In this document: positions 1 to 64,000 of the stretch, piece by piece
Layout: each line of letters begins with the position of its first letter
Numbering within the stretch: the stretch's first letter is position 1
Source of the DNA: Oscillospiraceae bacterium
GTDB lineage: Bacteria > Bacillota > Clostridia > Oscillospirales > Ruminococcaceae
NCBI GenBank assembly: GCA_012729855.1
Contig: JAAYCI010000097.1
Coordinates: forward strand, 12,101 to 76,100
Direction of reading: 5' to 3'
Length of the DNA: 64,000 nt
The notes under the pieces: generated by a model
Databases searched by the model: none
What the model was told of the DNA's origin: nothing
The model's input: the letters and a program-made list of their open reading frames with translations, nothing else
Made by a program: the position numbers and the translations under genes

Positions 1-251
1 CCCTCAGAGCAGATCAATTGATGGTGGAGCGCTTCAGCGCCGAGCCAATATAGACACAAGGCGGCCTTGGTTCGTTTTGGCCAGCGATGGATATGCTCCC
101 TTGAGTGGATTGGCTCTGGGCATTATTTCAAGGCAGGGCGCCACACGCGGCGGCAGGCCGCCCGGGCGGGGCAGCCCCATGCCGCTGCTGCTTTTTGCGG
201 CCATGGTGGCGCCACAGCCGGTGTTGCTCTTTTTAGTATAGGCAGAAACGG

Positions 252-287
252 GCAAAAAAACAAGGCGGGTACAAAAATGTACCCGCC
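252..287 (-). terminator. Rho-independent terminator downstream of the ferredoxin gene
   Basis: GGCGGGTAC / GTACCCGCC stem (264-287). An A-run at 254-260 on the plus strand gives a T-run after the hairpin on the minus strand. Confidence 0.7.
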
Positions 288-334
288 TGCCACTGTGTGG
301 TTGCAGAACAACCCGGCCAAGCAGGGCCCGGGGC

Positions 335-505
335 TTAGCCCTGGGAAATGGCCTCCACCGGGCAAACGCCCTCGCAGGCGCCGCAATCGATGCAGGTGTT
401 TGCGTCGATCACATACTGTTCGCCGCCATTGGAAATGGCGCTGGTGGGGCACTCGCCTTCGCAGGCGCCGCAGGAAATGCACTCGGAACTGATAACGTAA
501 GCCAT
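335..505 (-). CDS. 2x[4Fe-4S] clostridial-type ferredoxin (56 aa; below the ORF-track length cutoff)
   Basis: Hand translation gives MAYVISSECISCGACEGECPTSAISNGGEQYVIDANTCIDCGACEGVCPVEAISQG, with two CxxCxxCxxxCP motifs. An AAGGAGAG Shine-Dalgarno (SD) sequence lies upstream of the ATG. Confidence 0.9.
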   Translation of the reverse strand: MAYVISSECISCGACEGECPTSAISNGGEQYVIDANTCIDCGACEGVCPVEAISQG

Positions 506-695
506 ACTGTAACTCTCCTTAATATCTACATCTTTTATCGGGCGGCCCCATGGCTGCCCGATAATTATATGTCATCATTTTAACAATGGATTTCGACTTG
601 GTCAAGGCTAACTTTGCCGGCCGGCGCAGGATGTGCCGTGCCTGCCGCATTTTGGCATGGCCAGGCAAGAAAAGCCGGTGCAGGGTGGTATCCCC

Positions 696-1571
696 TCATT
701 CAGGCACCTCGGCCTTTTCCGCCTGCTGGTTTTTGGCGGCCCGCTTGGGCGGGCGCTTGCCGCCGCGAATGTACTCACACTCGTCGCGGTGGAAATATTT
801 GGGCAGCAGCTCGGTGGGTTTGTCCAGCCGCACCCGCAGCATGCCGCTGATGAGGTTCACCTCGGTAACGGTGCCGGTGCCCTCGGGGGTGTTCACCACG
901 CTGCTCAGCGGAGGGGTCACGTCGGCCAGGTGCTCGTAGGCGTTTTGCTCGTAGGCCAGGCAGCACATCAGGCGGCCGCAGCTGCCCGAGATTTTGGTGG
1001 GGTTCAGCGAAAGGCCCTGCTCCTTGGCCATGCGGATGGACACCGGCTGGAAGTTTTTTAAAAACCGGCTGCAGCAGAAGGGCTGCCCGCAGATGCCCAG
1101 GCCCCCCAGCATTTTGGATTCGTCCCGCACGCCGATTTGCCGCAGCTCTATGCGGGTGCGGAAGACGCTGGCCAGGTCTTTTACCAGCTCGCGAAAGTCC
1201 ACCCGGCCGTCGGCGGTGAAGTAGAAGAGAATCTTATTGCGGGTGTAGGTATACTCCACGTCGATGAGCTTCATGGGCAGCTTGTGCTTTTCAATCTTTT
1301 CCTCGCAAACGGTGAAGGCCTGCTTTTCGTCGGCGCGGTTCTGGCGCATGCGGCGCACGTCGGCGTCATCGGCCAGGCGCACCACGGGCTTCAGCTCCTT
1401 AGCCACGGCGGAGTCGGGCACCGCGTGCACGCCCTGGGTCACCTCACCGCATTCGGTGCCGCGGCTGGTCTCCACCATCACATAGTTGCCGGTATCCACG
1501 GCCAGGGCGCCGGGGTCAAAATAATAGGTTTTTCCGGTGGGGCGAAACCGGACACTGATGATTCTTTTCAT
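696..1571 (-). CDS. ricT: PSP1 domain protein, YaaT/RicT-like
   Basis: Full-length ORF. It has a PSP1-type core and a Cys-rich GICGQPFCCSRFL...CGRLMCCLAYEQ signature. It sits next to holB, as in the B. subtilis yaaQ-yaaR-holB-yaaT block. Confidence 0.88.
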   Translation of the reverse strand: MKRIISVRFRPTGKTYYFDPGALAVDTGNYVMVETSRGTECGEVTQGVHAVPDSAVAKELKPVVRLADDADVRRMRQNRADEKQAFTVCEEKIEKHKLPMKLIDVEYTYTRNKILFYFTADGRVDFRELVKDLASVFRTRIELRQIGVRDESKMLGGLGICGQPFCCSRFLKNFQPVSIRMAKEQGLSLNPTKISGSCGRLMCCLAYEQNAYEHLADVTPPLSSVVNTPEGTGTVTEVNLISGMLRVRLDKPTELLPKYFHRDECEYIRGGKRPPKRAAKNQQAEKAEVPE

Positions 1572-1624
1572 ATATGGCTATCCTAACTGTATATATTAAT
1601 TATGATTTTAAATATCGTATAACA

Positions 1625-2569
1625 TTATTGAGCGCCCGCACGCGCCATTTGCACCACCAGCCCGGTAAAGACGATTTTGGGCGCAGCATTGCCCCGCAGC
1701 GCCAGGCGGGCCTCGGCCAGGGGGGGCAGCAGCAGGGCGGCGGCCGCGGGCGGCAGGGCGGGCAGGCCGGGCGCCGCCTCCATGCGCAGGGCGGCGTCCA
1801 GCACGCCGGCAAGGTCGGCCAGCAGGGCCTCGCGGCGTTCGCGGTCGCCGTCGGCGCGGCCCTCGTAGCCGGCCAGCAGCGCGGCCAGGGCGTAGCTGTC
1901 CCGGCGGGCGGCGGCGTTCGCGGTGGCTATGGCGTCCTGCGCAACGGCCAGGCGGGCAGGGTCCTGCAACGCGCGCAGGCCAAGGCCGGCGCGGCCATTA
2001 TACAGCACCGCAAGCAGCCGGGGCAGGGTGGCGTCGGCCCCGGGGGGCATCGCCTTTTGCAGAATGGCCTCGCAGGCATCCAGCGACACCGGCGCCAGTG
2101 GGTAAAGCGCGCAGCGGCTGGCCACCGTGGCAGGCAGGGCCGCGGCGTCCCGCGCCGTGAGGATGAACAGCACCTCGGACGGCGGCTCCTCCAGCACCTT
2201 CAGCAGGGCGTTGGCAGCGGGGGCGGCCATGTTGTGGGCGTCTTTTATCAGCACCACCCGGCCGGCCTCGCCCAGCGCCGAGCGGTGCACCTCGGTGCGG
2301 ATGGCCCGCACCTTTTCCACCGGGATCTGCCCGCTTTTGCCCTCGCCGGCCACGGTGAGCACGTCGGGGCTTTCGCCGCGCATGATGGCGTCGGCGGCGG
2401 GGCCGCCGGCGGGGAAGAGGCGGTCGGCCGCAAGGCTGCGCGCCGCAAAGTTACGGCCGCAGCCGTTGGAGCCGGCCAGCAGCACGGCGTGGGGCAGCGT
2501 GCCCGCCCTAAGGGCCGTTTGCAGCGCGGCCACCACCTGGCGGTTCCCAGCAAATGTATCCAGCATCAT
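1625..2569 (-). CDS. holB: DNA polymerase III delta-prime subunit
   Basis: The N-terminus MMLDTFAGNRQVVAALQ...LPHAVLLAGSNGCGR is AAA+ clamp-loader-like, and synteny with ricT and darA supports the call. Start set at the internal Met pair; the track ORF extends to 2629. Confidence 0.85.
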   Translation of the reverse strand: MMLDTFAGNRQVVAALQTALRAGTLPHAVLLAGSNGCGRNFAARSLAADRLFPAGGPAADAIMRGESPDVLTVAGEGKSGQIPVEKVRAIRTEVHRSALGEAGRVVLIKDAHNMAAPAANALLKVLEEPPSEVLFILTARDAAALPATVASRCALYPLAPVSLDACEAILQKAMPPGADATLPRLLAVLYNGRAGLGLRALQDPARLAVAQDAIATANAAARRDSYALAALLAGYEGRADGDRERREALLADLAGVLDAALRMEAAPGLPALPPAAAALLLPPLAEARLALRGNAAPKIVFTGLVVQMARAGAQ

Positions 2570-2642
2570 TGGCGAAATACCGCACCTTTTCTTCCAAGGC
2601 AAACCCGTACAAGGCGGTGCGGCTGGCACACCGAGGCATGTT

Positions 2643-2820
2643 TATACTAAAACCACTTCAAAACCGATACGGTTTTGAAGCCGCGCGAGAGAATCGCGCG
2701 GAACCGCCCGAAGGGCGGTTTGGTTGCCGTTCATAGTCAAACGCACACCCGCAGGGTGTGCCGGCAGGCTTCGCCTGCCGTCTTGAAAACCGTTTCGGTT
2801 TTCAAGTGGTTTGACTATAT
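2643..2820 (+). repeat. Hairpin-rich MITE-like element, copy A (full length, about 178 bp including TA flanks)
   Basis: Nearly identical to copy D (30355-30532). Termini are TATACTAAAACCACTTCAAAACCG ... CGGTTTTCAAGTGGTTTGACTATA. Each end is itself a hairpin, and several GC-rich hairpins lie inside. Confidence 0.85.
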
Positions 2821-2939
2821 TTGGCAAGCTGCCTGAAAAGCGCACAGAACACCAGGGGCATCCCCGGGCTTGTTTACACCGGTATGCCGGAGAAAAGCCC
2901 CGAAACGCCGGCTGCGATGCTTTGTGCGGGTTGCTTTTG

Positions 2940-3263
2940 CTATACTTTCTCGAAACGCTCTACGTTGGTAACAAAAATGGTGGCGCCGCCCACAGTGACC
3001 TCCAGCGGAAAAGCGGTGGTGACCCCCACGCCATAGCTGGCGGTGCTGGGCACCATCTCGGTGCGCTGGCTGGAGTGCTCGGAGATGATATCGATGCACT
3101 CGTTCACGCGGTCATCCTCGGTGCCGATGAGCATGGTGACGTTGCCGGCCATGAGAAAACCACCGGTGGTGGACAGGCGGGTAACATTGAAACCGGCCTT
3201 GATAAGCTCTTGGCTGACGTGCTTGGAATCTTCCTTATTGACGATGGCGGTGATCAGTTTCAT
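2940..3263 (-). CDS. darA: Cyclic-di-AMP receptor, PII-like (DarA/YaaQ)
   Basis: MKLITAIVNKEDS...TRLSTTGGFL..GN.T...G.ED.RV...VGGATIFV closely parallels B. subtilis DarA. An AAGGAGG SD is present. Confidence 0.9.
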   Translation of the reverse strand: MKLITAIVNKEDSKHVSQELIKAGFNVTRLSTTGGFLMAGNVTMLIGTEDDRVNECIDIISEHSSQRTEMVPSTASYGVGVTTAFPLEVTVGGATIFVTNVERFEKV

Positions 3264-3276
3264 GGCAAACCCTCCT

Positions 3277-3450
3277 TATGCTGGAACCCATTCAAAACCA
3301 ATACGGCTTTGAAGCCGCGCATAACAGGTGCGCGGAAATCGCCTTGGGGCAATTGGTTCGCCGTTCATAGTGAACCGCACACCTGCAGGGTGTGCCGGCA
3401 AGCAAAGCCTGCTGCCTTGAAAACTGCGTTTTTAAGGGGTTCAACTATAT
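3277..3450 (+). repeat. Hairpin-rich MITE-like element, copy B (diverged full-length copy)
   Basis: Same architecture and conserved blocks as copy A (TATGCTGGAACCCATTCAAAACC ... GTTCATAGTGAACCGCACACCTGCAGGGTGTG ... CAACTATA). TA dinucleotides flank both ends. Confidence 0.8.
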
Positions 3451-3513
3451 CGCTGTAAAACAGGCCGGAGCCCAAGGGGACAAACCCGCCTGGGGAGCGT
3501 CTCCGGGTTTATT

Positions 3514-4857
3514 TTATTTTACCACATCCACAGCCAAAATACCACCGCTGGCCAGGGCGGCCACTTCGGCCGGGCCAATGGCTTCGCCCGGCAGCACCAC
3601 CGGCACGCCGGGCGGGCAGGGGGCATGCAGCCCGGCCATCACCCGGCCGGCGGCGGCGGCCAGGGGCAGGCGTTCCCTTGGGGCAAACAGGGCCTGCCGG
3701 GTGGTGCACACCTGCCGGGGCAGGGGCGGGGCAGCCGTATTCGCAGTATTTTTCGTCTCTGCACTATAGTCTTGAAAAGACATGATATTTTTATCATATT
3801 GACCTGATATGTGCAATATTTGCTTTAACGTTGCTTCCAATATATCAAAATCTGCTGTGGTGTTCCAGGGCGAGGCCATCAGCACCAGGGTGCTGCCGTC
3901 GGCGTATTCAGGCGCGAGGTTGGCCGCTGCCAAACCGGCTAAAACATCGGCGTAAGCCAGCCCGGCAGCTGCCGGGCGCAGGCAGAGGCGCAGGGGGTCG
4001 TCGCACAGGGCGGCAAGGCCGGGCGCGGCCTCTGCTATGCGGCCAAGGCGGGCGGCCACGGCGTCAAAATTGGGCGGGGCGGCCAGCAGCAGGCCGGCGG
4101 CCAGGTCCAGGCTTTCCAGCACCAGGTAGCTGGGGCTGGTGCTGCTGTAGAGGTTCAGCGCCTCGCGAGCGGGGCCGGCCAGCGCGGCATCGCGCAGGTG
4201 CAGCAGGGCCGCGGGCGTGAGGCAGGGCAGGGTTTTGTGGGCGGAGTCGGCCGTGGCGTGGGCGCCCAATGTAAGCGGATGGCAGTTGGGTGTTACAAAG
4301 CGCAGGTGGGCGCCGTGGGCGTTGTCCACCAAGAGGGCCGCGCCGTGCTTTTGGCAGGCGGCGGCTATGGCGGGCACGTCGGCCATGCGGCCATAGTAGT
4401 CGGGGCTGGTGATGTACACCGCTTTGGCCCGGCTTTGGGCCAGCGCGGCGTCTACATCGGCTGGAGCGGGGCGCCCGTTTTGCAGCGGCACCCAGTGGGG
4501 GGTGATATCCAGCAGGGCCAACGCCCGCACGGCGGCCACATGGCAGCCCCGGGCCATCACCACGCTGCCGGCAGCCCCCACAAACAGGGTGAGCATGGCC
4601 TGGATACAGCTGGTGCTGCCCGACGCTGAATACAGCGTGGCGCCGCTGCCGTAAGCCTTGGCCATGTTGCGCTGGCTTTCGGCTAGCGGGCCGCTGGGGC
4701 AGCTCAAGTCGTCGGCACCGTCTATCTCGGTGAGGTCGTAGGGCAGCAGGGGGCCAAACGGCCCAATGGCCGCCGGGTTGCCCTTGTGCCCCGGCACAAA
4801 AAAGCGGAGGTGGCGGGCAGCCAGGGCGGCCATGGCGTCAAAAAACGGGGTTTGCAT
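3514..4857 (-). CDS. Orn/Lys/Arg decarboxylase family protein (PLP-dependent, YaaO-like)
   Basis: Motifs FFVPGHKGN and DSAHKTLP (PLP lysine), plus synteny with darA and holB. Start set at ATG 4857, 7 nt after the upstream stop; the track ORF begins at a TTG at 4905. Confidence 0.8.
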   Translation of the reverse strand: MQTPFFDAMAALAARHLRFFVPGHKGNPAAIGPFGPLLPYDLTEIDGADDLSCPSGPLAESQRNMAKAYGSGATLYSASGSTSCIQAMLTLFVGAAGSVVMARGCHVAAVRALALLDITPHWVPLQNGRPAPADVDAALAQSRAKAVYITSPDYYGRMADVPAIAAACQKHGAALLVDNAHGAHLRFVTPNCHPLTLGAHATADSAHKTLPCLTPAALLHLRDAALAGPAREALNLYSSTSPSYLVLESLDLAAGLLLAAPPNFDAVAARLGRIAEAAPGLAALCDDPLRLCLRPAAAGLAYADVLAGLAAANLAPEYADGSTLVLMASPWNTTADFDILEATLKQILHISGQYDKNIMSFQDYSAETKNTANTAAPPLPRQVCTTRQALFAPRERLPLAAAAGRVMAGLHAPCPPGVPVVLPGEAIGPAEVAALASGGILAVDVVK

Positions 4858-4864
4858 AGGTTGT

Positions 4865-5545
4865 TTACCGGTTGCGGTTGCGCCAGTTGCGCTTGTTTTG
4901 GGCAATGCGCATCTGGTTGCGTATCTCGTCTATCAGCGTGCGGCCAAAGAAGAGGAAGTAGTTGAGCAGCGAGAACGCCAGCGACACCAGGCTGTACAGC
5001 CCCGCCAGGGGCGCGGTGATAAAGGTAATGATGAGCTGGATGGCCATGAGCGCGGCGTAGGCCAGGGCCATCCACTTGGCCTTGATGGGGATGATGAAGA
5101 ACAGCCGGAAGGTGGTGTCGGGCGCGATGGTGGCAAACGCCAGGAACAGCGAGAGGTTCAGGTAGCTGTTGGTGCCGTAGCCAACGATGAACATGGCCAG
5201 CCACGTGCCCACAATGCCAAACAGGTAGTAGATGTTCAGCCGGAAGCCGCCCCAGTAGGTTTCCAGCATATTGCCCATTATATAGTAGAAATAGAGTGAG
5301 ATGAGCAATAGAAAAGCGTTGCCGCCGGGCGGCACAAAGACAAAGGTGATGAGCCGCCACACCTGGCCATGTAAAATAGCGTCACGGCTTAGCATAAGGT
5401 AGGTGGAGGGAAGGGGACTCATGCCTGCCGACGCGCCGAACACATCGGCCAGGTACACCACCACCATGCCTATGACTACAATCAGCATCAGCCGGCGGAT
5501 ATAGCGCCGCCCGTATTTATATTCCAGCTTATAGAGCCATTTCAT
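4865..5545 (-). CDS. Rhomboid-like polytopic membrane protein with no obvious GxSG catalytic motif
   Basis: GQVWRLITFVF motif and about 6 hydrophobic segments. I could not find the catalytic Ser/His motifs, so the protein may be inactive. Confidence 0.5.
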   Translation of the reverse strand: MKWLYKLEYKYGRRYIRRLMLIVVIGMVVVYLADVFGASAGMSPLPSTYLMLSRDAILHGQVWRLITFVFVPPGGNAFLLLISLYFYYIMGNMLETYWGGFRLNIYYLFGIVGTWLAMFIVGYGTNSYLNLSLFLAFATIAPDTTFRLFFIIPIKAKWMALAYAALMAIQLIITFITAPLAGLYSLVSLAFSLLNYFLFFGRTLIDEIRNQMRIAQNKRNWRNRNR

Positions 5546-5758
5546 TGGCTTGCCTCCCTGTGGGCGCGGCGCGCCCCATTTATCCCCGGCCGCCGCCCTT
5601 TACCAGGGGCCTGCGGCTTACGAACCATCATAGCATAAGCATATCGCCCAAAAGTGTCCAAACCGTGAATCCAGCGCAGGTTTACAGCGCATGCGGCCTG
5701 CCGCCGGGCACACGATTACCGCCGTTTGCCACAAGGCGCAACCTGACGATGAAACCAG

Positions 5759-5811
5759 TATACAGTCAAACCACTTGAAAACCGAAACGGTTTTGAAGTG
5801 GTTTTAGTATA
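5759..5811 (-). repeat. MITE-like element, copy C (53-bp internally deleted mini form, inverted orientation)
   Basis: TATACAGTCAAACCACTTGAAAACCGAAACGGTTTTGAAGTGGTTTTAGTATA equals the right end joined to the left end of the full-length element. It forms one long hairpin. Confidence 0.8.
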
Positions 5812-6340
5812 ACAGAGGAAAACCCACACTTACAAGGGCTTGTGCCTTGCAGGTGTGGGGCAACCTGTTCTTTCAATATTGTTGGGGTATTGCAGCACCA
5901 GCCCATGCTGCCGGCGGCGGCACACACCATGCGGGCACCGGCGGCCGCATGGTGTGTGCAGTGTGCAGGCAGCTTTTGGCAGATGAAAGACCGCCCATTC
6001 AACAATCAGTTGACGCGGCTTTTCGAAGCTTTATACACGGAAACTTCACAAAAGGGGGTGGCTCCGGGACTTTTTAACACTTTCAACAGGGTTTTCAACA
6101 ATGCGTTTTTGGCCTCGCCCTATACCTGCCGTAATATGCAAGGGGAAACGGTCTATATTATGAAAAATTTTTCAATGAAAATCTTGGCTAAAGTGCTGAA
6201 AGGTCAACGGGCGCTTGACAAAAGATGGGGATGGGGTGTTGTTGCCAGCGGGGCGGCGCGGAATTGGCGATAGAGCGTTTTGTGCGGCGGGCGGCTTTGT
6301 GGCTTTGGCGCGGGGCGGTGTTGCAGGAACTGTGCCTGAC

Positions 6341-6371
6341 CCAAACAAACGGCTGGTGAGGGGCTCTCACC
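6341..6371 (-). terminator. Putative terminator downstream of nrdJ
   Basis: GGTGAG / CTCACC stem at 6355-6371, followed on the minus strand by GTTTGTTTGG. Confidence 0.45.
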
Positions 6372-6404
6372 CATGCCTCGCTCACTCCGTTCGCTCTTCG
6401 GGCC

Positions 6405-8912
6405 CTACCCGCACTTAGAGTACCCGCAATTGCGGCAGATCACGCAGCCGCCCTCGTGCTCAATGGGGCCGCCGCATTCGGGGCAGCCGTTGCCTTTTTT
6501 GGTGGCCGTACGCTTTTTGGCGGCCGGCTTTTGGGCCACTGCCGGGGCGGGGGGCAAAGCGGTCTCCAGCAGGGCTATGGCGGGGGTGCTGGCCCGGGGC
6601 GGCTCGGGCCCATCGTCGGGGCCCAGCTGGCGGCCGGGGGTCAGGGGCTCGGGGGCCAGGCGGGCCCATCCCGCCGCAAGCGCATCGCGGCCGCCTGTCG
6701 GCGTCCACTCTGCGGCGTCGGGCGCGGATAAATCGCTCTGCGATTTCCATCCGCGGCCGTTACCGGCCCCTGGATCACTTTTGTAAGCCTCAATATAATC
6801 GTTCACCTTCATCACCACTTTGGCAATGGCGTCGGGGCAGGAGGTGCAGCTCATGCCCGGCTGGCGGATGGTGGACGGGCAGCGGATGCCCTTGAGCTGG
6901 CTGCACACCTCGCGCACGCTCATGCCACTGCGCAACGCCACGCTGCACAGCCGGGCGGTGGCCTCGCTTTGGCTGGGGCAGCCGCCCGCCTTGCCGGTGC
7001 TGGTGAACACCTCGCAAATGCCGTTTTCGTCGTAGTTCACGGTAACATACAGGTTGCCGCAGCCTATCTTCATGCGCTCGGTGAAGCCGCTGGTGATGGC
7101 CGGGCGTGGCCGCGGGGTGATGTGGCCGTAAGGCTGCAGGTTATCGGGCATGCTGGCCAGCACGCCGTCGGGGCTGGGCAGGGAACTGCCGTCGTTCACC
7201 GCGCCAATGTTCAGCACCTGGCTCTCGCGGCTGCCGTCGCGGTAGATGGTGACGCCCTTGCAGCCCTCGCGGAAGGCCAGCTTGTACACCTCGGCCACCT
7301 CCTCGCGGGTGGCACTGTGGGGAAAGTTCACCGTTTTGCTCACGGCGTTGTCGGTGTTCAGCTGGAAGGCCGCCTGCATTTGGATGTGGTACAGCGGGCT
7401 GACGTCGTGCGCGCAGACAAACACCCGGCGTACCTCCTCGGGGATCTCCTCGATGTGGGCAATGGTGCCCTCCTGTGATATTTTGCGCATAAGGTCGTCG
7501 GAATAGAGGCCCAGCTCCTGCAATTTGGCCGCCAGGATAGGGCTTGCTTCCACCATCTCGGTGCCGTCCATGATGTTGCGCACAAAGGCGTAGGCAAACA
7601 CCGGCTCTACCCCGCTGGAGCAGCCGGCGATGATGCTGAGGGTACCGGTGGGGGCAATGGTGGTGATGGTGGCGTTGCGCAGGGGTTCGCCGTCTTTAAA
7701 GATGGACTGGGCGAAGGTGGGGAAGGCGCCGCGGGTTTTGGCCAGCGCCATGGACGCCTTGCGGCCGGTGTTGGTGATGAAGGCCATCAGGCGCTCGGCC
7801 AGGGCCAGGGCGTCGGCGCTGTTGTAGGGGATACCCAGCAGCAGCAGCATATCGGCAAAGCCCATCACCCCCAGGCCGATCTTGCGGGTGGCGCGGGTGG
7901 TCTCGGCAATGATGGGCAGCGGGTAGTTGTTCACGTCGATGACATTGTCCAGGAAATGCACGGCGCCCGCCACGGTGTCGCCCAGCAGGCCCCAGTCGAT
8001 CTCAGCGCCGTTTTCGCCTGTTTTTACCATCTTCACCAGGTTGATGCTGCCCAGGTTGCAGCTTTCGTAGGGCAGCAGCGGCTGCTCGCCGCAGGGGTTG
8101 GTGCTCTCTATTTCACCCAGGCTCGGCACCACGTTGTCGCGGTTCAGGCGGTCCAAAAAGATGATGCCCGGCTCACCGTTCAGCCAGGCGGCGTCCACAA
8201 TTTTATCAAACACCGCGCGGGCGTTCAGCGTGCCGGCGGGCTTTTTGCTCTTGGGGTCTATCAGGTCATAGTCTTCACCGGCCTTGGCGGCCTGCATAAA
8301 GGCCTCGGTGAGGCCCACGCTGATGTTGAAGTTGGTGATGTCGGCGTTGTCCTTCTTGCAGTCGATGAACTCCAGGATATCGGGGTGGTCCACCCGCAGG
8401 ATGCCCATGTTGGCGCCCCGGCGGGTGCCGCCCTGCTTCACGGCCTCGGTGGCCATGTTGAACACCCGCATAAAGCTGACCGGCCCGCTGGCTACGCCGC
8501 CCGTGGAATTGACGGTGGAGCCGCTGGGCCGCAGCCGCGAAAAGCTGAAGCCAGTGCCGCCGCCGCTTTTGTGGATGAGGGCGGCGTTTTTCAGCGCGTC
8601 GAAGATGCCCTCCATGCTGTCCTCCACCGGCAGCACAAAGCAGGCGCTGAGCTGGCCCAGCGGCCGGCCGGCGTTCATCAGCGTGGGGCTGTTGGGCAAA
8701 AAGCGCAGGTCGGTCATCAGGGTGTAGAATTTGTCCTCACTCGCCTGCAGGTTCGCCTTTTTGTCGTGGGCGGCGTCGGCCGCGGCCACCGCTTTGGCCA
8801 CCCGGCGGAACAGGCCCTCCAGTGTTTCCACCACCGCGCCGGTTTCGTCTTTGGCCAGGTAGCGTGTTTCCAGTACTTTTACCGCGTTTGCGCCTATCTC
8901 TGTTAGTGCCAT
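6405..8912 (-). CDS. nrdJ: Class II (adenosylcobalamin-dependent) ribonucleotide reductase with a C-terminal Zn-ribbon tail
   Basis: 835-aa ORF with the typical NrdJ core (TLMNAG, NPCGEQPL, SNLC-like CNLGSINL) and a C-terminal CPECGG...CVICRNCG motif. A GGGAGG SD is present. Confidence 0.93.
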   Translation of the reverse strand: MALTEIGANAVKVLETRYLAKDETGAVVETLEGLFRRVAKAVAAADAAHDKKANLQASEDKFYTLMTDLRFLPNSPTLMNAGRPLGQLSACFVLPVEDSMEGIFDALKNAALIHKSGGGTGFSFSRLRPSGSTVNSTGGVASGPVSFMRVFNMATEAVKQGGTRRGANMGILRVDHPDILEFIDCKKDNADITNFNISVGLTEAFMQAAKAGEDYDLIDPKSKKPAGTLNARAVFDKIVDAAWLNGEPGIIFLDRLNRDNVVPSLGEIESTNPCGEQPLLPYESCNLGSINLVKMVKTGENGAEIDWGLLGDTVAGAVHFLDNVIDVNNYPLPIIAETTRATRKIGLGVMGFADMLLLLGIPYNSADALALAERLMAFITNTGRKASMALAKTRGAFPTFAQSIFKDGEPLRNATITTIAPTGTLSIIAGCSSGVEPVFAYAFVRNIMDGTEMVEASPILAAKLQELGLYSDDLMRKISQEGTIAHIEEIPEEVRRVFVCAHDVSPLYHIQMQAAFQLNTDNAVSKTVNFPHSATREEVAEVYKLAFREGCKGVTIYRDGSRESQVLNIGAVNDGSSLPSPDGVLASMPDNLQPYGHITPRPRPAITSGFTERMKIGCGNLYVTVNYDENGICEVFTSTGKAGGCPSQSEATARLCSVALRSGMSVREVCSQLKGIRCPSTIRQPGMSCTSCPDAIAKVVMKVNDYIEAYKSDPGAGNGRGWKSQSDLSAPDAAEWTPTGGRDALAAGWARLAPEPLTPGRQLGPDDGPEPPRASTPAIALLETALPPAPAVAQKPAAKKRTATKKGNGCPECGGPIEHEGGCVICRNCGYSKCG

Positions 8913-9059
8913 AACTGCCTCCCAATGCTATACCGCCATGGTTTTTGGCGGAAAGTGTGCCCCACAAGGCCTTTTTGGGCCATATGGGGGTTTTTTATGT
9001 CTGTGTTTGTGCCGCAGTGCCGTGGGCTGCCCCACAGCCTGACTTATTCAAGTGTATTT

Positions 9060-9088
9060 ATTCTACCACTATATATTGTGGTCTGCAA
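9060..9088 (-). promoter_or_regulatory. Putative nrdJ promoter (-35 TTGCAG, 17-nt spacer, -10 TAGAAT)
   Basis: The minus strand reads TTGCAG-ACCACAATATATAGTGG-TAGAAT, about 150 nt upstream of the nrdJ ATG. Confidence 0.55.
9065..9082. promoter_or_regulatory. NrdR-box-like palindrome
   Basis: ACCACTATATATTGTGGT has the remembered NrdR box pattern (ACAC-AT-rich-GTGT). It fills the spacer of the putative nrdJ promoter. Confidence 0.65.
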
Positions 9089-9332
9089 GATATAAAACGC
9101 TAAATGCTGTCGTTTGAAGTGCAAGTGTAAAGATAGTGGAGGGCTACCCATCGCATACAAAAAGCAGAAGGCCCATTGCCAGTGGCCAGGAACGTCGGTT
9201 TTGGCTTTTGACCTTATGGGGTTGTCGGGGGCGTTGCTCCCGACAACCCCAGGGTCAAGGGCAATAATGGCCCGCTTTGGTGCCTTTTCTAAGCAACGTT
9301 TTCAGACACGCTGAAGCAAAAAAACCACAGGT

Positions 9333-9361
9333 TTGACGGCAGCCGCCCAACTGCGTATACT
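9333..9361 (+). promoter_or_regulatory. Putative promoter of the MYG1-family gene (-35 TTGACG, 17 nt, -10 TATACT)
   Basis: Hexamers lie at 9333-9338 and 9356-9361, about 33 nt upstream of the AGGAGG-preceded ATG at 9394. Confidence 0.55.
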
Positions 9362-9393
9362 ATGGTATGAGAGAGAATAGGAGGCACTTTTTG

Positions 9394-10314
9394 ATGGAAC
9401 TGAAAGGCAACCCGGCCGGCTTACCCGATTTGGCGTTCACCCATGGCGGCCGGTTCCACGCAGACGATGTTTTTTCCGCAGCGCTGCTTAAAATGCTGCA
9501 CCCCGATATCCGCATTTACCGGGGCTACCAGGTGCCCAAGGGGTTTTCGGGTATTGTGTTCGACATTGGCGACGGCCCGTTTGACCACCACGCCAAGGGC
9601 AGCCCCCGGCGCCAAAACGGCGCGCCCTACGCGGCCTTTGGCCTGCTGTGGCGGGCGTACGGCGTGTGGTTTTTACCGCAGGAGGAAGCCTCCAAATTCG
9701 ATGAAAAATTCATACAACCGCTGGATATTGACGACAACAGCGGCACCGGCAACCTGCTGGCGGTGCTGATAAACTCCTTCAACCCCACCTGGGACAGCGA
9801 CCGCGACCCCGACGACGCCTTTATGGAGGCGGTGGACGTGGCCCAAAAGCTGCTGGGCCACCGGCTGGACAGCATGGCGTCCTTTCTGCGCGGGCAGGAC
9901 ATTGTGCAGGCGGCATTGGCCAAGATGGAAAACGGCCTGGTGACGCTGGAAAAATACGTGCCCTGGAAGCCGCTGCTCATCCCCTCGGCCGCCGAGTTTG
10001 TGGCGCTGCCCTCGCCCCGCAGCGGGTGGAGCCTGCAGTGCGTGCCCAAGGACTGGAAGGGCCACAACAAGATCCCCTTCCCGCCCGAGTGGCGGGGCCA
10101 GCCGGCCGAGACACTGCAGAGGATTACCGGCGTTGCGGACATCACCTTCTGCCATTCCAGCGGGTTCATGTGTTCGGCGGCCAGCCTGGAGGGCGCCCGG
10201 CAGCTGGCCCGCCTGGCCCAGGCCGATTTTGCCCGCCGCGAGGAGGAGGCCGCCCGGCGCAAAGCCGCTGCCGAGGCCGCCGCCCCAAAACCGGCCAGCG
10301 CCCCCGCTGTGTGA
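9394..10314 (+). CDS. MYG1/UPF0160 family metal-dependent hydrolase
   Basis: HGGRFHADDVFSAALL and DIGDGPFDHH motifs. Start set at the ATG that follows AGGAGG; the track ORF starts at 9367. Confidence 0.8.
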   Translation: MELKGNPAGLPDLAFTHGGRFHADDVFSAALLKMLHPDIRIYRGYQVPKGFSGIVFDIGDGPFDHHAKGSPRRQNGAPYAAFGLLWRAYGVWFLPQEEASKFDEKFIQPLDIDDNSGTGNLLAVLINSFNPTWDSDRDPDDAFMEAVDVAQKLLGHRLDSMASFLRGQDIVQAALAKMENGLVTLEKYVPWKPLLIPSAAEFVALPSPRSGWSLQCVPKDWKGHNKIPFPPEWRGQPAETLQRITGVADITFCHSSGFMCSAASLEGARQLARLAQADFARREEEAARRKAAAEAAAPKPASAPAV

Positions 10315-10604
10315 TGTGGGCTTACCTTTTGCGCTGCCGCGACGGCAGCCTGTATGCCGGCTGGACGACCGACCTTGAAAAACGCCTGGCAGCCCACAAC
10401 GCCGGCAGGGGCGCCAAGTACACCCGCGGCCGCCGCCCGGTGGCGCTGGTGTGGGCGGAAGCCTACGAGAACAAAAACGCCGCCATGGCGCAGGAAGCGC
10501 GCATGAAGCGCATGACCAAGGCCCAAAAAGAGGCACTTGTATTGCAAAACCAGTCGAATTTTAATATGCTTGTGAAAACGGCTGCCTTTGGCAAAAGCCT
10601 GTGA
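10314..10604 (+). CDS. GIY-YIG (URI) domain small nuclease-family protein
   Basis: MWAYLLRCRDGSLYAGWTTDLEKRLAAHNAG.GAKYTRGRRP is a classic GIY-YIG signature. Its ATG overlaps the upstream TGA (TGATG), suggesting translational coupling. Confidence 0.8.
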   Translation: MWAYLLRCRDGSLYAGWTTDLEKRLAAHNAGRGAKYTRGRRPVALVWAEAYENKNAAMAQEARMKRMTKAQKEALVLQNQSNFNMLVKTAAFGKSL

Positions 10605-10836
10605 ATGCTGCAATGAATGGGTGCCACCACGGGGCAGGGCCCTGCGCCCTGCCCCCTGCACCCTTTGGGCGCGTGTTCCGCGGCAGCGCCGCAGGGTATT
10701 TCAACCATGCCTGGCCTGCCGCACCCGGCTATGCGAATGTGGTGCTTTCCCATAACCCTCGCTTTGTTGGCCAATAGAACCCCCAAAAACACCCCCCGGC
10801 TGGCCGGAGGGTGTTTGCTTATGCTGTGGCTGGGGG

Positions 10837-11685
10837 TCAGGCGCTCTCCCAGGCCAGGGGCGGCTCAAAGCTTGTCAGGTATTCGGCGGGCACCAGGTGG
10901 GTATGGTCCAGCACCTGCACAAAGTCGCCCGTGGTGGGGGTGTAGGCGTACAGGCGGGTGCCGGGCTGGCTCACGGTGCTCTCAATGTCGGCCACCACAA
11001 AGAAGGTGGCCACGCCGCCGCCCACATAGAAGGCCGGAACACTCACGGACGCCACGGTTTCGCCGTCCATCAGCCCGGGAACCATACCGGCCAGGGCCTC
11101 GGTGGCCACACCCTCGGCCTGCAGCGCATCCTCCACCGTGACAAGCCGGCCGAGCTCGCGGCTGTATACCAGCGAGAACAAGTCGCCGGCGCTGGCGGCT
11201 GCGGGCAGCAGCTCCCGGCGCAGAATCACCTGCACGCTGTCTTCGTCCTCAATAACAAAGGCACGCAGCTCCATCCATTCGTCGCCCATGTCGCCGTTGA
11301 TATAGTCGGAGAACGTACCGCCATAGTCCACATCCTGGCAGTTGGCAAAGGCAGTGATGGCGGTGTTCATCTCGGCGGTTTCGGGGTTGCTGGCGCCGTC
11401 GGCCAGCGCGATATAGGGCACTTCGATCAGGTTGCGGCCATCGGCGTACTGCGCCTGCATCTCCACATGCAGGCCCACGGTGTCGGGCACGGTCGGCTCA
11501 CTGAAGTCGGGCAGCGAGGTGGGGCCGGGCACGGGGTCATCCCCGATATCCACCAGCGATTGGGAGCTGGGCGCCGGGGCCGGGGCCGGCGGCGCGGATG
11601 ACGACGCGGGCGTTTGGCCGCAGGCGGCCAGCAGCAGCGCGGTAGCCAGGCCGGCGGCCAGCAGGGCAGTCAGGGGCTTTTTCAT
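10837..11685 (-). CDS. Putative lipoprotein of unknown function
   Basis: MKKPLTALLAAGLATALLLAACGQ carries a signal peptide with an LAAC lipobox, followed by a Pro/Ala/Ser linker. A GAGGAGG SD is present. Start set at the internal Met. Confidence 0.7.
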   Translation of the reverse strand: MKKPLTALLAAGLATALLLAACGQTPASSSAPPAPAPAPSSQSLVDIGDDPVPGPTSLPDFSEPTVPDTVGLHVEMQAQYADGRNLIEVPYIALADGASNPETAEMNTAITAFANCQDVDYGGTFSDYINGDMGDEWMELRAFVIEDEDSVQVILRRELLPAAASAGDLFSLVYSRELGRLVTVEDALQAEGVATEALAGMVPGLMDGETVASVSVPAFYVGGGVATFFVVADIESTVSQPGTRLYAYTPTTGDFVQVLDHTHLVPAEYLTSFEPPLAWESA

Positions 11686-11939
11686 GGGGGGTTCCTCCTC
11701 TTTGTGTGCCCGCGTGGGCACTTTATCCCTTTTCCCGTTATCCGTGTAGGGTTTACGCCCCAAACTATAGCATACCTGCGGCCGCTTTTCCAGTACCGCT
11801 TGCGGGCCGGGCAGCAGCTGGGCGGCCTTCGTCAAGCATGGCTTGACAAACGCGCTGCCCGGGGGCATTATAGACATGTTATAGACGGACGCCTGTTTCA
11901 CCTTTATTTTATAAGGCGGCTTTAACGGAGGATAATGGC

Positions 11940-13298
11940 ATGCAGATCGTGATTGTGGGTGACGGCAAGGTGGGTTTTGCCCTGACCCAGATGCTGATAG
12001 ACGAAGAACACAGCGTGACGGTGGTGGACTCTGACCCCAAGGTGCTGGAGCGCACCCAGGAGGCCTGCGACGCCATGGCCGTGCAGGGGCACGGGGCCTC
12101 GCGCACGGTGCTGCTGGAGGCCGCGGCCGACACCGCCGAGCTGCTGATTGCCGCTACCGACAGCGACGAGGTGAACCTGCTGAGCTGCCTGATAGCCAAA
12201 AAGCTGGGCTGCCAGCAAACCATTGCCCGGGTGCGCAACCCCGAATACGCCGCCGACCTGGCCCTTTTGCGGGACGAAATGGGCCTGACCTTTGCCATTA
12301 ACCCCGAGGAGGCCTGCGCGCGGGAGATTTTCCGGCTGCTGCAGTTCCCCTCGCTGCTGGCGCGCGAGCAGTTTGCCAAGGGCAAGATGGAGATCGTCAA
12401 GCTGAAGGTGCGGGAGGGCTCGCCCTTGGCGGGCGTGCCGCTGTTTAACCTGTACAGCGCCGCCCGCGTGCAGGTGCTGGTGTGCGCGGTAGACCGCGAC
12501 GGCCAGGTGATTATACCCAACGGCAGCTTTGTGCTGCAGCAGGGGGACGATATTTTTGTAACGGCCGCGGTGGAGGACCTGACCGCCCTTTTGAAAAACC
12601 TGGGCATTGTTACCCGCAAAACCACCCAGGTAACGCTGGTGGGCGGCAGCCGCCTGGCGCTGTACCTGGCCCGGCTGCTGCTGCGCAGCGGCATGGGGGT
12701 GAAGATTATTGAGGTGAACCCCGAGCGCTGCCATTACCTGAGCGAGGTACTGCCCGCCGCCGACATTGTGGAGGGCGACGGCACCGCGCAGGAGGTGCTG
12801 CTGGCCGAAGGGGTGGAGCGCAGCGACGCGCTGGTGGCCCTTACGGGCATTGACGAGGAGAACATTGTATTGTCCATGTTCGCGCGCAACATGGGCATGC
12901 AAACCACCATTACCAAATGCAACCGCAGCCAGTACACGGTGATGTTCAACAAAATGGGCATTGATACCGTGGTGAGCCCCAAGATAACCATAGCCGAGGA
13001 GATTGTGCGCTATGTGCGCGCGCTGGACAACTCGGTGGGCAGCGCCATGATTACCCTGCACCAGATTGCCGGCGGCAAGGCCGAGGCGCTGGAGTTTGAG
13101 GCCGACCAAAACTCCCGGGTGCTGGATATCCCGCTGACCACGCTGGAGCTGAAGCCCGGCATCCTGATTGCCGGCATCTCCCGCGGCATGAAGACCATCA
13201 TTCCCAGGGGCGACTCGGTCATCCGTGACGGCGACTCGGTGGTGGTGGTTACGGCGGCCGACCGCCGCATTTATACCCTAGACGATATTCTGGCCTGA
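11940..13298 (+). CDS. trkA: Trk system potassium uptake protein TrkA (double RCK)
   Basis: 452 aa. MQIVIVGDGKVG is a Rossmann motif, repeated in the second half (VTLVGGSRLA). Confidence 0.92.
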   Translation: MQIVIVGDGKVGFALTQMLIDEEHSVTVVDSDPKVLERTQEACDAMAVQGHGASRTVLLEAAADTAELLIAATDSDEVNLLSCLIAKKLGCQQTIARVRNPEYAADLALLRDEMGLTFAINPEEACAREIFRLLQFPSLLAREQFAKGKMEIVKLKVREGSPLAGVPLFNLYSAARVQVLVCAVDRDGQVIIPNGSFVLQQGDDIFVTAAVEDLTALLKNLGIVTRKTTQVTLVGGSRLALYLARLLLRSGMGVKIIEVNPERCHYLSEVLPAADIVEGDGTAQEVLLAEGVERSDALVALTGIDEENIVLSMFARNMGMQTTITKCNRSQYTVMFNKMGIDTVVSPKITIAEEIVRYVRALDNSVGSAMITLHQIAGGKAEALEFEADQNSRVLDIPLTTLELKPGILIAGISRGMKTIIPRGDSVIRDGDSVVVVTAADRRIYTLDDILA

Positions 13299-13540
13299 CG
13301 GCGTGGCCGGGCCTGCCAAACGGCAGCGGGCCCGGCGGCTGCGGCCCTGTTTCCTTTTATACCCAGCATAATAATTTAAACACGTGGCATTCGCCGCCGG
13401 GCACGCCCCTGGGTGTGCCCGGGTGCCATGCATACGAATCACCGCGTGGGTACGCGGCGGGCGGGTGGTATCTGTCTGGTTTAAAGCGGTATGCTTTTAA
13501 ATGTGATTCAGTCTGCCCCCCGCTGTGAGGTGTAAGCACA

Positions 13541-14995
13541 TTGAATTTAAAGTCCGCCGGCAAGTTCCTCGGCTTTTTGATAAGCGCCGAGGCGGTTTTT
13601 TTGTTGCCGCCGCTGTTTGTGGCGCTGGGCTATGGGGAGGTGCCGGAGGCGCTGTCGTTTTTGGCCACCGCCATTATTTGCGGGGCGGTGGGCGGTGGGC
13701 TGGTGCTGCTGTGCCGCAAGCCCTAGCCCGGCGTATACGCCCGCGAGGCCTTTGTGGTGGCCGGCGCCGGCTGGATACTGGTAAGCCTGCTGGGCGCCCT
13801 GCCCTTTGTGATGAGCGGCGAGATTCCCAGCTACATCGACGCCTTTTTTGAGTCCGTAGCCGGATTCACCACCACCGGCACCTTCGCGTTGTCCGATATC
13901 GAGCTGTGGAGCCGCTCGATGCTGTTTTGGCGCAACTTTATCCAGTGGCTGGGCGGCATAGGCGTGCTGGCCTTTGTGGTGGCGCTGATGGGCTCTAAAA
14001 ACGGGGGGTTTGGCATGCACCTGCTGCGGGCCGAAAGCCCGGGCCCGCGCATGGGCAAGCTGGCGCCCAAAACCCGCCGCAGCGTGCATTATATTTATAT
14101 CGTGTACATCAGTCTTTCAGCCATATGCCTGGGGCTGCTGCTGGCCGGCGGCATGCCCACCTACGAGGCCTTTTGCACCATGTTTGGCGTGGCCGGCACC
14201 GGCGGCTTTGGCGTGCTGAACGACAGCATGGCCAGCTATTCTTCCTACCTGCAAACGGTGTGCACCATTTTTATGCTGCTGTTTGGCGTGAACTTTATTT
14301 TATACCCCCTGCTGCTGCGAAAAGAGTGGCGCAGCGTGCTGAAGGACGAGGAGCTGCGCCTGTACGCGGCCGTGGTGGCGGGGTCCATCGCCGTCATCAC
14401 CGGCGCGCTGCTGGTGGCGGGCCTGGGCGGGGTGGGCGACAGCCTGCATAATGCTTCTTTTATGGTCAGCTCGGTCATTACCAGCACGGGCATGTTTATT
14501 GGCGATTATGCCCACTGGCCGGCGCTGGCGCGCTCGCTGCTATTTCTGCTGATGATTGTGGGGGCGATGGGCGGCAGCACGGCCAGCGGGCTGAAGCTTT
14601 CCCGCGTGCTGATTTTGTTCCGCAGCCTGAAGGCCGGGCTGCACCGCCTGCTGCACCCCCGCAGCGTGAAAAAGGTGCACCTGAACGGCAAGCCGCTGAG
14701 CGACGAGGTTGTGGGCCGCACCCAGATGTTCTTTTTTCTCTACTGCGCGTTCATTATGGTGGCGTCGCTGCTGATAGCCGTGGACGGCCAGGCGCTGGAG
14801 ATAAACCTTTCGGCGGTGATGGCCTGCATCAACAACGTGGGCCCCGGGTTCGGGCTGGTAAGCTCTGTCTCCCATTTTGGCGATTTTTCGGTTTTCTCCA
14901 AGTTCATACTGGCCATCATGATGCTGGTGGGCCGTTTGGAGATTTTCCCCATTTTGATTTTATTCACGCCGTCTACCTGGCGGCGCAAAACCTGA
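13541..14995 (+). pseudogene. trkH: TrkH family K+ transporter, copy 1, interrupted by an in-frame TAG at codon 62
   Basis: ORFs 13541-13726 and 13754-14995 share one frame and are separated only by TAG 13724-13726. Read through the stop, the sequence aligns end to end with the adjacent trkH copy. Confidence 0.6.
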
Positions 14996-15059
14996 GCGGC
15001 TTCGGCCGGGAGGTGCTTTTATCAACTACCGTGTAACATCAAAATACCTGGGCCTGCTT

Positions 15060-16484
15060 TTGTGGGTGGAGGCGGTGCTGATACTGCCGTCGGCCGCGGT
15101 GGCGCTGGGCCACGGCGAAACCCATGGGGTGCTGGCGCTGCTGGCTACGGCGGCCATTTGCGCGCTTTTGGGGCTGCTGCTGTTTCTTTTGGGGCGCGCG
15201 CGGCAGGAAAAACAGGTGCTGTACGCCCGTGAAAGCCTGGTGGTGGCCGGCGCCGGCTGGATATTGGTGAGCCTGCTGGGCGCCCTGCCGTTTTTCCTTA
15301 GCGGGGAGATCCCCAATTATATCGACGCGTTTTTTGAGGCGGCGTCTGGTTTTACCACCACAGGCGCCTCCATTTTAAGCAATGTGGAGGCCATGAGCCG
15401 GGGGCTGCTGTTCTGGCGCAGCTTCACCCACTGGATGGGCGGTATTGGCGTTCTGGTGTTTATTCTGGCGCTGGTGCGCAACCAAAATGGCGGCGGGTTT
15501 ACCCTGCACCTGCTGCGCGCCGAAAGCCCGGGGCCGCAGGTGGGCAAGCTGGCCCCGCGCATGCGGCAGTCGGTGCAGCTGCTGCTGGGGGTGTACCTGG
15601 CGCTGTCGGTGGTCAACCTGGTGTTTCTGCTGGCGGGGGGCATGCCGCTGTTTGACGCGCTTTGCACCATGTTTGGCACGGCGGGCACGGGTGGGTTTGG
15701 CATTAAAAACAGCAGCATGGCGGGCTATTCGCCCTACCTGCAAACGGTTACCACTGTTTTTATGGCGCTGTTTGGCGTGAACTTCACGCTGTATTACCTG
15801 CTGGTGCGCAAGCAGTGGCGCGGGGCGCTGAAGGATGAGGAACTGCGCCTGTATGTGGGCATCATGCTGGGCAGCATCGTGCTCATCATGCTGTCGGTGC
15901 TTACGTCGGGCCAGCTGCCGTTTGGCGAGGCGCTGCACCACAGTGCCTTCACGGTAAGCTCGGTGATGACCACCACCGGCTTCGCCACCATCGACTTTGA
16001 CCTGTGGCCGGAGTTCAGCCGCGCCATATTGCTGATATTGATGTTTGCCGGCTCAATGGCGGGGTCCACCGGCGGCGGCATTAAAACGGCGCGGCTGCTT
16101 ATTTTATGGAAAAGCGCGCGGGCCGGCGTGCGCCGCATGCTGCACCCCCGCAGCGTGAAGGCCGTGCACATAAACGGCCGCCCGCTGGACGACGCCGTGG
16201 TGAAGCGCACCCACCAGTATCTGGTGATCTATTGCGGGCTGACGCTGCTGGGCTTTGCCGTGGTGGCGCTGGACGGCCACACCCTGGAGACCAACATTTC
16301 GGCCGTGGCCTCGTGCCTGAACAACATTGGCCCCGGGCTGGGGCTGGTGGGGCCCAGCGCCAACTACAGCATTTACTCGGGGCTTTCCAAAGTGGTGCTG
16401 ACGCTATATATGCTGGTGGGCCGGCTGGAGATTTTTCCCATTTTGATTTTGTTCGCGCCCTCCACCTGGCGGCGCAAAGCCTGA
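15060..16484 (+). CDS. trkH: TrkH family K+ transporter, copy 2
   Basis: 474-aa ORF, paralogous to copy 1 along its whole length. The conserved N-terminus continues upstream to an ATC codon at 15021, which is preceded by GGGAGGTG, so the true start is uncertain. Confidence 0.88.
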   Translation: MWVEAVLILPSAAVALGHGETHGVLALLATAAICALLGLLLFLLGRARQEKQVLYARESLVVAGAGWILVSLLGALPFFLSGEIPNYIDAFFEAASGFTTTGASILSNVEAMSRGLLFWRSFTHWMGGIGVLVFILALVRNQNGGGFTLHLLRAESPGPQVGKLAPRMRQSVQLLLGVYLALSVVNLVFLLAGGMPLFDALCTMFGTAGTGGFGIKNSSMAGYSPYLQTVTTVFMALFGVNFTLYYLLVRKQWRGALKDEELRLYVGIMLGSIVLIMLSVLTSGQLPFGEALHHSAFTVSSVMTTTGFATIDFDLWPEFSRAILLILMFAGSMAGSTGGGIKTARLLILWKSARAGVRRMLHPRSVKAVHINGRPLDDAVVKRTHQYLVIYCGLTLLGFAVVALDGHTLETNISAVASCLNNIGPGLGLVGPSANYSIYSGLSKVVLTLYMLVGRLEIFPILILFAPSTWRRKA

Positions 16485-16716
16485 ACAGGGCTTTGGCTGC
16501 CGGAAACCTGTTTTTACGCTATTATTTGAAGATTATTAAAGTATTTTTTGCGGCAAAAAACCGCCTCCACCGGCTACTTGCACCGGAAATGGGGCGGTTT
16601 TCCCGTTTATGGCTTTGTTTTTCCTGTTTTTCCAGGCCATGGCAGCACATTATGGCCTTGTTTGCAGCAAATTGGCGGTGGGGGTGTTTGCGTGGCCGGC
16701 CCGCGCATTTTCCGCT

Positions 16717-17640
16717 TTATGGCTTGGTTTTCCTCTCTTTATCCTTCCGCGCCTCGTGGGCGGGGTCCTCGTGGCCGGGCAGCGGGTGCGGCGTAAAGCC
16801 CTCGCCCAGCACCTCGCTCACCTCGCTTATCATAATGAGGGAGTCGGGGTCTATGGCGCGGGCGGCTCTGCGCACCTTGTATATCTCGTTTTTGGCGCAC
16901 ACGCACAATAGCATGTCGCGGTGCTCGCCGGTGTAGGTGCCGGTGGCTTTCATCTGGGTGGCGCCCCGGCCCACCACGTCGCTGATGGCCTGGGCGATGG
17001 CGGCGCCGTGGCTGGTGATGATGATGGCCATTTTGCTGCTGCCCGCGCCGTAGAGCAGGCGGTCCATCATAAGGGTGGCGGCAAAGGTGGCCACAATGCC
17101 GTAGAGCACGGCGTCCACCGCGCCAAATACCAGCCCGCCGGCCAGGATGACCACGGCGTCCAGCGCCAGGTTGAGCTGGCCCATGGAGAAGTGGGGGTGC
17201 TTTTTCTTGATGCTCATGGTGATGAAATCGGCCCCGCCGGTGGAGGAGCCCCGCATGTAGATGACCGCGAGGCCCGCGCCCATAAGCACACCGGTGAACA
17301 TGGCGGCCAATAGCGGGTTGCCCTGGTAGGTGGGGAAGCGTGGGAAGATGATGTCGAGGAAAAAGGCGCTGATGAGCATGGTCCAGATACTGCGCACCGT
17401 GAACGGGATGCCGATGACCCGCACGCAAATGATGACCAGCGGCACGTTGAGCAGCAGCGACAGCACGCCGATGGGCCAGCCGGTGTAGTGGTTGAGGATG
17501 ATGGAGATGCCCGACACCCCGCCGGGGGCGAACTGGGCGCTGAGGGCAAAGGTATACAGCCCCAGCGCGTACAGCACGCTGCCGCCAATGTAGTAAAGGG
17601 TGTCGACGAGGAAGGTGCGGGGTGTCCAGCCCAGCTTCAT
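16717..17640 (-). CDS. YitT family membrane protein (DUF2179 C-terminal domain)
   Basis: N-terminus with the YALGLYTFALSAQFAPGGVSGISIIL motif, 5-6 TM segments and a soluble C-terminal domain. Confidence 0.8.
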   Translation of the reverse strand: MKLGWTPRTFLVDTLYYIGGSVLYALGLYTFALSAQFAPGGVSGISIILNHYTGWPIGVLSLLLNVPLVIICVRVIGIPFTVRSIWTMLISAFFLDIIFPRFPTYQGNPLLAAMFTGVLMGAGLAVIYMRGSSTGGADFITMSIKKKHPHFSMGQLNLALDAVVILAGGLVFGAVDAVLYGIVATFAATLMMDRLLYGAGSSKMAIIITSHGAAIAQAISDVVGRGATQMKATGTYTGEHRDMLLCVCAKNEIYKVRRAARAIDPDSLIMISEVSEVLGEGFTPHPLPGHEDPAHEARKDKERKTKP

Positions 17641-17730
17641 AGGGTGACCTCCGGGGTGGGTTGTTGTGTGTGCATGCCAAAAAAGATTGGGCGAATATTA
17701 TTGTTAAACAGCCGTATAATTAAATGTGGT

Positions 17731-18393
17731 TTAATCGCCCGAATAATCCGCCAAAAATGCGGGGATATCCTCCAGGCTGGCATGCACGGCGGCGCACATG
17801 CTTTCTATCTCGGGGGTGGGGGCCAGAATGTCGGGCACCATAACGGTGACGCAGCCGGCCGCCGCCGCGCTGCACACCCCGTGGTGGCTGTCCTCCACGG
17901 CCAGGCATTGGCCGGGGGCCAGGTTCAGCGCCTTGGCCGCCGCCAGGAAGATGTCGGGCGCGGGCTTGGCGTCGGGCACCATATCGCCCCCCACCACCGC
18001 GCTGAAGTAGCCGTCGATGCCGGCGCGGGCCAGAAGCTTGTGCACCATGGGCGCCCGGGTGGAGGACGCCACCGCCAGCTGATAGCCCTGCGCCCTGGCC
18101 CAGGCCAGCAAGGCGTCCACCCCCGGCTTTTTGGGCAGGCCGCGGGTTTCTATCCAGTGCATGATCGTCTCCAGCACCCGCCGGAGAAAGGTATCATAAT
18201 CAAAGTCGGGGCCCAGCTCCTCGTAAAACAGGCGGCGCACCTCGGCCTCGCCCAGGCCCATCAGGCTGTTTTTCAGTGTGTCGCTTAAAGTGTAGCCCAT
18301 CTCGGCGGCCACGGCGTCGTCGGCCTGCAGCGCCAGGCGCTCGGTGTCAAACAGTACGCCGTCCATATCGAACAAAATGCCTTTTATCATCAT
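17731..18393 (-). CDS. HAD-IA family hydrolase (beta-phosphoglucomutase-like)
   Basis: MMIKGILFDMDGVLFDTE (DxDG motif I) and the later VEDSHHG motif. Start set at the internal Met pair. Confidence 0.8.
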   Translation of the reverse strand: MMIKGILFDMDGVLFDTERLALQADDAVAAEMGYTLSDTLKNSLMGLGEAEVRRLFYEELGPDFDYDTFLRRVLETIMHWIETRGLPKKPGVDALLAWARAQGYQLAVASSTRAPMVHKLLARAGIDGYFSAVVGGDMVPDAKPAPDIFLAAAKALNLAPGQCLAVEDSHHGVCSAAAAGCVTVMVPDILAPTPEIESMCAAVHASLEDIPAFLADYSGD

Positions 18394-18630
18394 GGCCCCC
18401 CGTTTATGGTGTTGCGGCAATTCTTTGGGTTTATTATACCAATTTTTATACAGGGGGGCAAACCAATGGTGCCACAGGCGCCGGCTTGGATAAATAATTA
18501 TAAAAGTTTAAAAAATGTTTAAAAATCATTTTATGCGGCACGGCCTGCGGGCAAAAAAATTGCCACTTGAAATACCGCCCCATGGGATTTACAATGGTAG
18601 GTACAATGCATCTTGGAGGGGGACTGGAAT

Positions 18631-19695
18631 ATGGATATCCGCATTACCAAGGCCGAAACGCTGAAGGACAAAGTGGACGACGCCCACCTTGGCTTTGGCC
18701 AGTATTACACCGACCATATGTTCATTATGCCCTACGACGAGGGCCAGGGCTGGCACGACGCACAGATTGTACCCTATGCCCCGTTCACGCTGGACCCCGC
18801 CGCGATGGTATTTCACTACGCGCAGGAATGCTTTGAGGGCATGAAGGCCTACCGCACCCCGAAGGGCGGCGTGCAGCTGTTTCGCCCCGAGCGCAACGCC
18901 CGGCGGATGAACAGCACCCACCGGCGGCTGTGCATCCCGGAAATTCCCGAGGAAGACTTTGTGGACGCCGTGAAGCAGCTGGTGGCGCTGGAGCGCAGCT
19001 GGGTGCCCCACAGCCCCGACACCAGCCTGTACATACGCCCCACCACCATTGCCACCGAGCCGCACCTGGGCGTGAAGCCCAGCAACAGCTACCTGTTTTT
19101 TATTATCTGCTCGCCTGTGGGCCCCTACTACGCGGAAGGGCTGGATCCCATTAAGATATATGTGGAGGATGAGCTGACCCGCGCCGCGCCCGGCGGCACC
19201 GGCTTTACCAAGGCGGGCGGCAACTACGCCGTAAGCCTGGCCGGCCAGGTGAAGGCCCAGCAGCTGGGCTATAGCCAGGTGCTGTGGCTGGATGCCGTGC
19301 ACCGCAAGTACGTGGAGGAAGTGGGCAGCATGAACTGCTTCTTCAAGGTGGACGGCACCATTTACACCGCGCCGGCCGGCGGCACCGTGCTGCCCGGCAT
19401 TACCCGCGCCAGCTGCATGGAGCTGCTGGCCGACTGGGGCTACCCGGTGAAGGAAGAAGCCCTGGCCATAGACAGCCTGATGGCCGCCGCCGATGACGGC
19501 CGGCTGGAGGAGGTGTTCGGCACCGGCACGGCCGCGGTGATAAGCCCGGTGGGCGAGCTGCGCTACAAGGACAAAAGTGTTATCATCCATAAAGGCGAAA
19601 TTGGCGAAGTGACCGCCCGGCTGTACGCCACGCTCACGGGCATACAGTGGGGCACCCTGCCGGACGAAAAGGGCTGGATTGTGCCGGTGGATTAA
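18631..19695 (+). CDS. ilvE: Branched-chain amino acid aminotransferase
   Basis: LGFGQYYTDHMF, FHYAQECFEGMKAYR and NYA..L motifs. The ATG is preceded by GGAGGGGG. Confidence 0.92.
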   Translation: MDIRITKAETLKDKVDDAHLGFGQYYTDHMFIMPYDEGQGWHDAQIVPYAPFTLDPAAMVFHYAQECFEGMKAYRTPKGGVQLFRPERNARRMNSTHRRLCIPEIPEEDFVDAVKQLVALERSWVPHSPDTSLYIRPTTIATEPHLGVKPSNSYLFFIICSPVGPYYAEGLDPIKIYVEDELTRAAPGGTGFTKAGGNYAVSLAGQVKAQQLGYSQVLWLDAVHRKYVEEVGSMNCFFKVDGTIYTAPAGGTVLPGITRASCMELLADWGYPVKEEALAIDSLMAAADDGRLEEVFGTGTAAVISPVGELRYKDKSVIIHKGEIGEVTARLYATLTGIQWGTLPDEKGWIVPVD

Positions 19696-19715
19696 TACTT
19701 TGTATTTTATATATA

Positions 19716-19751
19716 TTCCCCGCTTTGCGTAAGGCGGGGAATATTGTTTAT
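19716..19751 (+). terminator. Rho-independent terminator after ilvE
   Basis: TTCCCCGC / GCGGGGAA stem followed by a T-rich tail. Confidence 0.7.
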
Positions 19752-19822
19752 TATTTGGTTTTAAATGCCCTTTACATAAATTAAAACAAATAGTTAATAA
19801 ATAGCTTTTAATTGAGGTGACT

Positions 19823-20146
19823 ATGCCAAGTAAGGATGAACTGGAGCTGCTGATTGCCGGGGAGCGGCCGGTAGGAGAGTTTTTGTTTGATGAAGAAAAC
19901 CAGTGTTTTACAACGGACACGGAAGTGATTTATGAGATTATTGAGGCAGCGGAGAATGTGTTCTGTTCGGGGGAATACATTTATTTTGGCGGGTATGCGT
20001 ACAGTATGGAAGATCATGAGAAAAAAACCTGGTTTGGCCCGCTTGAAGCTGTGGCGGAACAGGTAGCGCAAGATTATATAGATGAAAACCATTTTATGGA
20101 TTTCCCGGTGATTTATACCAGCTTTCGGGTTGAGCTGGTGGTGTAA
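19823..20146 (+). CDS. Hypothetical small acidic protein (107 aa) in a low-G+C patch
   Basis: ORF with a GAGG SD. I recognise no family. It is strongly Asp/Glu-rich and visibly lower in G+C than its neighbours. Confidence 0.5.
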   Translation: MPSKDELELLIAGERPVGEFLFDEENQCFTTDTEVIYEIIEAAENVFCSGEYIYFGGYAYSMEDHEKKTWFGPLEAVAEQVAQDYIDENHFMDFPVIYTSFRVELVV

Positions 20147-20151
20147 GGCCC

Positions 20152-20190
20152 AAAACATGGGGCAGCCTTAAAAGGCTGCCCCATGTTTTT
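20152..20190. terminator. Bidirectional terminator between convergent genes
   Basis: AAAACATGGGGCAGCC-TTAAAA-GGCTGCCCCATGTTTT is a perfect 16-bp stem with A/T runs on both sides. Confidence 0.8.
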
Positions 20191-20206
20191 ATTTATGCCG
20201 TTTGGC

Positions 20207-23200
20207 TTATTTGGGCTCGTACAAAGCGCCCAGGCGCTGCAGGTAGGCGTAGCGGTCTTTGCTTTGGTCTGCCGCTTCGCTAAACAGCTTGTCGGCGCGG
20301 TCGGGGAAGCTCAGCTTCAGGCTGCTGTAGCGGGTTTCGTTTCCAATAAACTCCAGGTAGTCGCCGGTGGGCTCCTTGCTGTCCAGCGTGAAGGGGTTTT
20401 TGCCCTCGGCTTTTTTGCTGGGGTCGAACCGGAAGTTGAACCAGTAGCCGGCCTGCACAGCCTTTTTCATCTCGCTCTGGCAGTTTACCATGCCGCCCTT
20501 GATGCCGTGCATCTCGCAGGGCGCGTAGCCGATGATGAGGGAGGGGCCGTGGTAGCTCTCGGCCTCGGCAATGGCCTTGATGGTCTGGTTTTGGTCGGCG
20601 CCCATGGCAATTTGGGCCACGTACACATAGCCGTAGGCCATGGCCATCTCGGCCAGGCTTTTTTTGCCAATGTTCTTGCCGGCGGCGGCAAACTGCGCCA
20701 CCTGGCCGGTTTGGCTGGCCTTGCTGGCCTGGCCGCCGGTGTTCGAGTACACCTCGGTGTCAAACACAAAGACGTTTACGTCTTCGCCGCTGGCCAGCAC
20801 GTGGTCCAGCCCGCCGTAGCCAATGTCGTAGGCCCAGCCGTCGCCGCCGAAGATCCACACGCTTTTCTTGGAGAGGTAATCCTTCTCGGCCAAAATCTGC
20901 TCGGCGGTGGCGCAGGCCTCGCACACGCAGTTTTTCACGCCTTTTTCCTTCAGGTTTTTGAAATAGTCCTCCACCTTGCCAATGCGCTCACCAAACTTGT
21001 TTTTGGCAAAATCGGAGTGGACATACTCCAGACCCTCGTCCACGCTCATCACGCCGTCCTGCAGCTGCGCGATATAGGCGGCCGTGGCGGTTTCGTTGGC
21101 CTTGCCGTCATCGAAGGTGTCCAGCCATTTTTGCGCGGCCTCCCGCAGCGGGGGCGTGGTGTCGGCGGCCAGCATCTTTTCCGTCAGGCGCTTCAGGCGG
21201 GCGCGAATGGCCTTTTGGCCCAGGTACATGCCGTAGCCGTTCTCGGCGTTGTCCTCAAACAGGCTGTTGGCCCAGGCGGGGCCCTGGCCATTGCGCTTAC
21301 TGATGGTATAGGGGCTGGTGGCCGCGGGGCCGCCCCAGATGGACGAGCAGCCGGTGGCGTTGCTGATATACATCCGCTCGCCATACAGCTGGGTAACCAG
21401 GCGGGCGTAGGCGGTTTCGGCGCAGCCGGCGCAGCTGCCGCTGAACTCCAGCAGGGGCTGGTTGAACTGGCTGCCCTTCACGCTGGTCTCGCTCATCATG
21501 CCGTCCTTCTTGGAAACGTTGGCCACGCACCAGTCAAACACTTCCTGCTGGGGCAGCTGGCTTTCCTGGCCCTTCATCTCCAGCGCTTTGCCGGGGGCGG
21601 GGCACACCTGGGCGCACACGCCGCAGCCCATGCAGTCCAGCGGGCTGATGGCCTGGGTGAACTGGTACTGGTCCACGTCCTTGCCCTTCATGGTGGCGTG
21701 TTTGAGGGCCCCCGGCGCTCCCGCCATGTCGGCCGCATCCAGCGCGAAGGGGCGGATGGTGGCGTGCGGGCACACATAGGCGCACTGGTTGCACTGGATG
21801 CACTTGTCGGCCTGCCACTCGGGCACGTCCACGGCCACGCCACGTTTTTCGTAGGCGGCGGCGCCCTGCTGGAAGGTGCCGTCGGCGTGCTCAATAAAGG
21901 CGCTCACCGGCACGTCGTCGCCGTAGTTCAGGTTCACCGGCTCCATGATGGTGTGCACCATGGTCTCCAGCTTGGCGCTGCCACCCGCACCAGGCTTTGC
22001 CAGGTACGCCTTCTGGCTGCGGATTTCATCGGCCAGCAGGCAGCCACCGCACTGGCAAATGGTTTTGCCGGCAGCTTTGGCGTCCAGCAGCGCCTCGTAA
22101 ACACCGGGATAATGCTCGTCGCGGTATTCTTTGGTCATCACATTTTCGGCAATGTTGATTGAATAGTCGATGGGGGCGATGCATTCGTCCATCTCGGCGA
22201 TATACGCCTCGGTGGCTTCGGCGTTGGCCGCAGCGTCGTCATAGGTGTCCAGCCACTGTTGGGCAACGGCCTTCAGGTCATCGTGCACGCCGTGCTCCAT
22301 CTGCATCAATTTCTCGGTTTTGGCTTTCAGCTCTGCGCGCACGGCCTCGGCGTCTGCCCGCTTGGCCAGGTAGCCCTTCCGGCTGCGGATATCGTTGGCC
22401 AGCAGGCAGCCGTCGCACTGGCACAGGGTGATGCCCTTTTCCTTGGCTGCCAGCAGGCGCTCCAGCACGCCCGGGTAGTGGGCCTCGCGGTACTCCTTGG
22501 GCATTACATCCTGTGCGATGTGCAGGGAATAGTCCACGTCGGCGATGCACGCGTCCATTTCGGCAATGTAGGCCGCGGTGGCTTCGGCGTTGGCCGCTTC
22601 GTCGTCGTAGGTGTCCAGCCATTTCTGGGCGGCGGCCTTCAGGTCCTCGTGCACGCCGTGCTCAATGCTGATGAGCTTCTCGGTTTTGGCTTTCAGCTGC
22701 GCGCGCATGGCCTCGGGGCTCACACGCTTTTCCAGATAGTGCTTCTCGCTGCGAATTTCGTCGGCCAGCAGGCAGCCGTCGCACTGGCACAGGGTAATGC
22801 CCGCCGCCTTGGCCTTGTACAGGCGCTCCGGCACGCCGGGGTAGTACTTTTCCTGGTACTCCTTGGGCATCACGTTTTCCACAATGTTGATGGAATAGTC
22901 CACATCGGCGATGCACGCGTCCATCTCGGCGATGTAGGCCGCGGTGGCTTCGGCGTTGGCCACGGCGTCGTCATAGGTGTCCAGCCATTTCTGGGCGGCG
23001 GCTTTCAGGTCCTCGTGCACGCCGTGCTCGATGGTGATGAGCTTCTCGGTCTTGCGTTTCAGCCGGGCGCGGGCAGCCTCGGGGCTCTCGTGCCTGGCCT
23101 TGAGGGGCGCGTCCTTCCAGTCGGCGGGAATGTCCAGCTTGACGATGGCGTCCACGCCGGCGTCGATGGCCTTGTAGTTGCTCTGCACAATGGCGTCGCC

Positions 23201-24979
23201 CTTGGCGGCGTAGCTCTTGTAGGCAGCGTCCTTCATGTATTTCACGGCGTCGTCAATGGGGATAACGCCCGACAGCTTGAAGAAGGCGCTTTGCAAAATG
23301 GTGTTGGTGCGCTTGCCCATGCCGATGTCGCGGGCGATGTCGATGGCGTTGACGAGGTAGACCTCCACATTGTTTTCGGCGATGTAACGCTTGGCCTCGC
23401 CGGAGAGGTGGCCGGCCAGCTCCTCGGGTGTCCACTGGGCGCTCACCAAAAACTTGCCGCCGGGCTTCACGTCGCGCACCATTTGCAAGCCCTTGATGAT
23501 GTAGGCCGGGGTGTGGCAGGCCACGAAGTCGGCCTTTTTCACGTAGTAGGGGGCCTTGATGGGCTTGTCGCCAAAGCGCAGGTGGCTGATGGTGACACCG
23601 CCGGTTTTTTTGCTGTCGTACTGGAAGTAGGCCTGCACGTATTTGTCGGTGTGGTCGCCGATGATCTTGATGCTGTTCTTGTTGGCGCCCACGGTGCCGT
23701 CGCCGCCCAGGCCAAAGAACTTGCAGCTGACGGTGCCGGCCGGGGTGGTGTCGGCGCAGTCGTCGCGCAGGGGCAGGCTGAGGTGGGTCACATCGTCGTT
23801 GATGCCGATGGTGAAATTGTTTTTGGGCTGCGCCGCGGCCAGGTTCTCGTACACGGCGAAAATCTGCTGGGGCTGGGTATCCTTGCTGCTCAGGCCGTAG
23901 CGGCCGCCCACCACGGTGGCGTCCACCTTGCCGGCCAGCGCGGCCAGCACGTCGATGTAAAGCGGCTCGCCCAGGGCGCCGGGCTCCTTGGTGCGGTCCA
24001 GCACGGCGATGTTCTTCACGGTTTTGGGCAGGGCTTCGATGAGCTTATCGGCGCAGAAGGGGCGGTAGAGCCGCACCTTGACCAGGCCCACCTTTTCGCC
24101 GGCGGCCATCAGGTAGTCGATGACTTCCTCGGCCACGTCGCAGATGGAGCCCATGGCCACGATGACACGGTCGGCGTCGGGTGCGCCGTAGTAGTTGAAC
24201 AGGCCGTAGCTGGTGCCCAGCTTTTTGTTCACCTCGCCCATGTAGTGCTCCACAATGCCGGGCACGGCGGCGTAGTACTGGTTGGCGGCCTCGCGGTTCT
24301 GGAAGAAGATGTCGGGGTTCTGGTGGCTGCCGCGCATGGTGGGGTGCTGGGGGTTCAGCGCGCGGGCGCGAAAGCCGGCCAAGGCCTCTTGGTCGATCAT
24401 GCCGGCCAGCTCGTCGTAGTCCCAGGTTTCGATTTTTTGGATCTCGTGGCTGGTGCGGAAGCCGTCGAAGAAGTTGAGGAAGGGCACCCGGCTTTTGAGG
24501 GAGGCCAGGTGGGCCACGGGGGTAAGGTCCATCACTTCCTGGGGGTTACTTTCGGCCAGCATGGCAAAGCCGGTTTGGCGGCAGGCGTAAATATCGGAAT
24601 GGTCGCCAAAAATGGAGAGTGCGTGGGTGGCCACCGAGCGGGCCGTGCAGTTGATGACGGCCGGCAGCAGCTCGCCCGCCATTTTGTACATGTTGGGAAT
24701 CATGAGCAGCAGGCCCTGGCTGGCGGTGTAGGTGGTGGTGAGGGCGCCGGCGTTCAAGGACCCGTGCACCGCGCCGGCCGCGCCGGCCTCGCTTTGCAGC
24801 TCGATAACGCTCACTTCGTCGCCAAAGATGTTTTTCAGGCCCTGCGCCGACCAGGTGTCGGTGATTTCGGCCATGGGGGACGACGGCGTGATGGGGTAGA
24901 TGGCGGCAACTTCGGTAAAGGCATAGCTGGCGTGGGCCGCCGCTGTGTTGCCGTCCATGGTTTGTTTGGCTCTGGGCAT
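20207..24979 (-). CDS. nifJ: Pyruvate:ferredoxin (flavodoxin) oxidoreductase, expanded to about 1590 aa
   Basis: Canonical PFOR motifs run throughout: the YPITPSS N-terminus, two CxxCxxCxxxCP ferredoxin motifs, and GGDGWAYDIGYGG (TPP). Start set at ATG 24979 after AGGAGG; the track ORF extends to 25141. Confidence 0.95.
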   Translation of the reverse strand: MPRAKQTMDGNTAAAHASYAFTEVAAIYPITPSSPMAEITDTWSAQGLKNIFGDEVSVIELQSEAGAAGAVHGSLNAGALTTTYTASQGLLLMIPNMYKMAGELLPAVINCTARSVATHALSIFGDHSDIYACRQTGFAMLAESNPQEVMDLTPVAHLASLKSRVPFLNFFDGFRTSHEIQKIETWDYDELAGMIDQEALAGFRARALNPQHPTMRGSHQNPDIFFQNREAANQYYAAVPGIVEHYMGEVNKKLGTSYGLFNYYGAPDADRVIVAMGSICDVAEEVIDYLMAAGEKVGLVKVRLYRPFCADKLIEALPKTVKNIAVLDRTKEPGALGEPLYIDVLAALAGKVDATVVGGRYGLSSKDTQPQQIFAVYENLAAAQPKNNFTIGINDDVTHLSLPLRDDCADTTPAGTVSCKFFGLGGDGTVGANKNSIKIIGDHTDKYVQAYFQYDSKKTGGVTISHLRFGDKPIKAPYYVKKADFVACHTPAYIIKGLQMVRDVKPGGKFLVSAQWTPEELAGHLSGEAKRYIAENNVEVYLVNAIDIARDIGMGKRTNTILQSAFFKLSGVIPIDDAVKYMKDAAYKSYAAKGDAIVQSNYKAIDAGVDAIVKLDIPADWKDAPLKARHESPEAARARLKRKTEKLITIEHGVHEDLKAAAQKWLDTYDDAVANAEATAAYIAEMDACIADVDYSINIVENVMPKEYQEKYYPGVPERLYKAKAAGITLCQCDGCLLADEIRSEKHYLEKRVSPEAMRAQLKAKTEKLISIEHGVHEDLKAAAQKWLDTYDDEAANAEATAAYIAEMDACIADVDYSLHIAQDVMPKEYREAHYPGVLERLLAAKEKGITLCQCDGCLLANDIRSRKGYLAKRADAEAVRAELKAKTEKLMQMEHGVHDDLKAVAQQWLDTYDDAAANAEATEAYIAEMDECIAPIDYSINIAENVMTKEYRDEHYPGVYEALLDAKAAGKTICQCGGCLLADEIRSQKAYLAKPGAGGSAKLETMVHTIMEPVNLNYGDDVPVSAFIEHADGTFQQGAAAYEKRGVAVDVPEWQADKCIQCNQCAYVCPHATIRPFALDAADMAGAPGALKHATMKGKDVDQYQFTQAISPLDCMGCGVCAQVCPAPGKALEMKGQESQLPQQEVFDWCVANVSKKDGMMSETSVKGSQFNQPLLEFSGSCAGCAETAYARLVTQLYGERMYISNATGCSSIWGGPAATSPYTISKRNGQGPAWANSLFEDNAENGYGMYLGQKAIRARLKRLTEKMLAADTTPPLREAAQKWLDTFDDGKANETATAAYIAQLQDGVMSVDEGLEYVHSDFAKNKFGERIGKVEDYFKNLKEKGVKNCVCEACATAEQILAEKDYLSKKSVWIFGGDGWAYDIGYGGLDHVLASGEDVNVFVFDTEVYSNTGGQASKASQTGQVAQFAAAGKNIGKKSLAEMAMAYGYVYVAQIAMGADQNQTIKAIAEAESYHGPSLIIGYAPCEMHGIKGGMVNCQSEMKKAVQAGYWFNFRFDPSKKAEGKNPFTLDSKEPTGDYLEFIGNETRYSSLKLSFPDRADKLFSEAADQSKDRYAYLQRLGALYEPK
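21989..23086 (-). repeat. Three tandem 366-bp (122-aa) coding repeats inside PFOR
   Basis: The anchor GTGCACGCCGTGCTC recurs at 22283, 22649 and 23015, an exact 366-bp period. The peptide repeats are RA.LK.KTEKL...HGVH.DLKA.AQ.WLDTYDD...C(Q)C.GC. Confidence 0.92.
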
Positions 24980-25198
24980 GTGTTTGTCCTCCTGTCGCGT
25001 TTGATGATGCTTTGTTCTCAATACTCTGCCGGTGTTTCGCACTTTTTGAACAAGCTTAAAAACACCATACGCCGCCGCGCATGCGGCGACGCCCCGTTCT
25101 GCCTGCGGAAGCGCTTTGGGCTTCCGCTTGCGCTGTTGCACCGGAACAATAGGGTCACTTTATCGCATCGGCACCCCTCTAAAAGCGCGTTTGAAGTT

Positions 25199-25227
25199 AT
25201 TTTAACATTGCCACTGTGCAAGTGCAA
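25199..25227 (-). promoter_or_regulatory. Putative PFOR promoter (-35 TTGCAC, 17 nt, -10 TAAAAT)
   Basis: The minus strand reads TTGCAC-TTGCACAGTGGCAATGT-TAAAAT, which implies a leader of about 210 nt. Confidence 0.45.
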
Positions 25228-25609
25228 GCAAAAACCCGCAAATACGCCCGGTTTTTACCGCACTGCGCCATTTGCCGCCGGGGCTGGCCATGCAATTGAC
25301 TTTTTACACAGCCGCGCCTAAAATGGAAAGATGGCATGGGGCGGCTTTGCGCATGGCCGGCTTTTGAGCTAGGCTTTTGGTGTGGTAAAGCGTATAGGCC
25401 GATACCTCTTTATTGTATAAGGCGCATGTATTTATGCGCAAAGTATAGTCGGGTATTTGCCGTAAATGCTATTGATTGTTATCGAATTTTTGGTGCCTGC
25501 ATAAATATTGCGGGGTTTTTAGGCGAATTAAATTTGATTTTAAGCGTATATTTTTACCAATTAAATAAACCCGCAATAAATGCGGGATAAATGCATGGGA
25601 GGCCCTGCG

Positions 25610-26164
25610 ATGGCGGAGCATATGGAACGGCAGACAGCCAGCACCGAGATTTATAAAGGCCATATTTTTACCATAACCAAAGACGAGGTGCTGCTGGAAA
25701 ACGGCAAGCCGGTGACGCGCGAGGTGGTGCACCACACGGGCGGCGCTGCCGTGGTGGCGCTGAACGACCGTGGCGAGGTGGCCCTGGTGCGGCAGTACCG
25801 CTATGCGGCAAAGCAGGAGCTGATAGAGCTGCCCGCCGGCAAGCTGGAGCCGGGGGAAGACCCCCGCGAAACGGCCATACGCGAGCTGGCCGAGGAGGCG
25901 GGCCTTAAAGCCGACAGCGTGGTGCCCTTTGGCGGCGTGATACCCACGCCCGCCTACTGCACCGAGGTGCTGTACAACTACCTGGCCACCGGCCTGCACA
26001 CCGTGCCCCGCAACCTGGACGAGGACGAGTTTGTGGATGTGTTTTGGCTGGGCCTGGACGAGGCGGTGGAGATGGTGCTGGACGGCCGCATCACCGACGC
26101 CAAGACGGTGGCGGGGCTGCTGCGGGCGCAGCTGCTGAAGGTGACGGGGCAGCTGCCAGTTTAG
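25610..26164 (+). CDS. NUDIX hydrolase (ADP-ribose pyrophosphatase-like)
   Basis: Nudix box GKLEPGEDPRETAIRELAEEAG. The ATG is preceded by GGGAGG. Confidence 0.85.
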   Translation: MAEHMERQTASTEIYKGHIFTITKDEVLLENGKPVTREVVHHTGGAAVVALNDRGEVALVRQYRYAAKQELIELPAGKLEPGEDPRETAIRELAEEAGLKADSVVPFGGVIPTPAYCTEVLYNYLATGLHTVPRNLDEDEFVDVFWLGLDEAVEMVLDGRITDAKTVAGLLRAQLLKVTGQLPV

Positions 26165-26211
26165 CAGAACCGCGGGTGTTTGCGTGCCATTAAAACATCT
26201 TTTTCAATCAT

Positions 26212-26246
26212 AAAAAATCGCGGGTTTTTTGGCCCGCGATTTTTTA
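26212..26246. terminator. Bidirectional terminator
   Basis: AAAAATCGCGGG / CCCGCGATTTTT stem flanked by A and T runs, lying between convergent genes. Confidence 0.75.
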
Positions 26247-26534
26247 TCGGGTTTTTTCTTCGGTTTTGGCTTCTTTAAAGCCATCCTCATAGCCCATACA
26301 ATAGGCATGGTAAGCTTTATGGGCCAAGAGGTCATTTTGCAGGCCGTAGAATTTCTCCAGCTGCATTTTGTCCTCTCCGGCCATCATGCCGTCGTATTGC
26401 TGCAGGGTTTTTTCAAAGGCGTCCTGTATGCGCTGTAATGCACTGCACCGGTGTGACGATAATTCCAGTTCGCTTTCAATGCGGTCTTTATGCTCGGCAA
26501 TGATGAAATCCATCTGCGCCTTGTTCAGCGGCAT
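26244..26534 (-). CDS. Hypothetical 96-aa protein, divergent from an XRE regulator
   Basis: Clean ORF in a low-G+C patch. I recognise no family. Confidence 0.5.
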   Translation of the reverse strand: MPLNKAQMDFIIAEHKDRIESELELSSHRCSALQRIQDAFEKTLQQYDGMMAGEDKMQLEKFYGLQNDLLAHKAYHAYCMGYEDGFKEAKTEEKTR

Positions 26535-26611
26535 GGCATTTCCCCCCTTTAATCTGTAGATGGTGTTTGGTTGTCTTTCCCAATGATAGCGCGACTAAGC
26601 GTTATCTGTCA

Positions 26612-26682
26612 AGTACTCTATAGTTATAGTAAACTATAATTATAAAATACTATGATTATCTTTTGCTTAATTCTAGAGTACA
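26612..26682. promoter_or_regulatory. Divergent promoter/operator region with nested inverted repeats
   Basis: Outer inverted repeat AGTACTCTA (26612-26620) / TAGAGTACA (26674-26682). Central near-palindrome TTATAGTAAACTATAA (26624-26639), which overlaps a TATAAT hexamer. Confidence 0.5.
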
Positions 26683-26701
26683 CTGACTATGGTGATGCAG
26701 C

Positions 26702-26905
26702 ATGTTAGAGTTTAGAATTGACGAATTATTGAAAGAGCAAAATAAGTCTAGGTATTGGCTGGTTAAGGAATTACACACATCTTATCCGGTCATTGATAAC
26801 CTGGCTGATAATACGGCGCGGGCCGTGCGGCTGGATACTTTGGAAAAGCTGATGAAAGCCTTTGACTGCGAAATTGGGGATTTATTCAAAAAGAAAACGC
26901 AATAA
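26702..26905 (+). CDS. Small XRE/Cro-type helix-turn-helix regulator (67 aa)
   Basis: The pattern ...WLVKELHTSYPVIDNLADN.ARAVRLDTLEKLMKAFDCEIGDLF resembles YozG-like short HTH proteins. Confidence 0.7.
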   Translation: MLEFRIDELLKEQNKSRYWLVKELHTSYPVIDNLADNTARAVRLDTLEKLMKAFDCEIGDLFKKKTQ

Positions 26906-26976
26906 AATCGCATTTAAAAGAGCACCCGGCAGCATGGGTGCTCTTTGTATTATTCCAAAGCTATTTGTTTTGCCGG

Positions 26977-28947
26977 CTATTTTTTATACCGGTTGTACCG
27001 GTATTCCGCACTGCTCACCTCCATGGCCCGAATGCGCTGGTTGGCCAGGGTGTCGTTTATGGTGCCGGCGGTCTCGCGGGCGGTGCGCTGCTCGCTGAAC
27101 AAAATCTGATACAGCTCGCTTCTCAGGGCCGAATCGGTGGTGTTTTCCATCACCAGGCGGCCGGCCTCAAAGGCTTCCGCGCCGCCGCGGTAGGTGGCGC
27201 TCGCCACCAGCGTGGTATCAAAGCCGGGCAGGCTGCCGTCCAGGTAGCGGCCTGCGTTGTAGCGGGCCACGGCGCCGTCGGGGTTGGTAAGGCACAGCAG
27301 GCACACCAGCGCCGCGCCGGCCACCAGCGCAAACCGCACAATGGAAAACGCCTTGAACTGCAGCAGGATGACCGCCCCGCACACCAGCGCCAGGAATACC
27401 AGGAACACGCAGACCATCACCCGCCGCGCGGTGAGGCCGTAGGCCCCGATGTAAAGCGCCATCTTGCTGAACGCCGTGGCGATAAGCAGCAGCGTGAGCG
27501 CGCTGAGGGCGATGGACAGCCAGCGCAGGGGGGTGAAGTCCTGCCGTTTTTTCTGGCAAACGGCGCAGGCCAGGGCCAGCAGGCCCAGGTTGATGACGGC
27601 GATGCGGCAGAGCTCGAAAAAGCCGTCGCGCGCCAGCTGGGAGTATACCTCGTAGCCGGGCGGGCGCTGGCCGGCAAAGGCGGAGAAAAAGTAGGGGACC
27701 TGGCAGGCGATGAACACCACATACAGCGCGCACACCACCCCCAGCACGGTGGCCACCGTGGCGCCGGGAATTACCCGCAGGGCCAGCATGCCGCGCGCCA
27801 CGCCTTTTTTATCGATGCCGTTTGTATAGCGCTTGTGGGAAAGCCCCGCAATGAGCCCAAACAGGTAAAGCGCCACCGGGAAGCCCAGCACCAGCTGCCA
27901 CAGGCCGTCCCACAGCTCTGGCAGAATTTGCAGGCTTGCCGCCCACCGGGCCACACCGCCCAGCATTTGGCCAAACACGCCGCCGTCTGCCTGAATAAGC
28001 ATGGGCAGCAGCAGGAAAAGCAGCGGGATGCACAGCAGCAGCCCCAGCAGGGCGTACACCCAGGTCAGCCTGGTTTTTCCGCTGTTTTCCGAAGTTTTCC
28101 GCTTTTCGCCTTGCTTAAAACTTGCCAACCCCTTAAAAATAAGGCCGAAGTTGCGCAGGGGAACCACGAAAAGAAGGTTGATGACATCAAAGAAAAAGTA
28201 GTTGCTGCTTTTGTGGGCCATCAGCCCGCCAAACAGGCTGCCGCACCAGTATACGGCGGCGCCAAACAGCAGCAGCGCGCGCAGGAAAAACATGGATCCG
28301 CCGGGCCACAGCCCATAGGTGGCGCCCACCGCCAGCAGGATGACCAGCCAGAACCAACTGGCCGCAGCCGGGCGGATGTGCCGTACCCTGGCGTAAACCA
28401 GCACAGTGCCGGCATAAACACCGGTAAACAGCGAAACCCCCAGCCCCCCGGCGATAACCGGCGCAAAAAGCAGCGTGACCCAGCGGATAAATAAGAACCC
28501 CAGCACAAAGCAGGCAATGGCAAACCAGGCGTCGGCGCGGGTACCGTTAAAAGGCTGGGCCTCTTTTACCGGATAAACCGGGACATAGGCGCTTTGCAGC
28601 GGCGGGCCGCCCGCCGGCTGTGGAATGGGCGCCCCGGGCGGGGGCGGGTAAGGCCCCGTAGCGCGAGACCGGCCTGGGGCAGCCGAACTGCCGTGCGCAC
28701 CGCCTTGTGAAGAACCCCCGGCAGCCTGAGCCATGGCGTTTGGCGGGTGGGGGATGCGCGCGCCCGGCGGGGGTGGTGGGTAGACGCCCGGTGCCTGGGC
28801 GCCGTTGGCCGGCTGATGGTTGCCCGGCGGCTGAGGCGGCGCGGGGTTCTGGGCATTGGGGGCGCAGCCGCCCGGCTGGGCATTCGCGTTTTGGGGCGCA
28901 TTGAACTGGGGCGGGCGGTTTTCGCCCACCGGCTGGTAGTTATTCAT
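26977..28947 (-). CDS. Polytopic membrane protein (DUF4153/DUF4173-like) with a Pro-rich N-terminal extension
   Basis: About 656 aa: roughly 130 aa of P/Q/G/A-rich sequence followed by more than 10 hydrophobic segments. The DUF assignment is from memory and tentative. Start set at the ATG after GAGGAG. Confidence 0.6.
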   Translation of the reverse strand: MNNYQPVGENRPPQFNAPQNANAQPGGCAPNAQNPAPPQPPGNHQPANGAQAPGVYPPPPPGARIPHPPNAMAQAAGGSSQGGAHGSSAAPGRSRATGPYPPPPGAPIPQPAGGPPLQSAYVPVYPVKEAQPFNGTRADAWFAIACFVLGFLFIRWVTLLFAPVIAGGLGVSLFTGVYAGTVLVYARVRHIRPAAASWFWLVILLAVGATYGLWPGGSMFFLRALLLFGAAVYWCGSLFGGLMAHKSSNYFFFDVINLLFVVPLRNFGLIFKGLASFKQGEKRKTSENSGKTRLTWVYALLGLLLCIPLLFLLLPMLIQADGGVFGQMLGGVARWAASLQILPELWDGLWQLVLGFPVALYLFGLIAGLSHKRYTNGIDKKGVARGMLALRVIPGATVATVLGVVCALYVVFIACQVPYFFSAFAGQRPPGYEVYSQLARDGFFELCRIAVINLGLLALACAVCQKKRQDFTPLRWLSIALSALTLLLIATAFSKMALYIGAYGLTARRVMVCVFLVFLALVCGAVILLQFKAFSIVRFALVAGAALVCLLCLTNPDGAVARYNAGRYLDGSLPGFDTTLVASATYRGGAEAFEAGRLVMENTTDSALRSELYQILFSEQRTARETAGTINDTLANQRIRAMEVSSAEYRYNRYKK

Positions 28948-29124
28948 AATCAATCTCCTCTTGGCTGGCACTACGCGCAGTTTCTATTTTGCACTGGTTT
29001 TATTTGTATATTTACAATTTGTTCATAATTTATTATATACTCGTTCTGTCGCCAATATTTTATATTTTTGAGATTTATCCGCTATTATCGTGTATTTATG
29101 GTAATTATGGCTGGTTTTATGCGT

Positions 29125-29340
29125 TTATGCCTTGGGCGGGGCGCGGTATTCCAGAATATCGCCCGGCTGGCAGGCCAGCGCCTCGCAAATGGCCTCCAGC
29201 GTGGAGAAGCGCACCGCTTTGGCCTTGCCGGTTTTTAAAATAGACAGGTTGGCCTGGCTGATGCCGATTTTCTCGGCCAGCTCTCCGGAAGATATTTTAC
29301 GTTGTGCCATCACAACATCCAGGTTCACAATGATGGGCAT
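29125..29340 (-). CDS. YozG-like short HTH transcriptional regulator (71 aa)
   Basis: NLDVVMAQRKISSGELAEKIGISQANLSILKTGKAKAVRFSTLEAICEALACQPGDILEY. Confidence 0.8.
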   Translation of the reverse strand: MPIIVNLDVVMAQRKISSGELAEKIGISQANLSILKTGKAKAVRFSTLEAICEALACQPGDILEYRAPPKA

Positions 29341-29548
29341 GGGGGGCCTCCTGTAGTGGGTGGGGGTTGATTGCCGGCGCTGGTGGGGCAGGGCCTGTTA
29401 ACATAAATGGGGGTGCATGGATTTTGAGCTGATTTGAGCGTATTTCAGGAACGGTGCGTGCGCAACCCTTTTGAATTGCGATTGGGCCCAACGCAGAAAG
29501 ACGCAAAATCGGCCAAAAGGACGGGCTGCTTGCTTATGTTAACAGGCT

Positions 29549-29998
29549 CTAAATGGTGTAGTCATTTTCTTCCTTCAGGGCCAGCGCCTGGGCCAGCACG
29601 TTTTTCACCACGCGTACAATCAGGCCAATAAACGCGGCGGCCACGGCCACCGCCCCCCAGGGCAGATAGTAGATGGCCGAAAACAGGCAGATGAACGCGC
29701 CGGCAAAGCAGCACCAGGAGATACCCCGCAGCAGGGAAATATTTTTGGCTGTGAACACCCCGCCCTGCCCAATGTTATGCAGCAGGCGGTAAAGCTGCAC
29801 CAGCAAAATGCCGGCAAACACGCCGCCGCTGTACAGGGTGGCCAAAAACCAGGGGGTGTGCTGTTGATGCGCGTTGGCCGAAAACCCGATGAGCCAGGAG
29901 ACCAGCCACGGCCCGGCAATAAGCGCCGCCGCCAGTGCCGCCATAAACACCAGCACACATATTTTGCTAAGCAAGAGCGATCTGCGTGCGTTCCACAT
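29549..29998 (-). CDS. DUF2975-like small membrane protein
   Basis: Four TM segments and a GGVFT..N...LR motif. DUF2975 proteins typically pair with a downstream YozG-like HTH gene, as seen here. Confidence 0.65.
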   Translation of the reverse strand: MWNARRSLLLSKICVLVFMAALAAALIAGPWLVSWLIGFSANAHQQHTPWFLATLYSGGVFAGILLVQLYRLLHNIGQGGVFTAKNISLLRGISWCCFAGAFICLFSAIYYLPWGAVAVAAAFIGLIVRVVKNVLAQALALKEENDYTI

Positions 29999-30020
29999 AG
30001 TGCGTTGCCGCCTTTCTGCC

Positions 30021-30120
30021 AGAGCCGGTTAGCGATAGTTAAGCGGCTCTTAAGCCGGTTAATGATAGTTGAGCGGCTCTTGAGATGCTTAACGCCAGTT
30101 AAGCATCTCTTAAGCCGAGG
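30021..30120. repeat. About 3.3 tandem copies of a 30-bp hairpin-forming unit
   Basis: Units start at 30023, 30053, 30083 and 30113 (AGCCGGTTAGCGATAGTTAAGCGGCTCTTA and variants). The array lies directly upstream of the DUF2975-like gene. Confidence 0.75.
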
Positions 30121-30354
30121 GTTCCTTCTCAAAAAAGGCTTCCGCTGCGCCGCTGCTGGGGCGCCAGCAGGCGGGTTTGAACGCAGAATGCGCCTTTTGC
30201 CAGCATTATAGCAGGCGTATTATTGAATTGCAAGATAATTTTATCGAAAAACAATAAATTTATTTACCGTGTAATTTTATGTGCTGTTTTTTCGTATTAA
30301 ACCATACCGGCAGATGTGCATGACCTCAATAACACGGGGGCCATACCAGCTTAT

Positions 30355-30532
30355 TATACTAAAACCCCTTCAAAGCCGATACGGTTTTGAGGCCGCGCGA
30401 GAGAATCGCGCCAAACCGCCCTTCGGGCGGTTTGGTTGCCGTTCATAGTCAAACGCACACCCGCAGGGTGTGACGGCAGGCTTCGCCTGCCGTCTTGAAA
30501 ACCGTTTCGGTTTTCAAGTGGTTTGACTATAT
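30355..30532 (+). repeat. Hairpin-rich MITE-like element, copy D (full length)
   Basis: Near-identical to copy A over about 178 bp, with TA dinucleotides on both flanks. Confidence 0.85.
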
Positions 30533-30577
30533 TGTTTGATGGCAGGATATGGTGCAACGGTGCAAGGGGGTAAACCC

Positions 30578-30895
30578 ATGAAAAAATTGCTGTCCATCGT
30601 AGTGGTTGTTTTGCTTTTTCTCGTATCTGTTTACTTTATTGCTGCTTACGTAAACACATGCCAGATAGATGCGGCGTGTGTTGCCGCCGCTGAAGCCGCA
30701 CAGCTTTATCTTGCGGAAACCTATGAGGAGCATATGATTGTCTCCCATGTTTCGTATTTTTTTGTGGAAGAACTTTTTACAGCGTATTATTATCCCGCTT
30801 CAAACCCCAGTGAAACGTACCGCCTGGATTTGGCCGACCGGAACCGCTGGAAGGGGCCGTTTGCCTTTGATGTTTGGGGCGACAGCCGAACATAG
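30578..30895 (+). CDS. Hypothetical membrane-anchored or secreted small protein
   Basis: MKKLLSIVVVVLLFLVSVYFIAAY is an N-terminal hydrophobic helix. I recognise no family. Confidence 0.5.
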   Translation: MKKLLSIVVVVLLFLVSVYFIAAYVNTCQIDAACVAAAEAAQLYLAETYEEHMIVSHVSYFFVEELFTAYYYPASNPSETYRLDLADRNRWKGPFAFDVWGDSRT

Positions 30896-30921
30896 ACTGC
30901 GGTAAGAAACATGGCGCAAAC

Positions 30922-30951
30922 AAAAAAGCAGGCCGGGTGGCCTGCTTTTTT
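30922..30951. terminator. Bidirectional terminator
   Basis: AAAAAAGCAGGCC-GGGT-GGCCTGCTTTTTT. Confidence 0.8.
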
Positions 30952-30965
30952 ATGGGCATTATGCC

Positions 30966-31562
30966 TTATTTGTCGTCGGGTTTATACATATTGGGCGTGG
31001 CGGGCGGGGTTTCCTCGGGCTTTTTCACGGCCAGGGGGTTGTCCAGTTCGGGCGAAAGGGCCGGCTGCGGCTGTTTTTTGAAGCGGTTTTCGTCAATGAC
31101 GCTGCCGTCGGGCAGCACGCTCTTGGGGGCATTGCCACGGTCGTAGCAGCTTACCACAAAGAAGCAGGCGATGATGGCCAGCAGCAGGCGGATGATGAGG
31201 AAGATGTACTGCCACAGGGCCATGCCGGCCAAAGACGGCAGCACCTGCTGCAGTGAGAAGTTGATGATGTTGATTTGGCCGCGGTAGGTGATGAGCTCGA
31301 ACACCACCATGAGGATGGTGACGATGATGACCGCACGGCGGGCGCCCGGGTGCAGCGGCTTATTGGGCGCGGTGAACATCCACACCGCCATGGCGCCGGC
31401 CACGGCGATAAGCGCGGTGGCGTATACCCAGGTGAAGGGTGAGTCTCCAAAACCGGCGCCCTGCAAAACGGCCTGGTCGAAAAACATCTGGTATACGCTG
31501 AGCACCAGGTAAAGGATGCCGGCGGCGAGCCTGAATTTACGGACGCTTGAGCTGGTATTCAT
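30966..31562 (-). CDS. Hypothetical membrane protein (4-5 TM) with a charged C-terminal tail
   Basis: The ORF is hydrophobic. Start set at MNTSSS. I recognise no family. Confidence 0.5.
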   Translation of the reverse strand: MNTSSSVRKFRLAAGILYLVLSVYQMFFDQAVLQGAGFGDSPFTWVYATALIAVAGAMAVWMFTAPNKPLHPGARRAVIIVTILMVVFELITYRGQINIINFSLQQVLPSLAGMALWQYIFLIIRLLLAIIACFFVVSCYDRGNAPKSVLPDGSVIDENRFKKQPQPALSPELDNPLAVKKPEETPPATPNMYKPDDK

Positions 31563-31776
31563 GCAAGTACCCCTTTTCCGGCGGCGGAAAACCCGCGCCA
31601 TTGTTATTCACTAAAATGGACATAAAATAGGTGGATAAATAAACCGCTTTAAATGGCCGCCATGAAAGACCGACGCATATTTCAAGAGATTCTATCACAT
31701 TATACCCCGTTTGTAAATCGTTATCACGCGAGAAAAGGGGGCTTTTTTGCTGAAACCCTGTCGATGCCCGTCGACA

Positions 31777-34347
31777 TCAGGCCTCGACGTCATCGGTATC
31801 GGTGTCGTCATCGTCGGCCGCGCCGGGGTCGGCCTGGGCGGCGGCGTCCTCGGCTTCCAGGCGGGCCAGCTCCTCGGGGGACAGCGCTTCCTCGGCCTCG
31901 GGGGCGTCGGGCAGCGCGGTTTCGGCCTCGTCGTCGCGCTCGGCGCGGGCCATCATCACCACACGGTCGCCCTCGGCCAGGCGCATCACCCGCACGCCGC
32001 TGCCGTAGCGGCTTTGCACGTTGATGTCGCACGCGTGCATGCGGATGATGATACCCTCGAGTGAAATAAGCAAAATATCGTCGTTTTCCTGCAGCACCTT
32101 CACGGCGGCCACGCCGCCGCCACGGTAGTTCAAAATGCCCTTGCCGCCGCGGCGCTGCACGCGGTATTCCTCCACGGCGGTGCGGCGGCCCTTGCCGGCC
32201 TCGCTCACGGTCATCAGCGTGGCGCCCTCGCGCACGGCCGACACGCCCACCACCCAGTCGTCCGCTTCCATGCGAATGGCGCGCACGCCCCGGGAGTTGC
32301 GGCCCAGCGGGCGGGCGTCGCTCTCCTGGATGCGGATGGCGCGGCCACCGTGGGTAGCCACCAACAGTTCCGTCTGGCCGGAAGTGATGCGCGTCCAGGC
32401 CAGGGCGTCGCCGTCGTCCAGCCGAATGGCGATGAGCCCGCTTTTGCGGATGTTGCGGTAGGCCGACAGCGGGCTGCGCTTGATGAGCCCGTTTTTGGTA
32501 ACCATGGTGACAAAGCCGTCCTCGCGGTCCTTGGGTACCCGCAGCATATTGGTTACCTTTTCGTCGGTTTGCAGCTGCAGCAGGTTTACGATGTTGGTGC
32601 CCTTGGCGGCCCGGCTGCCGGTGGCCACCTGGTAACCCTTCAGGCGGAAGGCGCGGCCAATGTCGGTGATGAAGAGGATATGGTCGTGCGAGGAAGCGAC
32701 GAACAGCTCCTCCACAAAATCCTCTTCCTTATGGGACAGCCCCGTAACGCCCCGGCCGCCCCGCTTCTGGCTTTGGTACTCGCTGGTGGCCATACGCTTG
32801 ATATACCCCGCGTGGGTGAGGGTGAAGACGCACTCCTCCTCGGGGATCAGGTCTTCAATATCCACCTCGCCGCTCACGGCGGCGATATCGGTGCGGCGGT
32901 CGTCGCCGTATTTGTCTTTAAAGGCCAGCAGCTCTTCCTTCACCAGCGCCCGCACGCGTTCTTCGCTGGCCAGAATGGTTTCCCAGCCGGCTATTTTGGC
33001 CATCAGCTCCCGGTATTCGTTTTCAATCTTTTCAATCTCCAGCCCGGCCAGCTGGCCCAGGCGGAAGGCCACAATGGCGGTGGCCTGGGGGTCGTCGAAG
33101 CCGAAGGTGTCCATGATGGCCTTTTTGGCCTCGGCCGACGCGCCTTTGGTGCCGCGGATGGTGGCGATGACCTCATCCACAATGTCGATGGCCCGGCGCA
33201 GGCCGTCCAGGATATGGGCGCGGTCGCGTGCGCGTTTCAGGTCGTACTCGGTGCGCCGGCGGATGACCTCGGCCTGGAAGTCCACATAGCGCACCAGCAT
33301 GGTTTTCAGGTCCATCACCTTGGGCTGGCCGTCGTCCAGCGCCAGCATGATGACGCCGATGGAGTCCTGCAATTGGGTAAGGTGGTAGAGTTGGTTCAGC
33401 ACTACCTGGGGGTTGGCGTCGCGGCGTACCTCAATAACCACCCGCATGCCCTTGCGGTTGCTCTCGTCGTTGATATCGGTGATGCCCTCAATGCGTTTTT
33501 CCTTCACCAGGCGGTCGATGTCCTGCAGGAGCTTGGCCTTGTTCACCATGTAGGGCAGCTCGGTGATGAGGATGAGGAAGCGGCCGTTCTTTTGCTCCTC
33601 TATTTCGGCCAGGCCCCGCAGTACAATTTTGCCCCGGCCGGTGGCGTAGGCCGAGCGGATGCCGCTGCGCCCCATGATGATGCCGCCGGTGGGGAAGTCG
33701 GGCCCGGTGATGTGCTCCATCAGGCCGGGCAGATCGATGTCGGGGCTGTCGATGACCGCCACCGCGCCGTCGATTACCTCGCTGAGGTTGTGGGGCGGGA
33801 TGTTGGTGGCCATGCCCACGGCAATGCCGGTGCTGCCGTTGCACAAAAGGTTGGGGTAGCGGGCCGGCAGCACGCTGGGCTCTACCTTGCTTTCGTCAAA
33901 GTTGGGCACAAAGTCGATGGTCTCCTTGTCAATGTCGGTCATCATCGACACGGCCATGCGGCTCATGCGGGCCTCGGTGTAACGGTAGGCGGCCGGGGGG
34001 TCGCCGTCCACGCTGCCAAAGTTGCCCTGGCCCTCCACCAGCGGGTACCGCATGCTGAAATCCTGCGCCAGGCGCACCATGGCGTCGTAAACGCTGGCGT
34101 CGCCGTGGGGGTGGTAGCTGCCCAGCACGCTGCCCACCGTGTCGGCCGATTTCTTGAACGGGTGCGAGGGGTCGTTGCCACGCTCGTGCATGGTGTAAAG
34201 GATACGGCGGTGCACCGGTTTCAGGCCGTCGCGCACGTCGGGCAAAGCGCGGGCCACGATGACCGACATGGAATAGTCGAGGAAGCTGTCCTTCATCTCC
34301 TTTTCTATGTCCCGCACAATCAGGGTTGAGTTGGGGTAGTCCTCCAT
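31777..34347 (-). CDS. gyrA: DNA gyrase subunit A, with an acidic C-terminal tail
   Basis: [31 protein letters not shown] and the GyrA-box region, plus synteny after gyrB. The start could instead be the TTG at 34371. Confidence 0.96.
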
Positions 34348-34557
34348 CGGGACTCTTCTATCCTTTTCCAATGAGCCGTTCCCTCTCTTTGTTTTCCCGT
34401 AGTTTGGCTTGTTATCGCCAAAAATAAATGGTGGGAAATTCGGTGGTTAATGCGAATGGCGGCCGTGTGGCCGCAGGCAGAGGCCATGGGCCCTGCTAAA
34501 AACGCGCCCGGGATAAATCGGATTTAATTATCCAATAAATACTTTTAAATACCGGTG

Positions 34558-36573
<2,016 letters not shown>

Positions 36574-36665
36574 CTATTATTCGGGTATTTTGTTGTTATT
36601 TAAACAGAACCAATAATGCCCTGTAAATATAAAAAATACTGGGCTGCCGTACAGCCATCCGGTTG

Positions 36666-36923
36666 TCACAGCGCCGAAGCTTCCAGCCGCTTTTTAAGCG
36701 TGGCGGTGGATATCTGGCTGATATAGACGCGGCTTTCCTTGGGCCGGCCGGCCACCACAAAGCTTTTGGGCAGCTCGGTGGATACATTCACCACCCGCCC
36801 CGAGTTTTCGGCCGTGGCCAAAAACTCGCGTGTTTTTTTGCCCAGCGTGGCGGTGTCCAGGTCGAACAGGCCAAGGATCTCTTCGGTGTGCACAAGGGTG
36901 TCTTGCCCCAGATGCAGGTACAT
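36666..36923 (-). CDS. remB: DUF370 protein, RemB/YaaB-like
   Basis: MYLHLGQD...ILGLFD...S.ATLKKR resembles B. subtilis YaaB. It sits at the conserved position between recF and gyrB. Confidence 0.8.
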   Translation of the reverse strand: MYLHLGQDTLVHTEEILGLFDLDTATLGKKTREFLATAENSGRVVNVSTELPKSFVVAGRPKESRVYISQISTATLKKRLEASAL

Positions 36924-36968
36924 AGCGCCCTCCCATAAAAATAGGTTAAATTAGAATTAAATGATGAT

Positions 36969-38051
36969 TTATTCTATTATCTGCCCATTTTTTATCTGCA
37001 CCACCTTGCCGGCGGTGCGGCTGAAAGCAGAAGCGTCGCAGGTGGTTACAAAGCTTTGGCCGGTGTTCATATGCTTCAGCAGGTAGGCCTGGCGGGTCTC
37101 ATCCAGTTCGCTGAGCACGTCGTCCAGCAGCAGCACCGGGGCCTCGCCCGTTACCTGCCCGGCCACGGCGGCCTCGGCCAGCTTCAGGCTGAGCACCGCG
37201 CTGCGCTGCTGGCCCTGGCTGGCAAACTGGCGGGCACTTTGCCCGGCCAATACCACGTCAAAATCCTCCCGCTGGGGGCCGGCGGTGGAAAACCCGGCGC
37301 GTACGTCTGTGGGGCGCACGGCGGCCAGCTTTTCGGCCAAGGCGCCCTCCGCCGCGCTGGGGGAAAAGCGGATGGCCAGGCTTTCGGCGCCGCTGGAGAG
37401 TTCTTCGTAATACCGCTCGGCGGCGGGGCCTGCCTGCGCCAGGTACTGGGCCCGGCGGCGGGTGATCTCGCTGCCGGTGGCGGCCAGCGTGGTGTCAAAG
37501 GCGTCCAGCAGGGCGTCAGCGTCGTGGGTGGCGTGGTAGTGCCGAAGCAGGGCGTTTTTTTGGGTGAGCGCCCGGGTGAACCGCCGCAAAATGCCAATGT
37601 AGCCGGGGTAAAGCTGGCAGAGGGCGGCGTCCAGAAAACGGCGGCGGCCCTCCGGCCCGGCTTTGATCAGGCTAAGGTGCCCGGGCTCAAACACCACGGC
37701 GGTGAAGATACCGGCAATGGCGGTGGCGCGGCCATAGTCCACCCCGTTCACTTTGGCAAAGCGGCCCCGCTTTTGTGCGGCGGCGCCGGCGATGGTCAGC
37801 TCTATTGCGCTCTCGCGCCCGCCGGTGTGGCAGTGGCCGGTGATGTGGGCCATTTCCTCGCCGTGCCGCACCAACTGCTGGTCCTTGGCGCCGCGGAAGC
37901 TTTTGCCGCCGGTAAGCAGGTAGACACACTCCAGCAGGTTGGTTTTGCCCTGGCCATTCTCGCCGGCAATCACCGTAAGGCCGGCGTGGGGCACAAATGT
38001 GGCGGCGGCTATATTGCGGCAATTTTGCACGGTGAGCGTGTTGAGCCTCAT
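36969..38051 (-). CDS. recF: DNA replication and repair protein RecF
   Basis: Walker A GENGQGKTNLLE, an SMC-like signature and LLLDDVLSELD. Confidence 0.95.
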   Translation of the reverse strand: MRLNTLTVQNCRNIAAATFVPHAGLTVIAGENGQGKTNLLECVYLLTGGKSFRGAKDQQLVRHGEEMAHITGHCHTGGRESAIELTIAGAAAQKRGRFAKVNGVDYGRATAIAGIFTAVVFEPGHLSLIKAGPEGRRRFLDAALCQLYPGYIGILRRFTRALTQKNALLRHYHATHDADALLDAFDTTLAATGSEITRRRAQYLAQAGPAAERYYEELSSGAESLAIRFSPSAAEGALAEKLAAVRPTDVRAGFSTAGPQREDFDVVLAGQSARQFASQGQQRSAVLSLKLAEAAVAGQVTGEAPVLLLDDVLSELDETRQAYLLKHMNTGQSFVTTCDASAFSRTAGKVVQIKNGQIIE

Positions 38052-38147
38052 GCCTTCTCCATGTTATATAAAGTGTGATGAATCACTATTTATTAAACCA
38101 ATTAATTATAACAGAAAATAGTGATAAATGCGTGATTAAATAAACGG

Positions 38148-38375
38148 TTAATGGTTTTTTTCGGTTACTTTAAACGGTTCGGCGGCGCCTTGTTTAAAAG
38201 TGACCACGTCCCCCGGCCGCAGCTTTTTGCCGCGCTGGGTGCACACATCGCCATTCACCAAAACGTCGCCAGATTGTATCAGCCATTTGGCCTGGCCGCC
38301 GGTTTGGCACAGGGCCGCCAGCTTGAGAAAGGCATCCAGCTTGATGTACGCTGTGTGTATGGGTATCTCAGTCAT
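38148..38375 (-). CDS. yaaA: S4-domain RNA-binding protein YaaA
   Basis: [32 protein letters not shown]...[11 protein letters not shown]. It overlaps the dnaN stop by 8 nt. Confidence 0.85.
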
Positions 38376-39468
38376 TTTTAAACCGCACGGGCAGTACCAG
38401 GAACAGGAAGTCATCACCCTCGGCCGGCAGAATTTTGGCGGGGGACAACGGGCCCGACAGCTCCAACACCACACGGTCGCACCCGGCGTTGCGCAACGCG
38501 TCCAGCAGGTAGCGGTAGTTGAAGCCTATTTCCACGTGGTCGCCCTCTATCTCGGCGGGCAGCTGGTCGCTCACCCGGCCCAGCGGTGTTTGGCAGCGGA
38601 TGTCGATAACCTCGCCAAAGCTGACGCGCAGCGGGTTTTTCAGCCGCTCGGTGATGATGACGCTGCAGCGCTCGATGGCGGCTTCAAACGCGGGCACGTC
38701 TACCACCACGCGGGTTTTAAAGCCCTCGGGCAGCACGGTTTTATAGTTGAGGAATTCGCCCTCTATCAGGCGGCTCATCACGGTATAGTTGCCGCCCGAG
38801 AACACCACATAGCGCTTGTTGGCGTCCACCCGTATATTTTCGCCGGCGTCGCCCATCAGGCGGGAAACCTCGGCCGCGGTTTTGGCCGGCACCACAATGC
38901 TTATTTCGCGGTCGGTGATGACCGGGTGTTTGGTAATGGCCAGGCGGAAGCCGTCCAGCGCGACGATGGTGACCTCGCCCGGCTCGATGGAAAACAGCGC
39001 GCCGGTGTGGGCGGGTTTTTTATCGTCGGTGGAAACAGCGTACAGCGTCATGCCCAGCATGCCGGCCAGCTCGGCGGCGTCTATCTCAAAGGCGTGGTCG
39101 GCGCCGGGGGCGGGCAGGTCGGGAAAATCGGCGGCGCTCATGCCCAGGATGTCAAACTCAGTAATTCCGCCCGTGATGCGGGTGGACAGGCTTTCCTCGC
39201 TAGAGACTGTCAATTCCTCGGCGGGCAGGCTGCGTACCATCTCGCCCAACAGTTTGGCCGGCAGCACAATCTCGCCCGGTTCGGTCACATTGGCCTCCAG
39301 TGTGGTGGTAATGGCCATCTCCAGGTCGTAGCCGGTCAGCTCCAGCTTGAAGCCCTCGGCACGTATGAGGATGCCCTGCAGTACCGGCACGGCCGAGGTG
39401 GCGGTAACGGCGCGGGACACACCCGCTACGGCAGAGGCCAGCGCTTTTGTGTTGCATGTAAATTTCAT
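38368..39468 (-). CDS. dnaN: DNA polymerase III beta sliding clamp
   Basis: 366 aa with the typical three-domain beta-clamp sequence, and synteny after dnaA. Confidence 0.96.
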
Positions 39469-39746
39469 AAGGTGCCCCGCTTTCTGGTTTTGAAGTGGGA
39501 GAAGGCGTAAAAATAAAAATGGTGCAAAACAAACGGTTATTTGTTTTTAAAGTAGTAGCAGTAGTAGGGGCTGTTGGAATGGTTGAAAACGGTTAAAATG
39601 ATTATAGCCTTGTAAAATGTGGGTAATGTTTGGGTAAGGAAAAGTGGTGGGAAGTTTTGTGGAATAAAGTGCGTGGGGCAGAGGGCCGGGGGTTTTGTGG
39701 GAAATGTGGTGTTGGAAGTTGAAAGGATGGTTGAAAACTATGGCGG
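39469..39746. other. Candidate oriC unwinding module in the dnaA-dnaN spacer
   Basis: Read on the minus strand, it contains DnaA-box-like 9-mers TTACCCACA (39618-39626), TATTCCACA (39658-39666) and TTTCCCACA (39696-39704). These are followed by a GC cluster, a trio array and an AT-rich stretch (39507-39552). Confidence 0.7.
39553..39567. other. DnaA-trio-like array (TAG TAG CAG TAG TAG on the plus strand)
   Basis: The trinucleotide periodicity lies directly next to GGGGC and sits between the box cluster and the AT-rich segment. This is the arrangement described for B. subtilis oriC. Confidence 0.55.
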
Positions 39747-41039
39747 CTAATTGCGCACGTTTTTAATGATGTCTTCGATAAGCTCACGCATGTGGGTGTC
39801 GTTCTTCATGCGGGCGGAGATGGTGTTGCAGGCGTACACCACGGTGGAATGGTCCCGCCCGCCAAACTGGGAGCCTATTTCCTCCATGCTGATGCCGGTA
39901 ATTTCCCGCACGCAGAACATGGCCACCTGCCGCGCGGTGCTGATATTGGCGTTGCGCTTGCGGCTGCGGATATCCTCGGGCGAAACACTGTAGGTGCGGG
40001 CCACCTCGTTGGTAATTTTTTCAATGGTTACCGGCAGCGGCTGGGTCTCGTTCAAAATATCCTTGATGGCGTTCTGCGCGGCGCCAATAACCGGCTGGAT
40101 ACCCTCCAGCAGGTAGTAGGCGTTCAGCTTTTTAACGGTGCCTTCCAGCTGGCGGATGTTGTTCTTCAGCCGGTTGGCAATGAAGTCGGCCACATCGTCG
40201 GGCAAATCAAGATTGAGCAGGGCGGCCTTGCGCCGGATGATGGCTACCCGGGTCTCGAAATCGGGGGGCTGGATGTCGGCGGTGAGGCCCCACTCGAAGC
40301 GGGTGCGCAGCCGGTCGTCCAGGCTTTTTATCTCGCGGGGGGGGCGGTCGCTGGCCAGCACAATCTGCTTGCCGGCGTTATACAGTGTATTGAAGGTGTG
40401 GAAGAATTCCTCCTGGGTGGATTCCTTGCCGCCGATGAACTGCACGTCGTCCACCAGCAGGATATCCACCGTACGGTATTTGTCGTGGAATTCGTTCATC
40501 TTCTTTTCCTGGATGGCGGTGATGATCTCGTTGGTGAAGCGGTCGCCGTCCACATAGCTTATTTTAAAATCGGGGTGGGTGCTGGCAATCTCGTACTGAA
40601 TGGCGAAAAGCAGGTGGGTTTTGCCCAGGCCCGAAGCGCCGTAGATGAACAGCGGGTTCCAGGAGTGTGCGGGGTCGGCCGCTACGCTGAGGGCCGCGGC
40701 ATGGGCAAACTTGTTGTTTTGGCCCACAATGAAATTATCAAAGGTATAGTCGTAGCTGCCGCCCGACAATACCGCGGCCTCGGCGGGTTTTTCTTCTTCC
40801 AGCACCAGTTCTATATCCACCGCAAAACCCAGCAGGGCCTGAAAGGCCTCGTGCAGCATTTCAAGGTAGCGCTCGGAAAGTACGCCCCGAACAAACTCGG
40901 AGCGTACACCAATGCTAGCCACGCCGTTTTCGTAAGAAAGCGGCAGAAGGTCTGCAAAAAAAAGGTCGTAGGTGGCAGGGGCCACCCGCTCCCGGCAATG
41001 GTTTTTAACGGCTAAAAATATCTCAACAAAGGAATCCAC
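39747..41039 (-). CDS. dnaA: Chromosomal replication initiator DnaA
   Basis: AAA+ Walker A GASGLGKTHLL and the C-terminal DNA-binding helix RQVAMFCVRE. Start placed at GTG 41039, where the conserved N-terminus begins; the track ORF extends to 41114. Confidence 0.95.
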   Translation of the reverse strand: MDSFVEIFLAVKNHCRERVAPATYDLFFADLLPLSYENGVASIGVRSEFVRGVLSERYLEMLHEAFQALLGFAVDIELVLEEEKPAEAAVLSGGSYDYTFDNFIVGQNNKFAHAAALSVAADPAHSWNPLFIYGASGLGKTHLLFAIQYEIASTHPDFKISYVDGDRFTNEIITAIQEKKMNEFHDKYRTVDILLVDDVQFIGGKESTQEEFFHTFNTLYNAGKQIVLASDRPPREIKSLDDRLRTRFEWGLTADIQPPDFETRVAIIRRKAALLNLDLPDDVADFIANRLKNNIRQLEGTVKKLNAYYLLEGIQPVIGAAQNAIKDILNETQPLPVTIEKITNEVARTYSVSPEDIRSRKRNANISTARQVAMFCVREITGISMEEIGSQFGGRDHSTVVYACNTISARMKNDTHMRELIEDIIKNVRN

Positions 41040-41306
41040 CCGGCCACACCCCCAAAATAGCGCCTGTAAGGACAGGAAGGCGCCCATAACAGAAAAAGAA
41101 TGCAGGATAGCCACCCTGCGTTCCTAAGCTTTATTTATACCTTATTGTAGCATAAAACGGGCTTTAAGGCAACTGTAGCGGCCCTGCTTTGCGTTTGGGG
41201 CAGCGGCAATAAAAAAACACTTTGCAAGGCACGAAAAAAGCCGTTTTTTAAAAGCAAAATAATGGGCGGATAATACATTTTGACAGTTTTTTTGCAAAAA
41301 TGATTA

Positions 41307-41336
41307 TTGACAAGGGCGAGAAGGGTACTGTATACT
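41307..41336 (+). promoter_or_regulatory. Putative rpmH promoter (-35 TTGACA, 18 nt, -10 TATACT)
   Basis: Hexamers at 41307-41312 and 41331-41336, about 115 nt upstream of rpmH. Confidence 0.5.
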
Positions 41337-41452
41337 TATAATTCGCAGGATCAGGCCCTGCCGGTAACCGTGAAAAACGGCCGGGCGTACCTGCTTGGCA
41401 GCCGGTTTATTGCACCCGCACTTTGCGGGTTTCGAATATGGAGGGAAACGGA

Positions 41453-41590
41453 ATGAAGCGGACATTTCAGCCAAAAAAGCGGCAGCGCAGCCGGGAGCAT
41501 GGTTTCCGTAAGCGCATGCGCACGCGCAGTGGGCAGAATGTTATCAAGGCACGGCGCCGCAAAGGCCGGGCCAAATTAACCAATGCCTAG
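41453..41590 (+). CDS. rpmH: 50S ribosomal protein L34 (45 aa; below the ORF-track cutoff)
   Basis: Hand translation gives [54 protein letters not shown] is present, and the gene ends with a TAG stop. Confidence 0.95.
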
Positions 41591-41695
41591 AAAACCGGGC
41601 GTAATCTGGCCGGCGGTACGCTGCCGCCTCGCCCAATTATGTGAGGGGGCCACGCGAAAGCGGGGGCCCTTTTTTCACACTGCCGGTGAAAGCCT

Positions 41696-42052
41696 GTGAA
41701 GTATGAAGCCCTTGTGCGCAACAATGATTTTGTGCGCACCTATAAACGTGGCAAAAGCCAGGTGCATGCCCACGTGGTGGTGTATGTGAACAAAAACCGC
41801 GCCGGGCATACCCGGGTGGGCATTACCGCCAGCAAGAAGGTGGGCGGGGCCGTGGTGCGCAACCGCGCGCGCCGGGTTATTCGCCATGCGCTATACCAGG
41901 TGTTGCCGCCAAACGTGGGCGGTGTGGACCTGGTATTTGTGGCGCGCGGGCAAACCCCCCACCTGAAAAGCCAGCAATTGGCCAAAACCCTGCGCAAGCT
42001 ATTGGGCCGCGCCGGCATACAAACCATAGAACCCCAGCAGGCCACGCCATGA
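41696..42052 (+). CDS. rnpA: Ribonuclease P protein component
   Basis: FVRTYKRGK...GITASKKVGGAVVRNRARR motif, and synteny after rpmH. GTG start. Confidence 0.9.
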   Translation: MKYEALVRNNDFVRTYKRGKSQVHAHVVVYVNKNRAGHTRVGITASKKVGGAVVRNRARRVIRHALYQVLPPNVGGVDLVFVARGQTPHLKSQQLAKTLRKLLGRAGIQTIEPQQATP

Positions 42053-42315
42053 AAAAAGTGCTGATTGCCCTTTTTAAAGGGTATAAAAAATGGATATCGC
42101 CCCATATGGGGAACAACTGCCGGTTTATGCCCACCTGCTCGGAATATGCCATGGAAGCGGTGGAGGTACACGGCGCAGGCAAGGGGCTGCTGCTGGCCAC
42201 CTGGCGTGTTTTGCGCTGCAACCCCTTTGGTAAGGTGGGCTACGACCCACCCCCCGAAAAAGGCCGGTGGAAAAACCCGCAGCGCCGCATTGTGCGGGAA
42301 AGCCGCCACGGATAA
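42049..42315 (+). CDS. yidD: Membrane protein insertion efficiency factor YidD
   Basis: YKKWISPHMGNNCRFMPTCSEYAMEAV..HG. Its start overlaps the rnpA stop (ATGA). Confidence 0.9.
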   Translation: MKKVLIALFKGYKKWISPHMGNNCRFMPTCSEYAMEAVEVHGAGKGLLLATWRVLRCNPFGKVGYDPPPEKGRWKNPQRRIVRESRHG

Positions 42316-42473
42316 CAGGCATGTGAAACACGGTTATTTTATATTAATTTATTATTCTTTTTAAAATAGCAGGAAAATAGCTTAAAATGTCTCTCCTCCC
42401 GGCTGGCCACACCCGCGCCAGGCTGGGTCCAGATAAAACACCAAATATTTGCCGGGGCTGCGCGGGCGGCGGA

Positions 42474-44015
42474 ATGGATGATGAAATGGGATTTTTTTCG
42501 ATACTGGCGGTACCTTTGGGTTATGTGCTACGCTTTCTTTACAGTTTTTTGAACAATTATGGTTGGGCGATCATACTGTTCACCTTCCTGGTGCGGCTTA
42601 TTATGTTTCCGCTGGCGCTGAAGCAGCAGAAAAGCACCGCCCGTAACGCGGCCTTCCAGCCCCTGATTAAAGAAATTCAGCAAAAATGGGCCAACGACCG
42701 CAACCGGCAAAATCAGGAGATCCAGAAGTTCCAGCAAGAGAACAACATGAAGATGAGCGCCGGCTGCCTGCCCGCCATTGTGAACATGGTGGTGCTGTTC
42801 GGCGTTATCGCGCTTATTCAGGCGCCGCTTACCTACATTGTGCAGTTGCCCCCCACCGAGGTGGACGCCGGCATGGTGATTGTGGAGCAGCTGAAACCCG
42901 AGCTGGAGATTCGCGCCAATGCCTACACCTCGGAATCGGTTTTGATTGGCCAGATAAAAGCCGACCCGGACCTGTTTGTGGAGGGCGTGACGGTGACCGC
43001 CGAGGACGGCACCACCTCGACGCTGAACATGGGCCAGGACAGTGTGGACGCGGTGCTGGACTTCCAGTTCCAGTTCCTGGGCATGGACCTTTCCATGGCG
43101 CCCGACTTTTCCAACTGGTTTACGCTCATCATGCCCATACTATCGGTAATAACCAGCTTGGCCTCACAGATGCTGATTATGCTGACCAGCGGGCAAACGG
43201 GCAGCAAGATGCAAAGCATTTTGATGACGGTGGTCTTCACGGCGATGTTTGGTTTCTTCGCCTTCCGCGTGCCGTCCGGTTTCTCGCTGTACTATACGGC
43301 CTCCAGCGTGGTAATGACCATACAGCAATTGATTGTGCGCAAGATACACGACCCGAAAAAGATTGCCGAAGAGGTTAAAGCCGAGATTGAAGAACGCAAA
43401 AAGAATAAAAAAGCCAAAAAGCAGGTTATCATAAAGGACGAGACGGGCCAGACCATTACCAAGGATATGACCGAGGCGGAGATCAACAAAATTCGCCTGG
43501 AACAAGCCCGCGCGATGGATGCCCAGCGTTACGCCGACGAAGAACCCACGGACGACGCGGCGCGCGAGGCCACCGAGCTGGCCCGTGCCCTGGACGAGGA
43601 GCGCTACGGGCCCGGCCGCTCTACCCGGCGCAAGGCCATTGAAGCGGCCAAGCCCCAGCAGGAAGCGGCGGCCGAAGCACCGGTGGCAGAGCCTGCACCG
43701 CCCAAGCCGAAAAAGAAGAAGCCCAAGCAGACGATGGAAGATGAATTCCTGGAAGATGTAATTGCCACCATGGAAGAAGCGCCCGGTTTTGGCGGCGAAG
43801 AGGCGCCGGACGATGCGGACTATGGGGAGGACACAGCTGACAAGACCGGTGATGATGCCGCGCCCAAAACCTCGAAGCCGGGCCGGCGCCGCCGCGCCCG
43901 CTTGAACAAGGAAGGGCAGGAAGGCTCTTTTGTGCAAAGCGAGATGGCGCAGGAAAAGCAGCAGGCTGAAGAAACTGCTGAAGCACCGGTGAAGAAGGAG
44001 GATGACAATGCGTGA
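42474..44015 (+). CDS. yidC: YidC/Oxa1 family membrane insertase with a charged C-terminal tail of about 220 aa
   Basis: NYGWAIILFTFLVRLIMFPL and the later GCLP and FRVPSGFSLYY motifs. The start is uncertain (ATG 42474 or 42486; the track ORF starts at 42387). Confidence 0.9.
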   Translation: MDDEMGFFSILAVPLGYVLRFLYSFLNNYGWAIILFTFLVRLIMFPLALKQQKSTARNAAFQPLIKEIQQKWANDRNRQNQEIQKFQQENNMKMSAGCLPAIVNMVVLFGVIALIQAPLTYIVQLPPTEVDAGMVIVEQLKPELEIRANAYTSESVLIGQIKADPDLFVEGVTVTAEDGTTSTLNMGQDSVDAVLDFQFQFLGMDLSMAPDFSNWFTLIMPILSVITSLASQMLIMLTSGQTGSKMQSILMTVVFTAMFGFFAFRVPSGFSLYYTASSVVMTIQQLIVRKIHDPKKIAEEVKAEIEERKKNKKAKKQVIIKDETGQTITKDMTEAEINKIRLEQARAMDAQRYADEEPTDDAAREATELARALDEERYGPGRSTRRKAIEAAKPQQEAAAEAPVAEPAPPKPKKKKPKQTMEDEFLEDVIATMEEAPGFGGEEAPDDADYGEDTADKTGDDAAPKTSKPGRRRRARLNKEGQEGSFVQSEMAQEKQQAEETAEAPVKKEDDNA

Positions 44016-45198
44016 AGTGATTGCAACAGGGAAAACCGTGGAGGAAGCCACCGAGGCCGGCTGTTTGCAACTGGGGCTGAGCCGTAGCGAAGTGAGTGTT
44101 GAGATACTGGAAATGCCGGTAAAGAAGCTGTTTAAAACCACGCCGGCAAAGGTGCGGGTAACCGCCGAAGAGGCAGAGAGCGAATCCGCTGCGGCGCCTG
44201 CGCCCGCCCCGGCCGCCGAAGCGCCCCGCGTAGAAAAGCCGGCCGAAGCCAAACCCGCCGAAGCGCCCAAAGTGGCCGAAGCGCCCAAAGTGGTCGCTGA
44301 ACAAAAACCGGCGGCGCCCGCCTCAAAACCGGAACGCGGCAAGCCCATTTTGCCCAGCGAACCGGAGACCGTTATCGATCTGGCAACCCACCCGCGTGAA
44401 AAGCAAGCCGCCGACTACCTGGCCAGCATCTTCACAGCCATGGGCACCGGCGAGGTGGACATCACCGTGATTCGCCAGGGCGAGGCCACCCTGCTGCGCG
44501 TGGAGGGCGCGCAGGTGTCCAACAAGATAGAGATTCGCGGCGAGACCATCCAGGCGCTGAGCTATTTAATTGACCGGTCGGTGAATACCGGCGTAGACAA
44601 GAAGGATCCCGAATACCTGCGTATCCGCCTGGACGTGGCCGGCTACCGCAGCCGCCGGGAAAGCGAGCTGATCGACCTGGCCATGCGCACCGGCAACGAG
44701 GTGGCGCGCACCGCCCGCAGCCGCACCCTAGCGCCGATGAACCCGTATGAGCGGTTGATTGTGCATACGACAATCAGCTCGATTGAAGGCATTACGAGTG
44801 AATCGATTGGCACCGACACCGAACGCCGGGTGGTGGTGAAGTCGCTGGCAGACAACGCCACCGATGGCGGCGACTGGCGCCCGCCCCGCAAAGGCGGAGA
44901 CCGTGGCGGCCGTGGCGGGAACAACCGTGGCGGCGGCGGTGGCCGTGGTGGCAATGACCGCGGCGGCCGCAGTGGCGGTGGCGGCCGCGGGCGTGACGAT
45001 AACCGTGGCGGCGGCGGCCGTGCTGGTGGGCGTGGTGGCTATAGCGGCGGCAGCCGTGGAGACCGTCCGAGTTCCACCCCACAGCGCGAGTATGCCGACA
45101 AAACGCGTGATCCGAACGCCGCACCCGTGGTGCCCGAACGCCGGGAGGCCATCCGCGATGGCGATGACCTGCCGCTGTATGGGAAAATTGAGTTGTAG
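44008..45198 (+). CDS. jag: Jag/KhpB RNA-binding protein (Jag_N, KH, R3H) with an RGG-rich tail
   Basis: N-terminus REVIATGKTVEEA, an R3H-like YERLIVH, and synteny after yidC. AGGAGG lies 6 nt before ATG 44008. Confidence 0.88.
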   Translation: MREVIATGKTVEEATEAGCLQLGLSRSEVSVEILEMPVKKLFKTTPAKVRVTAEEAESESAAAPAPAPAAEAPRVEKPAEAKPAEAPKVAEAPKVVAEQKPAAPASKPERGKPILPSEPETVIDLATHPREKQAADYLASIFTAMGTGEVDITVIRQGEATLLRVEGAQVSNKIEIRGETIQALSYLIDRSVNTGVDKKDPEYLRIRLDVAGYRSRRESELIDLAMRTGNEVARTARSRTLAPMNPYERLIVHTTISSIEGITSESIGTDTERRVVVKSLADNATDGGDWRPPRKGGDRGGRGGNNRGGGGGRGGNDRGGRSGGGGRGRDDNRGGGGRAGGRGGYSGGSRGDRPSSTPQREYADKTRDPNAAPVVPERREAIRDGDDLPLYGKIEL

Positions 45199-45276
45199 AA
45201 AAGCGCAAGAGCAAGCGCACAGTGCTTGCCCTGTATAAACCGGCTGTGGACATGCCGCCGGCCGACAGGTGATAAG

Positions 45277-45307
45277 AAGGCGGCAGGCAACTGCCGCCTT
45301 TCTGTTT
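45277..45307 (+). terminator. Rho-independent terminator after jag
   Basis: AAGGCGGCAG-GCAA-CTGCCGCCTT followed by TCTGTTT. Confidence 0.8.
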
Positions 45308-45527
45308 GCAGCCTATGGTGCAGCGCGACAGGCAAGGAATGAAAAACTGGGCATAAGTTGAAAAATGATGCTGTTTTCCAAAATCAGTTGATGGTTCTTA
45401 TAAGGGCAGAACCCCAGTGGTTACACCCAAGATGCCTGGCAGAGAACGGGGCGTTTTGTGCTTAAATTTCCATAAAAGCAGTGTAAAAACGGATGCCCGA
45501 TAAATAATAGATTTAATGGTGATAATA

Positions 45528-46901
45528 ATGCCGCAAAATACAACAATCGCTGCCATAGCAACACCGCCCGGCCAGGGGGGCATTGCGGTGGTGCGTTTGT
45601 CTGGGCCTGAAAGTTATGATGTAGCATCGCAGGTATTTGTGCCAAAAAATACACAGAAAAATGTGAAGGATAATCCCGCACAAATGGCTTTGTATGGGCA
45701 TTTTATCCACCGGGGCAAAGTGATAGATGACGGCATGATGCTGGGCTTCCGCGCGCCGGCCAGCTACACCGGCGAGGATGTGGTGGAATTTTCCTGCCAT
45801 GGCAGCGAGGTGGTGAGCGGAATGCTGCTTTCCGCCTGTATTGAGTGCGGCGCGGCGCCGGCCGGGCCTGGAGAGTTTACCCGCCGGGCTTTTTTGAATG
45901 GCCGCATCAGCCTTACCCAGGCGGAGGCGGTGATGGATTTGGTGGCGTCGTCGTCACGGCAGGCAGCTGCGGCGGCCGAGAGCGCGCTGGAGGGCGCACT
46001 TTATAGGAAAATTCAAGAAATAGAGGAAAGCTTAGTGACGCTGGCCGGGCATTTGGCGGCCTGTGTGGATTTTCCCGAAGAGGATGTTGAGGAGCTGACA
46101 GCGCAGGAATTTGCGCGGGTATCCCGGCAGGCACGGGCGGAGCTGGCGGCGCTGGTGGAAAACTATGACCGTGGCATGGTGATAAAACGCGGGGTACGGG
46201 CGGCCATTGTGGGCAGCCCGAATGTGGGAAAATCGACGTTGTTCAATGTGATGTCTGGTTTCGAGCGCGCCATTGTCACCCCGGTGGCTGGCACCACCCG
46301 GGATGTGGTGCGCGAACAGATTCAGGTAGGGGGCATCCAGCTGTTATTGTCGGACACGGCGGGCTTGCACCAAACAGAAGATGTGGTGGAGGCGGAGGGC
46401 ATCCGGCGCAGCGAGGCCGAAATGGAACAGGCCGCGCTGCTGATAGCGGTATACGATGGCTCGCAGCCGCTGGATGTTGCGGGACGTGCCTTGGCGGAAA
46501 GTTGTGCCGGGAAACCGGCGGTGGCAGTCATCAATAAAAGTGACTTGGGTACGATGATAGATGTGGCAGAATTGCTGCCGTGGTTTGCAGAGGCGGTGGT
46601 GGTGAGCGCCAACGAACGGGACACGGCTGAGACGATAGAACAGGCGATATTGCGCTTGCTAAAACTGAACGACATGGACACAGACGCAGCCATGCTGGCC
46701 AACCAGCGACAGCTGCGCGCTGCGGAGGCAGCGTTGATGGCGCTGGATGATGCTGATGCAGCGTTGATGGCCGGTTATACGCTGGATGCTGCCGGCGTTT
46801 GCCTGGAGGATGCGCTGAGTGCGTTAAAAGAACTGAGTGGGGAAAATGTGGCGGAAGCTGTGATTGATGAAGTGTTTTCAGCTTTTTGCGTAGGAAAATG
46901 A
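45528..46901 (+). CDS. mnmE: tRNA modification GTPase MnmE
   Basis: TIAAIATPPGQGGIAVVRLSG, G-domain GSPNVGKSTL and the C-terminal CVGK. An alternative ATG lies at 45516. Confidence 0.95.
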   Translation: MPQNTTIAAIATPPGQGGIAVVRLSGPESYDVASQVFVPKNTQKNVKDNPAQMALYGHFIHRGKVIDDGMMLGFRAPASYTGEDVVEFSCHGSEVVSGMLLSACIECGAAPAGPGEFTRRAFLNGRISLTQAEAVMDLVASSSRQAAAAAESALEGALYRKIQEIEESLVTLAGHLAACVDFPEEDVEELTAQEFARVSRQARAELAALVENYDRGMVIKRGVRAAIVGSPNVGKSTLFNVMSGFERAIVTPVAGTTRDVVREQIQVGGIQLLLSDTAGLHQTEDVVEAEGIRRSEAEMEQAALLIAVYDGSQPLDVAGRALAESCAGKPAVAVINKSDLGTMIDVAELLPWFAEAVVVSANERDTAETIEQAILRLLKLNDMDTDAAMLANQRQLRAAEAALMALDDADAALMAGYTLDAAGVCLEDALSALKELSGENVAEAVIDEVFSAFCVGK

Positions 46902-47163
46902 AAAAAGTATAATTATATGCAATATTGTGAATATGTTGAAAAAATCAAGGCGCATTCAGAAACAGTAAATACTTATTAGTAAAATGCAGTTATGGTAAAG
47001 TGGGAAGGCTTTATTGGCTGAGAAATGGCCGCAGGCAGCATATTTTTGACGGCTTGGTATATTTTACTTTAATAAAGCCATAAAATAATACATAATTGCT
47101 GAATAGTGGTAAAATAAGTAATAATATGTTTAAAATTGACGGATTAATTAAGGATGGATACCC

Positions 47164-49047
47164 GTGGCAGTGATTGGAAACTACGATGTGGCGGTAATTG
47201 GGGGCGGACATGCGGGCATTGAAGCGGCTGTGGCCGCGGCGCGCCTGGGTGTGCGCACGGTGCTGTTTACCCTAAGCCTGGACGCTATTGGGAATTTGCC
47301 ATGTAACCCCAGTATCGGGGGAACGGCAAAGGGCCATTTGGTGCGTGAAATAGATGCATTGGGCGGCTGTATGGGTATAGCCGCCGACCGAACCATGCTT
47401 CAAAGCCGTATGTTGAACACGGCTAAAGGCCCGGCGGTGCATAGCTTGCGGGTGCAAACCGACCGTTCGCAGTATCATTTGTATACAAAGCAGTTGCTGG
47501 AGCATACGGAAGGGTTGGATATCAAGCAGGCAGAAATTATAGGAATAAATGCTGTTAATGGGCGGGTAAATACGGTTAGGACAAAACTGGGCGCCGAGTA
47601 TGAAGTGAAAGCTGTGATAGTTGCCACAGGCACTTACCTTGGCGGGCGCATTTTTGTGGGGGAAGCGAACTATGCTTCCGGGCCGGATGGAACATCGGCA
47701 GCAACAGAATTGTCGGAATCACTTAGGCAGCTGGGCCTTGGCTTGCGGCGCTTTAAAACGGGAACACCAGCGCGTGTGCACAGGCGCTCCATTGATTTTG
47801 CGCGGCTGCAAAGGCAGCTGGGGGATACTGAAATTATTCCGTTCAGCTTTATGACAACGGAAAAACTGGAAAACAGGGTGGAGTGTCATGTGGCATATAC
47901 CAACCTGCGTACCCATCGGGTGATAATGGATAACCTGCATCGGTCGCCGCTGTATGCCGGCAAGATTGAAGGGATTGGCCCGCGTTATTGCCCCAGCATC
48001 GAGGATAAAGTGGTACGTTTTTCTGATAAAGACCGCCACCAGATTTTTGTGGAGCCATGCGGCATGGCCACCGATGAATACTACCTGCAGGGGATGTCGT
48101 CGTCGCTTCCGGAAGATGTGCAGGTGGAAATGTATCGCACAATAGTCGGGCTGGAAAAACTGGAAATTATGCGGCCGGCCTATGCCATTGAGTATGATTG
48201 TGTGGATCCGCTGGAGCTGGGCGCCAGCCTGGAGCACATGGCTGTAGGCGGGCTATATGGCGCGGGGCAGTTTAATGGGACATCAGGTTATGAGGAGGCG
48301 GCGGCGCAGGGCTTGGTGGCGGGTATCAATGCAGCGCGCAAAGTGCAGGGCAAGGCACCGCGGATTTTTGCGCGACAAGAAAGCTACATTGGAACGATGA
48401 TAGATGACTTGGTGACTAAAGGTGTAAGCGACCCGTATCGCATGATGACCAGCCGCAGCGAATATCGGCTTTATTTGCGGCAGGATAACGCGGATACCCG
48501 GCTGACACCACTGGGCCGGGAGATTGGCCTGGTGGATGATACACGCTGGGAACGGTATTGTGCGAAAGATAAAGCGATGATAGCGGAACTGGAGCGCTTG
48601 GGGAAAACGCGTATTAAGCCCGAGGCAGCCAGCGCGATACTGGAGCATAAAGGGTTGCCACCGCTTGCAAATGACATATTGGCGATAGAATTGTTGAAAA
48701 GGCCACAGATATGCTACAGTGATGTGGCGGAGATGATTGGGCAAAATGATGCCATAGACAGTGTGCTGATGGCGCGCATTGAGACGGAAATAAAATATGA
48801 TGGCTATATCAAACGCCAAATGAAGCAGATTGAGACTATGAAAAAGCAGGATAAAACACTGATTCCTAAAGAATTTGAGTATCATAGCCTTAGCGGTTTG
48901 CGGCTTGAGGCACGTGAAAAATTGGCTAAAATCAGGCCGCTTTCGGTGGGGCAGGCTTCCAGGATTCCGGGTGTTTCGCCCAGCGATATAGCACAATTGG
49001 CTCTTGCGCTGGCTGTTTTCAGGCAAAAATCGGGAAAATCCGAATAA
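47164..49047 (+). CDS. mnmG: tRNA uridine 5-carboxymethylaminomethyl modification enzyme MnmG
   Basis: [19 protein letters not shown] motif, [11 protein letters not shown], and a length of 627 aa. GTG start. Confidence 0.96.
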
Positions 49048-49329
49048 ACCGCTTTTAAATGGTTGAAAAGAATTCGTGATAAATAACGCAAAAACGATAA
49101 AAAATTTCCACTGTTAATATCATAGAAATCATGTTGAATATCATCTCTTGTTTAGGAAATATTCATATTATTTGCTTTGGGATAGAGGAAGGCCTTGCGC
49201 GCACCAGTATAGGCCGCGGAGAAGAGGCGGAAAACCAATGAAAAAGGGTGTATGCAAGCAAGCGGCAATGCGGCACTCATAGTGAATCATAGTTTTGGGG
49301 GTGTAAATGTGGAAAGCCGAGGAGGGCGC

Positions 49330-50028
49330 ATGATAGATAAAAAGCGCCTGCAGGAAAAAGCCATAGCCGATGGCATTATTCTGGATTCTGATCAGCTGGA
49401 TGCATTGGCGTGCTATGCCCATATGCTGCTGGAATGGAACCAGAAAATGAACCTAACAGCCATTACGGAGCCAGAGGACATAGAAAATAAGCATTTTTTG
49501 GATGCTTTGCATTTTGCGGCCCAGGCAGAGGTAGCGGGTAATCTGGTGGACGTAGGCACAGGTGCGGGTTTTCCAGGTATTGTGGCCAAGATATACAAGC
49601 CGGAAATAGCGTTGACGCTGATGGAACCCACCGGGAAGAGATTGCAATTCCTCCAGCATGTATGTGGGCGGCTGGGCCTGGAGGCCACATTTCTGAAAGA
49701 ACGCGCGGAAGAAGCCGGCAGAAAGAGGTGGCGCGCGCAATATGATGTATCTACAGCCAGAGCTGTGGCTCCTATGCCTGTTTTGTGTGAATACTGTCTT
49801 CCGTTGGTAAAGCTGAGCGGATACTTTGTTGCTATGAAAGCGGATGTGACGAATGAGTTGGATACCGCAGAAAACGCAATAAGAAAGTTGGGCGGAGCTG
49901 CGCCGGAGCTGCGGCGCTATGCGCTGCCGGATGGCTCCGCGCGGGTGCTGGTGATGATAAGAAAAGTTGAGGACACGCCGGCACAATACCCGCGCAACGG
50001 GGGAACCATAGCAAAAAGGCCGCTTTAA
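49330..50028 (+). CDS. rsmG: 16S rRNA (guanine527-N7)-methyltransferase RsmG
   Basis: WNQKMNLTAI, the DVGTGAGFPGI SAM motif, and synteny. The ATG follows GAGGAGGG. Confidence 0.92.
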   Translation: MIDKKRLQEKAIADGIILDSDQLDALACYAHMLLEWNQKMNLTAITEPEDIENKHFLDALHFAAQAEVAGNLVDVGTGAGFPGIVAKIYKPEIALTLMEPTGKRLQFLQHVCGRLGLEATFLKERAEEAGRKRWRAQYDVSTARAVAPMPVLCEYCLPLVKLSGYFVAMKADVTNELDTAENAIRKLGGAAPELRRYALPDGSARVLVMIRKVEDTPAQYPRNGGTIAKRPL

Positions 50029-50077
50029 AGTCAGATGGACAGCGCACAGATTGTCAGAGAGACATCTGCTAACACAT

Positions 50078-50093
50078 TGTTCCACGTGGAACA
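50078..50093. other. parS centromere-like site 1
   Basis: TGTTCCACGTGGAACA is a perfect 16-bp palindrome, one position away from the B. subtilis parS TGTTCCACGTGAAACA. Confidence 0.85.
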
Positions 50094-50351
50094 AAAAAGG
50101 CGAAGAATGCTTTCATAAGGATATGAATTCATATAGATGTATGCACTGTGTTTCATAGAAATGCCGAGCATTAGAGCTGCGAAAGCCTGTACAGGAAGAG
50201 CAATGGTTCAAAAATGGAAAAAATGACCATGCTCACTGATGTTAAAAGATATCAACGCGCCAATGGTTTGATTATAATCAATAATACGCGTAGGGTGGTT
50301 TAAAAAGGTAATTGCCCGAAAAACATTAAACAAAGATTGAACAATGCTGAT

Positions 50352-50367
50352 TGTTCCACGTGGAACA
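50352..50367. other. parS centromere-like site 2
   Basis: The identical TGTTCCACGTGGAACA lies 274 bp from site 1, upstream of soj-spo0J. Confidence 0.85.
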
Positions 50368-50417
50368 AAAGGGATTGTTTTCTTTATTTGATGCTTTTTT
50401 TCAAAAATAGAGTGTGC

Positions 50418-50589
50418 TATACTAGAACCACTTCACGGCCAGTATGGCTTTGAAGTGGCACATAAGCACGGGCGCCAATTTCCCGAAGGGCGGCAGGCTT
50501 GCTGTTCGTGGTAGCAAACACCGGCAAAGGGATGCCGGTGGGCATTGTCAGCGGCCCAAAACCGTGTTTTCAAGGGTATGTGACTATAT
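50418..50589 (+). repeat. Hairpin-rich MITE-like element, copy E (strongly diverged)
   Basis: It shares the TATACTAGAACCACTTCA start, the CCCGAAGGGCGG hairpin, the GTTCGTGGTAGCAAACACC block and the TTTTCAAGGGTATGTGACTATA end. TA dinucleotides flank it. Confidence 0.7.
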
Positions 50590-50665
50590 AAGAACGATAT
50601 ATACAGCAAAGCCAGAAAAGCCGGCCGCAGTGGCCAGGCTAAGAGACCAGAGGGAGGCAGATTTT

Positions 50666-51469
50666 TTGGCAAAAGTGGTTGCGATAGCCAATCAGAAGGG
50701 CGGGGTGGGAAAAACCACCACCACGGTGAACTTGGCGGCAGCGGTGGCCGAGGCGGGTAAACGGGTGCTGCTGGTGGATTTAGACCCGCAGGGCAACGCC
50801 ACCAGCGGTTATGGGCTATCCAAACGGCAGATGGAAAAGAGCGTTTACGATGTGATGATCGGCCAGAATGTGGCCAAAAATGTGGTGCGCAGTACGGAAT
50901 ACCTGGTGGACATCATCCCGTCCAACATACAGCTGTCGGGCGCGGGCATTGAGCTGGTAACCCTGCCCAAGCGGGAAGGCCGCCTGCGGGAGGGCCTGGC
51001 GCCGGTGCTGGAGCAGTACGATTTCGTTTTCATCGACTGCCCGCCCTCGCTGGACCTGCTGACGCTGAACGGCCTGTGCGCCTGCGACACCGTGCTGGTG
51101 CCCATCCAGTGCGAGTACTTTGCGCTGGAGGGCCTCTCGGAGCTGATGAGTACCATCCGCACGGTGAAGAAGATGTATAACCCTTATATAGATATTGAGG
51201 GCGTGCTGCTGACGATGTTCGACGGCCGGCTTAACCTGACCATCCAGGTGGTGGAAGAAGTGAAGAAGTATTACAACGAGAAGGTTTACAAGACCACCAT
51301 CCCGCGCAACGTGCGGCTGTCGGAGGCGCCCAGTTTTGGCGCGCCCATCAGTTATTACGACCCGGTGTCCAAGGGGGCGGCGGCCTACCGCTCGCTGGCG
51401 CAGGAGTTCTTGAAGGTGAATGAAAAAAGTGGGCGCGGCATGGCGCGCGCAGCGGAGGGAGGGGCCTGA
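50666..51469 (+). CDS. soj: ParA/Soj chromosome partitioning ATPase
   Basis: The deviant Walker A KVVAIANQKGGVGKTTT begins immediately after the start. TTG start at 50666, 8 nt after GGGAGG; the track ORF starts at 50444 inside the repeat. Confidence 0.93.
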   Translation: MAKVVAIANQKGGVGKTTTTVNLAAAVAEAGKRVLLVDLDPQGNATSGYGLSKRQMEKSVYDVMIGQNVAKNVVRSTEYLVDIIPSNIQLSGAGIELVTLPKREGRLREGLAPVLEQYDFVFIDCPPSLDLLTLNGLCACDTVLVPIQCEYFALEGLSELMSTIRTVKKMYNPYIDIEGVLLTMFDGRLNLTIQVVEEVKKYYNEKVYKTTIPRNVRLSEAPSFGAPISYYDPVSKGAAAYRSLAQEFLKVNEKSGRGMARAAEGGA

Positions 51470-52341
51470 TGGCGGTGAAGAAGGGCGGCCTGGGCCGCGG
51501 GCTGGAGAGCCTGTTTGCCGACACCGGCGGCGGCGTGGCGGCCGACAGCCCCGACGTGGGGGCGCTGCCGCTGCGGGAGATAGAGCCCGACCGCGACCAG
51601 CCCCGCAAAAGCTTTGACAGCGAAAGCCTGGCCGAGCTGGCCAAAAGTATTGGGGAGCACGGGGTGTTGCAGCCCATTGTGGTGCGGCCGAGCCCCACGG
51701 GTGGGTATAAGATCATAGCCGGGGAGCGGCGCTGGCGGGCCGCCCGGCAGGCTGGCCTGCGGGAGATACCCGCCCTGGTGCGCGAGGTGAGCGACGAGGA
51801 AGCGCTGGAGCTGGCGCTGATAGAGAACCTGCAGCGGGAGGACCTGGACCCGGTGGAAGAGGCGCTGGGCTACCGCAACCTGATGGAGCGCTGCCACCTG
51901 ACGCAGGAGCAGGCCGCCGAGAAGCTGGCCCGCAGCCGCAGCGCGGTGGCCAACAGTCTGCGCCTGCTGGCCCTGCCGGACGACGTGCTGGAGCTGCTGA
52001 AGGGCGGCGCGCTAAGCAGCGGCCACGCCAAGGCCATCCTGTCCATCCCGGACGCCGGCCGGCAGAGCGAAGCGGCTGGCATCATTGTGCGGGACGGGCT
52101 GAACGTGCGCCGGGCCGAGGCCATCTGCAAGAAGATGCAGCAAGCGCCCAAGGCCGCGCGCAAGCCGGCCGCCCGGCCCAGCATTGCCGCCGAGGTGGAG
52201 ATAAGCCTGCGGGAGGTGTTGGGTACCGAGGTGCGGGTGGAATACCAGGAGGGTAAGGGCAGCCTGCGGGTGGGCTTTTACTCCGACGAACAGCTGAGCG
52301 CGTTTGCCAACCTGCTGGGGAAATACCAGAGCGAAGGGTAG
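51469..52341 (+). CDS. spo0J: ParB/Spo0J chromosome partitioning protein
   Basis: GLGRGLESLF, the IVVRP...YKIIAGERRWRAA ParB box and an HTH. The ATG overlaps the soj stop. Confidence 0.95.
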   Translation: MAVKKGGLGRGLESLFADTGGGVAADSPDVGALPLREIEPDRDQPRKSFDSESLAELAKSIGEHGVLQPIVVRPSPTGGYKIIAGERRWRAARQAGLREIPALVREVSDEEALELALIENLQREDLDPVEEALGYRNLMERCHLTQEQAAEKLARSRSAVANSLRLLALPDDVLELLKGGALSSGHAKAILSIPDAGRQSEAAGIIVRDGLNVRRAEAICKKMQQAPKAARKPAARPSIAAEVEISLREVLGTEVRVEYQEGKGSLRVGFYSDEQLSAFANLLGKYQSEG

Positions 52342-52629
52342 CTGGTGCTGTGCAGGGGGCGTCATCTATGCAAGGCGCAGCTTTTCTACAGGTGGGAAAG
52401 GCGCCGGCGGGCACGTAATATGCCGGCTTTGGCAGGAGAACATGGCACGTTGGCGAACACGCTGCACCAGGTAGACAGACCATATGATATGTGCGTCCAA
52501 CGCTTCGCGCCTTGTGTCTAAACCAGAGGCGCGTCTTGATTGGGCGGGTGCACTTTCTGGTATACCAGGCCGCACCAAAAAAGACGGCCAGCGAGTAAAT
52601 CTCATAATATAAACGAAGGAGCGATACGA

Positions 52630-53919
52630 TTGCTTGACATAAAACTGATACGCACCGAGCCCGACCAGGTGAAAGCGGCCATCAGAAAGCGGGAGCTGAA
52701 CCTGGACAGCGTGATTGACGATATTCTGGCGCTGGACGAGCAGCGGCGCAGGCTGGTGGCCGAGACCGACGCGATGAAGGCCGCGCAGAACGCAGCCAGC
52801 AAGAAGATTCCCGCCATGAAAAAGGCCGGGGAGGACACCAGCGTGGTGATGGCCGAGATGAAGGGCCTGGCCGAGCAGGTGAAAGCCCAGGATGCCAAGC
52901 TGGACGCCGTGGAGCGTGCGCAGCAGGAGAAAATGTACCAGCTGCCCAACCTGCCCGACCCCGACGTGGTGGCCGGCGGCAAGGAGCAGAACCAGGAGCT
53001 GCGCCAGTTCGGCCAGCCGCCGGTGTTTGACTTTGATGTGAAAAGCCATGTGGACCTGTGCGAGAGCCTGGGCCTGATAGACTACAAGCGCGGGGTGAAG
53101 CTGGCCGGCAACGGCGCGTGGATCTACCGCGGGCTGGGCACCCGGCTGGAGTGGGCGATGCTCAACTTTTTCATTGACCAGCACCTGGCCGACGGCTACG
53201 AGTTTGTGCTGCCGCCCCACATGCTGGGCTGGGAGTGCGGCACCGTGGCCGGGCAGTTCCCCAAGTTTGCCGAGGACGTGTACCACATCGCCAACCCAAC
53301 GTCGGAGGACAGGCGCTTCATGCTGCCCACCGCCGAGACCGCGCTGGTGAACCTGCACCGTGATGAGATACTGCCCGAGGCCGAGCTGCCGCTGCGCTAC
53401 ATCGCCTACACCCCCTGCTACCGGCGGGAGGCCGGCAGCTACCGCAGCGAGGAGCGCGGCATGATTCGCGGGCACCAGTTCAACAAGGTGGAGATGGTGC
53501 AGTACACCACCCCGGAGGGCAGCGACGCGGCGTTTGAAGAGATGGTGGGCAAGGCCGAAAGGCTGCTGCAGCAGCTGGGGCTGCATCACCGGGTATCACA
53601 GCTGGCGGCGGGCGACGTGTCGGCCTCCATGGCCCGCACCATCGACATCGAAGTGTGGATCCCCAGCATGGGCATCTACAAAGAGGTGAGCTCGGCCTCC
53701 AACGCGCGGGACTACCAGGCCCGGCGGGGCAGTGTAAGGGTGCGCGGCGCAGACAAAAAGCTGCGGCTGGCCCACACGCTGAATGCGTCGGGCCTGGCCA
53801 CCAGCCGGGTGTTCCCCGCGCTGGTGGAGCAGTACCAGAACGCCGACGGCAGTGTGACGGTGCCCGAGGTGCTGCGGCCCTACCTGGGCGGCCTTGAGAT
53901 TATTCGCCCGCAGGGGTGA
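52630..53919 (+). CDS. serS: Seryl-tRNA synthetase
   Basis: The conserved N-terminus LDIKLIR..PD.V follows a TTG start after GAAGGAG. Class II motifs (TAE, FRRE-like YRREAGS, GLATSR) are present. The track ORF starts at 52540. Confidence 0.94.
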   Translation: MLDIKLIRTEPDQVKAAIRKRELNLDSVIDDILALDEQRRRLVAETDAMKAAQNAASKKIPAMKKAGEDTSVVMAEMKGLAEQVKAQDAKLDAVERAQQEKMYQLPNLPDPDVVAGGKEQNQELRQFGQPPVFDFDVKSHVDLCESLGLIDYKRGVKLAGNGAWIYRGLGTRLEWAMLNFFIDQHLADGYEFVLPPHMLGWECGTVAGQFPKFAEDVYHIANPTSEDRRFMLPTAETALVNLHRDEILPEAELPLRYIAYTPCYRREAGSYRSEERGMIRGHQFNKVEMVQYTTPEGSDAAFEEMVGKAERLLQQLGLHHRVSQLAAGDVSASMARTIDIEVWIPSMGIYKEVSSASNARDYQARRGSVRVRGADKKLRLAHTLNASGLATSRVFPALVEQYQNADGSVTVPEVLRPYLGGLEIIRPQG

Positions 53920-54108
53920 TGGCAGCGATGCGCGTACCCTTTGGGATGAAAACAAATACAGTGAATGGCGGGGAAAAAACCAAGCCGGCCTCGGTGCCGG
54001 ACGGCCCAAATACTGTAAACGATGGAAAAGATACGCATACGGCGCGTGTACCGTAACGCCGTGTTTTCAACATCATTTCTGTTTTTGAAGAATCTTGGGC
54101 AAAATTGG

Positions 54109-54137
54109 TTGACAAGCGCCCCCCCTTTGGATATAAT
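54109..54137 (+). promoter_or_regulatory. Consensus-like promoter for the tRNA genes (-35 TTGACA, 17 nt, -10 TATAAT)
   Basis: Both hexamers are perfect at 54109-54114 and 54132-54137, 33 nt upstream of tRNA-Met. Confidence 0.75.
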
Positions 54138-54169
54138 TATCAATGCGCTTGTTTGTGCAGGCGCAGCAT

Positions 54170-54246
54170 GGCGGTATAGCTCAGTTGGCTAGAGCATTCG
54201 GTTCATACCCGAAGAGTCACTGGTTCAAATCCAGTTACCGCTACCA
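54170..54246 (+). tRNA. tRNA-Met (CAT anticodon, elongator type), with encoded CCA
   Basis: Folds as a cloverleaf by hand: acceptor GGCGGTA/TACCGCT, anticodon arm TTCGG-TTCATAC-CCGAA, T arm ACTGG-TTCAAAT-CCAGT. It closely resembles B. subtilis elongator tRNA-Met. tRNA-Ile2 (lysidine) is not formally excluded. Confidence 0.85.
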
Positions 54247-54420
54247 CAGCTCCCGGCGGAATCACCGGGCCCGGGCAGAGGGCGCCGGCGGGTTTTTAAA
54301 GGGACTGCATGGCAGGTTTCAGCCAAAAAAGTGGGGTGTCGTCTGCAATAGCGGATGGCAGGAGGCTTTGCGGCTTTTGGCTAAAACCTGCGGTGCAAGG
54401 CGGCAGTGCCGCCTTGGCAC

Positions 54421-54495
54421 GGCCCAATGGTCAAGAGGTTAAGACACCACCCTTTCACGGTGGAATCCCGGGTTCGATTCCCGGTTGGGTCACCA
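54421..54495 (+). tRNA. tRNA-Glu (TTC anticodon), with encoded CCA
   Basis: GGCCCAATGGTCAAGAGGTTAAGACACCACCCTTTCACGGTGGAATCCCGGGTTCGATTCCCGGTTGGGTCACCA. The cloverleaf and its similarity to Bacillus tRNA-Glu are clear. Confidence 0.92.
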
Positions 54496-54509
54496 TTGAG
54501 CGCATCGTC

Positions 54510-54543
54510 AAAAAGCGCCCCGGTTTAAACCGGGGCGCTTTTT
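54510..54543 (+). terminator. Rho-independent terminator after tRNA-Glu
   Basis: AAAAAGCGCCCCGG-TTTAAA-CCGGGGCGCTTTTT. Confidence 0.85.
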
Positions 54544-54970
54544 GACAGCTGAAACGCAAGGAAGCTGGCTGTACAGAACAGGCAACCACGCTTGGACAGG
54601 GGAAGACGCCGCGCGTATTGCGTCATACGTACCGTCGTGTACCGAGGTTCGGGCATGACATACAGAAAAAAGCAGAAAACACTGAAACGAGATATGCTTT
54701 GGTGTTTTGCATTGTTGAAAACGGCGCGTCTAATTCAAAAACCATGGATTACTTGTTGCACCAAAGCCTGTGCTACATGGGGCAGGCAATAAATGCACCA
54801 GAAATACACAAAAAGGCTGTACAAAAAGAAAAGCTGCCCCCAACAGATGGGCAGCAGGGTATGGGAGAGAGTGGAATAGCAGATGCGCTTAAAAAGTGGC
54901 ATATATCATTAAATAGTAATTTACGATTTTACGCCATTATAAAAATACATAAAAGAATTAAAAACCAATA

Positions 54971-55666
54971 TTATCCTGTTTGTATAATACGATTGGCGGT
55001 GTTTGATGGGACAATCAGCTTGCCAAGGGCTTCAGGGTTTGCGGCCAAGGTGTCCGCGCCGGCAGATTCCAACTCCGCCCGGGTGCGAAACCCCCAAAGT
55101 ACCCCACAGGCCGGCAGGCCGGCGTTGTGGGCGGTAAGCACATCCACATCACTGTCGCCCACATACAGGGTAGCGGCGGGCGAGGCATGCAGGCTTTCCA
55201 TCAGTGCCAAAAGGGAGGCGGGGTCGGGCTTGGGGGCGGCCCCGGGCTGTAAGCCGGCCACCGCCTGAAAGATGCCGGAAAAATAGTATTCAACGATGCT
55301 GCAAGCTAAATTGTGCTGCTTGTTGCTGAGGACACCCAACCGTACACCGGCCCCACGCAGGCCAGCAAGCAGCTGAGGAATGCCGGGGTAAGGCTGGGTA
55401 TACTGGAACATGTTGGCGGTGTAGTGCTTTTGGAACAGCTGGAGCGCGACAGCCTGGGTGGCCGGACCGCAGTGCTGGGGCGGAAGCATGCGCCGGATGA
55501 GCGTTGGAATGCCATTTCCGACCATATTTTGGTAATCCTGCACAGGGTGGGCAGGGAGGCCCAAAGCACTTAAGGCGTGGTTACCGGCGGCGGCAAGGTC
55601 TTGCAAGGTGTTTAGCAGGGTGCCGTCCAGGTCAAACAGAACCGTGTTGTATTGTTGAAAACGCAT
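54971..55666 (-). CDS. HAD family hydrolase (phosphoglycolate phosphatase-like)
   Basis: YNTVLFDLDGTLLNT motif I and YVGDSDVDV motif IV. Start at the ATG after GAGGGA. Confidence 0.82.
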   Translation of the reverse strand: MRFQQYNTVLFDLDGTLLNTLQDLAAAGNHALSALGLPAHPVQDYQNMVGNGIPTLIRRMLPPQHCGPATQAVALQLFQKHYTANMFQYTQPYPGIPQLLAGLRGAGVRLGVLSNKQHNLACSIVEYYFSGIFQAVAGLQPGAAPKPDPASLLALMESLHASPAATLYVGDSDVDVLTAHNAGLPACGVLWGFRTRAELESAGADTLAANPEALGKLIVPSNTANRIIQTG

Positions 55667-56163
55667 GATTTCCCTCATTGTCGAAAGCTTGGTGCTGCGG
55701 AAACGGCGTGGAAAAAAGCGGAAAAATGGACAAAGGCAAAGCACAGCTATAAAATAATGCTCAAAATAAAATATTACGAATAAACGTATAATATAATTTA
55801 TTCAACAATTTTGAAGCTGATTATACCACAAGATGGTGATAATTACTGGCTAAGCAAAAGATATGCTGTGTAATGGCCCATGAATTGTGGAGAAGTATCC
55901 ACAAGGCCTATTTTAAAAATGATAACAGCGCCGAAAAAATACAAAAAGAAATAAAATATAAAAAACCAGATAATAGACAAAGAAATAAGGGAGCACATGC
56001 AAAGCACAAAATTCAGGCAATATTCACAATAGCGTTATTATGGAAAATTAAAATACAAATAGTGGGATAAATAGAGCCGCCGCCGATAATGTGGAGGAAT
56101 TCACATAATGGCGGCGGCTTGATTGGTTGTTTGGTACAAGTGCGCCTTATTTGGTGCAATTTG

Positions 56164-56616
56164 CTACTCGGGCTTGTTGTCTGGCAGCTTGGCGCCGCAA
56201 GCGGAACAGAATTTATCGTCGTTGCCCGCCACCTTGTTGCACACGGCGCAGGACTGCTTGCCACTGGTTTTGGCCAGGGTGTCGCTGATGGCGTCGATCT
56301 CCGCCTGCTTTTGGTCGGCCTGCTTCAGCAGGTTGTCGATGGTTTCCTGGGCGTCCAGCACAGCGCCGTCCTCGGTTTTCTGAGCGTCGGCCAGCGCGCC
56401 AATATGAATCATATACATGGTGCGGCCCACGTTGGCAAGTAGCTTGTCCATCTCCTCTTTCAAGCGGGCAAGATCCATTTTCAGCTTAAATTCGGAATAT
56501 TTTTCCTCCACCTTGCTGCCCGCGCTGTTCACTGCTTCACTCACACCGTTTCCGGCAATGGAGGCGGCGCTGGCGAGGTGCGACAAAATCTGATTGATGC
56601 GGCTATCCTTATCCAT
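56164..56616 (-). CDS. Coiled-coil protein with a C-terminal zinc ribbon
   Basis: C-terminal CAVCNK...FCSACGAKL (a CxxC...CxxC motif), with a helical, charged N-terminal part. I recognise no family name. Confidence 0.6.
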   Translation of the reverse strand: MDKDSRINQILSHLASAASIAGNGVSEAVNSAGSKVEEKYSEFKLKMDLARLKEEMDKLLANVGRTMYMIHIGALADAQKTEDGAVLDAQETIDNLLKQADQKQAEIDAISDTLAKTSGKQSCAVCNKVAGNDDKFCSACGAKLPDNKPE

Positions 56617-56781
56617 AAAAAATCCTTTCCCGGCGGTGGCCGTGCATGGCAATGTGGGGCTATAACGGCACCATTATACCATGCCACGGCTTTTATGTAT
56701 ATGTATGGAGGATTGTGATATAATGAAATAACCATGAACAATGAAAGGCGGGTGGCACAACCCAAAGCTGAGGGCAATCAA

Positions 56782-58014
56782 ATGACTGAACGCGTGATTT
56801 TACATTGCGACTGCAACAGCTTCTATGCGTCGGTGGAGTTGCTGGCGCATCCTGAGCTGCGGGACAAGCCGGTGGCGGTGTCGGGCAGCGTGGATGACCG
56901 GCATGGCATCATCCTGGCAAAAAACGACGCAGCCAAGAAATTTGGCGTGCAAACTGCCGAGACCGTGTGGCAGGCCAAACGCAAATGCCCGCAACTCATC
57001 ATGCTGCCGCCCCATCACCGCAAGTACCGGGAATATTCGCTGGCCATCAACACCTACTACGAGCGTTTTACCGACCAGGTGGAGCCTTTTGGCATTGACG
57101 AAAGCTGGCTGGACATCACCGGCAGCTGGCAGCTGTTTGGTGCGTCACCCCTAGAGGTAGCCAATAAGATACGCCTGGGTGTAAAAGAGCAAACGGGGCT
57201 GACAATTTCGATTGGCCTCAGCTTCAACAAGGTGTTTGCCAAGCTGGGCTCCGACTATAAAAAGCCGGACGCCGTCACGGAGATCAGCCGCGACAATTAC
57301 CGCGAGATTATTTGGCCGCTGCCCGTGGCAGCCATGCTGTTTGTGGGGAAAAAGAGCCGACAGACGCTGGAAAGCATGGGAATAAACACCATTGGCGACC
57401 TGGCCACGGCGGACGAAAACCTGCTGGCACAGGTGCTGGGCAAGCAGGGCCCGCAGCTGTGGCATTACGCCCGCGGCGAGGACACCGCGCCGGTGGCTGT
57501 GGCCGGCCAGCATGAGCCGGTGAAAAGTGTGGGCAACGGCATGACATTCCGGCGGGATTTGCTGGGCTACCAGGACGTAAGGGTGGCGGTGGGGGCGCTG
57601 GCCGACGAAGTGGCCGGGCGGCTGCGGCGCAAAAAGCTGTATGCCACCAACCTGCAGGTGCTCATCAAGAATCCGGAGCTAAAAAGCATCTCCCGCCAGC
57701 GTGTGTTGCCCTATGCCACCAATTTGGCCAAAGATATAGCAGACTTGGCAATGGATATCATAAAAGACAACTGGAATTATGCCAAACCGATAAGAATGCT
57801 AACATTGACGGCACAGAACTTGACGGATCTGCCCTATGCGGCGCAAACCAGCCTTTATGGGGAAGGCCCGGGCATTAACACCAAGCGTGAGAAGCTGGAA
57901 AAAAGCCTGGACAAAATTCGGGAGAAGTATGGAAAAACAGCGGTGGTGGACGCCAGCTTGCTGCACAATGACCTGGGCTTTGAGACGGGCGCGAAAATTG
58001 ACGAGGATGACTAG
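56782..58014 (+). CDS. dinB: DNA polymerase IV (Y family)
   Basis: ILHCDCNSFYASVE, the SIDEAFLD-like DESWLDIT motif and the little-finger region. The ATG follows GAGGG. Confidence 0.92.
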   Translation: MTERVILHCDCNSFYASVELLAHPELRDKPVAVSGSVDDRHGIILAKNDAAKKFGVQTAETVWQAKRKCPQLIMLPPHHRKYREYSLAINTYYERFTDQVEPFGIDESWLDITGSWQLFGASPLEVANKIRLGVKEQTGLTISIGLSFNKVFAKLGSDYKKPDAVTEISRDNYREIIWPLPVAAMLFVGKKSRQTLESMGINTIGDLATADENLLAQVLGKQGPQLWHYARGEDTAPVAVAGQHEPVKSVGNGMTFRRDLLGYQDVRVAVGALADEVAGRLRRKKLYATNLQVLIKNPELKSISRQRVLPYATNLAKDIADLAMDIIKDNWNYAKPIRMLTLTAQNLTDLPYAAQTSLYGEGPGINTKREKLEKSLDKIREKYGKTAVVDASLLHNDLGFETGAKIDEDD

Positions 58015-58153
58015 CGTGGAAAAACAAAGTGGAAAAAACGGAAATAGGCGCTTTGCCCTTTAAAAAAGCCAGGAATAATCCATGATTAATCTCTAATAAT
58101 AATGCGATGGTTAGCTGCGGCTTCATACGTAAGAACGATAGAATAATTATAAA

Positions 58154-58187
58154 TTAATCCCCTTTGCCGCAAAGCAAAGGGGATTAA
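58154..58187. terminator. Bidirectional terminator
   Basis: TTAATCCCCTTTGC-CGCAAA-GCAAAGGGGATTAA lies between convergent genes. Confidence 0.75.
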
Positions 58188-58285
58188 TAAATGCCATTAT
58201 TAATAATTTACAACAACTTAAACGGCACGGCGGTGAGCAACATAACAAGCGCCAAAGAAGGGTTGCCGCCAAGCGAAAAGTGGTG

Positions 58286-59830
58286 TTACCCTATAAGCTT
58301 AAGGCAGCGCAGCAGAAAACTGGAAGTGCCGAACAGCGTGTAGCGGGCCACATAGTAACGGTCGTCAAACTCCACAAAAGATTGGCAGAGCTGGCCGCTG
58401 TCGCTCTCTTCGGCGGCGATGGCCGCCAGGCGCTCGCTGGTGGCGCGCGCGGCGGAGAGTGGCTGGTGCAGGTCGAACACGGCGCAAATCTGCGGGCCGT
58501 GGGAGCAGTCGTGCACCTCGGCCACAAACTTGGCCACCCGCTTGCCTACGTCGCTGAGGTGGGCAAGGCCGGAATCGGCGGCTGCAGCGGTTGCCTGCGG
58601 CACGTTTATAGCGGGTTCCGCTTGTTCCTCTGGGGTAGAAGGGGTAATATTTGCTGAAACAGCTTCAGCAGGCGGTGCTTCAGGTACAGGCATGGCCGTT
58701 TGCGGCGGTGGCTGCACCGGGGCATAGTATCCACCCGACGAAGGCGATGGGGGATAGACGGCCGGCAGCGGTGCCGGTGCATTATAATGGTAGGCCGGCA
58801 GGGGCTGCGGCGGCTGGCTGGCCGATGGCACCACATAGGTAACCTGTGGGGCGCCCAGCGCCGGGGGGGGTATGGCGGCCGGCTGCGGCTGGCCGTTGGG
58901 GTATGCCGGCGCCGGCTGCGGGTAAGCGGGAGCGGCAGTAAATTCTTGTTGCTGTGTTTGATAATGGGCAGAGTAATCCGCTGCCGGCGGGTAGCCGGGC
59001 ATGCCCTGAACCGGCTGGGCATAGGCGGGCTGCGCCGCCGGGGGCTGGGCCAGGTGGGGCTGTTGCGGGCTTTCGGGCAGAGGCGCCTGTGGCGGTGGGG
59101 GCGCGGGCATCTCGGGGGCATACGGCTGCTGCGGATAGGCAGGCGGATAAACCTGGGGCTCTGAAACCGATGGGCCAGGCGGTGTCTGCTCCGGGATGGC
59201 ATAGGGGGGCGCATAACCCGGTTGCTGCGGGGCGGCCGCAGGCGCCTGGGGCATAGCTGCCGGAGGCGGAATGACAGCAGAAGCCGCATGGGAATTGCCG
59301 ATATTCAAGGTATTTTCTGTTTGAACAGGCTGATGAAGCGTTGCCTGTGGCGGGGATGCCGCTTCCGGCAGAGGGGCAGGCGGCACATAGCGTTGTGCGG
59401 CCGGGGGCTCAGGGGGCGGGGTTGTTTCGTCAGGTGTGGCGGCGGCCGAGGTGTCCGCGGTGGCAAAAACAGGGGCAACCGGCGGCGCGCTTTGGGCTGG
59501 AGCACCAAAGCTTTGCGCGGCGGCAGGCATTTCAGCCTCGGCAGCCGGGGCCTGCGGTACGGGCGACTCCGGCGTGGCCGCCGAAGCCGTGGCCGGTGCG
59601 GGCGGCGCCATTTCGGGCGACACATAGGGCGGGGCTTCATCCTCGGCGGGGTCAATTGTGCCGCCGGTAAGCAGGCGCTGCACCTCGTTTTCAGGGAAGC
59701 GCCATTGCCCGCCAATTTTGCGGCCCACCAGGCGGCCGCTTTTCAGGTAGTTGCGAATGGTACGCCCCGTAACAGACGCCAGCTCCGCCACTTCTTCCAC
59801 CGTATACAATTTTTCTATCATGCGTTGCAC
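58286..59830 (-). CDS. Excisionase/MerR-type HTH protein with a P/A/Q-rich linker of about 340 aa and a small C-terminal domain
   Basis: The N-terminus LYTVEEVAELASVTGRTIRNYLKSGRLVGRKIGGQWRF is an HTH. A long low-complexity region and a Cys-containing C-terminal domain of about 110 aa follow. Start is either GTG 59830 or ATG 59821. Confidence 0.65.
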   Translation of the reverse strand: MQRMIEKLYTVEEVAELASVTGRTIRNYLKSGRLVGRKIGGQWRFPENEVQRLLTGGTIDPAEDEAPPYVSPEMAPPAPATASAATPESPVPQAPAAEAEMPAAAQSFGAPAQSAPPVAPVFATADTSAAATPDETTPPPEPPAAQRYVPPAPLPEAASPPQATLHQPVQTENTLNIGNSHAASAVIPPPAAMPQAPAAAPQQPGYAPPYAIPEQTPPGPSVSEPQVYPPAYPQQPYAPEMPAPPPPQAPLPESPQQPHLAQPPAAQPAYAQPVQGMPGYPPAADYSAHYQTQQQEFTAAPAYPQPAPAYPNGQPQPAAIPPPALGAPQVTYVVPSASQPPQPLPAYHYNAPAPLPAVYPPSPSSGGYYAPVQPPPQTAMPVPEAPPAEAVSANITPSTPEEQAEPAINVPQATAAAADSGLAHLSDVGKRVAKFVAEVHDCSHGPQICAVFDLHQPLSAARATSERLAAIAAEESDSGQLCQSFVEFDDRYYVARYTLFGTSSFLLRCLKLIG

Positions 59831-59934
59831 CCGCTTTCCTGCTCTTCCGTGAATGTGTATGCAAACACATTATATAGCCTGGTTTTTACTAAGGCAAGCA
59901 AAAGGCGGACATTTGCATTCTATTTCCAGGGATT

Positions 59935-60639
59935 TCATATATTTTTCAGGCGGAAAATAGCAGCCCTCTCAAGCTGGGCAGGGCGCACACCGGCAATGCA
60001 GGCTTTGATGGGCACGCCCTCGGCCGCGAACATATTTTCGTGCTCGGTGCGGATATTCCAGGCGGGTTCCCCGCGGTGCAGGTCACGGCTCAGCCAGGTC
60101 ACCTCGAAGCCGGCGTGGGCGAAGTAGCGCAAGCTGTCCTCAAACAGGGGGGTGTCGTCGGTCTTGAACCACACCTCGCCGCCCTCGGGCAAGAACTGCC
60201 GCACCTGAAACAGCTGGCGTGGGTGGGTGAGCCGGTGCTTGGCGTAGCCCGTTTTGTACCAGGGGTTGCAAAAGTTGATGTACACCCGGTGCACGCGGTC
60301 GGTTGTGGCCAGCGTCTGCTCAATTTGCTCAATGTTGCGGCTGGTGATGGCAATATTGCCCGGCTGCTGGCCGGCGTTGGCGTACAGGCGTTCAATGGTG
60401 CGTTTGGCCACCACCAGCATCTCGCTTTTGATGTCGACGCCCAGGTAGTTGTAACCGGTGTTGCGCAGGGCCAGCTGCGCCAAAAAGCCGCCCTTGCCGC
60501 AGCCCAGCTCCACCCGCAGAGGCTTTGTGGGGTCGTCAAAAAAGCTGGCCCACTGCCCGCGCAAATCGTCCGGCTGGGGGACGTAGCGGGGCCAGGCGGC
60601 CAGTTCGGGGCGGGCGTAGGGCTTGTGTCGCATGCGCAT
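59935..60639 (-). CDS. trmB: tRNA (guanine46-N7)-methyltransferase
   Basis: VELGCGKGGFL SAM motif and FPDPW-like FCNPWYK. Start set at the internal Met. Confidence 0.88.
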   Translation of the reverse strand: MRMRHKPYARPELAAWPRYVPQPDDLRGQWASFFDDPTKPLRVELGCGKGGFLAQLALRNTGYNYLGVDIKSEMLVVAKRTIERLYANAGQQPGNIAITSRNIEQIEQTLATTDRVHRVYINFCNPWYKTGYAKHRLTHPRQLFQVRQFLPEGGEVWFKTDDTPLFEDSLRYFAHAGFEVTWLSRDLHRGEPAWNIRTEHENMFAAEGVPIKACIAGVRPAQLERAAIFRLKNI

Positions 60640-60797
60640 AGAATCACCGTTCCAGGGAAAGAAAGCTTTATATTTTAAAGGCAAAAGGGTATACTATGGG
60701 GTAACAAAGGGCGGTTGCAAGCTTTGCGGCAGGGGGCTGCTTGGGCCGGGATGCCCGGCGTGCCACAGGCCAGATGGGTTGAAAGGACGCATAACCG

Positions 60798-62417
60798 ATG
60801 AAAAAAATTGTGAAAACAATAGGCTGCATATTCCTGGGGCTGTGCTTGATGGCCGCCGGGATGCCAGGTACCGCCGCGCAGCAGGCGGAGGGGCCCCGCG
60901 CACTGGCGGCGGCCGGCGGAGCACCCGAACAGGTGCGAGTGCTGCTGCCCACCGGGATGGAGGCGCTGGAGGACATTCTGGCCCGGATGGCCACCGCCGA
61001 GGGCATGGCGCTGCAGATAGACACCGCCGTGGCCGGCGACAACTACGGCCGGTATGCCACCGAGGCCATGGAGAGCGATACCCCGCCCGACCTGCTGTGG
61101 CTGGCCGACGAAACGCAGGCCCGCGCGGTAACACAGGTGGGCAGCTTGTATGACCTGCTGGCCGGGCGCAACAGCCCCACCACCATGCGCGCATTGGCTG
61201 CGATGGTGCCAAAGGGCCAGCGTTTGCTGGACGAAAGCCGGGTATTGGGCCTGCCGCTGGGCGTAAAAGCCGAGGGCTACCTGGTGAACCTGGCGCTGCT
61301 GGCCAACCTGTTGGACACCCAAAACACCGAAGTGCTGCTGGCAGACTTGCAGGTATGCAGTTGGCAGCAATGGCAAACATTGGCAAAAACTGTGGAAGAT
61401 TATTTGACAAACCCGCAAAAATCTGTGGTTGACGTTGGCACCCATACCTATACAATGCCCCGCGGCCGCCCGGAGGCAGCACAGCCTTTGCGGGGCATCT
61501 TCTCGGTGGCGGACGGCAACGCCGAGGCCTACCTGGGCGTGCTGATGGACACCACGGTGGCCAACGCGTTTGATGGCATTGACCAGCTTTTGGAAACCGA
61601 CGAAACCCAGCGGGTGGCCCAGCTGCAGCCGGCGCTGGCCGCCATGCTGGGCGCGCTGGACCTGGAAACCAGCCACATGACCCGCAGCACCGGCGCCGTG
61701 GCCCGGGGCGAGCGCTATGTGCTAACCGAAAAGCTGAGCCGCGCCGACGCGCAAACCCTTTTTGTGGACGGCGCCGCCCTGTTCATGCGGGGAGACAGCC
61801 AGCTGGCGGCCCGGCTGGAGCAGGACAACCCGCAGCTGGCCGGGAAGCTGGCCCTGGTGCCGGTGAAGATGCCGCCGGTGTCGCTTTACGACGAAAGCGA
61901 CGATACCGCAAACAGCGGGCTGTACACCGGCCCCGAGGAGGAAACCGAAGCGGAGCCGGAACCAGAGGAAACCCCGGCGGAGGAAGCGTCGATTGAAAGA
62001 ATCATTGATGGGAACACGCGGCTGCTGTGGCAGAGCGGCGGCAGTCTGTGCGTGAACGGGGCGTCGGCGGGCAGCGGCGCGGCCGTGAAGCTGCTGTTGC
62101 GGCTGTTTACCAGCGATGCCGGGCGCATGGCCATTGCGCAGGAGCTGCAGCTGCAATGCTTCAGCAGCCCGGTGCCGGCCGGCCGGCTGCAAACCCAGCT
62201 GGCAAACAGCACCGCCGCCGGGCAAATGTTGCCCACGGCCTGGCCGGTGCAGCTGGGCGGCGCCGAAAGAAGCCTGGACGCCTACATTGAGCAGAGCGGC
62301 CTGATGGCCGAGACCACGTGGGACAAAGACGACGAAACCGCCTTTGTGGCAGCGGGAATCGCAGCCATGGGCGTGGTGAGCTACAGTGCACAAACAGCTG
62401 AAGGGGAAGCGCCATAA
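60798..62417 (+). CDS. Secreted protein resembling an extracellular solute-binding protein; an orphan with no adjacent permease genes
   Basis: N-terminal signal peptide MKKIVKTIGCIFLGLCLMAAG and an SBP-like PPDLLWLAD motif. An acidic EEETEAEPEPEE insert is present. Family assignment is tentative. Confidence 0.5.
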   Translation: MKKIVKTIGCIFLGLCLMAAGMPGTAAQQAEGPRALAAAGGAPEQVRVLLPTGMEALEDILARMATAEGMALQIDTAVAGDNYGRYATEAMESDTPPDLLWLADETQARAVTQVGSLYDLLAGRNSPTTMRALAAMVPKGQRLLDESRVLGLPLGVKAEGYLVNLALLANLLDTQNTEVLLADLQVCSWQQWQTLAKTVEDYLTNPQKSVVDVGTHTYTMPRGRPEAAQPLRGIFSVADGNAEAYLGVLMDTTVANAFDGIDQLLETDETQRVAQLQPALAAMLGALDLETSHMTRSTGAVARGERYVLTEKLSRADAQTLFVDGAALFMRGDSQLAARLEQDNPQLAGKLALVPVKMPPVSLYDESDDTANSGLYTGPEEETEAEPEPEETPAEEASIERIIDGNTRLLWQSGGSLCVNGASAGSGAAVKLLLRLFTSDAGRMAIAQELQLQCFSSPVPAGRLQTQLANSTAAGQMLPTAWPVQLGGAERSLDAYIEQSGLMAETTWDKDDETAFVAAGIAAMGVVSYSAQTAEGEAP

Positions 62418-62582
62418 GCAGGATATTCATCTGGCGTCATGGGGCGAAACCAAGAGAGACCAGCTTGGGGCGCAAGTACAAATATGGGTGTATAAGCATT
62501 TTCAACGGGCTGATAGACCCAATAAGTTTGTTGTAATCGCCATAAAACGATTTTATTTTAAGAATAATGCCACAATAATAAA

Positions 62583-63287
62583 CTATATAGAGGTGTCCAG
62601 CGTTTTTAGGGCGTCTATGGCAGCCACCACAATGGCGGATGCGGTGGTGACATAGGCCGATATGTCAAATTTATCCGCGCCATCGAAAGAGAGCGCTTCG
62701 TCGCAGTTATCGCTCATGGCGCGCAGCACCACAAAGGGCACGTTGTTGCGCATGGCAATCTGGGCCACGGCGGCGCCCTCCATCTCCACACAGTCGGGGT
62801 GGCACTTTTCCTGAATCCGGCGCTTGGTCTCGGTGTCGCCAATGAACTGGTCGCCGGTGGCAATGCGGCCCACCAGGTACCGCACGCCGGTCAGCTCGCA
62901 GGCCTGTTTGGCCACGTCCACCAGCAGCGGGTGGGCGGTGTACAGCGCGGTGTAGGGCGGGCAGAGGGCCAGCAGCTCGTCCGAGGCATCGTGGTAAAAC
63001 ACCTCTTGGCCAATCACCACGTCGCCAATGCCGATCTCGCTGCTCATGTTGCCGGCAACGCCGCTGAACAGGATGCCCTGGGCGCCGTATTGGGTGATGA
63101 GCATTTGGGTGGCGGCGGCGGCGTTGGCCTTGCCCATGCCGGCACAACACACCACCACCCGGCGGCCGGCCCGGTGGCCGTGGTGGTATACCACGCCGCC
63201 CACCTCCTCGCTTTTGCCTTCGTTCAGCGCGGCCATAATCTGCTCTACTTCTTCCTGAATTGCACCAAGAACACCAATGGTTTTCAT
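62583..63287 (-). CDS. mtnN: 5'-methylthioadenosine/S-adenosylhomocysteine nucleosidase
   Basis: MKTIGVLGAIQEEV, GMGKANAAAATQ, SGVAGN and EMEGAAVAQ motifs. Confidence 0.92.
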   Translation of the reverse strand: MKTIGVLGAIQEEVEQIMAALNEGKSEEVGGVVYHHGHRAGRRVVVCCAGMGKANAAAATQMLITQYGAQGILFSGVAGNMSSEIGIGDVVIGQEVFYHDASDELLALCPPYTALYTAHPLLVDVAKQACELTGVRYLVGRIATGDQFIGDTETKRRIQEKCHPDCVEMEGAAVAQIAMRNNVPFVVLRAMSDNCDEALSFDGADKFDISAYVTTASAIVVAAIDALKTLDTSI

Positions 63288-63408
63288 CTATAGGCCTCCC
63301 TGTAATGTGATGGCTGCTGCGTTATTTGGGTAACACGCCAAAGCGGCGTGTTGTTCACAAAGTGTTTTTATTTGTGGTGTATCATGAAGCGGTTGTTTGC
63401 AAGTTGGC

Positions 63409-64000
63409 CTACACGTTGAACCGGAAAAGCGTCACGTCGCCGTCGCGCATCACGTAGTCCTTGCCCTCGCTGCGCACCAGGCCCTTTTCCTTGGCGGCGG
63501 CCATGCTGCCGTTGGCCACCAGGTCGTCGAAGGTCACCACCTCGGCGCGGATGAAGCCACGCTCGAAGTCGGAGTGGATTTTCCCCGCGGCCTGCGGGGC
63601 CTTGGTGCCCCGGGTAATCGTCCAGGCGCGCACCTCCGGCTCGCCGGCCGTTAAAAAGCTGATAAGCCCCAGCAGGGCGTAGCCCTCGGTGATGAGGTTT
63701 TCCAGCCCGGAGGCCGAAAGGCCCAGCTCGGCCAGAAAGGCCTTGCGTTCGTCCGGCGGCATGGGCGCAATGTCCTCCTCAATTTTGGCGCAGATGGGCA
63801 GGCAGCCGGCCTGCTCTTTTTGGGCAATCTGGCGCACCACCGGCAGCCAGGGGTTGTCGTCCAGCCCGGCCAGCAGGTCGTCCTCGCTCACGTTGGCCGC
63901 GTAAATGACAGGTTTTCCGCTTAGCAGCGGCATTTCAGCCAGCAGGGCGGCCTCGTCGTCGTTTTGGGGCGCAAAGCTGCGGGCAGATTGCCCGGCGTCC
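63409..64000 (-). CDS. ychF: Redox-regulated ATPase YchF (C-terminal part; the gene continues past the window end)
   Basis: AWTI..G..APQAAG.IHSDFE.GFIRAEV and DGDV..FRFNV are C-terminal signatures. The reading frame stays open to position 64000. Confidence 0.9.
   Translation of the reverse strand, partial: DAGQSARSFAPQNDDEAALLAEMPLLSGKPVIYAANVSEDDLLAGLDDNPWLPVVRQIAQKEQAGCLPICAKIEEDIAPMPPDERKAFLAELGLSASGLENLITEGYALLGLISFLTAGEPEVRAWTITRGTKAPQAAGKIHSDFERGFIRAEVVTFDDLVANGSMAAAKEKGLVRSEGKDYVMRDGDVTLFRFNV

Follow-up and report, generated by a model that had tools for sequence, protein, structure and literature searches.

A 64-kb stretch of DNA (hereafter, the window) from an uncultured organism of the Ruminococcaceae/Oscillospiraceae carries five copies of a short, hairpin-rich repeat. 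We interpret this repeat as a family of non-autonomous DNA transposons (MITEs), with a probability of about 0.8. The copies are dispersed and intergenic without orientation bias, they are absent from the corresponding sites of relatives, and they occur together with shortened variants. These properties support the original prediction, in which the repeat was read as a non-autonomous MITE. Literature searches by sequence string and by topic returned no description of this repeat family, and the kind of system to which it belongs is already known.

Five copies of one repeat

Five copies were predicted in the window, four of full length (A, B, D and E) and one mini form (C), at the following positions.

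2643-2820, plus strand: copy A, full length, 178 bp (covariance model, 221 bits)
3277-3450, plus strand: copy B, 174 bp, second subfamily (covariance model, 137 bits)
5759-5811, minus strand: copy C, mini form of 53 bp in which the left end is fused to the right end
30355-30532, plus strand: copy D, full length, 178 bp (covariance model, 200 bits)
50418-50589, plus strand: copy E, 172 bp, in the spacer between rsmG and parA, diverged and with a decayed structure (covariance model, 45.6 bits)

The sequence itself, nhmmer and a covariance model (R1; 178 positions, 69 pairs), the last of which had been proposed as a check, all bear out these coordinates: nhmmer and the model each recovered exactly the five copies, and no others, from the 64 kb. 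A weak match of the model at 13279-13516 was rejected because it consists of GC-rich hairpins only. A repeat search likewise grouped the copies (families D2, D7 and D8, inverted pairs I1-I3). A degenerate terminal consensus of 24 nt, TATASTNAAACCACTTSAAAACCG, has six matches in the window at up to 3 mismatches, versus 0.00 expected from 100 shuffles, and both ends of A, C and D match it at up to 2 mismatches. Copies A and D share 95% identity. B is 67% identical to A without gaps and about 75% identical by BLAST, and E is about 68% identical to A by BLAST; the mean column identity across the four full copies is 80%. The division into four full-length copies and a mini form stood, with the amendments that C is inverted and that E has decayed (z = -2.5). 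C lies in the opposite orientation, and its left end is fused to its right end through a repeated hairpin arm. It is a deletion derivative, as left by deletion between the near-identical arms of both terminal hairpins. Full copies measure 172-179 bp and variants 53-150 bp, below the limit of about 300 bp used for bacterial MITEs. All are non-coding; the open reading frames across them are chance frames only, in agreement with the claim that no copy encodes a protein.

Copy A is located between the stop codon of DarA and the start of holB, within an operon on the minus strand, and copy B is located between the stop codon of a decarboxylase gene and the ribosome-binding site of DarA. The other genes of the window are syntenic housekeeping genes such as dnaA, yidC, mnmE, mnmG, rsmG, parA, parB and serS.

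Hairpins, fold and compensatory changes

Copy A is composed of two inverted termini, interior hairpins and a central segment.

2643-2680, plus strand: left inverted terminus, made of the outer 13 nt TATACTAAAACCA and hairpin H1 (2656-2680), a perfect stem of 11 bp
2681-2720, plus strand: interior hairpins H2 (2681-2701) and H3 (2702-2720)
2721-2742, plus strand: central conserved segment TGGTTGCCGTTCATAGTCAAAC
2743-2780, plus strand: interior hairpins H4 (2743-2761) and H5 (2762-2780)
2782-2820, plus strand: right inverted terminus, made of hairpin H6 (2782-2806) and TGGTTTGACTATAT

The inverted termini of A are identical at 21 of 24 positions, as expected from the predicted inverted repeats of about 24 bp, and at 33 of 38 positions when the embedded hairpin is counted. 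The outer 13 nt beyond the hairpins, TATACTAAAACCA and TGGTTTGACTATA, are inverted repeats of each other. H1 and H6 are perfect 11-bp stems in A, so that the description of each end as a perfect local hairpin is exact for this copy, and they are 96-98% paired across copies. The interior of A holds four GC-rich hairpins, where three or four had been proposed. In addition, a long-range stem of 10 bp is formed in A by pairing of the internal ATAGTCAAAC with the 3' GTTTGACTAT. ATAGTCAAAC lies in the central segment and repeats the terminal motif a third time, inside the element. Its helix (helix 5) is 92% paired, and the same motif acts as the end of an 88-bp half element found elsewhere (L049/L050).

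As RNA, copy A folds with -102 kcal/mol (z = -12), and as DNA with -72.5 kcal/mol (z = -15). The minimum-energy fold is the same under both sets of parameters and consists of two domains, each with a closing stem and three hairpins. The 5' domain is closed by AACCA/TGGTT and contains H1 (the left terminal hairpin), H2 and H3; the 3' domain is closed by ATAGTCAAAC/GTTTGACTAT and contains H4, H5 and H6 (the right terminal hairpin). Over 19 copies this two-domain structure is 88% paired. Compensation between copies is local and not long-range, as had been claimed. In the local-hairpin structure 13 pairs are changed on both sides, which was reached in 0 of 500 shuffles and is well above all slid controls, versus 2 doubly changed pairs in an end-to-end terminal stem, which 216 of 500 shuffles reached. 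A long stem joining both ends was rejected for this lack of covariation. C-G pairs of H3 are replaced by U-A in a compensated manner between copies. Compensated pairs in H2, H3 and H4 separate two subfamilies, one like A and D and the other like B and L016, and further compensated pairs were found in H6 (two, in L016) and in H1 (one, in L036).

These features could also be those of structured RNAs that are selected by the host, that is, cis-regulatory leaders, insulators or small RNA genes that resemble transposons. We consider this very improbable. The very stable fold and the 13 pairs with compensatory changes speak for it. Mismatches in the stems, however, comprise 36 G-T and 23 A-C, with neither strand clearly preferred. 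Furthermore, loops recur as their own reverse complement (GAA to TTC in H3, GCA to TGC in H4, TTT to AAA in H5). This repeated flipping suggests inversion of palindromes or template switching at the DNA level, which can mimic compensation without selection on RNA. In copy E the fold is lost (z = -2.5 and -2.9, versus -12 for A). E is the oldest and most diverged copy. It no longer folds much better than shuffled sequences, so that the structure is kept in proliferating lineages and not at resident sites. It is true that A and B must be co-transcribed in the decarboxylase-DarA-holB operon, that E is located in the parAB leader, and that the outward-reading terminal hairpin, followed by the T-rich tail GGTTTT, is terminator-like; judging from this, copies within operons might attenuate downstream genes. 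However, the orientation of the element is unbiased with respect to neighbouring genes, and the same sites in relatives have no copies. Rfam gave no match either: at the gathering threshold only two tRNAs pass in the whole window, and in E-value mode the best match over the elements scored 18.7 bits against a threshold of 56. Thus, the statement that the repeat is not a named RNA family stood at both settings.

Six short palindromes, GC-rich or A/T-rich and strictly extragenic, also recall a mosaic of independent palindromic units of the REP/BIME type with a RAYT-type enzyme. This is the least probable of the alternatives, since none of H1-H6 occurs as a stand-alone hairpin elsewhere in the window and what recurs is always the entire element or a shorter form derived from it by deletion. 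REP/BIME units are single palindromes of 20-40 bp that are found alone or in mosaics. The palindromes here lack GTAG or CGTC heads, the tags described in PMC3733652, and no RAYT is present in the window.

Another explanation is a single-stranded DNA element of the IS200/IS605 type, in which a Y1 HUH transposase would recognise the two subterminal hairpins on one strand; the element would insert 3' of a TATAC(T)-like host sequence without duplication and would end in ...CTATAT. Perfect subterminal hairpins at both ends that are compensated locally, with end-to-end pairing that does not covary, agree with this explanation. Nevertheless, we consider it unlikely. True inverted repeats continue for 13 nt beyond the hairpins, although elements of this type should have none, and the hairpins are perfect palindromes without a bulge or mismatch that would distinguish the strands. 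In IS608, a bulge or mismatch in the hairpin lets TnpA tell the strands apart.

Absence from relatives and genomic context

Copies A and B are absent from L051, L052, L053 and L058, in which DarA is 85-90% identical. In element-free relatives DarA abuts holB with a spacer of 0-17 bp, and the decarboxylase-DarA spacer, which is 250 bp in the window (76 bp plus B), is 76-85 bp. Copy E is absent from the rsmG-parA spacer in L055, L056, L057 and L065. Moreover, no family copy was found in the origin regions of L055, L056 and L057 (10-20 kb) and L065 (5.8 kb), nor in L051-L053. The relatives without A, B and E have flanking proteins that are 73-90% identical. In the source species itself, 10 of 10 contigs examined for its DarA (13 are on record) carry B, and A as well where they reach it, so that the copies showed no polymorphism within the species.

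The boundaries of the insertions were approached in several ways. Flank-to-flank searches among all loci returned no exact empty site. The spacers of L051-L053 and L058 are too diverged for boundaries to be placed at base level, and an exact-protein look-up of the genes beside D, which sought an empty site there, returned no record. Two observations concern the spacers themselves. The 119 bp at 2821-2939, between the DarA stop codon and A, have no counterpart in relatives and hold a short GC hairpin, CCAGGGGCATCCCCGG. The rsmG-parA spacer can be long without an element, with 839 bp in L056 (4510-5350) and 452 bp in L057 (8515-8968).

Every copy is intergenic, the orientation with respect to neighbouring genes is about 50/50, and both orientations of the element occur inside co-directional gene pairs. 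Within the window, E lies right of dnaA and has the same orientation as A, B and D, which lie left of it (n = 4), and the GC skew keeps its sign across the window. A preference for the lagging-strand template, as for the IS200/IS605 type, predicts opposite orientations on the two sides of dnaA, and the co-orientation speaks against it, weakly with four copies.

Copies outside the window

Further copies had been expected beyond the window, and at least 20 further insertion loci with unrelated flanks were found, one of them in another species and nearly all of them on metagenome contigs. A species-level scan for the terminal-hairpin pattern, with one genome for each of 185,579 species, returned eight stretches. 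Only one of these, L016 from Ruminococcaceae bacterium OttesenSCG-928-I18, is a family member; it is located downstream of grdA. The other stretches, L012 and six more, were rejected as chance-like palindromes, the six being without a profile match. A scan of metagenomes returned 32 loci, mostly from the JGI series Ga01233xx and from ENA entries that carry the label bioreactor metagenome, and profile matches were obtained in 30 of them (all except L022 and L032). These 30 loci, the window and the earlier loci together give 39 distinct combinations of sequence and flank, on which the count of at least 20 further loci is based. No family member was found by plasmid BLAST, phage BLAST or a pattern scan of viral contigs. 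DarA and ParB of the source organism are 73-90% identical to those of metagenomic relatives, OttesenSCG single-cell genomes and Oscillospiraceae MAGs.

The copy in OttesenSCG-928-I18 lies between grdA and a cupin-HTH regulator gene of the same direction. In the relatives compared at this locus, L067 and L068, the grd operon is arranged differently, with the grd genes divergent from the cupin-HTH regulator, and the spacers are unalignable. Since the gene order differs between L016 and L067/L068, a breakpoint of the arrangement lies at the position of the element.

Shortened variants were found repeatedly. In a 137-bp variant H3 is fused with H4, and a similar deletion of 33 bp has occurred inside A itself in L010. 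The right hairpin region is missing from variants that measure about 150 bp and about 131 bp. In L049/L050 a half element of 88 bp begins at the internal terminus-like motif, and a second mini copy is present at another locus, L023. In the deletion, half and mini variants alike, the breakpoints fall in repeated hairpin arms.

Contigs L001, L003, L004 and L007-L010 stop inside a copy. Frequent ending of source-species contigs in a copy is expected for a dispersed repeat. Hybrid elements that join the flanks of different copies were observed in L039, L044 and L002; the element at 7687-7864 of L039, for example, has the left flank of D and a foreign right flank. L019 and L044 have the left flank alone in common, and in L002 and L040 a 32-nt left-end fragment directly precedes a full copy. 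Either copies have recombined with each other to join the flanks in L039, L044 and L002, or the assembly has produced chimeras at the repeat.

Element ends and the parAB promoter

The conserved stretch extends from (T)TATACT through GACTATAT, and the flanks beyond it are unrelated and A/T-rich. Nearly every complete copy is bounded by TA...TA, as predicted, but the prediction needs amendment, because the TA lies within an invariant TATA and the flanks are asymmetric. A T follows the right TATA in 20 of 21 copies, which gives GACTATAT, and a T precedes the left TATACT in 15 of 21; thus, the flanks are not symmetric. Since TATA is its own reverse complement, a duplication of TA, TAT or TATA is inseparable from the invariant ends. 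A TA target-site duplication would be compatible with these sequences. For an IS200/IS605-type element, the asymmetric flanks and the conservation that ends exactly after GACTATAT would be natural.

Two comparisons give part of the answer. At the B locus, when B is removed from the window under a TA(T) duplication of 2-3 bp, the resulting GCGATAAGGAGG aligns without gaps to GCGGTAAGGAGG of L058. In a longer view, ...ACAGCGATAAGGAGG aligns without gaps to ...AATGCGGTAAGGAGG of L058, which is the closest relative, and other models require indels of 2-3 nt. This comparison favours a duplication of TA or TAT and fits the IS200/IS605 type less well.

At copy E the left end coincides with a promoter element.

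50415-50423, plus strand: TGcTATACT, extended -10 box of the parAB promoter, overlapping the first 6 nt of E

The rsmG-parA spacers of the window and of four element-free relatives have in common parS sites and the box (G)TG(T)GCTATACT (TGcTATACT). The window, L056 and L057 have a T-run that follows the parS sites and precedes TATACT by exactly 16 nt; in L055 and L065, too, the TGcTATACT box comes after parS. Because the TATACT box is conserved in element-free relatives, the first six bases of E coincide with an ancestral -10 hexamer. That the left TATACT at E belongs to an ancestral host promoter would be explained most simply by duplication-free insertion 3' of it, in agreement with an IS200/IS605-type element, but the E locus is ambiguous and can also be read with a TA duplication. 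A consensus scan found no sigma-70 promoter on the element itself.

The window has two perfect parS-like sites, TGTTCCACGTGGAACA, at 50078-50093 and 50352-50367, and one or two such sites are conserved alongside the TGcTATACT box in L055, L056, L057 and L065. The native parAB leader of L065 (about 1010-1035) reads TATACTAGAAAC, and the left end of the element reads TATACTAGAACC. AAGAAC directly follows the right ends of both E (window 50579-50600) and L016 (1750-1775). The common AAGAAC and the likeness of the L065 leader reflect either a target that resembles the end of the element or chance.

How the element may move

A scan of 20 window ORFs against Pfam revealed no transposase domain, consistent with the claim that no transposase is visible in the window; TnpA and TnpB, which an IS200/IS605-type element would use, are likewise not present there. 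The fetched loci have no terminal motifs apart from those of the small copies, and hence no autonomous partner with the same ends was found in them.

Between an IS630-like and an IS200/IS605-like mechanism, we lean towards a transposase that binds the terminal inverted repeats. We infer that such a transposase, encoded elsewhere in the genome, would bind the inverted ends and move the element in trans. Insertion would occur at a TA within an A/T-rich, -10-like TATA sequence between genes. Duplication of the TA would then produce the junction TA+TACT, which could restore a TATACT box correctly spaced from the promoter DNA upstream of it; in the opposite orientation TA+TAGT could equally rebuild a -10 box. 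Since the element ends in TA+TACT and TA+TAGT, insertion in a -10 box would rebuild a TAnnnT hexamer at the upstream junction. A rebuilt -10 box, as may be the case at parAB (copy E), would help insertions to survive. Inserted copies would be co-transcribed with their neighbours in either orientation, and the compact fold might aid their tolerance. With time, copies would decay or lose segments by slippage between similar hairpin arms, which would give the 137-, about 150-, 88- and 53-bp forms.

The interior hairpins might be maintained in two ways. Proliferating copies may be under selection to fold compactly and harmlessly as DNA or RNA. Alternatively, quasi-palindromes may be corrected by template switching, an option suggested by the repeated flipping of loops to their reverse complement. 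Two observations speak against the reading as a MITE moved by a TIR-binding transposase. The asymmetric flanks (T in 15 of 21 versus 20 of 21) are unusual if the transposase is symmetric and works on inverted ends, and the compensated interior pairs are not required if the ends alone are recognised.

A combination of both mechanisms can also be imagined, although it is not likely. The element would be mobile as single-stranded DNA via its hairpins, by an HUH-type or other enzyme, despite its inverted ends. Its targets would be -10-like TATAC(T) sequences, its TATACT and TATAGT ends would rebuild a functional promoter at the junction, and it would serve as a portable structured leader or insulator. 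If this were true, the family would be a mechanistic cross of TIR elements and IS200/IS605-type elements, its hairpins would be the functional core, and the element would be tolerated even at the origin-proximal parAB promoter.

Other repeats and genes of the window

Some features unrelated to the repeat family were observed. A pyruvate:ferredoxin oxidoreductase-like ORF of 1644 aa (20207-25141, minus strand) contains three tandem repeats of 366 nt (21991-23022) that are 77-79% alike, and a related repeat segment at about 21069-21148. The 366-nt repeats encode a repeated insert of about 122 aa between POR (aa 479-663) and EKR (aa 1059-1103). Such a repeated insert of about 122 aa is not known to be usual in pyruvate:ferredoxin oxidoreductases. 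Two tandem TrkH paralogues (13754-14995 and 15060-16484, plus strand), with 72-74% DNA identity, are located downstream of trkA. Just before the first of them, at 13530-13730, lies a stretch that resembles the TrkH N-terminus and has an interrupting TAG codon.

Significance and comparison with known elements

Assemblies of this Clostridia lineage from metagenomes break at the repeat, which probably also yields chimeric contigs (L002, L039, L044). With a model of the family, such genomes are easier to annotate and scaffold. Within the family, proliferating copies with compensated hairpins contrast cleanly with an old copy that has decayed, and copy E is an insertion that sits on the parAB -10 box without destroying it. 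Known prokaryotic MITEs come for the most part from Proteobacteria, from cyanobacteria and from a few bacilli and cocci. A 2024 review mentions neither Clostridia nor Firmicutes by name (PMC10969869).

We compared the family with small elements that resemble it in one respect or another; it has no sequence relationship to Correia/NEMIS or bcr1. Palindrome-associated elements derived from IS200/IS605 have no inverted terminal repeats and no target duplications. The family here resembles them in its subterminal hairpins at both ends, its lack of coding capacity and its conserved short left-flank sequence, but differs in that the inverted repeat extends 13 nt past each hairpin.

Bacterial MITEs are described as shorter than 200 bp, with terminal inverted repeats, 5'-TA-3' termini, target-site duplications and stable folds (PMC2229807), and the family here agrees with this description in its properties. 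For RUP of pneumococcus, a small MITE with insertion at TA, mobilisation in trans by an IS630-family transposase with matching ends has been proposed (PMC2229807). The likeness lies in a small Firmicute MITE with TA insertion, although a TA duplication would be only compatible with the data here. RUP is 107 bp long, has short terminal inverted repeats (9 contiguous bp) and has a known matching insertion sequence, IS630-Spn1, whereas none was found here in the window or in the fetched loci.

The ends of Correia elements begin with TATAGT. The Correia/NEMIS elements of Neisseria are non-coding, of about 105-155 bp, with a terminal inverted repeat of 24 contiguous bp, 5'-TA-3' termini, a TA duplication and promoter-like end sequences (PMC2229807, PMC10969869). 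They are co-transcribed and folded as RNA, and these two reviews report no transposase partner (PMC2229807, PMC10969869). As small non-coding repeats with TA termini they are among the closest functional analogues of the family here. They belong to another phylum, however, and their fold is one long stem from both ends, whereas here each end folds on itself and four interior hairpins are added; no IHF site is evident in the family here.

A repeat of about 155 bp from the Bacillus cereus group (Firmicutes), bcr1, has mobile-element properties, and its position is not conserved between strains (PMC3184786). It is transcribed, compensatory changes keep its cruciform-like fold of two independent stem-loops, and some copies have repeatedly lost their structural stability (PMC3184786). 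bcr1 is flanked by 5-bp direct repeats, in contrast to the long, hairpin-containing terminal inverted repeats and the TATA ends of the family here. Nevertheless, as a Firmicute repeat with a two-arm fold that is kept by compensation and lost in some copies, bcr1 is also among its closest functional analogues.

Follow-up and report, generated by a model that had tools for sequence, protein, structure and literature searches.

A PFOR gene on the reverse strand of the window (the whole stretch of Oscillospiraceae DNA that we analyzed, 64,000 nucleotides) carries, between the regions for domains III and IV, three tandem copies of a 122-residue module that very probably derives from a helical sub-domain of the enzyme's own domain VI. 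PFOR is the main pyruvate oxidizer of strict anaerobes, gut Oscillospiraceae included, and its domain plan is regarded as fixed (domains I to VI, plus VII in Desulfovibrio). The present gene suggests that this plan can grow when a sub-domain is reused at a second site and then multiplied, and it would be a clear case, in an enzyme of core metabolism, of intragenic domain transposition with subsequent tandem amplification. As a combined account of origin and role, insertion of the enzyme's own module to give metal- or thiol-bearing accessory domains at the surface is the best explanation overall and one that we consider reasonably probable.

Table. Features of the PFOR gene and its array (window positions).
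Feature	Positions	Strand	Basis
PFOR (nifJ-type), complete CDS including the insert, 1590 aa	20207..24979	-	TIGR02176, Pfam, PDB 6CIN alignment, cofactor motifs
Shine-Dalgarno AGGAGG, 8 nt 5' of the ATG at 24979	24988..24993	-	read from sequence
Domain III (Pfam POR, aa 425-609); final conserved motif IPADWKDA just ahead of the insert	23153..23707	-	Pfam and ortholog comparison
Inserted unit 1, aa 632-753; CQCDGC at 22772-22789	22721..23086	-	
Inserted unit 2, aa 754-875; CQCDGC at 22406-22423; 80% identical to unit 1	22355..22720	-	
Inserted unit 3, aa 876-997; CQCGGC at 22040-22057; 70-72% identical to units 1 and 2	21989..22354	-	
Domain IV (Pfam EKR, aa 1005-1049), directly after the insert	21833..21967	-	Pfam and ortholog comparison
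Domain V, the ferredoxin domain, two CxxCxxCxxxCP (aa 1060, 1116)	21596..21826	-	Pfam and motifs
Native helical sub-domain of domain VI, aa 1250-1369; CVCEAC at 20912-20929; paralog of the inserted units	20873..21232	-	
17-bp hairpin just 3' of the PFOR stop codon, likely a bidirectional terminator	20152..20189	.	

The open reading frame spans 20207-25141 on the reverse strand with no stop anywhere inside, and translation from the ATG at 24979 gives 1590 aa. The original prediction had called the enzyme oversized at about this length, and it is: the 120 best homologs measure 1179-1231 aa. The protein scores 1684 bits against TIGR02176 (cut-off 911) in three stretches, with the insert breaking them, and PDB 6CIN aligned to aa 5-628, 1007-1294 and 1363-1582 (1424 bits). 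The Pfam domains follow the canonical order I to VI (POR_N 18-247, PFOR_II 269-373, POR 425-609, EKR 1005-1049, Fer4 1052-1128 and TPP_enzyme_C 1370-1482), which is the order of the Moorella thermoacetica (Mt; 6CIN) and Desulfovibrio africanus (Da; 1B0P/7PLM) enzymes. Both CxxCxxCxxxCP motifs are present (CIQCNQCAYVCP at aa 1060 and CMGCGVCAQVCP at aa 1116), the proximal-cluster cysteines are intact in GSCAGC (1181), ATGCSS (1208) and APCEMH (1486), and the TPP motif GGDGWAYDIG lies at aa 1378. Outside the insert, the protein is 81-82% identical to its orthologs. Judged by these motifs, the host is a canonical PFOR with the full catalytic set: it shares with the homodimeric enzymes of TIGR02176 the TPP motif, the three-cluster cysteine ligands and the domain-VI helical sub-domain, and differs from them by 366 additional residues between III and IV. 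We rejected the idea that the gene is a pseudogene, as its frame is unbroken and no motif is lost.

The array occupies 21989-23086 and is exactly 3 x 366 bp (3 x 122 aa, 366 aa added), in frame. Tandem Repeats Finder reported 21994-23087 with a period of 366, 3.0 copies, 80% matches, 1% indels and a score of 1361, bearing out the triplicate array in an open frame that had been proposed. Between units, pairwise identity is 77-83% for DNA and 70-80% for protein, the longest exact run common to the units is 33 nt, and the pairs have a dS of 0.43-0.72 and a dN/dS of 0.27-0.33, in keeping with the earlier view that the repeats had diverged and were no trivial recent duplication. The GC3 of the insert is 0.82, versus 0.88 for the remainder of the gene. 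Each unit has four cysteines (C58 and C100-x-C102-x-x-C105) and two invariant histidines (H21 and H24), such that all 12 cysteines and all 6 loop histidines are kept across the array. The junctions between units, spanned by the peptides …YLEKRVSPEAMR… and …YLAKRADAEAVR…, have diverged as well. When the units were compared with native domain-VI modules, 30 of the 39 highly conserved native columns proved invariant in all three units, and among native modules, conservation was higher at the unit-invariant columns (p = 0.03). Sequence comparison thus supports the view that the duplication is old and that the three copies have probably been held folded by purifying selection. A dN/dS of ~0.3 would also arise if selection acted on nothing more than folding, the enzyme being essential and abundant.

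At the exact site of the 366 residues, orthologs have a variable linker of ~10 residues, and the exposed domains of OFOR enzymes are III and V (PMC5020499). The array is a clean insertion that occupies this short, variable, solvent-exposed linker between domains III and IV. It had been placed after IPADWKDA, which is correct, and at the junction of domain III with the ferredoxin domain, which is not, since it lies between POR and EKR and does not abut the ferredoxin domain. Intein or mobile-element domains are absent from the insert and its units are homologous to PFOR itself, and an origin as such an element was dismissed.

That the units are paralogous to a module in the TPP-binding domain was borne out by several comparisons. 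They are 39% identical to the gene's own native module, 39 columns are invariant over all four copies, and an HMM of the module found exactly four copies in the window, at 133-137 bits for each unit and 152 for the native copy. Their best native match is the module of the nearest ortholog (P0157), at 45-49% identity, and the native sub-domains of PFORs from gut and rumen Clostridia and Bacteroidales are homologous to the units over their full length, at 39-49% identity, with a common seven-helix fold, W-L-D, CxCxxC and Asp63. The native module is embedded between FEDNAE and WIFGGDGW, one per enzyme, at a position corresponding to residues ~875-955 of Mt PFOR and ~875-950 of Da PFOR, whereas the inserted units lie outside domain VI, in tandem, and add Cys58 and a His-x-x-His loop. 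In a tree of modules, the three units formed one clade with 100% bootstrap support, unit 3 falling outside the pair of units 1 and 2; the attachment of this clade to native versus stand-alone modules received 44% support on a long branch, a weak placement that is probably due to long-branch attraction. The anatomy of the array and its evolutionary origin from the enzyme's own domain-VI module are together well supported. We suggest that a native-type module of the same PFOR clade was first copied into the III/IV linker, that the linker copy was then amplified in tandem, with unit 3 splitting off first and units 1 and 2 later, and that purifying selection would have kept all three copies folded since then.

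The native module itself evolves fast: it is 59% identical between orthologs whose overall identity is 82%, and its length in different PFORs lies between ~84 and 122 aa, so that it appears not to be under tight constraint. Nevertheless, CxCxxC is present in 101 of 101 native modules and D/E63 in 98 of them. A fourth cysteine is rarer, with C58 in 5 of the 101 and a cysteine in the loop between helices 1 and 2 in 13. Four cysteines per unit had been noted as enough for a metal or Fe-S site; the count is right, yet only CxCxxC is invariant in the family, and C58 is largely specific to the units (its equivalent occurs in 24% of stand-alone homologs). Both solved PFORs (Mt and Da) lack CxCxxC and carry the module as a short form of ~80 aa, as opposed to the long, 120-aa CxCxxC form native to this PFOR, and the candidate site therefore has no structural precedent. 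No significant family for the module or for its stand-alone homologs was found in Pfam or NCBIfam.

The module also occurs on its own. We found 153 free-standing homologs at a cut-off of E <= 0.001, and almost all the listed ones are 110-130 aa long; those in Clostridia have 110-120 aa and no Pfam domain (e.g., P0292 and P0330). A profile-profile comparison (hhalign) matched the module to the stand-alone family over the full length with a probability of 99.95% (E = 1.9e-37). Like the units, the stand-alone proteins represent the same domain end to end with an invariant CxCxxC, but they share only ~30% identity with the units and are single-domain proteins with their own start and stop, whereas the units form part of a longer reading frame of 1590 aa. 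Among 111 stand-alone proteins, Cys99, Cys101 and Cys104 are present in 100% and Cys22 in 93%; this conserved fourth cysteine lies in the loop between helices 1 and 2, where the units have His21 and His24, and not at position 58 as in the units. The stand-alone genes lie in neighborhoods that have no link to PFOR (luxS in one setting, a MarR regulator with a glyoxalase in another). Some NCBI records label these homologs "molecular chaperone Hsp90".

The existence of free-standing homologs of the same length indicates that the module folds independently, and structure prediction for a single unit, as originally proposed, returned a confident seven-helix fold (AF2; pLDDT 96.7, pTM 0.88). A Foldseek search with this model gave high-probability matches only to PFORs, namely 6CIN/6CIO (probability 0.99-1.0, TMq 0.43-0.56) and 1B0P (55 columns at 1.6 A). 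The E-values against the solved PFORs were only 0.06-0.6, modest because these targets carry short forms of the module, and a search of PDB sequences with one unit gave no match. Each copy is thus indicated by the model to be an autonomous domain of ~120 aa and seven helices. In the predicted structure, residues 61 and 99 form a beta-bridge that brings the C58-D63 segment beside C100, an indirect sign that the cysteines may cluster in space. A single-sequence model of the whole array was of poor quality, with a pLDDT of 52 and a pTM of 0.25; when aligned to the array with MAFFT, every natural homolog falls on unit 3 only.

The architecture was absent from every collection and paper that we searched and to that extent is new, as had been supposed. 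Neither the 120 closest PFORs, retrieved with the full protein, nor 50 loci from species-representative genomes include a triplicated PFOR, both sets having one module per enzyme, and in neither set does any homolog carry even a single module at the III/IV site. The architecture was likewise not found among 1.84 billion representative proteins; the exact protein is absent from the collection searched and its source genome lies outside it too, and array-bearing close relatives may likewise be missing from it. A metagenome scan with unit-specific peptides detected no relative, and a generic pattern (two W-L-D-T one unit apart) gave at least 120 metagenome loci, none of which, among those listed, encodes the module; this pattern is uninformative about how widely the array occurs. 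A search with the insert and its flanks returned only PFOR fragments of 525-800 aa with one native module each; such a search apparently favors targets of near-query length and so could not by itself exclude long PFORs, and it was repeated with the full protein. Two contigs that end inside the module (L046 and L047) had looked like an assembly-broken array and actually belong to a single ordinary PFOR, broken inside its native module, and P0155, with four matched stretches, is an unrelated low-complexity translation. In the literature, no paper that we found describes repeated internal modules in a PFOR or discusses the module's CxCxxC motif.

The lack of a second array-bearing sequence in any collection searched would be expected if the array were an artefact or chimera, in which strain variants had been joined or a cycle in the assembly graph had been unrolled, the real gene having one module or none. 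This is extremely unlikely, since the units differ at 17-23% of their nucleotides with exact runs of <= 33 nt, too short for assembly-graph cycles at the usual k-mer sizes. The repeats keep frame at an exact 366-bp period and their junctions are diverged, the codon composition matches that of the host gene, and no homolog in the sets compared carries even one module at this site. On sequence grounds, we conclude that the array is a genuine, lineage-specific insertion. In the most likely reading of its function, which we put forward tentatively, the units would be accessory domains that carry a metal or reactive thiols and are tethered to the surface of the enzyme. Each would hold a site of three cysteines plus a Cys, His or Asp that binds metal (Zn or Fe-S being candidates) or serves as a redox-sensitive thiol cluster, and the array would amount to further copies of the native accessory module, placed alongside domains III and V, which are exposed, and outside the electron path from TPP to the clusters, where it might modulate stability, oxidative damage or partner interaction. 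Structural zinc sites do not usually have a fourth ligand as variable as that of the native modules.

A somewhat unlikely alternative is that the insertion is tolerated and functionally neutral, the module having been copied by slipped or illegitimate recombination and then expanded, with no added activity and with selection only for folding and solubility, since misfolding of the insert would do harm in an enzyme that is essential and abundant. The short, variable linker at this site in all orthologs, the closest relatives that function without an insert and the fast evolution and variable length of the native module all fit such a history, as do gene neighbors that are housekeeping genes with no evident conserved genomic partner. 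Against it, the three copies have stayed intact over a dS of 0.4-0.7 with every cysteine and loop histidine kept and indels of <= 1%, their pattern of conservation mirrors that of native modules, and 1.1 kb of neutral sequence added to a gene with high expression should tend to decay or vanish. It is unlikely, in our estimation, that the CxCxxC module constitutes an unrecognized small metal-binding or thiol-redox family that spans domain VI, the stand-alone four-Cys proteins and the triplicated array, the last acting as a redox-active accessory (oxidant sensing or sacrificial, compare domain VII, or with extra redox centers). Extra redox or metal centers, a docking array and a redox switch had been put forward as possible roles, and the strongest version of these, that every unit binds an Fe-S cluster, giving three added redox centers (four with the native module) that would extend or buffer electron transfer within the molecule beside the ferredoxin domain, draws on the invariant three cysteines and conserved Asp63, which are compatible with Cys3-Asp or Cys4 ligation, on stand-alone homologs with four conserved cysteines and on the position of the insert directly upstream of domains IV and V. 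We judge it distinctly improbable: C-x-C-x-x-C in an all-helical bundle matches no Fe-S family in Pfam, NCBIfam or Foldseek, three clusters suffice for canonical PFORs (PMC12337175), the Mt and Da enzymes work with a Cys-less module, the fourth native ligand varies and domains strung together by flexible linkers would make a poor fixed electron wire.

The array also draws attention to the module itself, with its invariant CxCxxC in many gut and rumen PFORs, its lack of a family model and its free-standing four-Cys form. If the site of the proposed accessory domains is metal binding or redox active, it bears on the oxygen sensitivity, regulation and partner choice of PFOR in gut anaerobes and, if active, also on the activation of nitro-drugs by PFOR. 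A triplicated module would give a threefold signal in spectroscopy or in deletion phenotypes, which makes it a convenient handle.

Added domains take PFOR well beyond 1200 aa in pyruvate:NADP+ oxidoreductase and other PFOR fusions. Fusions of the pyruvate:NADP+ oxidoreductase type add a foreign C-terminal flavoprotein reductase, whereas this PFOR multiplies its own sub-domain internally. A functional analogy, though not homology, exists with domain VII of D. africanus PFOR, likewise a Cys-bearing accessory added to the enzyme; it is described as a lineage-specific addition that is protective through its Cys1195-Cys1212 disulfide (PMC8945911, citing Vita et al. 2008; PMC12337175), and is proposed in PMC8945911 and PMC12337175 to shield the clusters and to be responsive to oxidation. 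Domain VII is a C-terminal arm with its two cysteines in a disulfide, whereas the array is internal and presents CxCxxC in a helical bundle.

The insert lies within a single long minus-strand ORF (20207-25141), in which the probable start of the PFOR (pyruvate:ferredoxin oxidoreductase) gene is the ATG at 24979, with AGGAGG 8 nt upstream and a product of 1590 aa. The triple insertion of the original prediction was confirmed with Tandem Repeats Finder, which delimited an array at 21994-23087 (period 366, 3.0 copies, 80% matches, 1% indels) encoding three units at aa 632-997. Pairwise identity among the units is 80%, 72%, and 70%. Their proposed paralogy to a module in the TPP domain also holds, since each is 39% identical to that native copy and 39 columns are invariant over all four copies. 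Across the 64-kb window, a profile of the module matched at these four places only.

Positions of the module copies in the PFOR protein and of the hairpin downstream of its gene
Feature	Position	Strand	Remark
Unit 1	aa 632-753	-	protein coordinates
Unit 2	aa 754-875	-	protein coordinates
Unit 3	aa 876-997	-	protein coordinates
Fourth copy (native module)	aa 1250-1369	-	inside TPP-binding domain
Perfect 17-bp hairpin	20152-20189		between PFOR stop codon and convergent ORF 19817-20146 (+)

By sequence, no part of a PFOR is missing from the host protein. It scored 1684 bits against TIGR02176 (cut-off, 911), its Pfam domains follow the canonical order (POR_N, PFOR_II, POR, EKR, Fer4, TPP_enzyme_C), and it has both ferredoxin motifs, the proximal-cluster cysteines, and the TPP motif GGDGWAYDIG. 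The sole gap in the domain series runs from the end of POR at aa 609 to the start of EKR at aa 1005, and the alignment to Moorella thermoacetica PFOR (6CIN) covers aa 5-628, 1007-1294, and 1363-1582. When the insert is disregarded, identity to the nearest homologs is 81-82%, and an alignment with eight of them showed that no residues are displaced. The insertion point is a variable linker of ~10 residues between IPA(D/E)WK, at the end of domain III, and …MV..IMEPVN…, at the start of domain IV; the array thus lies precisely in the III/IV linker. Of the predicted junction between domain III and the ferredoxin domain, the domain III side stood, and the ferredoxin side gave way to domain IV, which the array borders in the eight-homolog alignment. 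By published domain limits, the III/IV boundary is at residues ~627/628 in D. africanus PFOR (PMC8945911), and domains III and V are surface-exposed in such enzymes (PMC5020499).

No Pfam or NCBIfam model matched the unit, nor did a PDB sequence search. An AlphaFold2 model from a 55-sequence alignment (pLDDT 96.7, pTM 0.88) has seven helices and one beta-bridge, 61-99; a single-sequence model of the whole three-unit array was poor. When the unit model was compared with the PDB by Foldseek, the high-probability matches were to PFOR only: 6CIN and 6CIO at probability 0.98-1.0 and TMq 0.43-0.56, and 1B0P (D. africanus) over 55 columns at 1.6 Å, the E-values being modest (0.06-0.6). As modeled, the unit is thus the domain-VI helical sub-domain of homodimeric PFORs, flanked by FEDNAE(F/Y)G and WI(F/I)GGDGW. 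In homologs this native sub-domain has forms of ~84, ~107, and ~120 aa, and it evolves fast, that of this PFOR being 59% identical to the sub-domain of an ortholog, against 82% overall.

Clostridia and Bacteroidales of the gut and rumen supplied 101 unique native modules (loci L001-L045 and proteins P0157-P0276); all 101 have C-x-C-x-x-C, and 98 have Asp/Glu63. Of 50 modules taken from genomes of rumen and gut Bacteroidales, Prevotellaceae, and Oscillospiraceae, 46 have the motif; among the four without it, at least two (loci L046 and L048) are truncated by a contig or locus end. Both solved PFORs have the short module form, which is cysteine-free at the motif positions, and C-x-C-x-x-C is therefore without structural or biochemical precedent. 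C100, C102, C105, and D63 are retained in the units, which additionally have C58 (seen in only 5 of 101 native modules) and an H21-x-x-H24 loop; none of these residues varies among the three copies. In the unit model, the last long helix is capped N-terminally by C102 and has C105 in its first turn, and we infer that the C58-D63 segment would be adjacent to C100 via the beta-bridge. Helix-cap geometry of the C102/C105 type is typical of metal knuckles and redox-active CxxC motifs alike.

One unit, searched exhaustively against 1.84 billion representative proteins, gave 36 matches at E ≤ 0.001, among them proteins of ~103-119 aa that consist of the module alone. A profile of this stand-alone family, which belongs to Clostridia (110-120 aa; for example, P0292, P0330, and P0149, and loci L051-L057), matched 153 proteins at E ≤ 0.001, with lengths of 110-130 aa for almost every match listed, and aligned to the PFOR modules over the full length (probability 99.95%, E = 1.9e-37). 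Pfam finds no domain in the stand-alone proteins. NCBI/nr labels two of them "molecular chaperone Hsp90," which looks like a misnomer, and others "hypothetical protein." Across 111 of them, Cys99, Cys101, and Cys104 are invariant, 93% carry a fourth Cys, placed in the helix 1-2 loop, and no member has fewer than four Cys. Their gene contexts differ, one group adjoining luxS and another lying between a MarR regulator (before) and a glyoxalase (after). The existence of these proteins indicates that the module folds independently, and their residues indicate that the putative four-ligand site is probably its ancestral or complete state.

By BLAST and distance, the units most resemble the native modules that the nearest PFOR orthologs carry (45-49% for P0157, the nearest) and are less like the native module of their own gene (39%) or the stand-alone proteins (~30%). 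They form a clade with 100% bootstrap, in which unit 1 groups with unit 2 at 78%, on a long branch whose attachment relative to native and stand-alone modules has low support (44%). In the simplest history, the III/IV linker would have received a copy of a native-type module of the same PFOR lineage, which was then duplicated in tandem twice, with rapid divergence. The predicted rarity of the architecture was borne out: the 120 best PFOR homologs (1179-1231 aa) all lacked extra length, 185,579 species-representative genomes yielded 50 loci with one module each versus four in the window, unit-specific peptides found no relative in JGI metagenome contigs, and no representative protein had several module copies. 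The searched collection lacks the exact PFOR protein, so that the source genome, and possibly also its closest relatives, fall outside its scope; the first database search apparently favors targets near the query length, and a generic DNA scan for tandem modules, with at least 120 loci listed and none encoding the module, carries no weight here. Loci L046 and L047 (Chicken_14_mag_163), considered as a broken repeat array, were rejected as one ordinary PFOR split over two contigs, the contig break and overlap falling inside the native module. We found no literature description of a PFOR with such an internal triplication; recent architectural reviews of PFOR give domains I-VI only, plus VII in D. 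africanus (PMC12337175).

That the array is an assembly artefact is barely credible. The units differ by 17-23% in nucleotides, and their junctions have diverged too; the longest exact run common to two units is 33 nt (≤23 nt in pairs with unit 3), and repeat-induced assembly cycles are therefore implausible. GC and GC3 of the insert (0.62/0.82) match those of the remainder of the gene (0.63/0.88). Nei-Gojobori estimates for the units (dS 0.43-0.72, dN/dS 0.27-0.33) agree with the prediction of diverged, nonrecent repeats, and these substitution patterns mark the duplications as old and show purifying selection on each copy. Columns invariant in the three units tend to coincide with conserved native-module columns (p = 0.03), 30 of the 39 highly conserved native columns being invariant in all three.

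This PFOR, with its confirmed internal triplication, carries, cleanly inserted in a surface linker, three constrained and autonomously foldable copies of its own accessory sub-domain, each keeping the invariant Cys3-Asp signature and having an extra Cys and His. We favor, with low confidence, a reading in which each unit would hold a metal ion or a redox-sensitive thiol cluster and the array would keep further copies of the accessory module tethered where domains III and V form an exposed face, affecting stability, oxidative damage, or partner interaction apart from the TPP-to-cluster path. Domain VII of D. africanus PFOR, which bears Cys (PMC8945911, PMC12337175), is a functional analogy as a Cys-bearing accessory element. 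Genuine additional Fe-S centers in the units seem quite improbable. It is rather unlikely that the insertion is tolerated and functionally neutral, with only foldability kept. The array is of value chiefly as an evolutionary curiosity within a core enzyme and for the attention it draws to a widespread, uncharacterized CxCxxC module with stand-alone homologs.

The PFOR gene is monocistronic, with housekeeping neighbors (Trk potassium uptake, class IV aminotransferase, NUDIX hydrolase, and GyrA). The hairpin beyond its stop codon is likely a strong, bidirectional terminator; the convergent ORF (109 aa) has no Pfam match. The 5' leader has a terminator-like hairpin at 25069-25092 (-), ~90 nt upstream of the start codon, with 8 G-C pairs in its 10-bp stem and a T-run after it; it matches no Rfam family at the gathering threshold and may be an attenuator. 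At that threshold, the only Rfam matches in the window are two tRNA genes (54170-54243 and 54421-54492, +). On the plus strand at 11940-16484, two adjoining TrkH paralogs (13754-14995 and 15060-16484) lie downstream of a TrkA gene.
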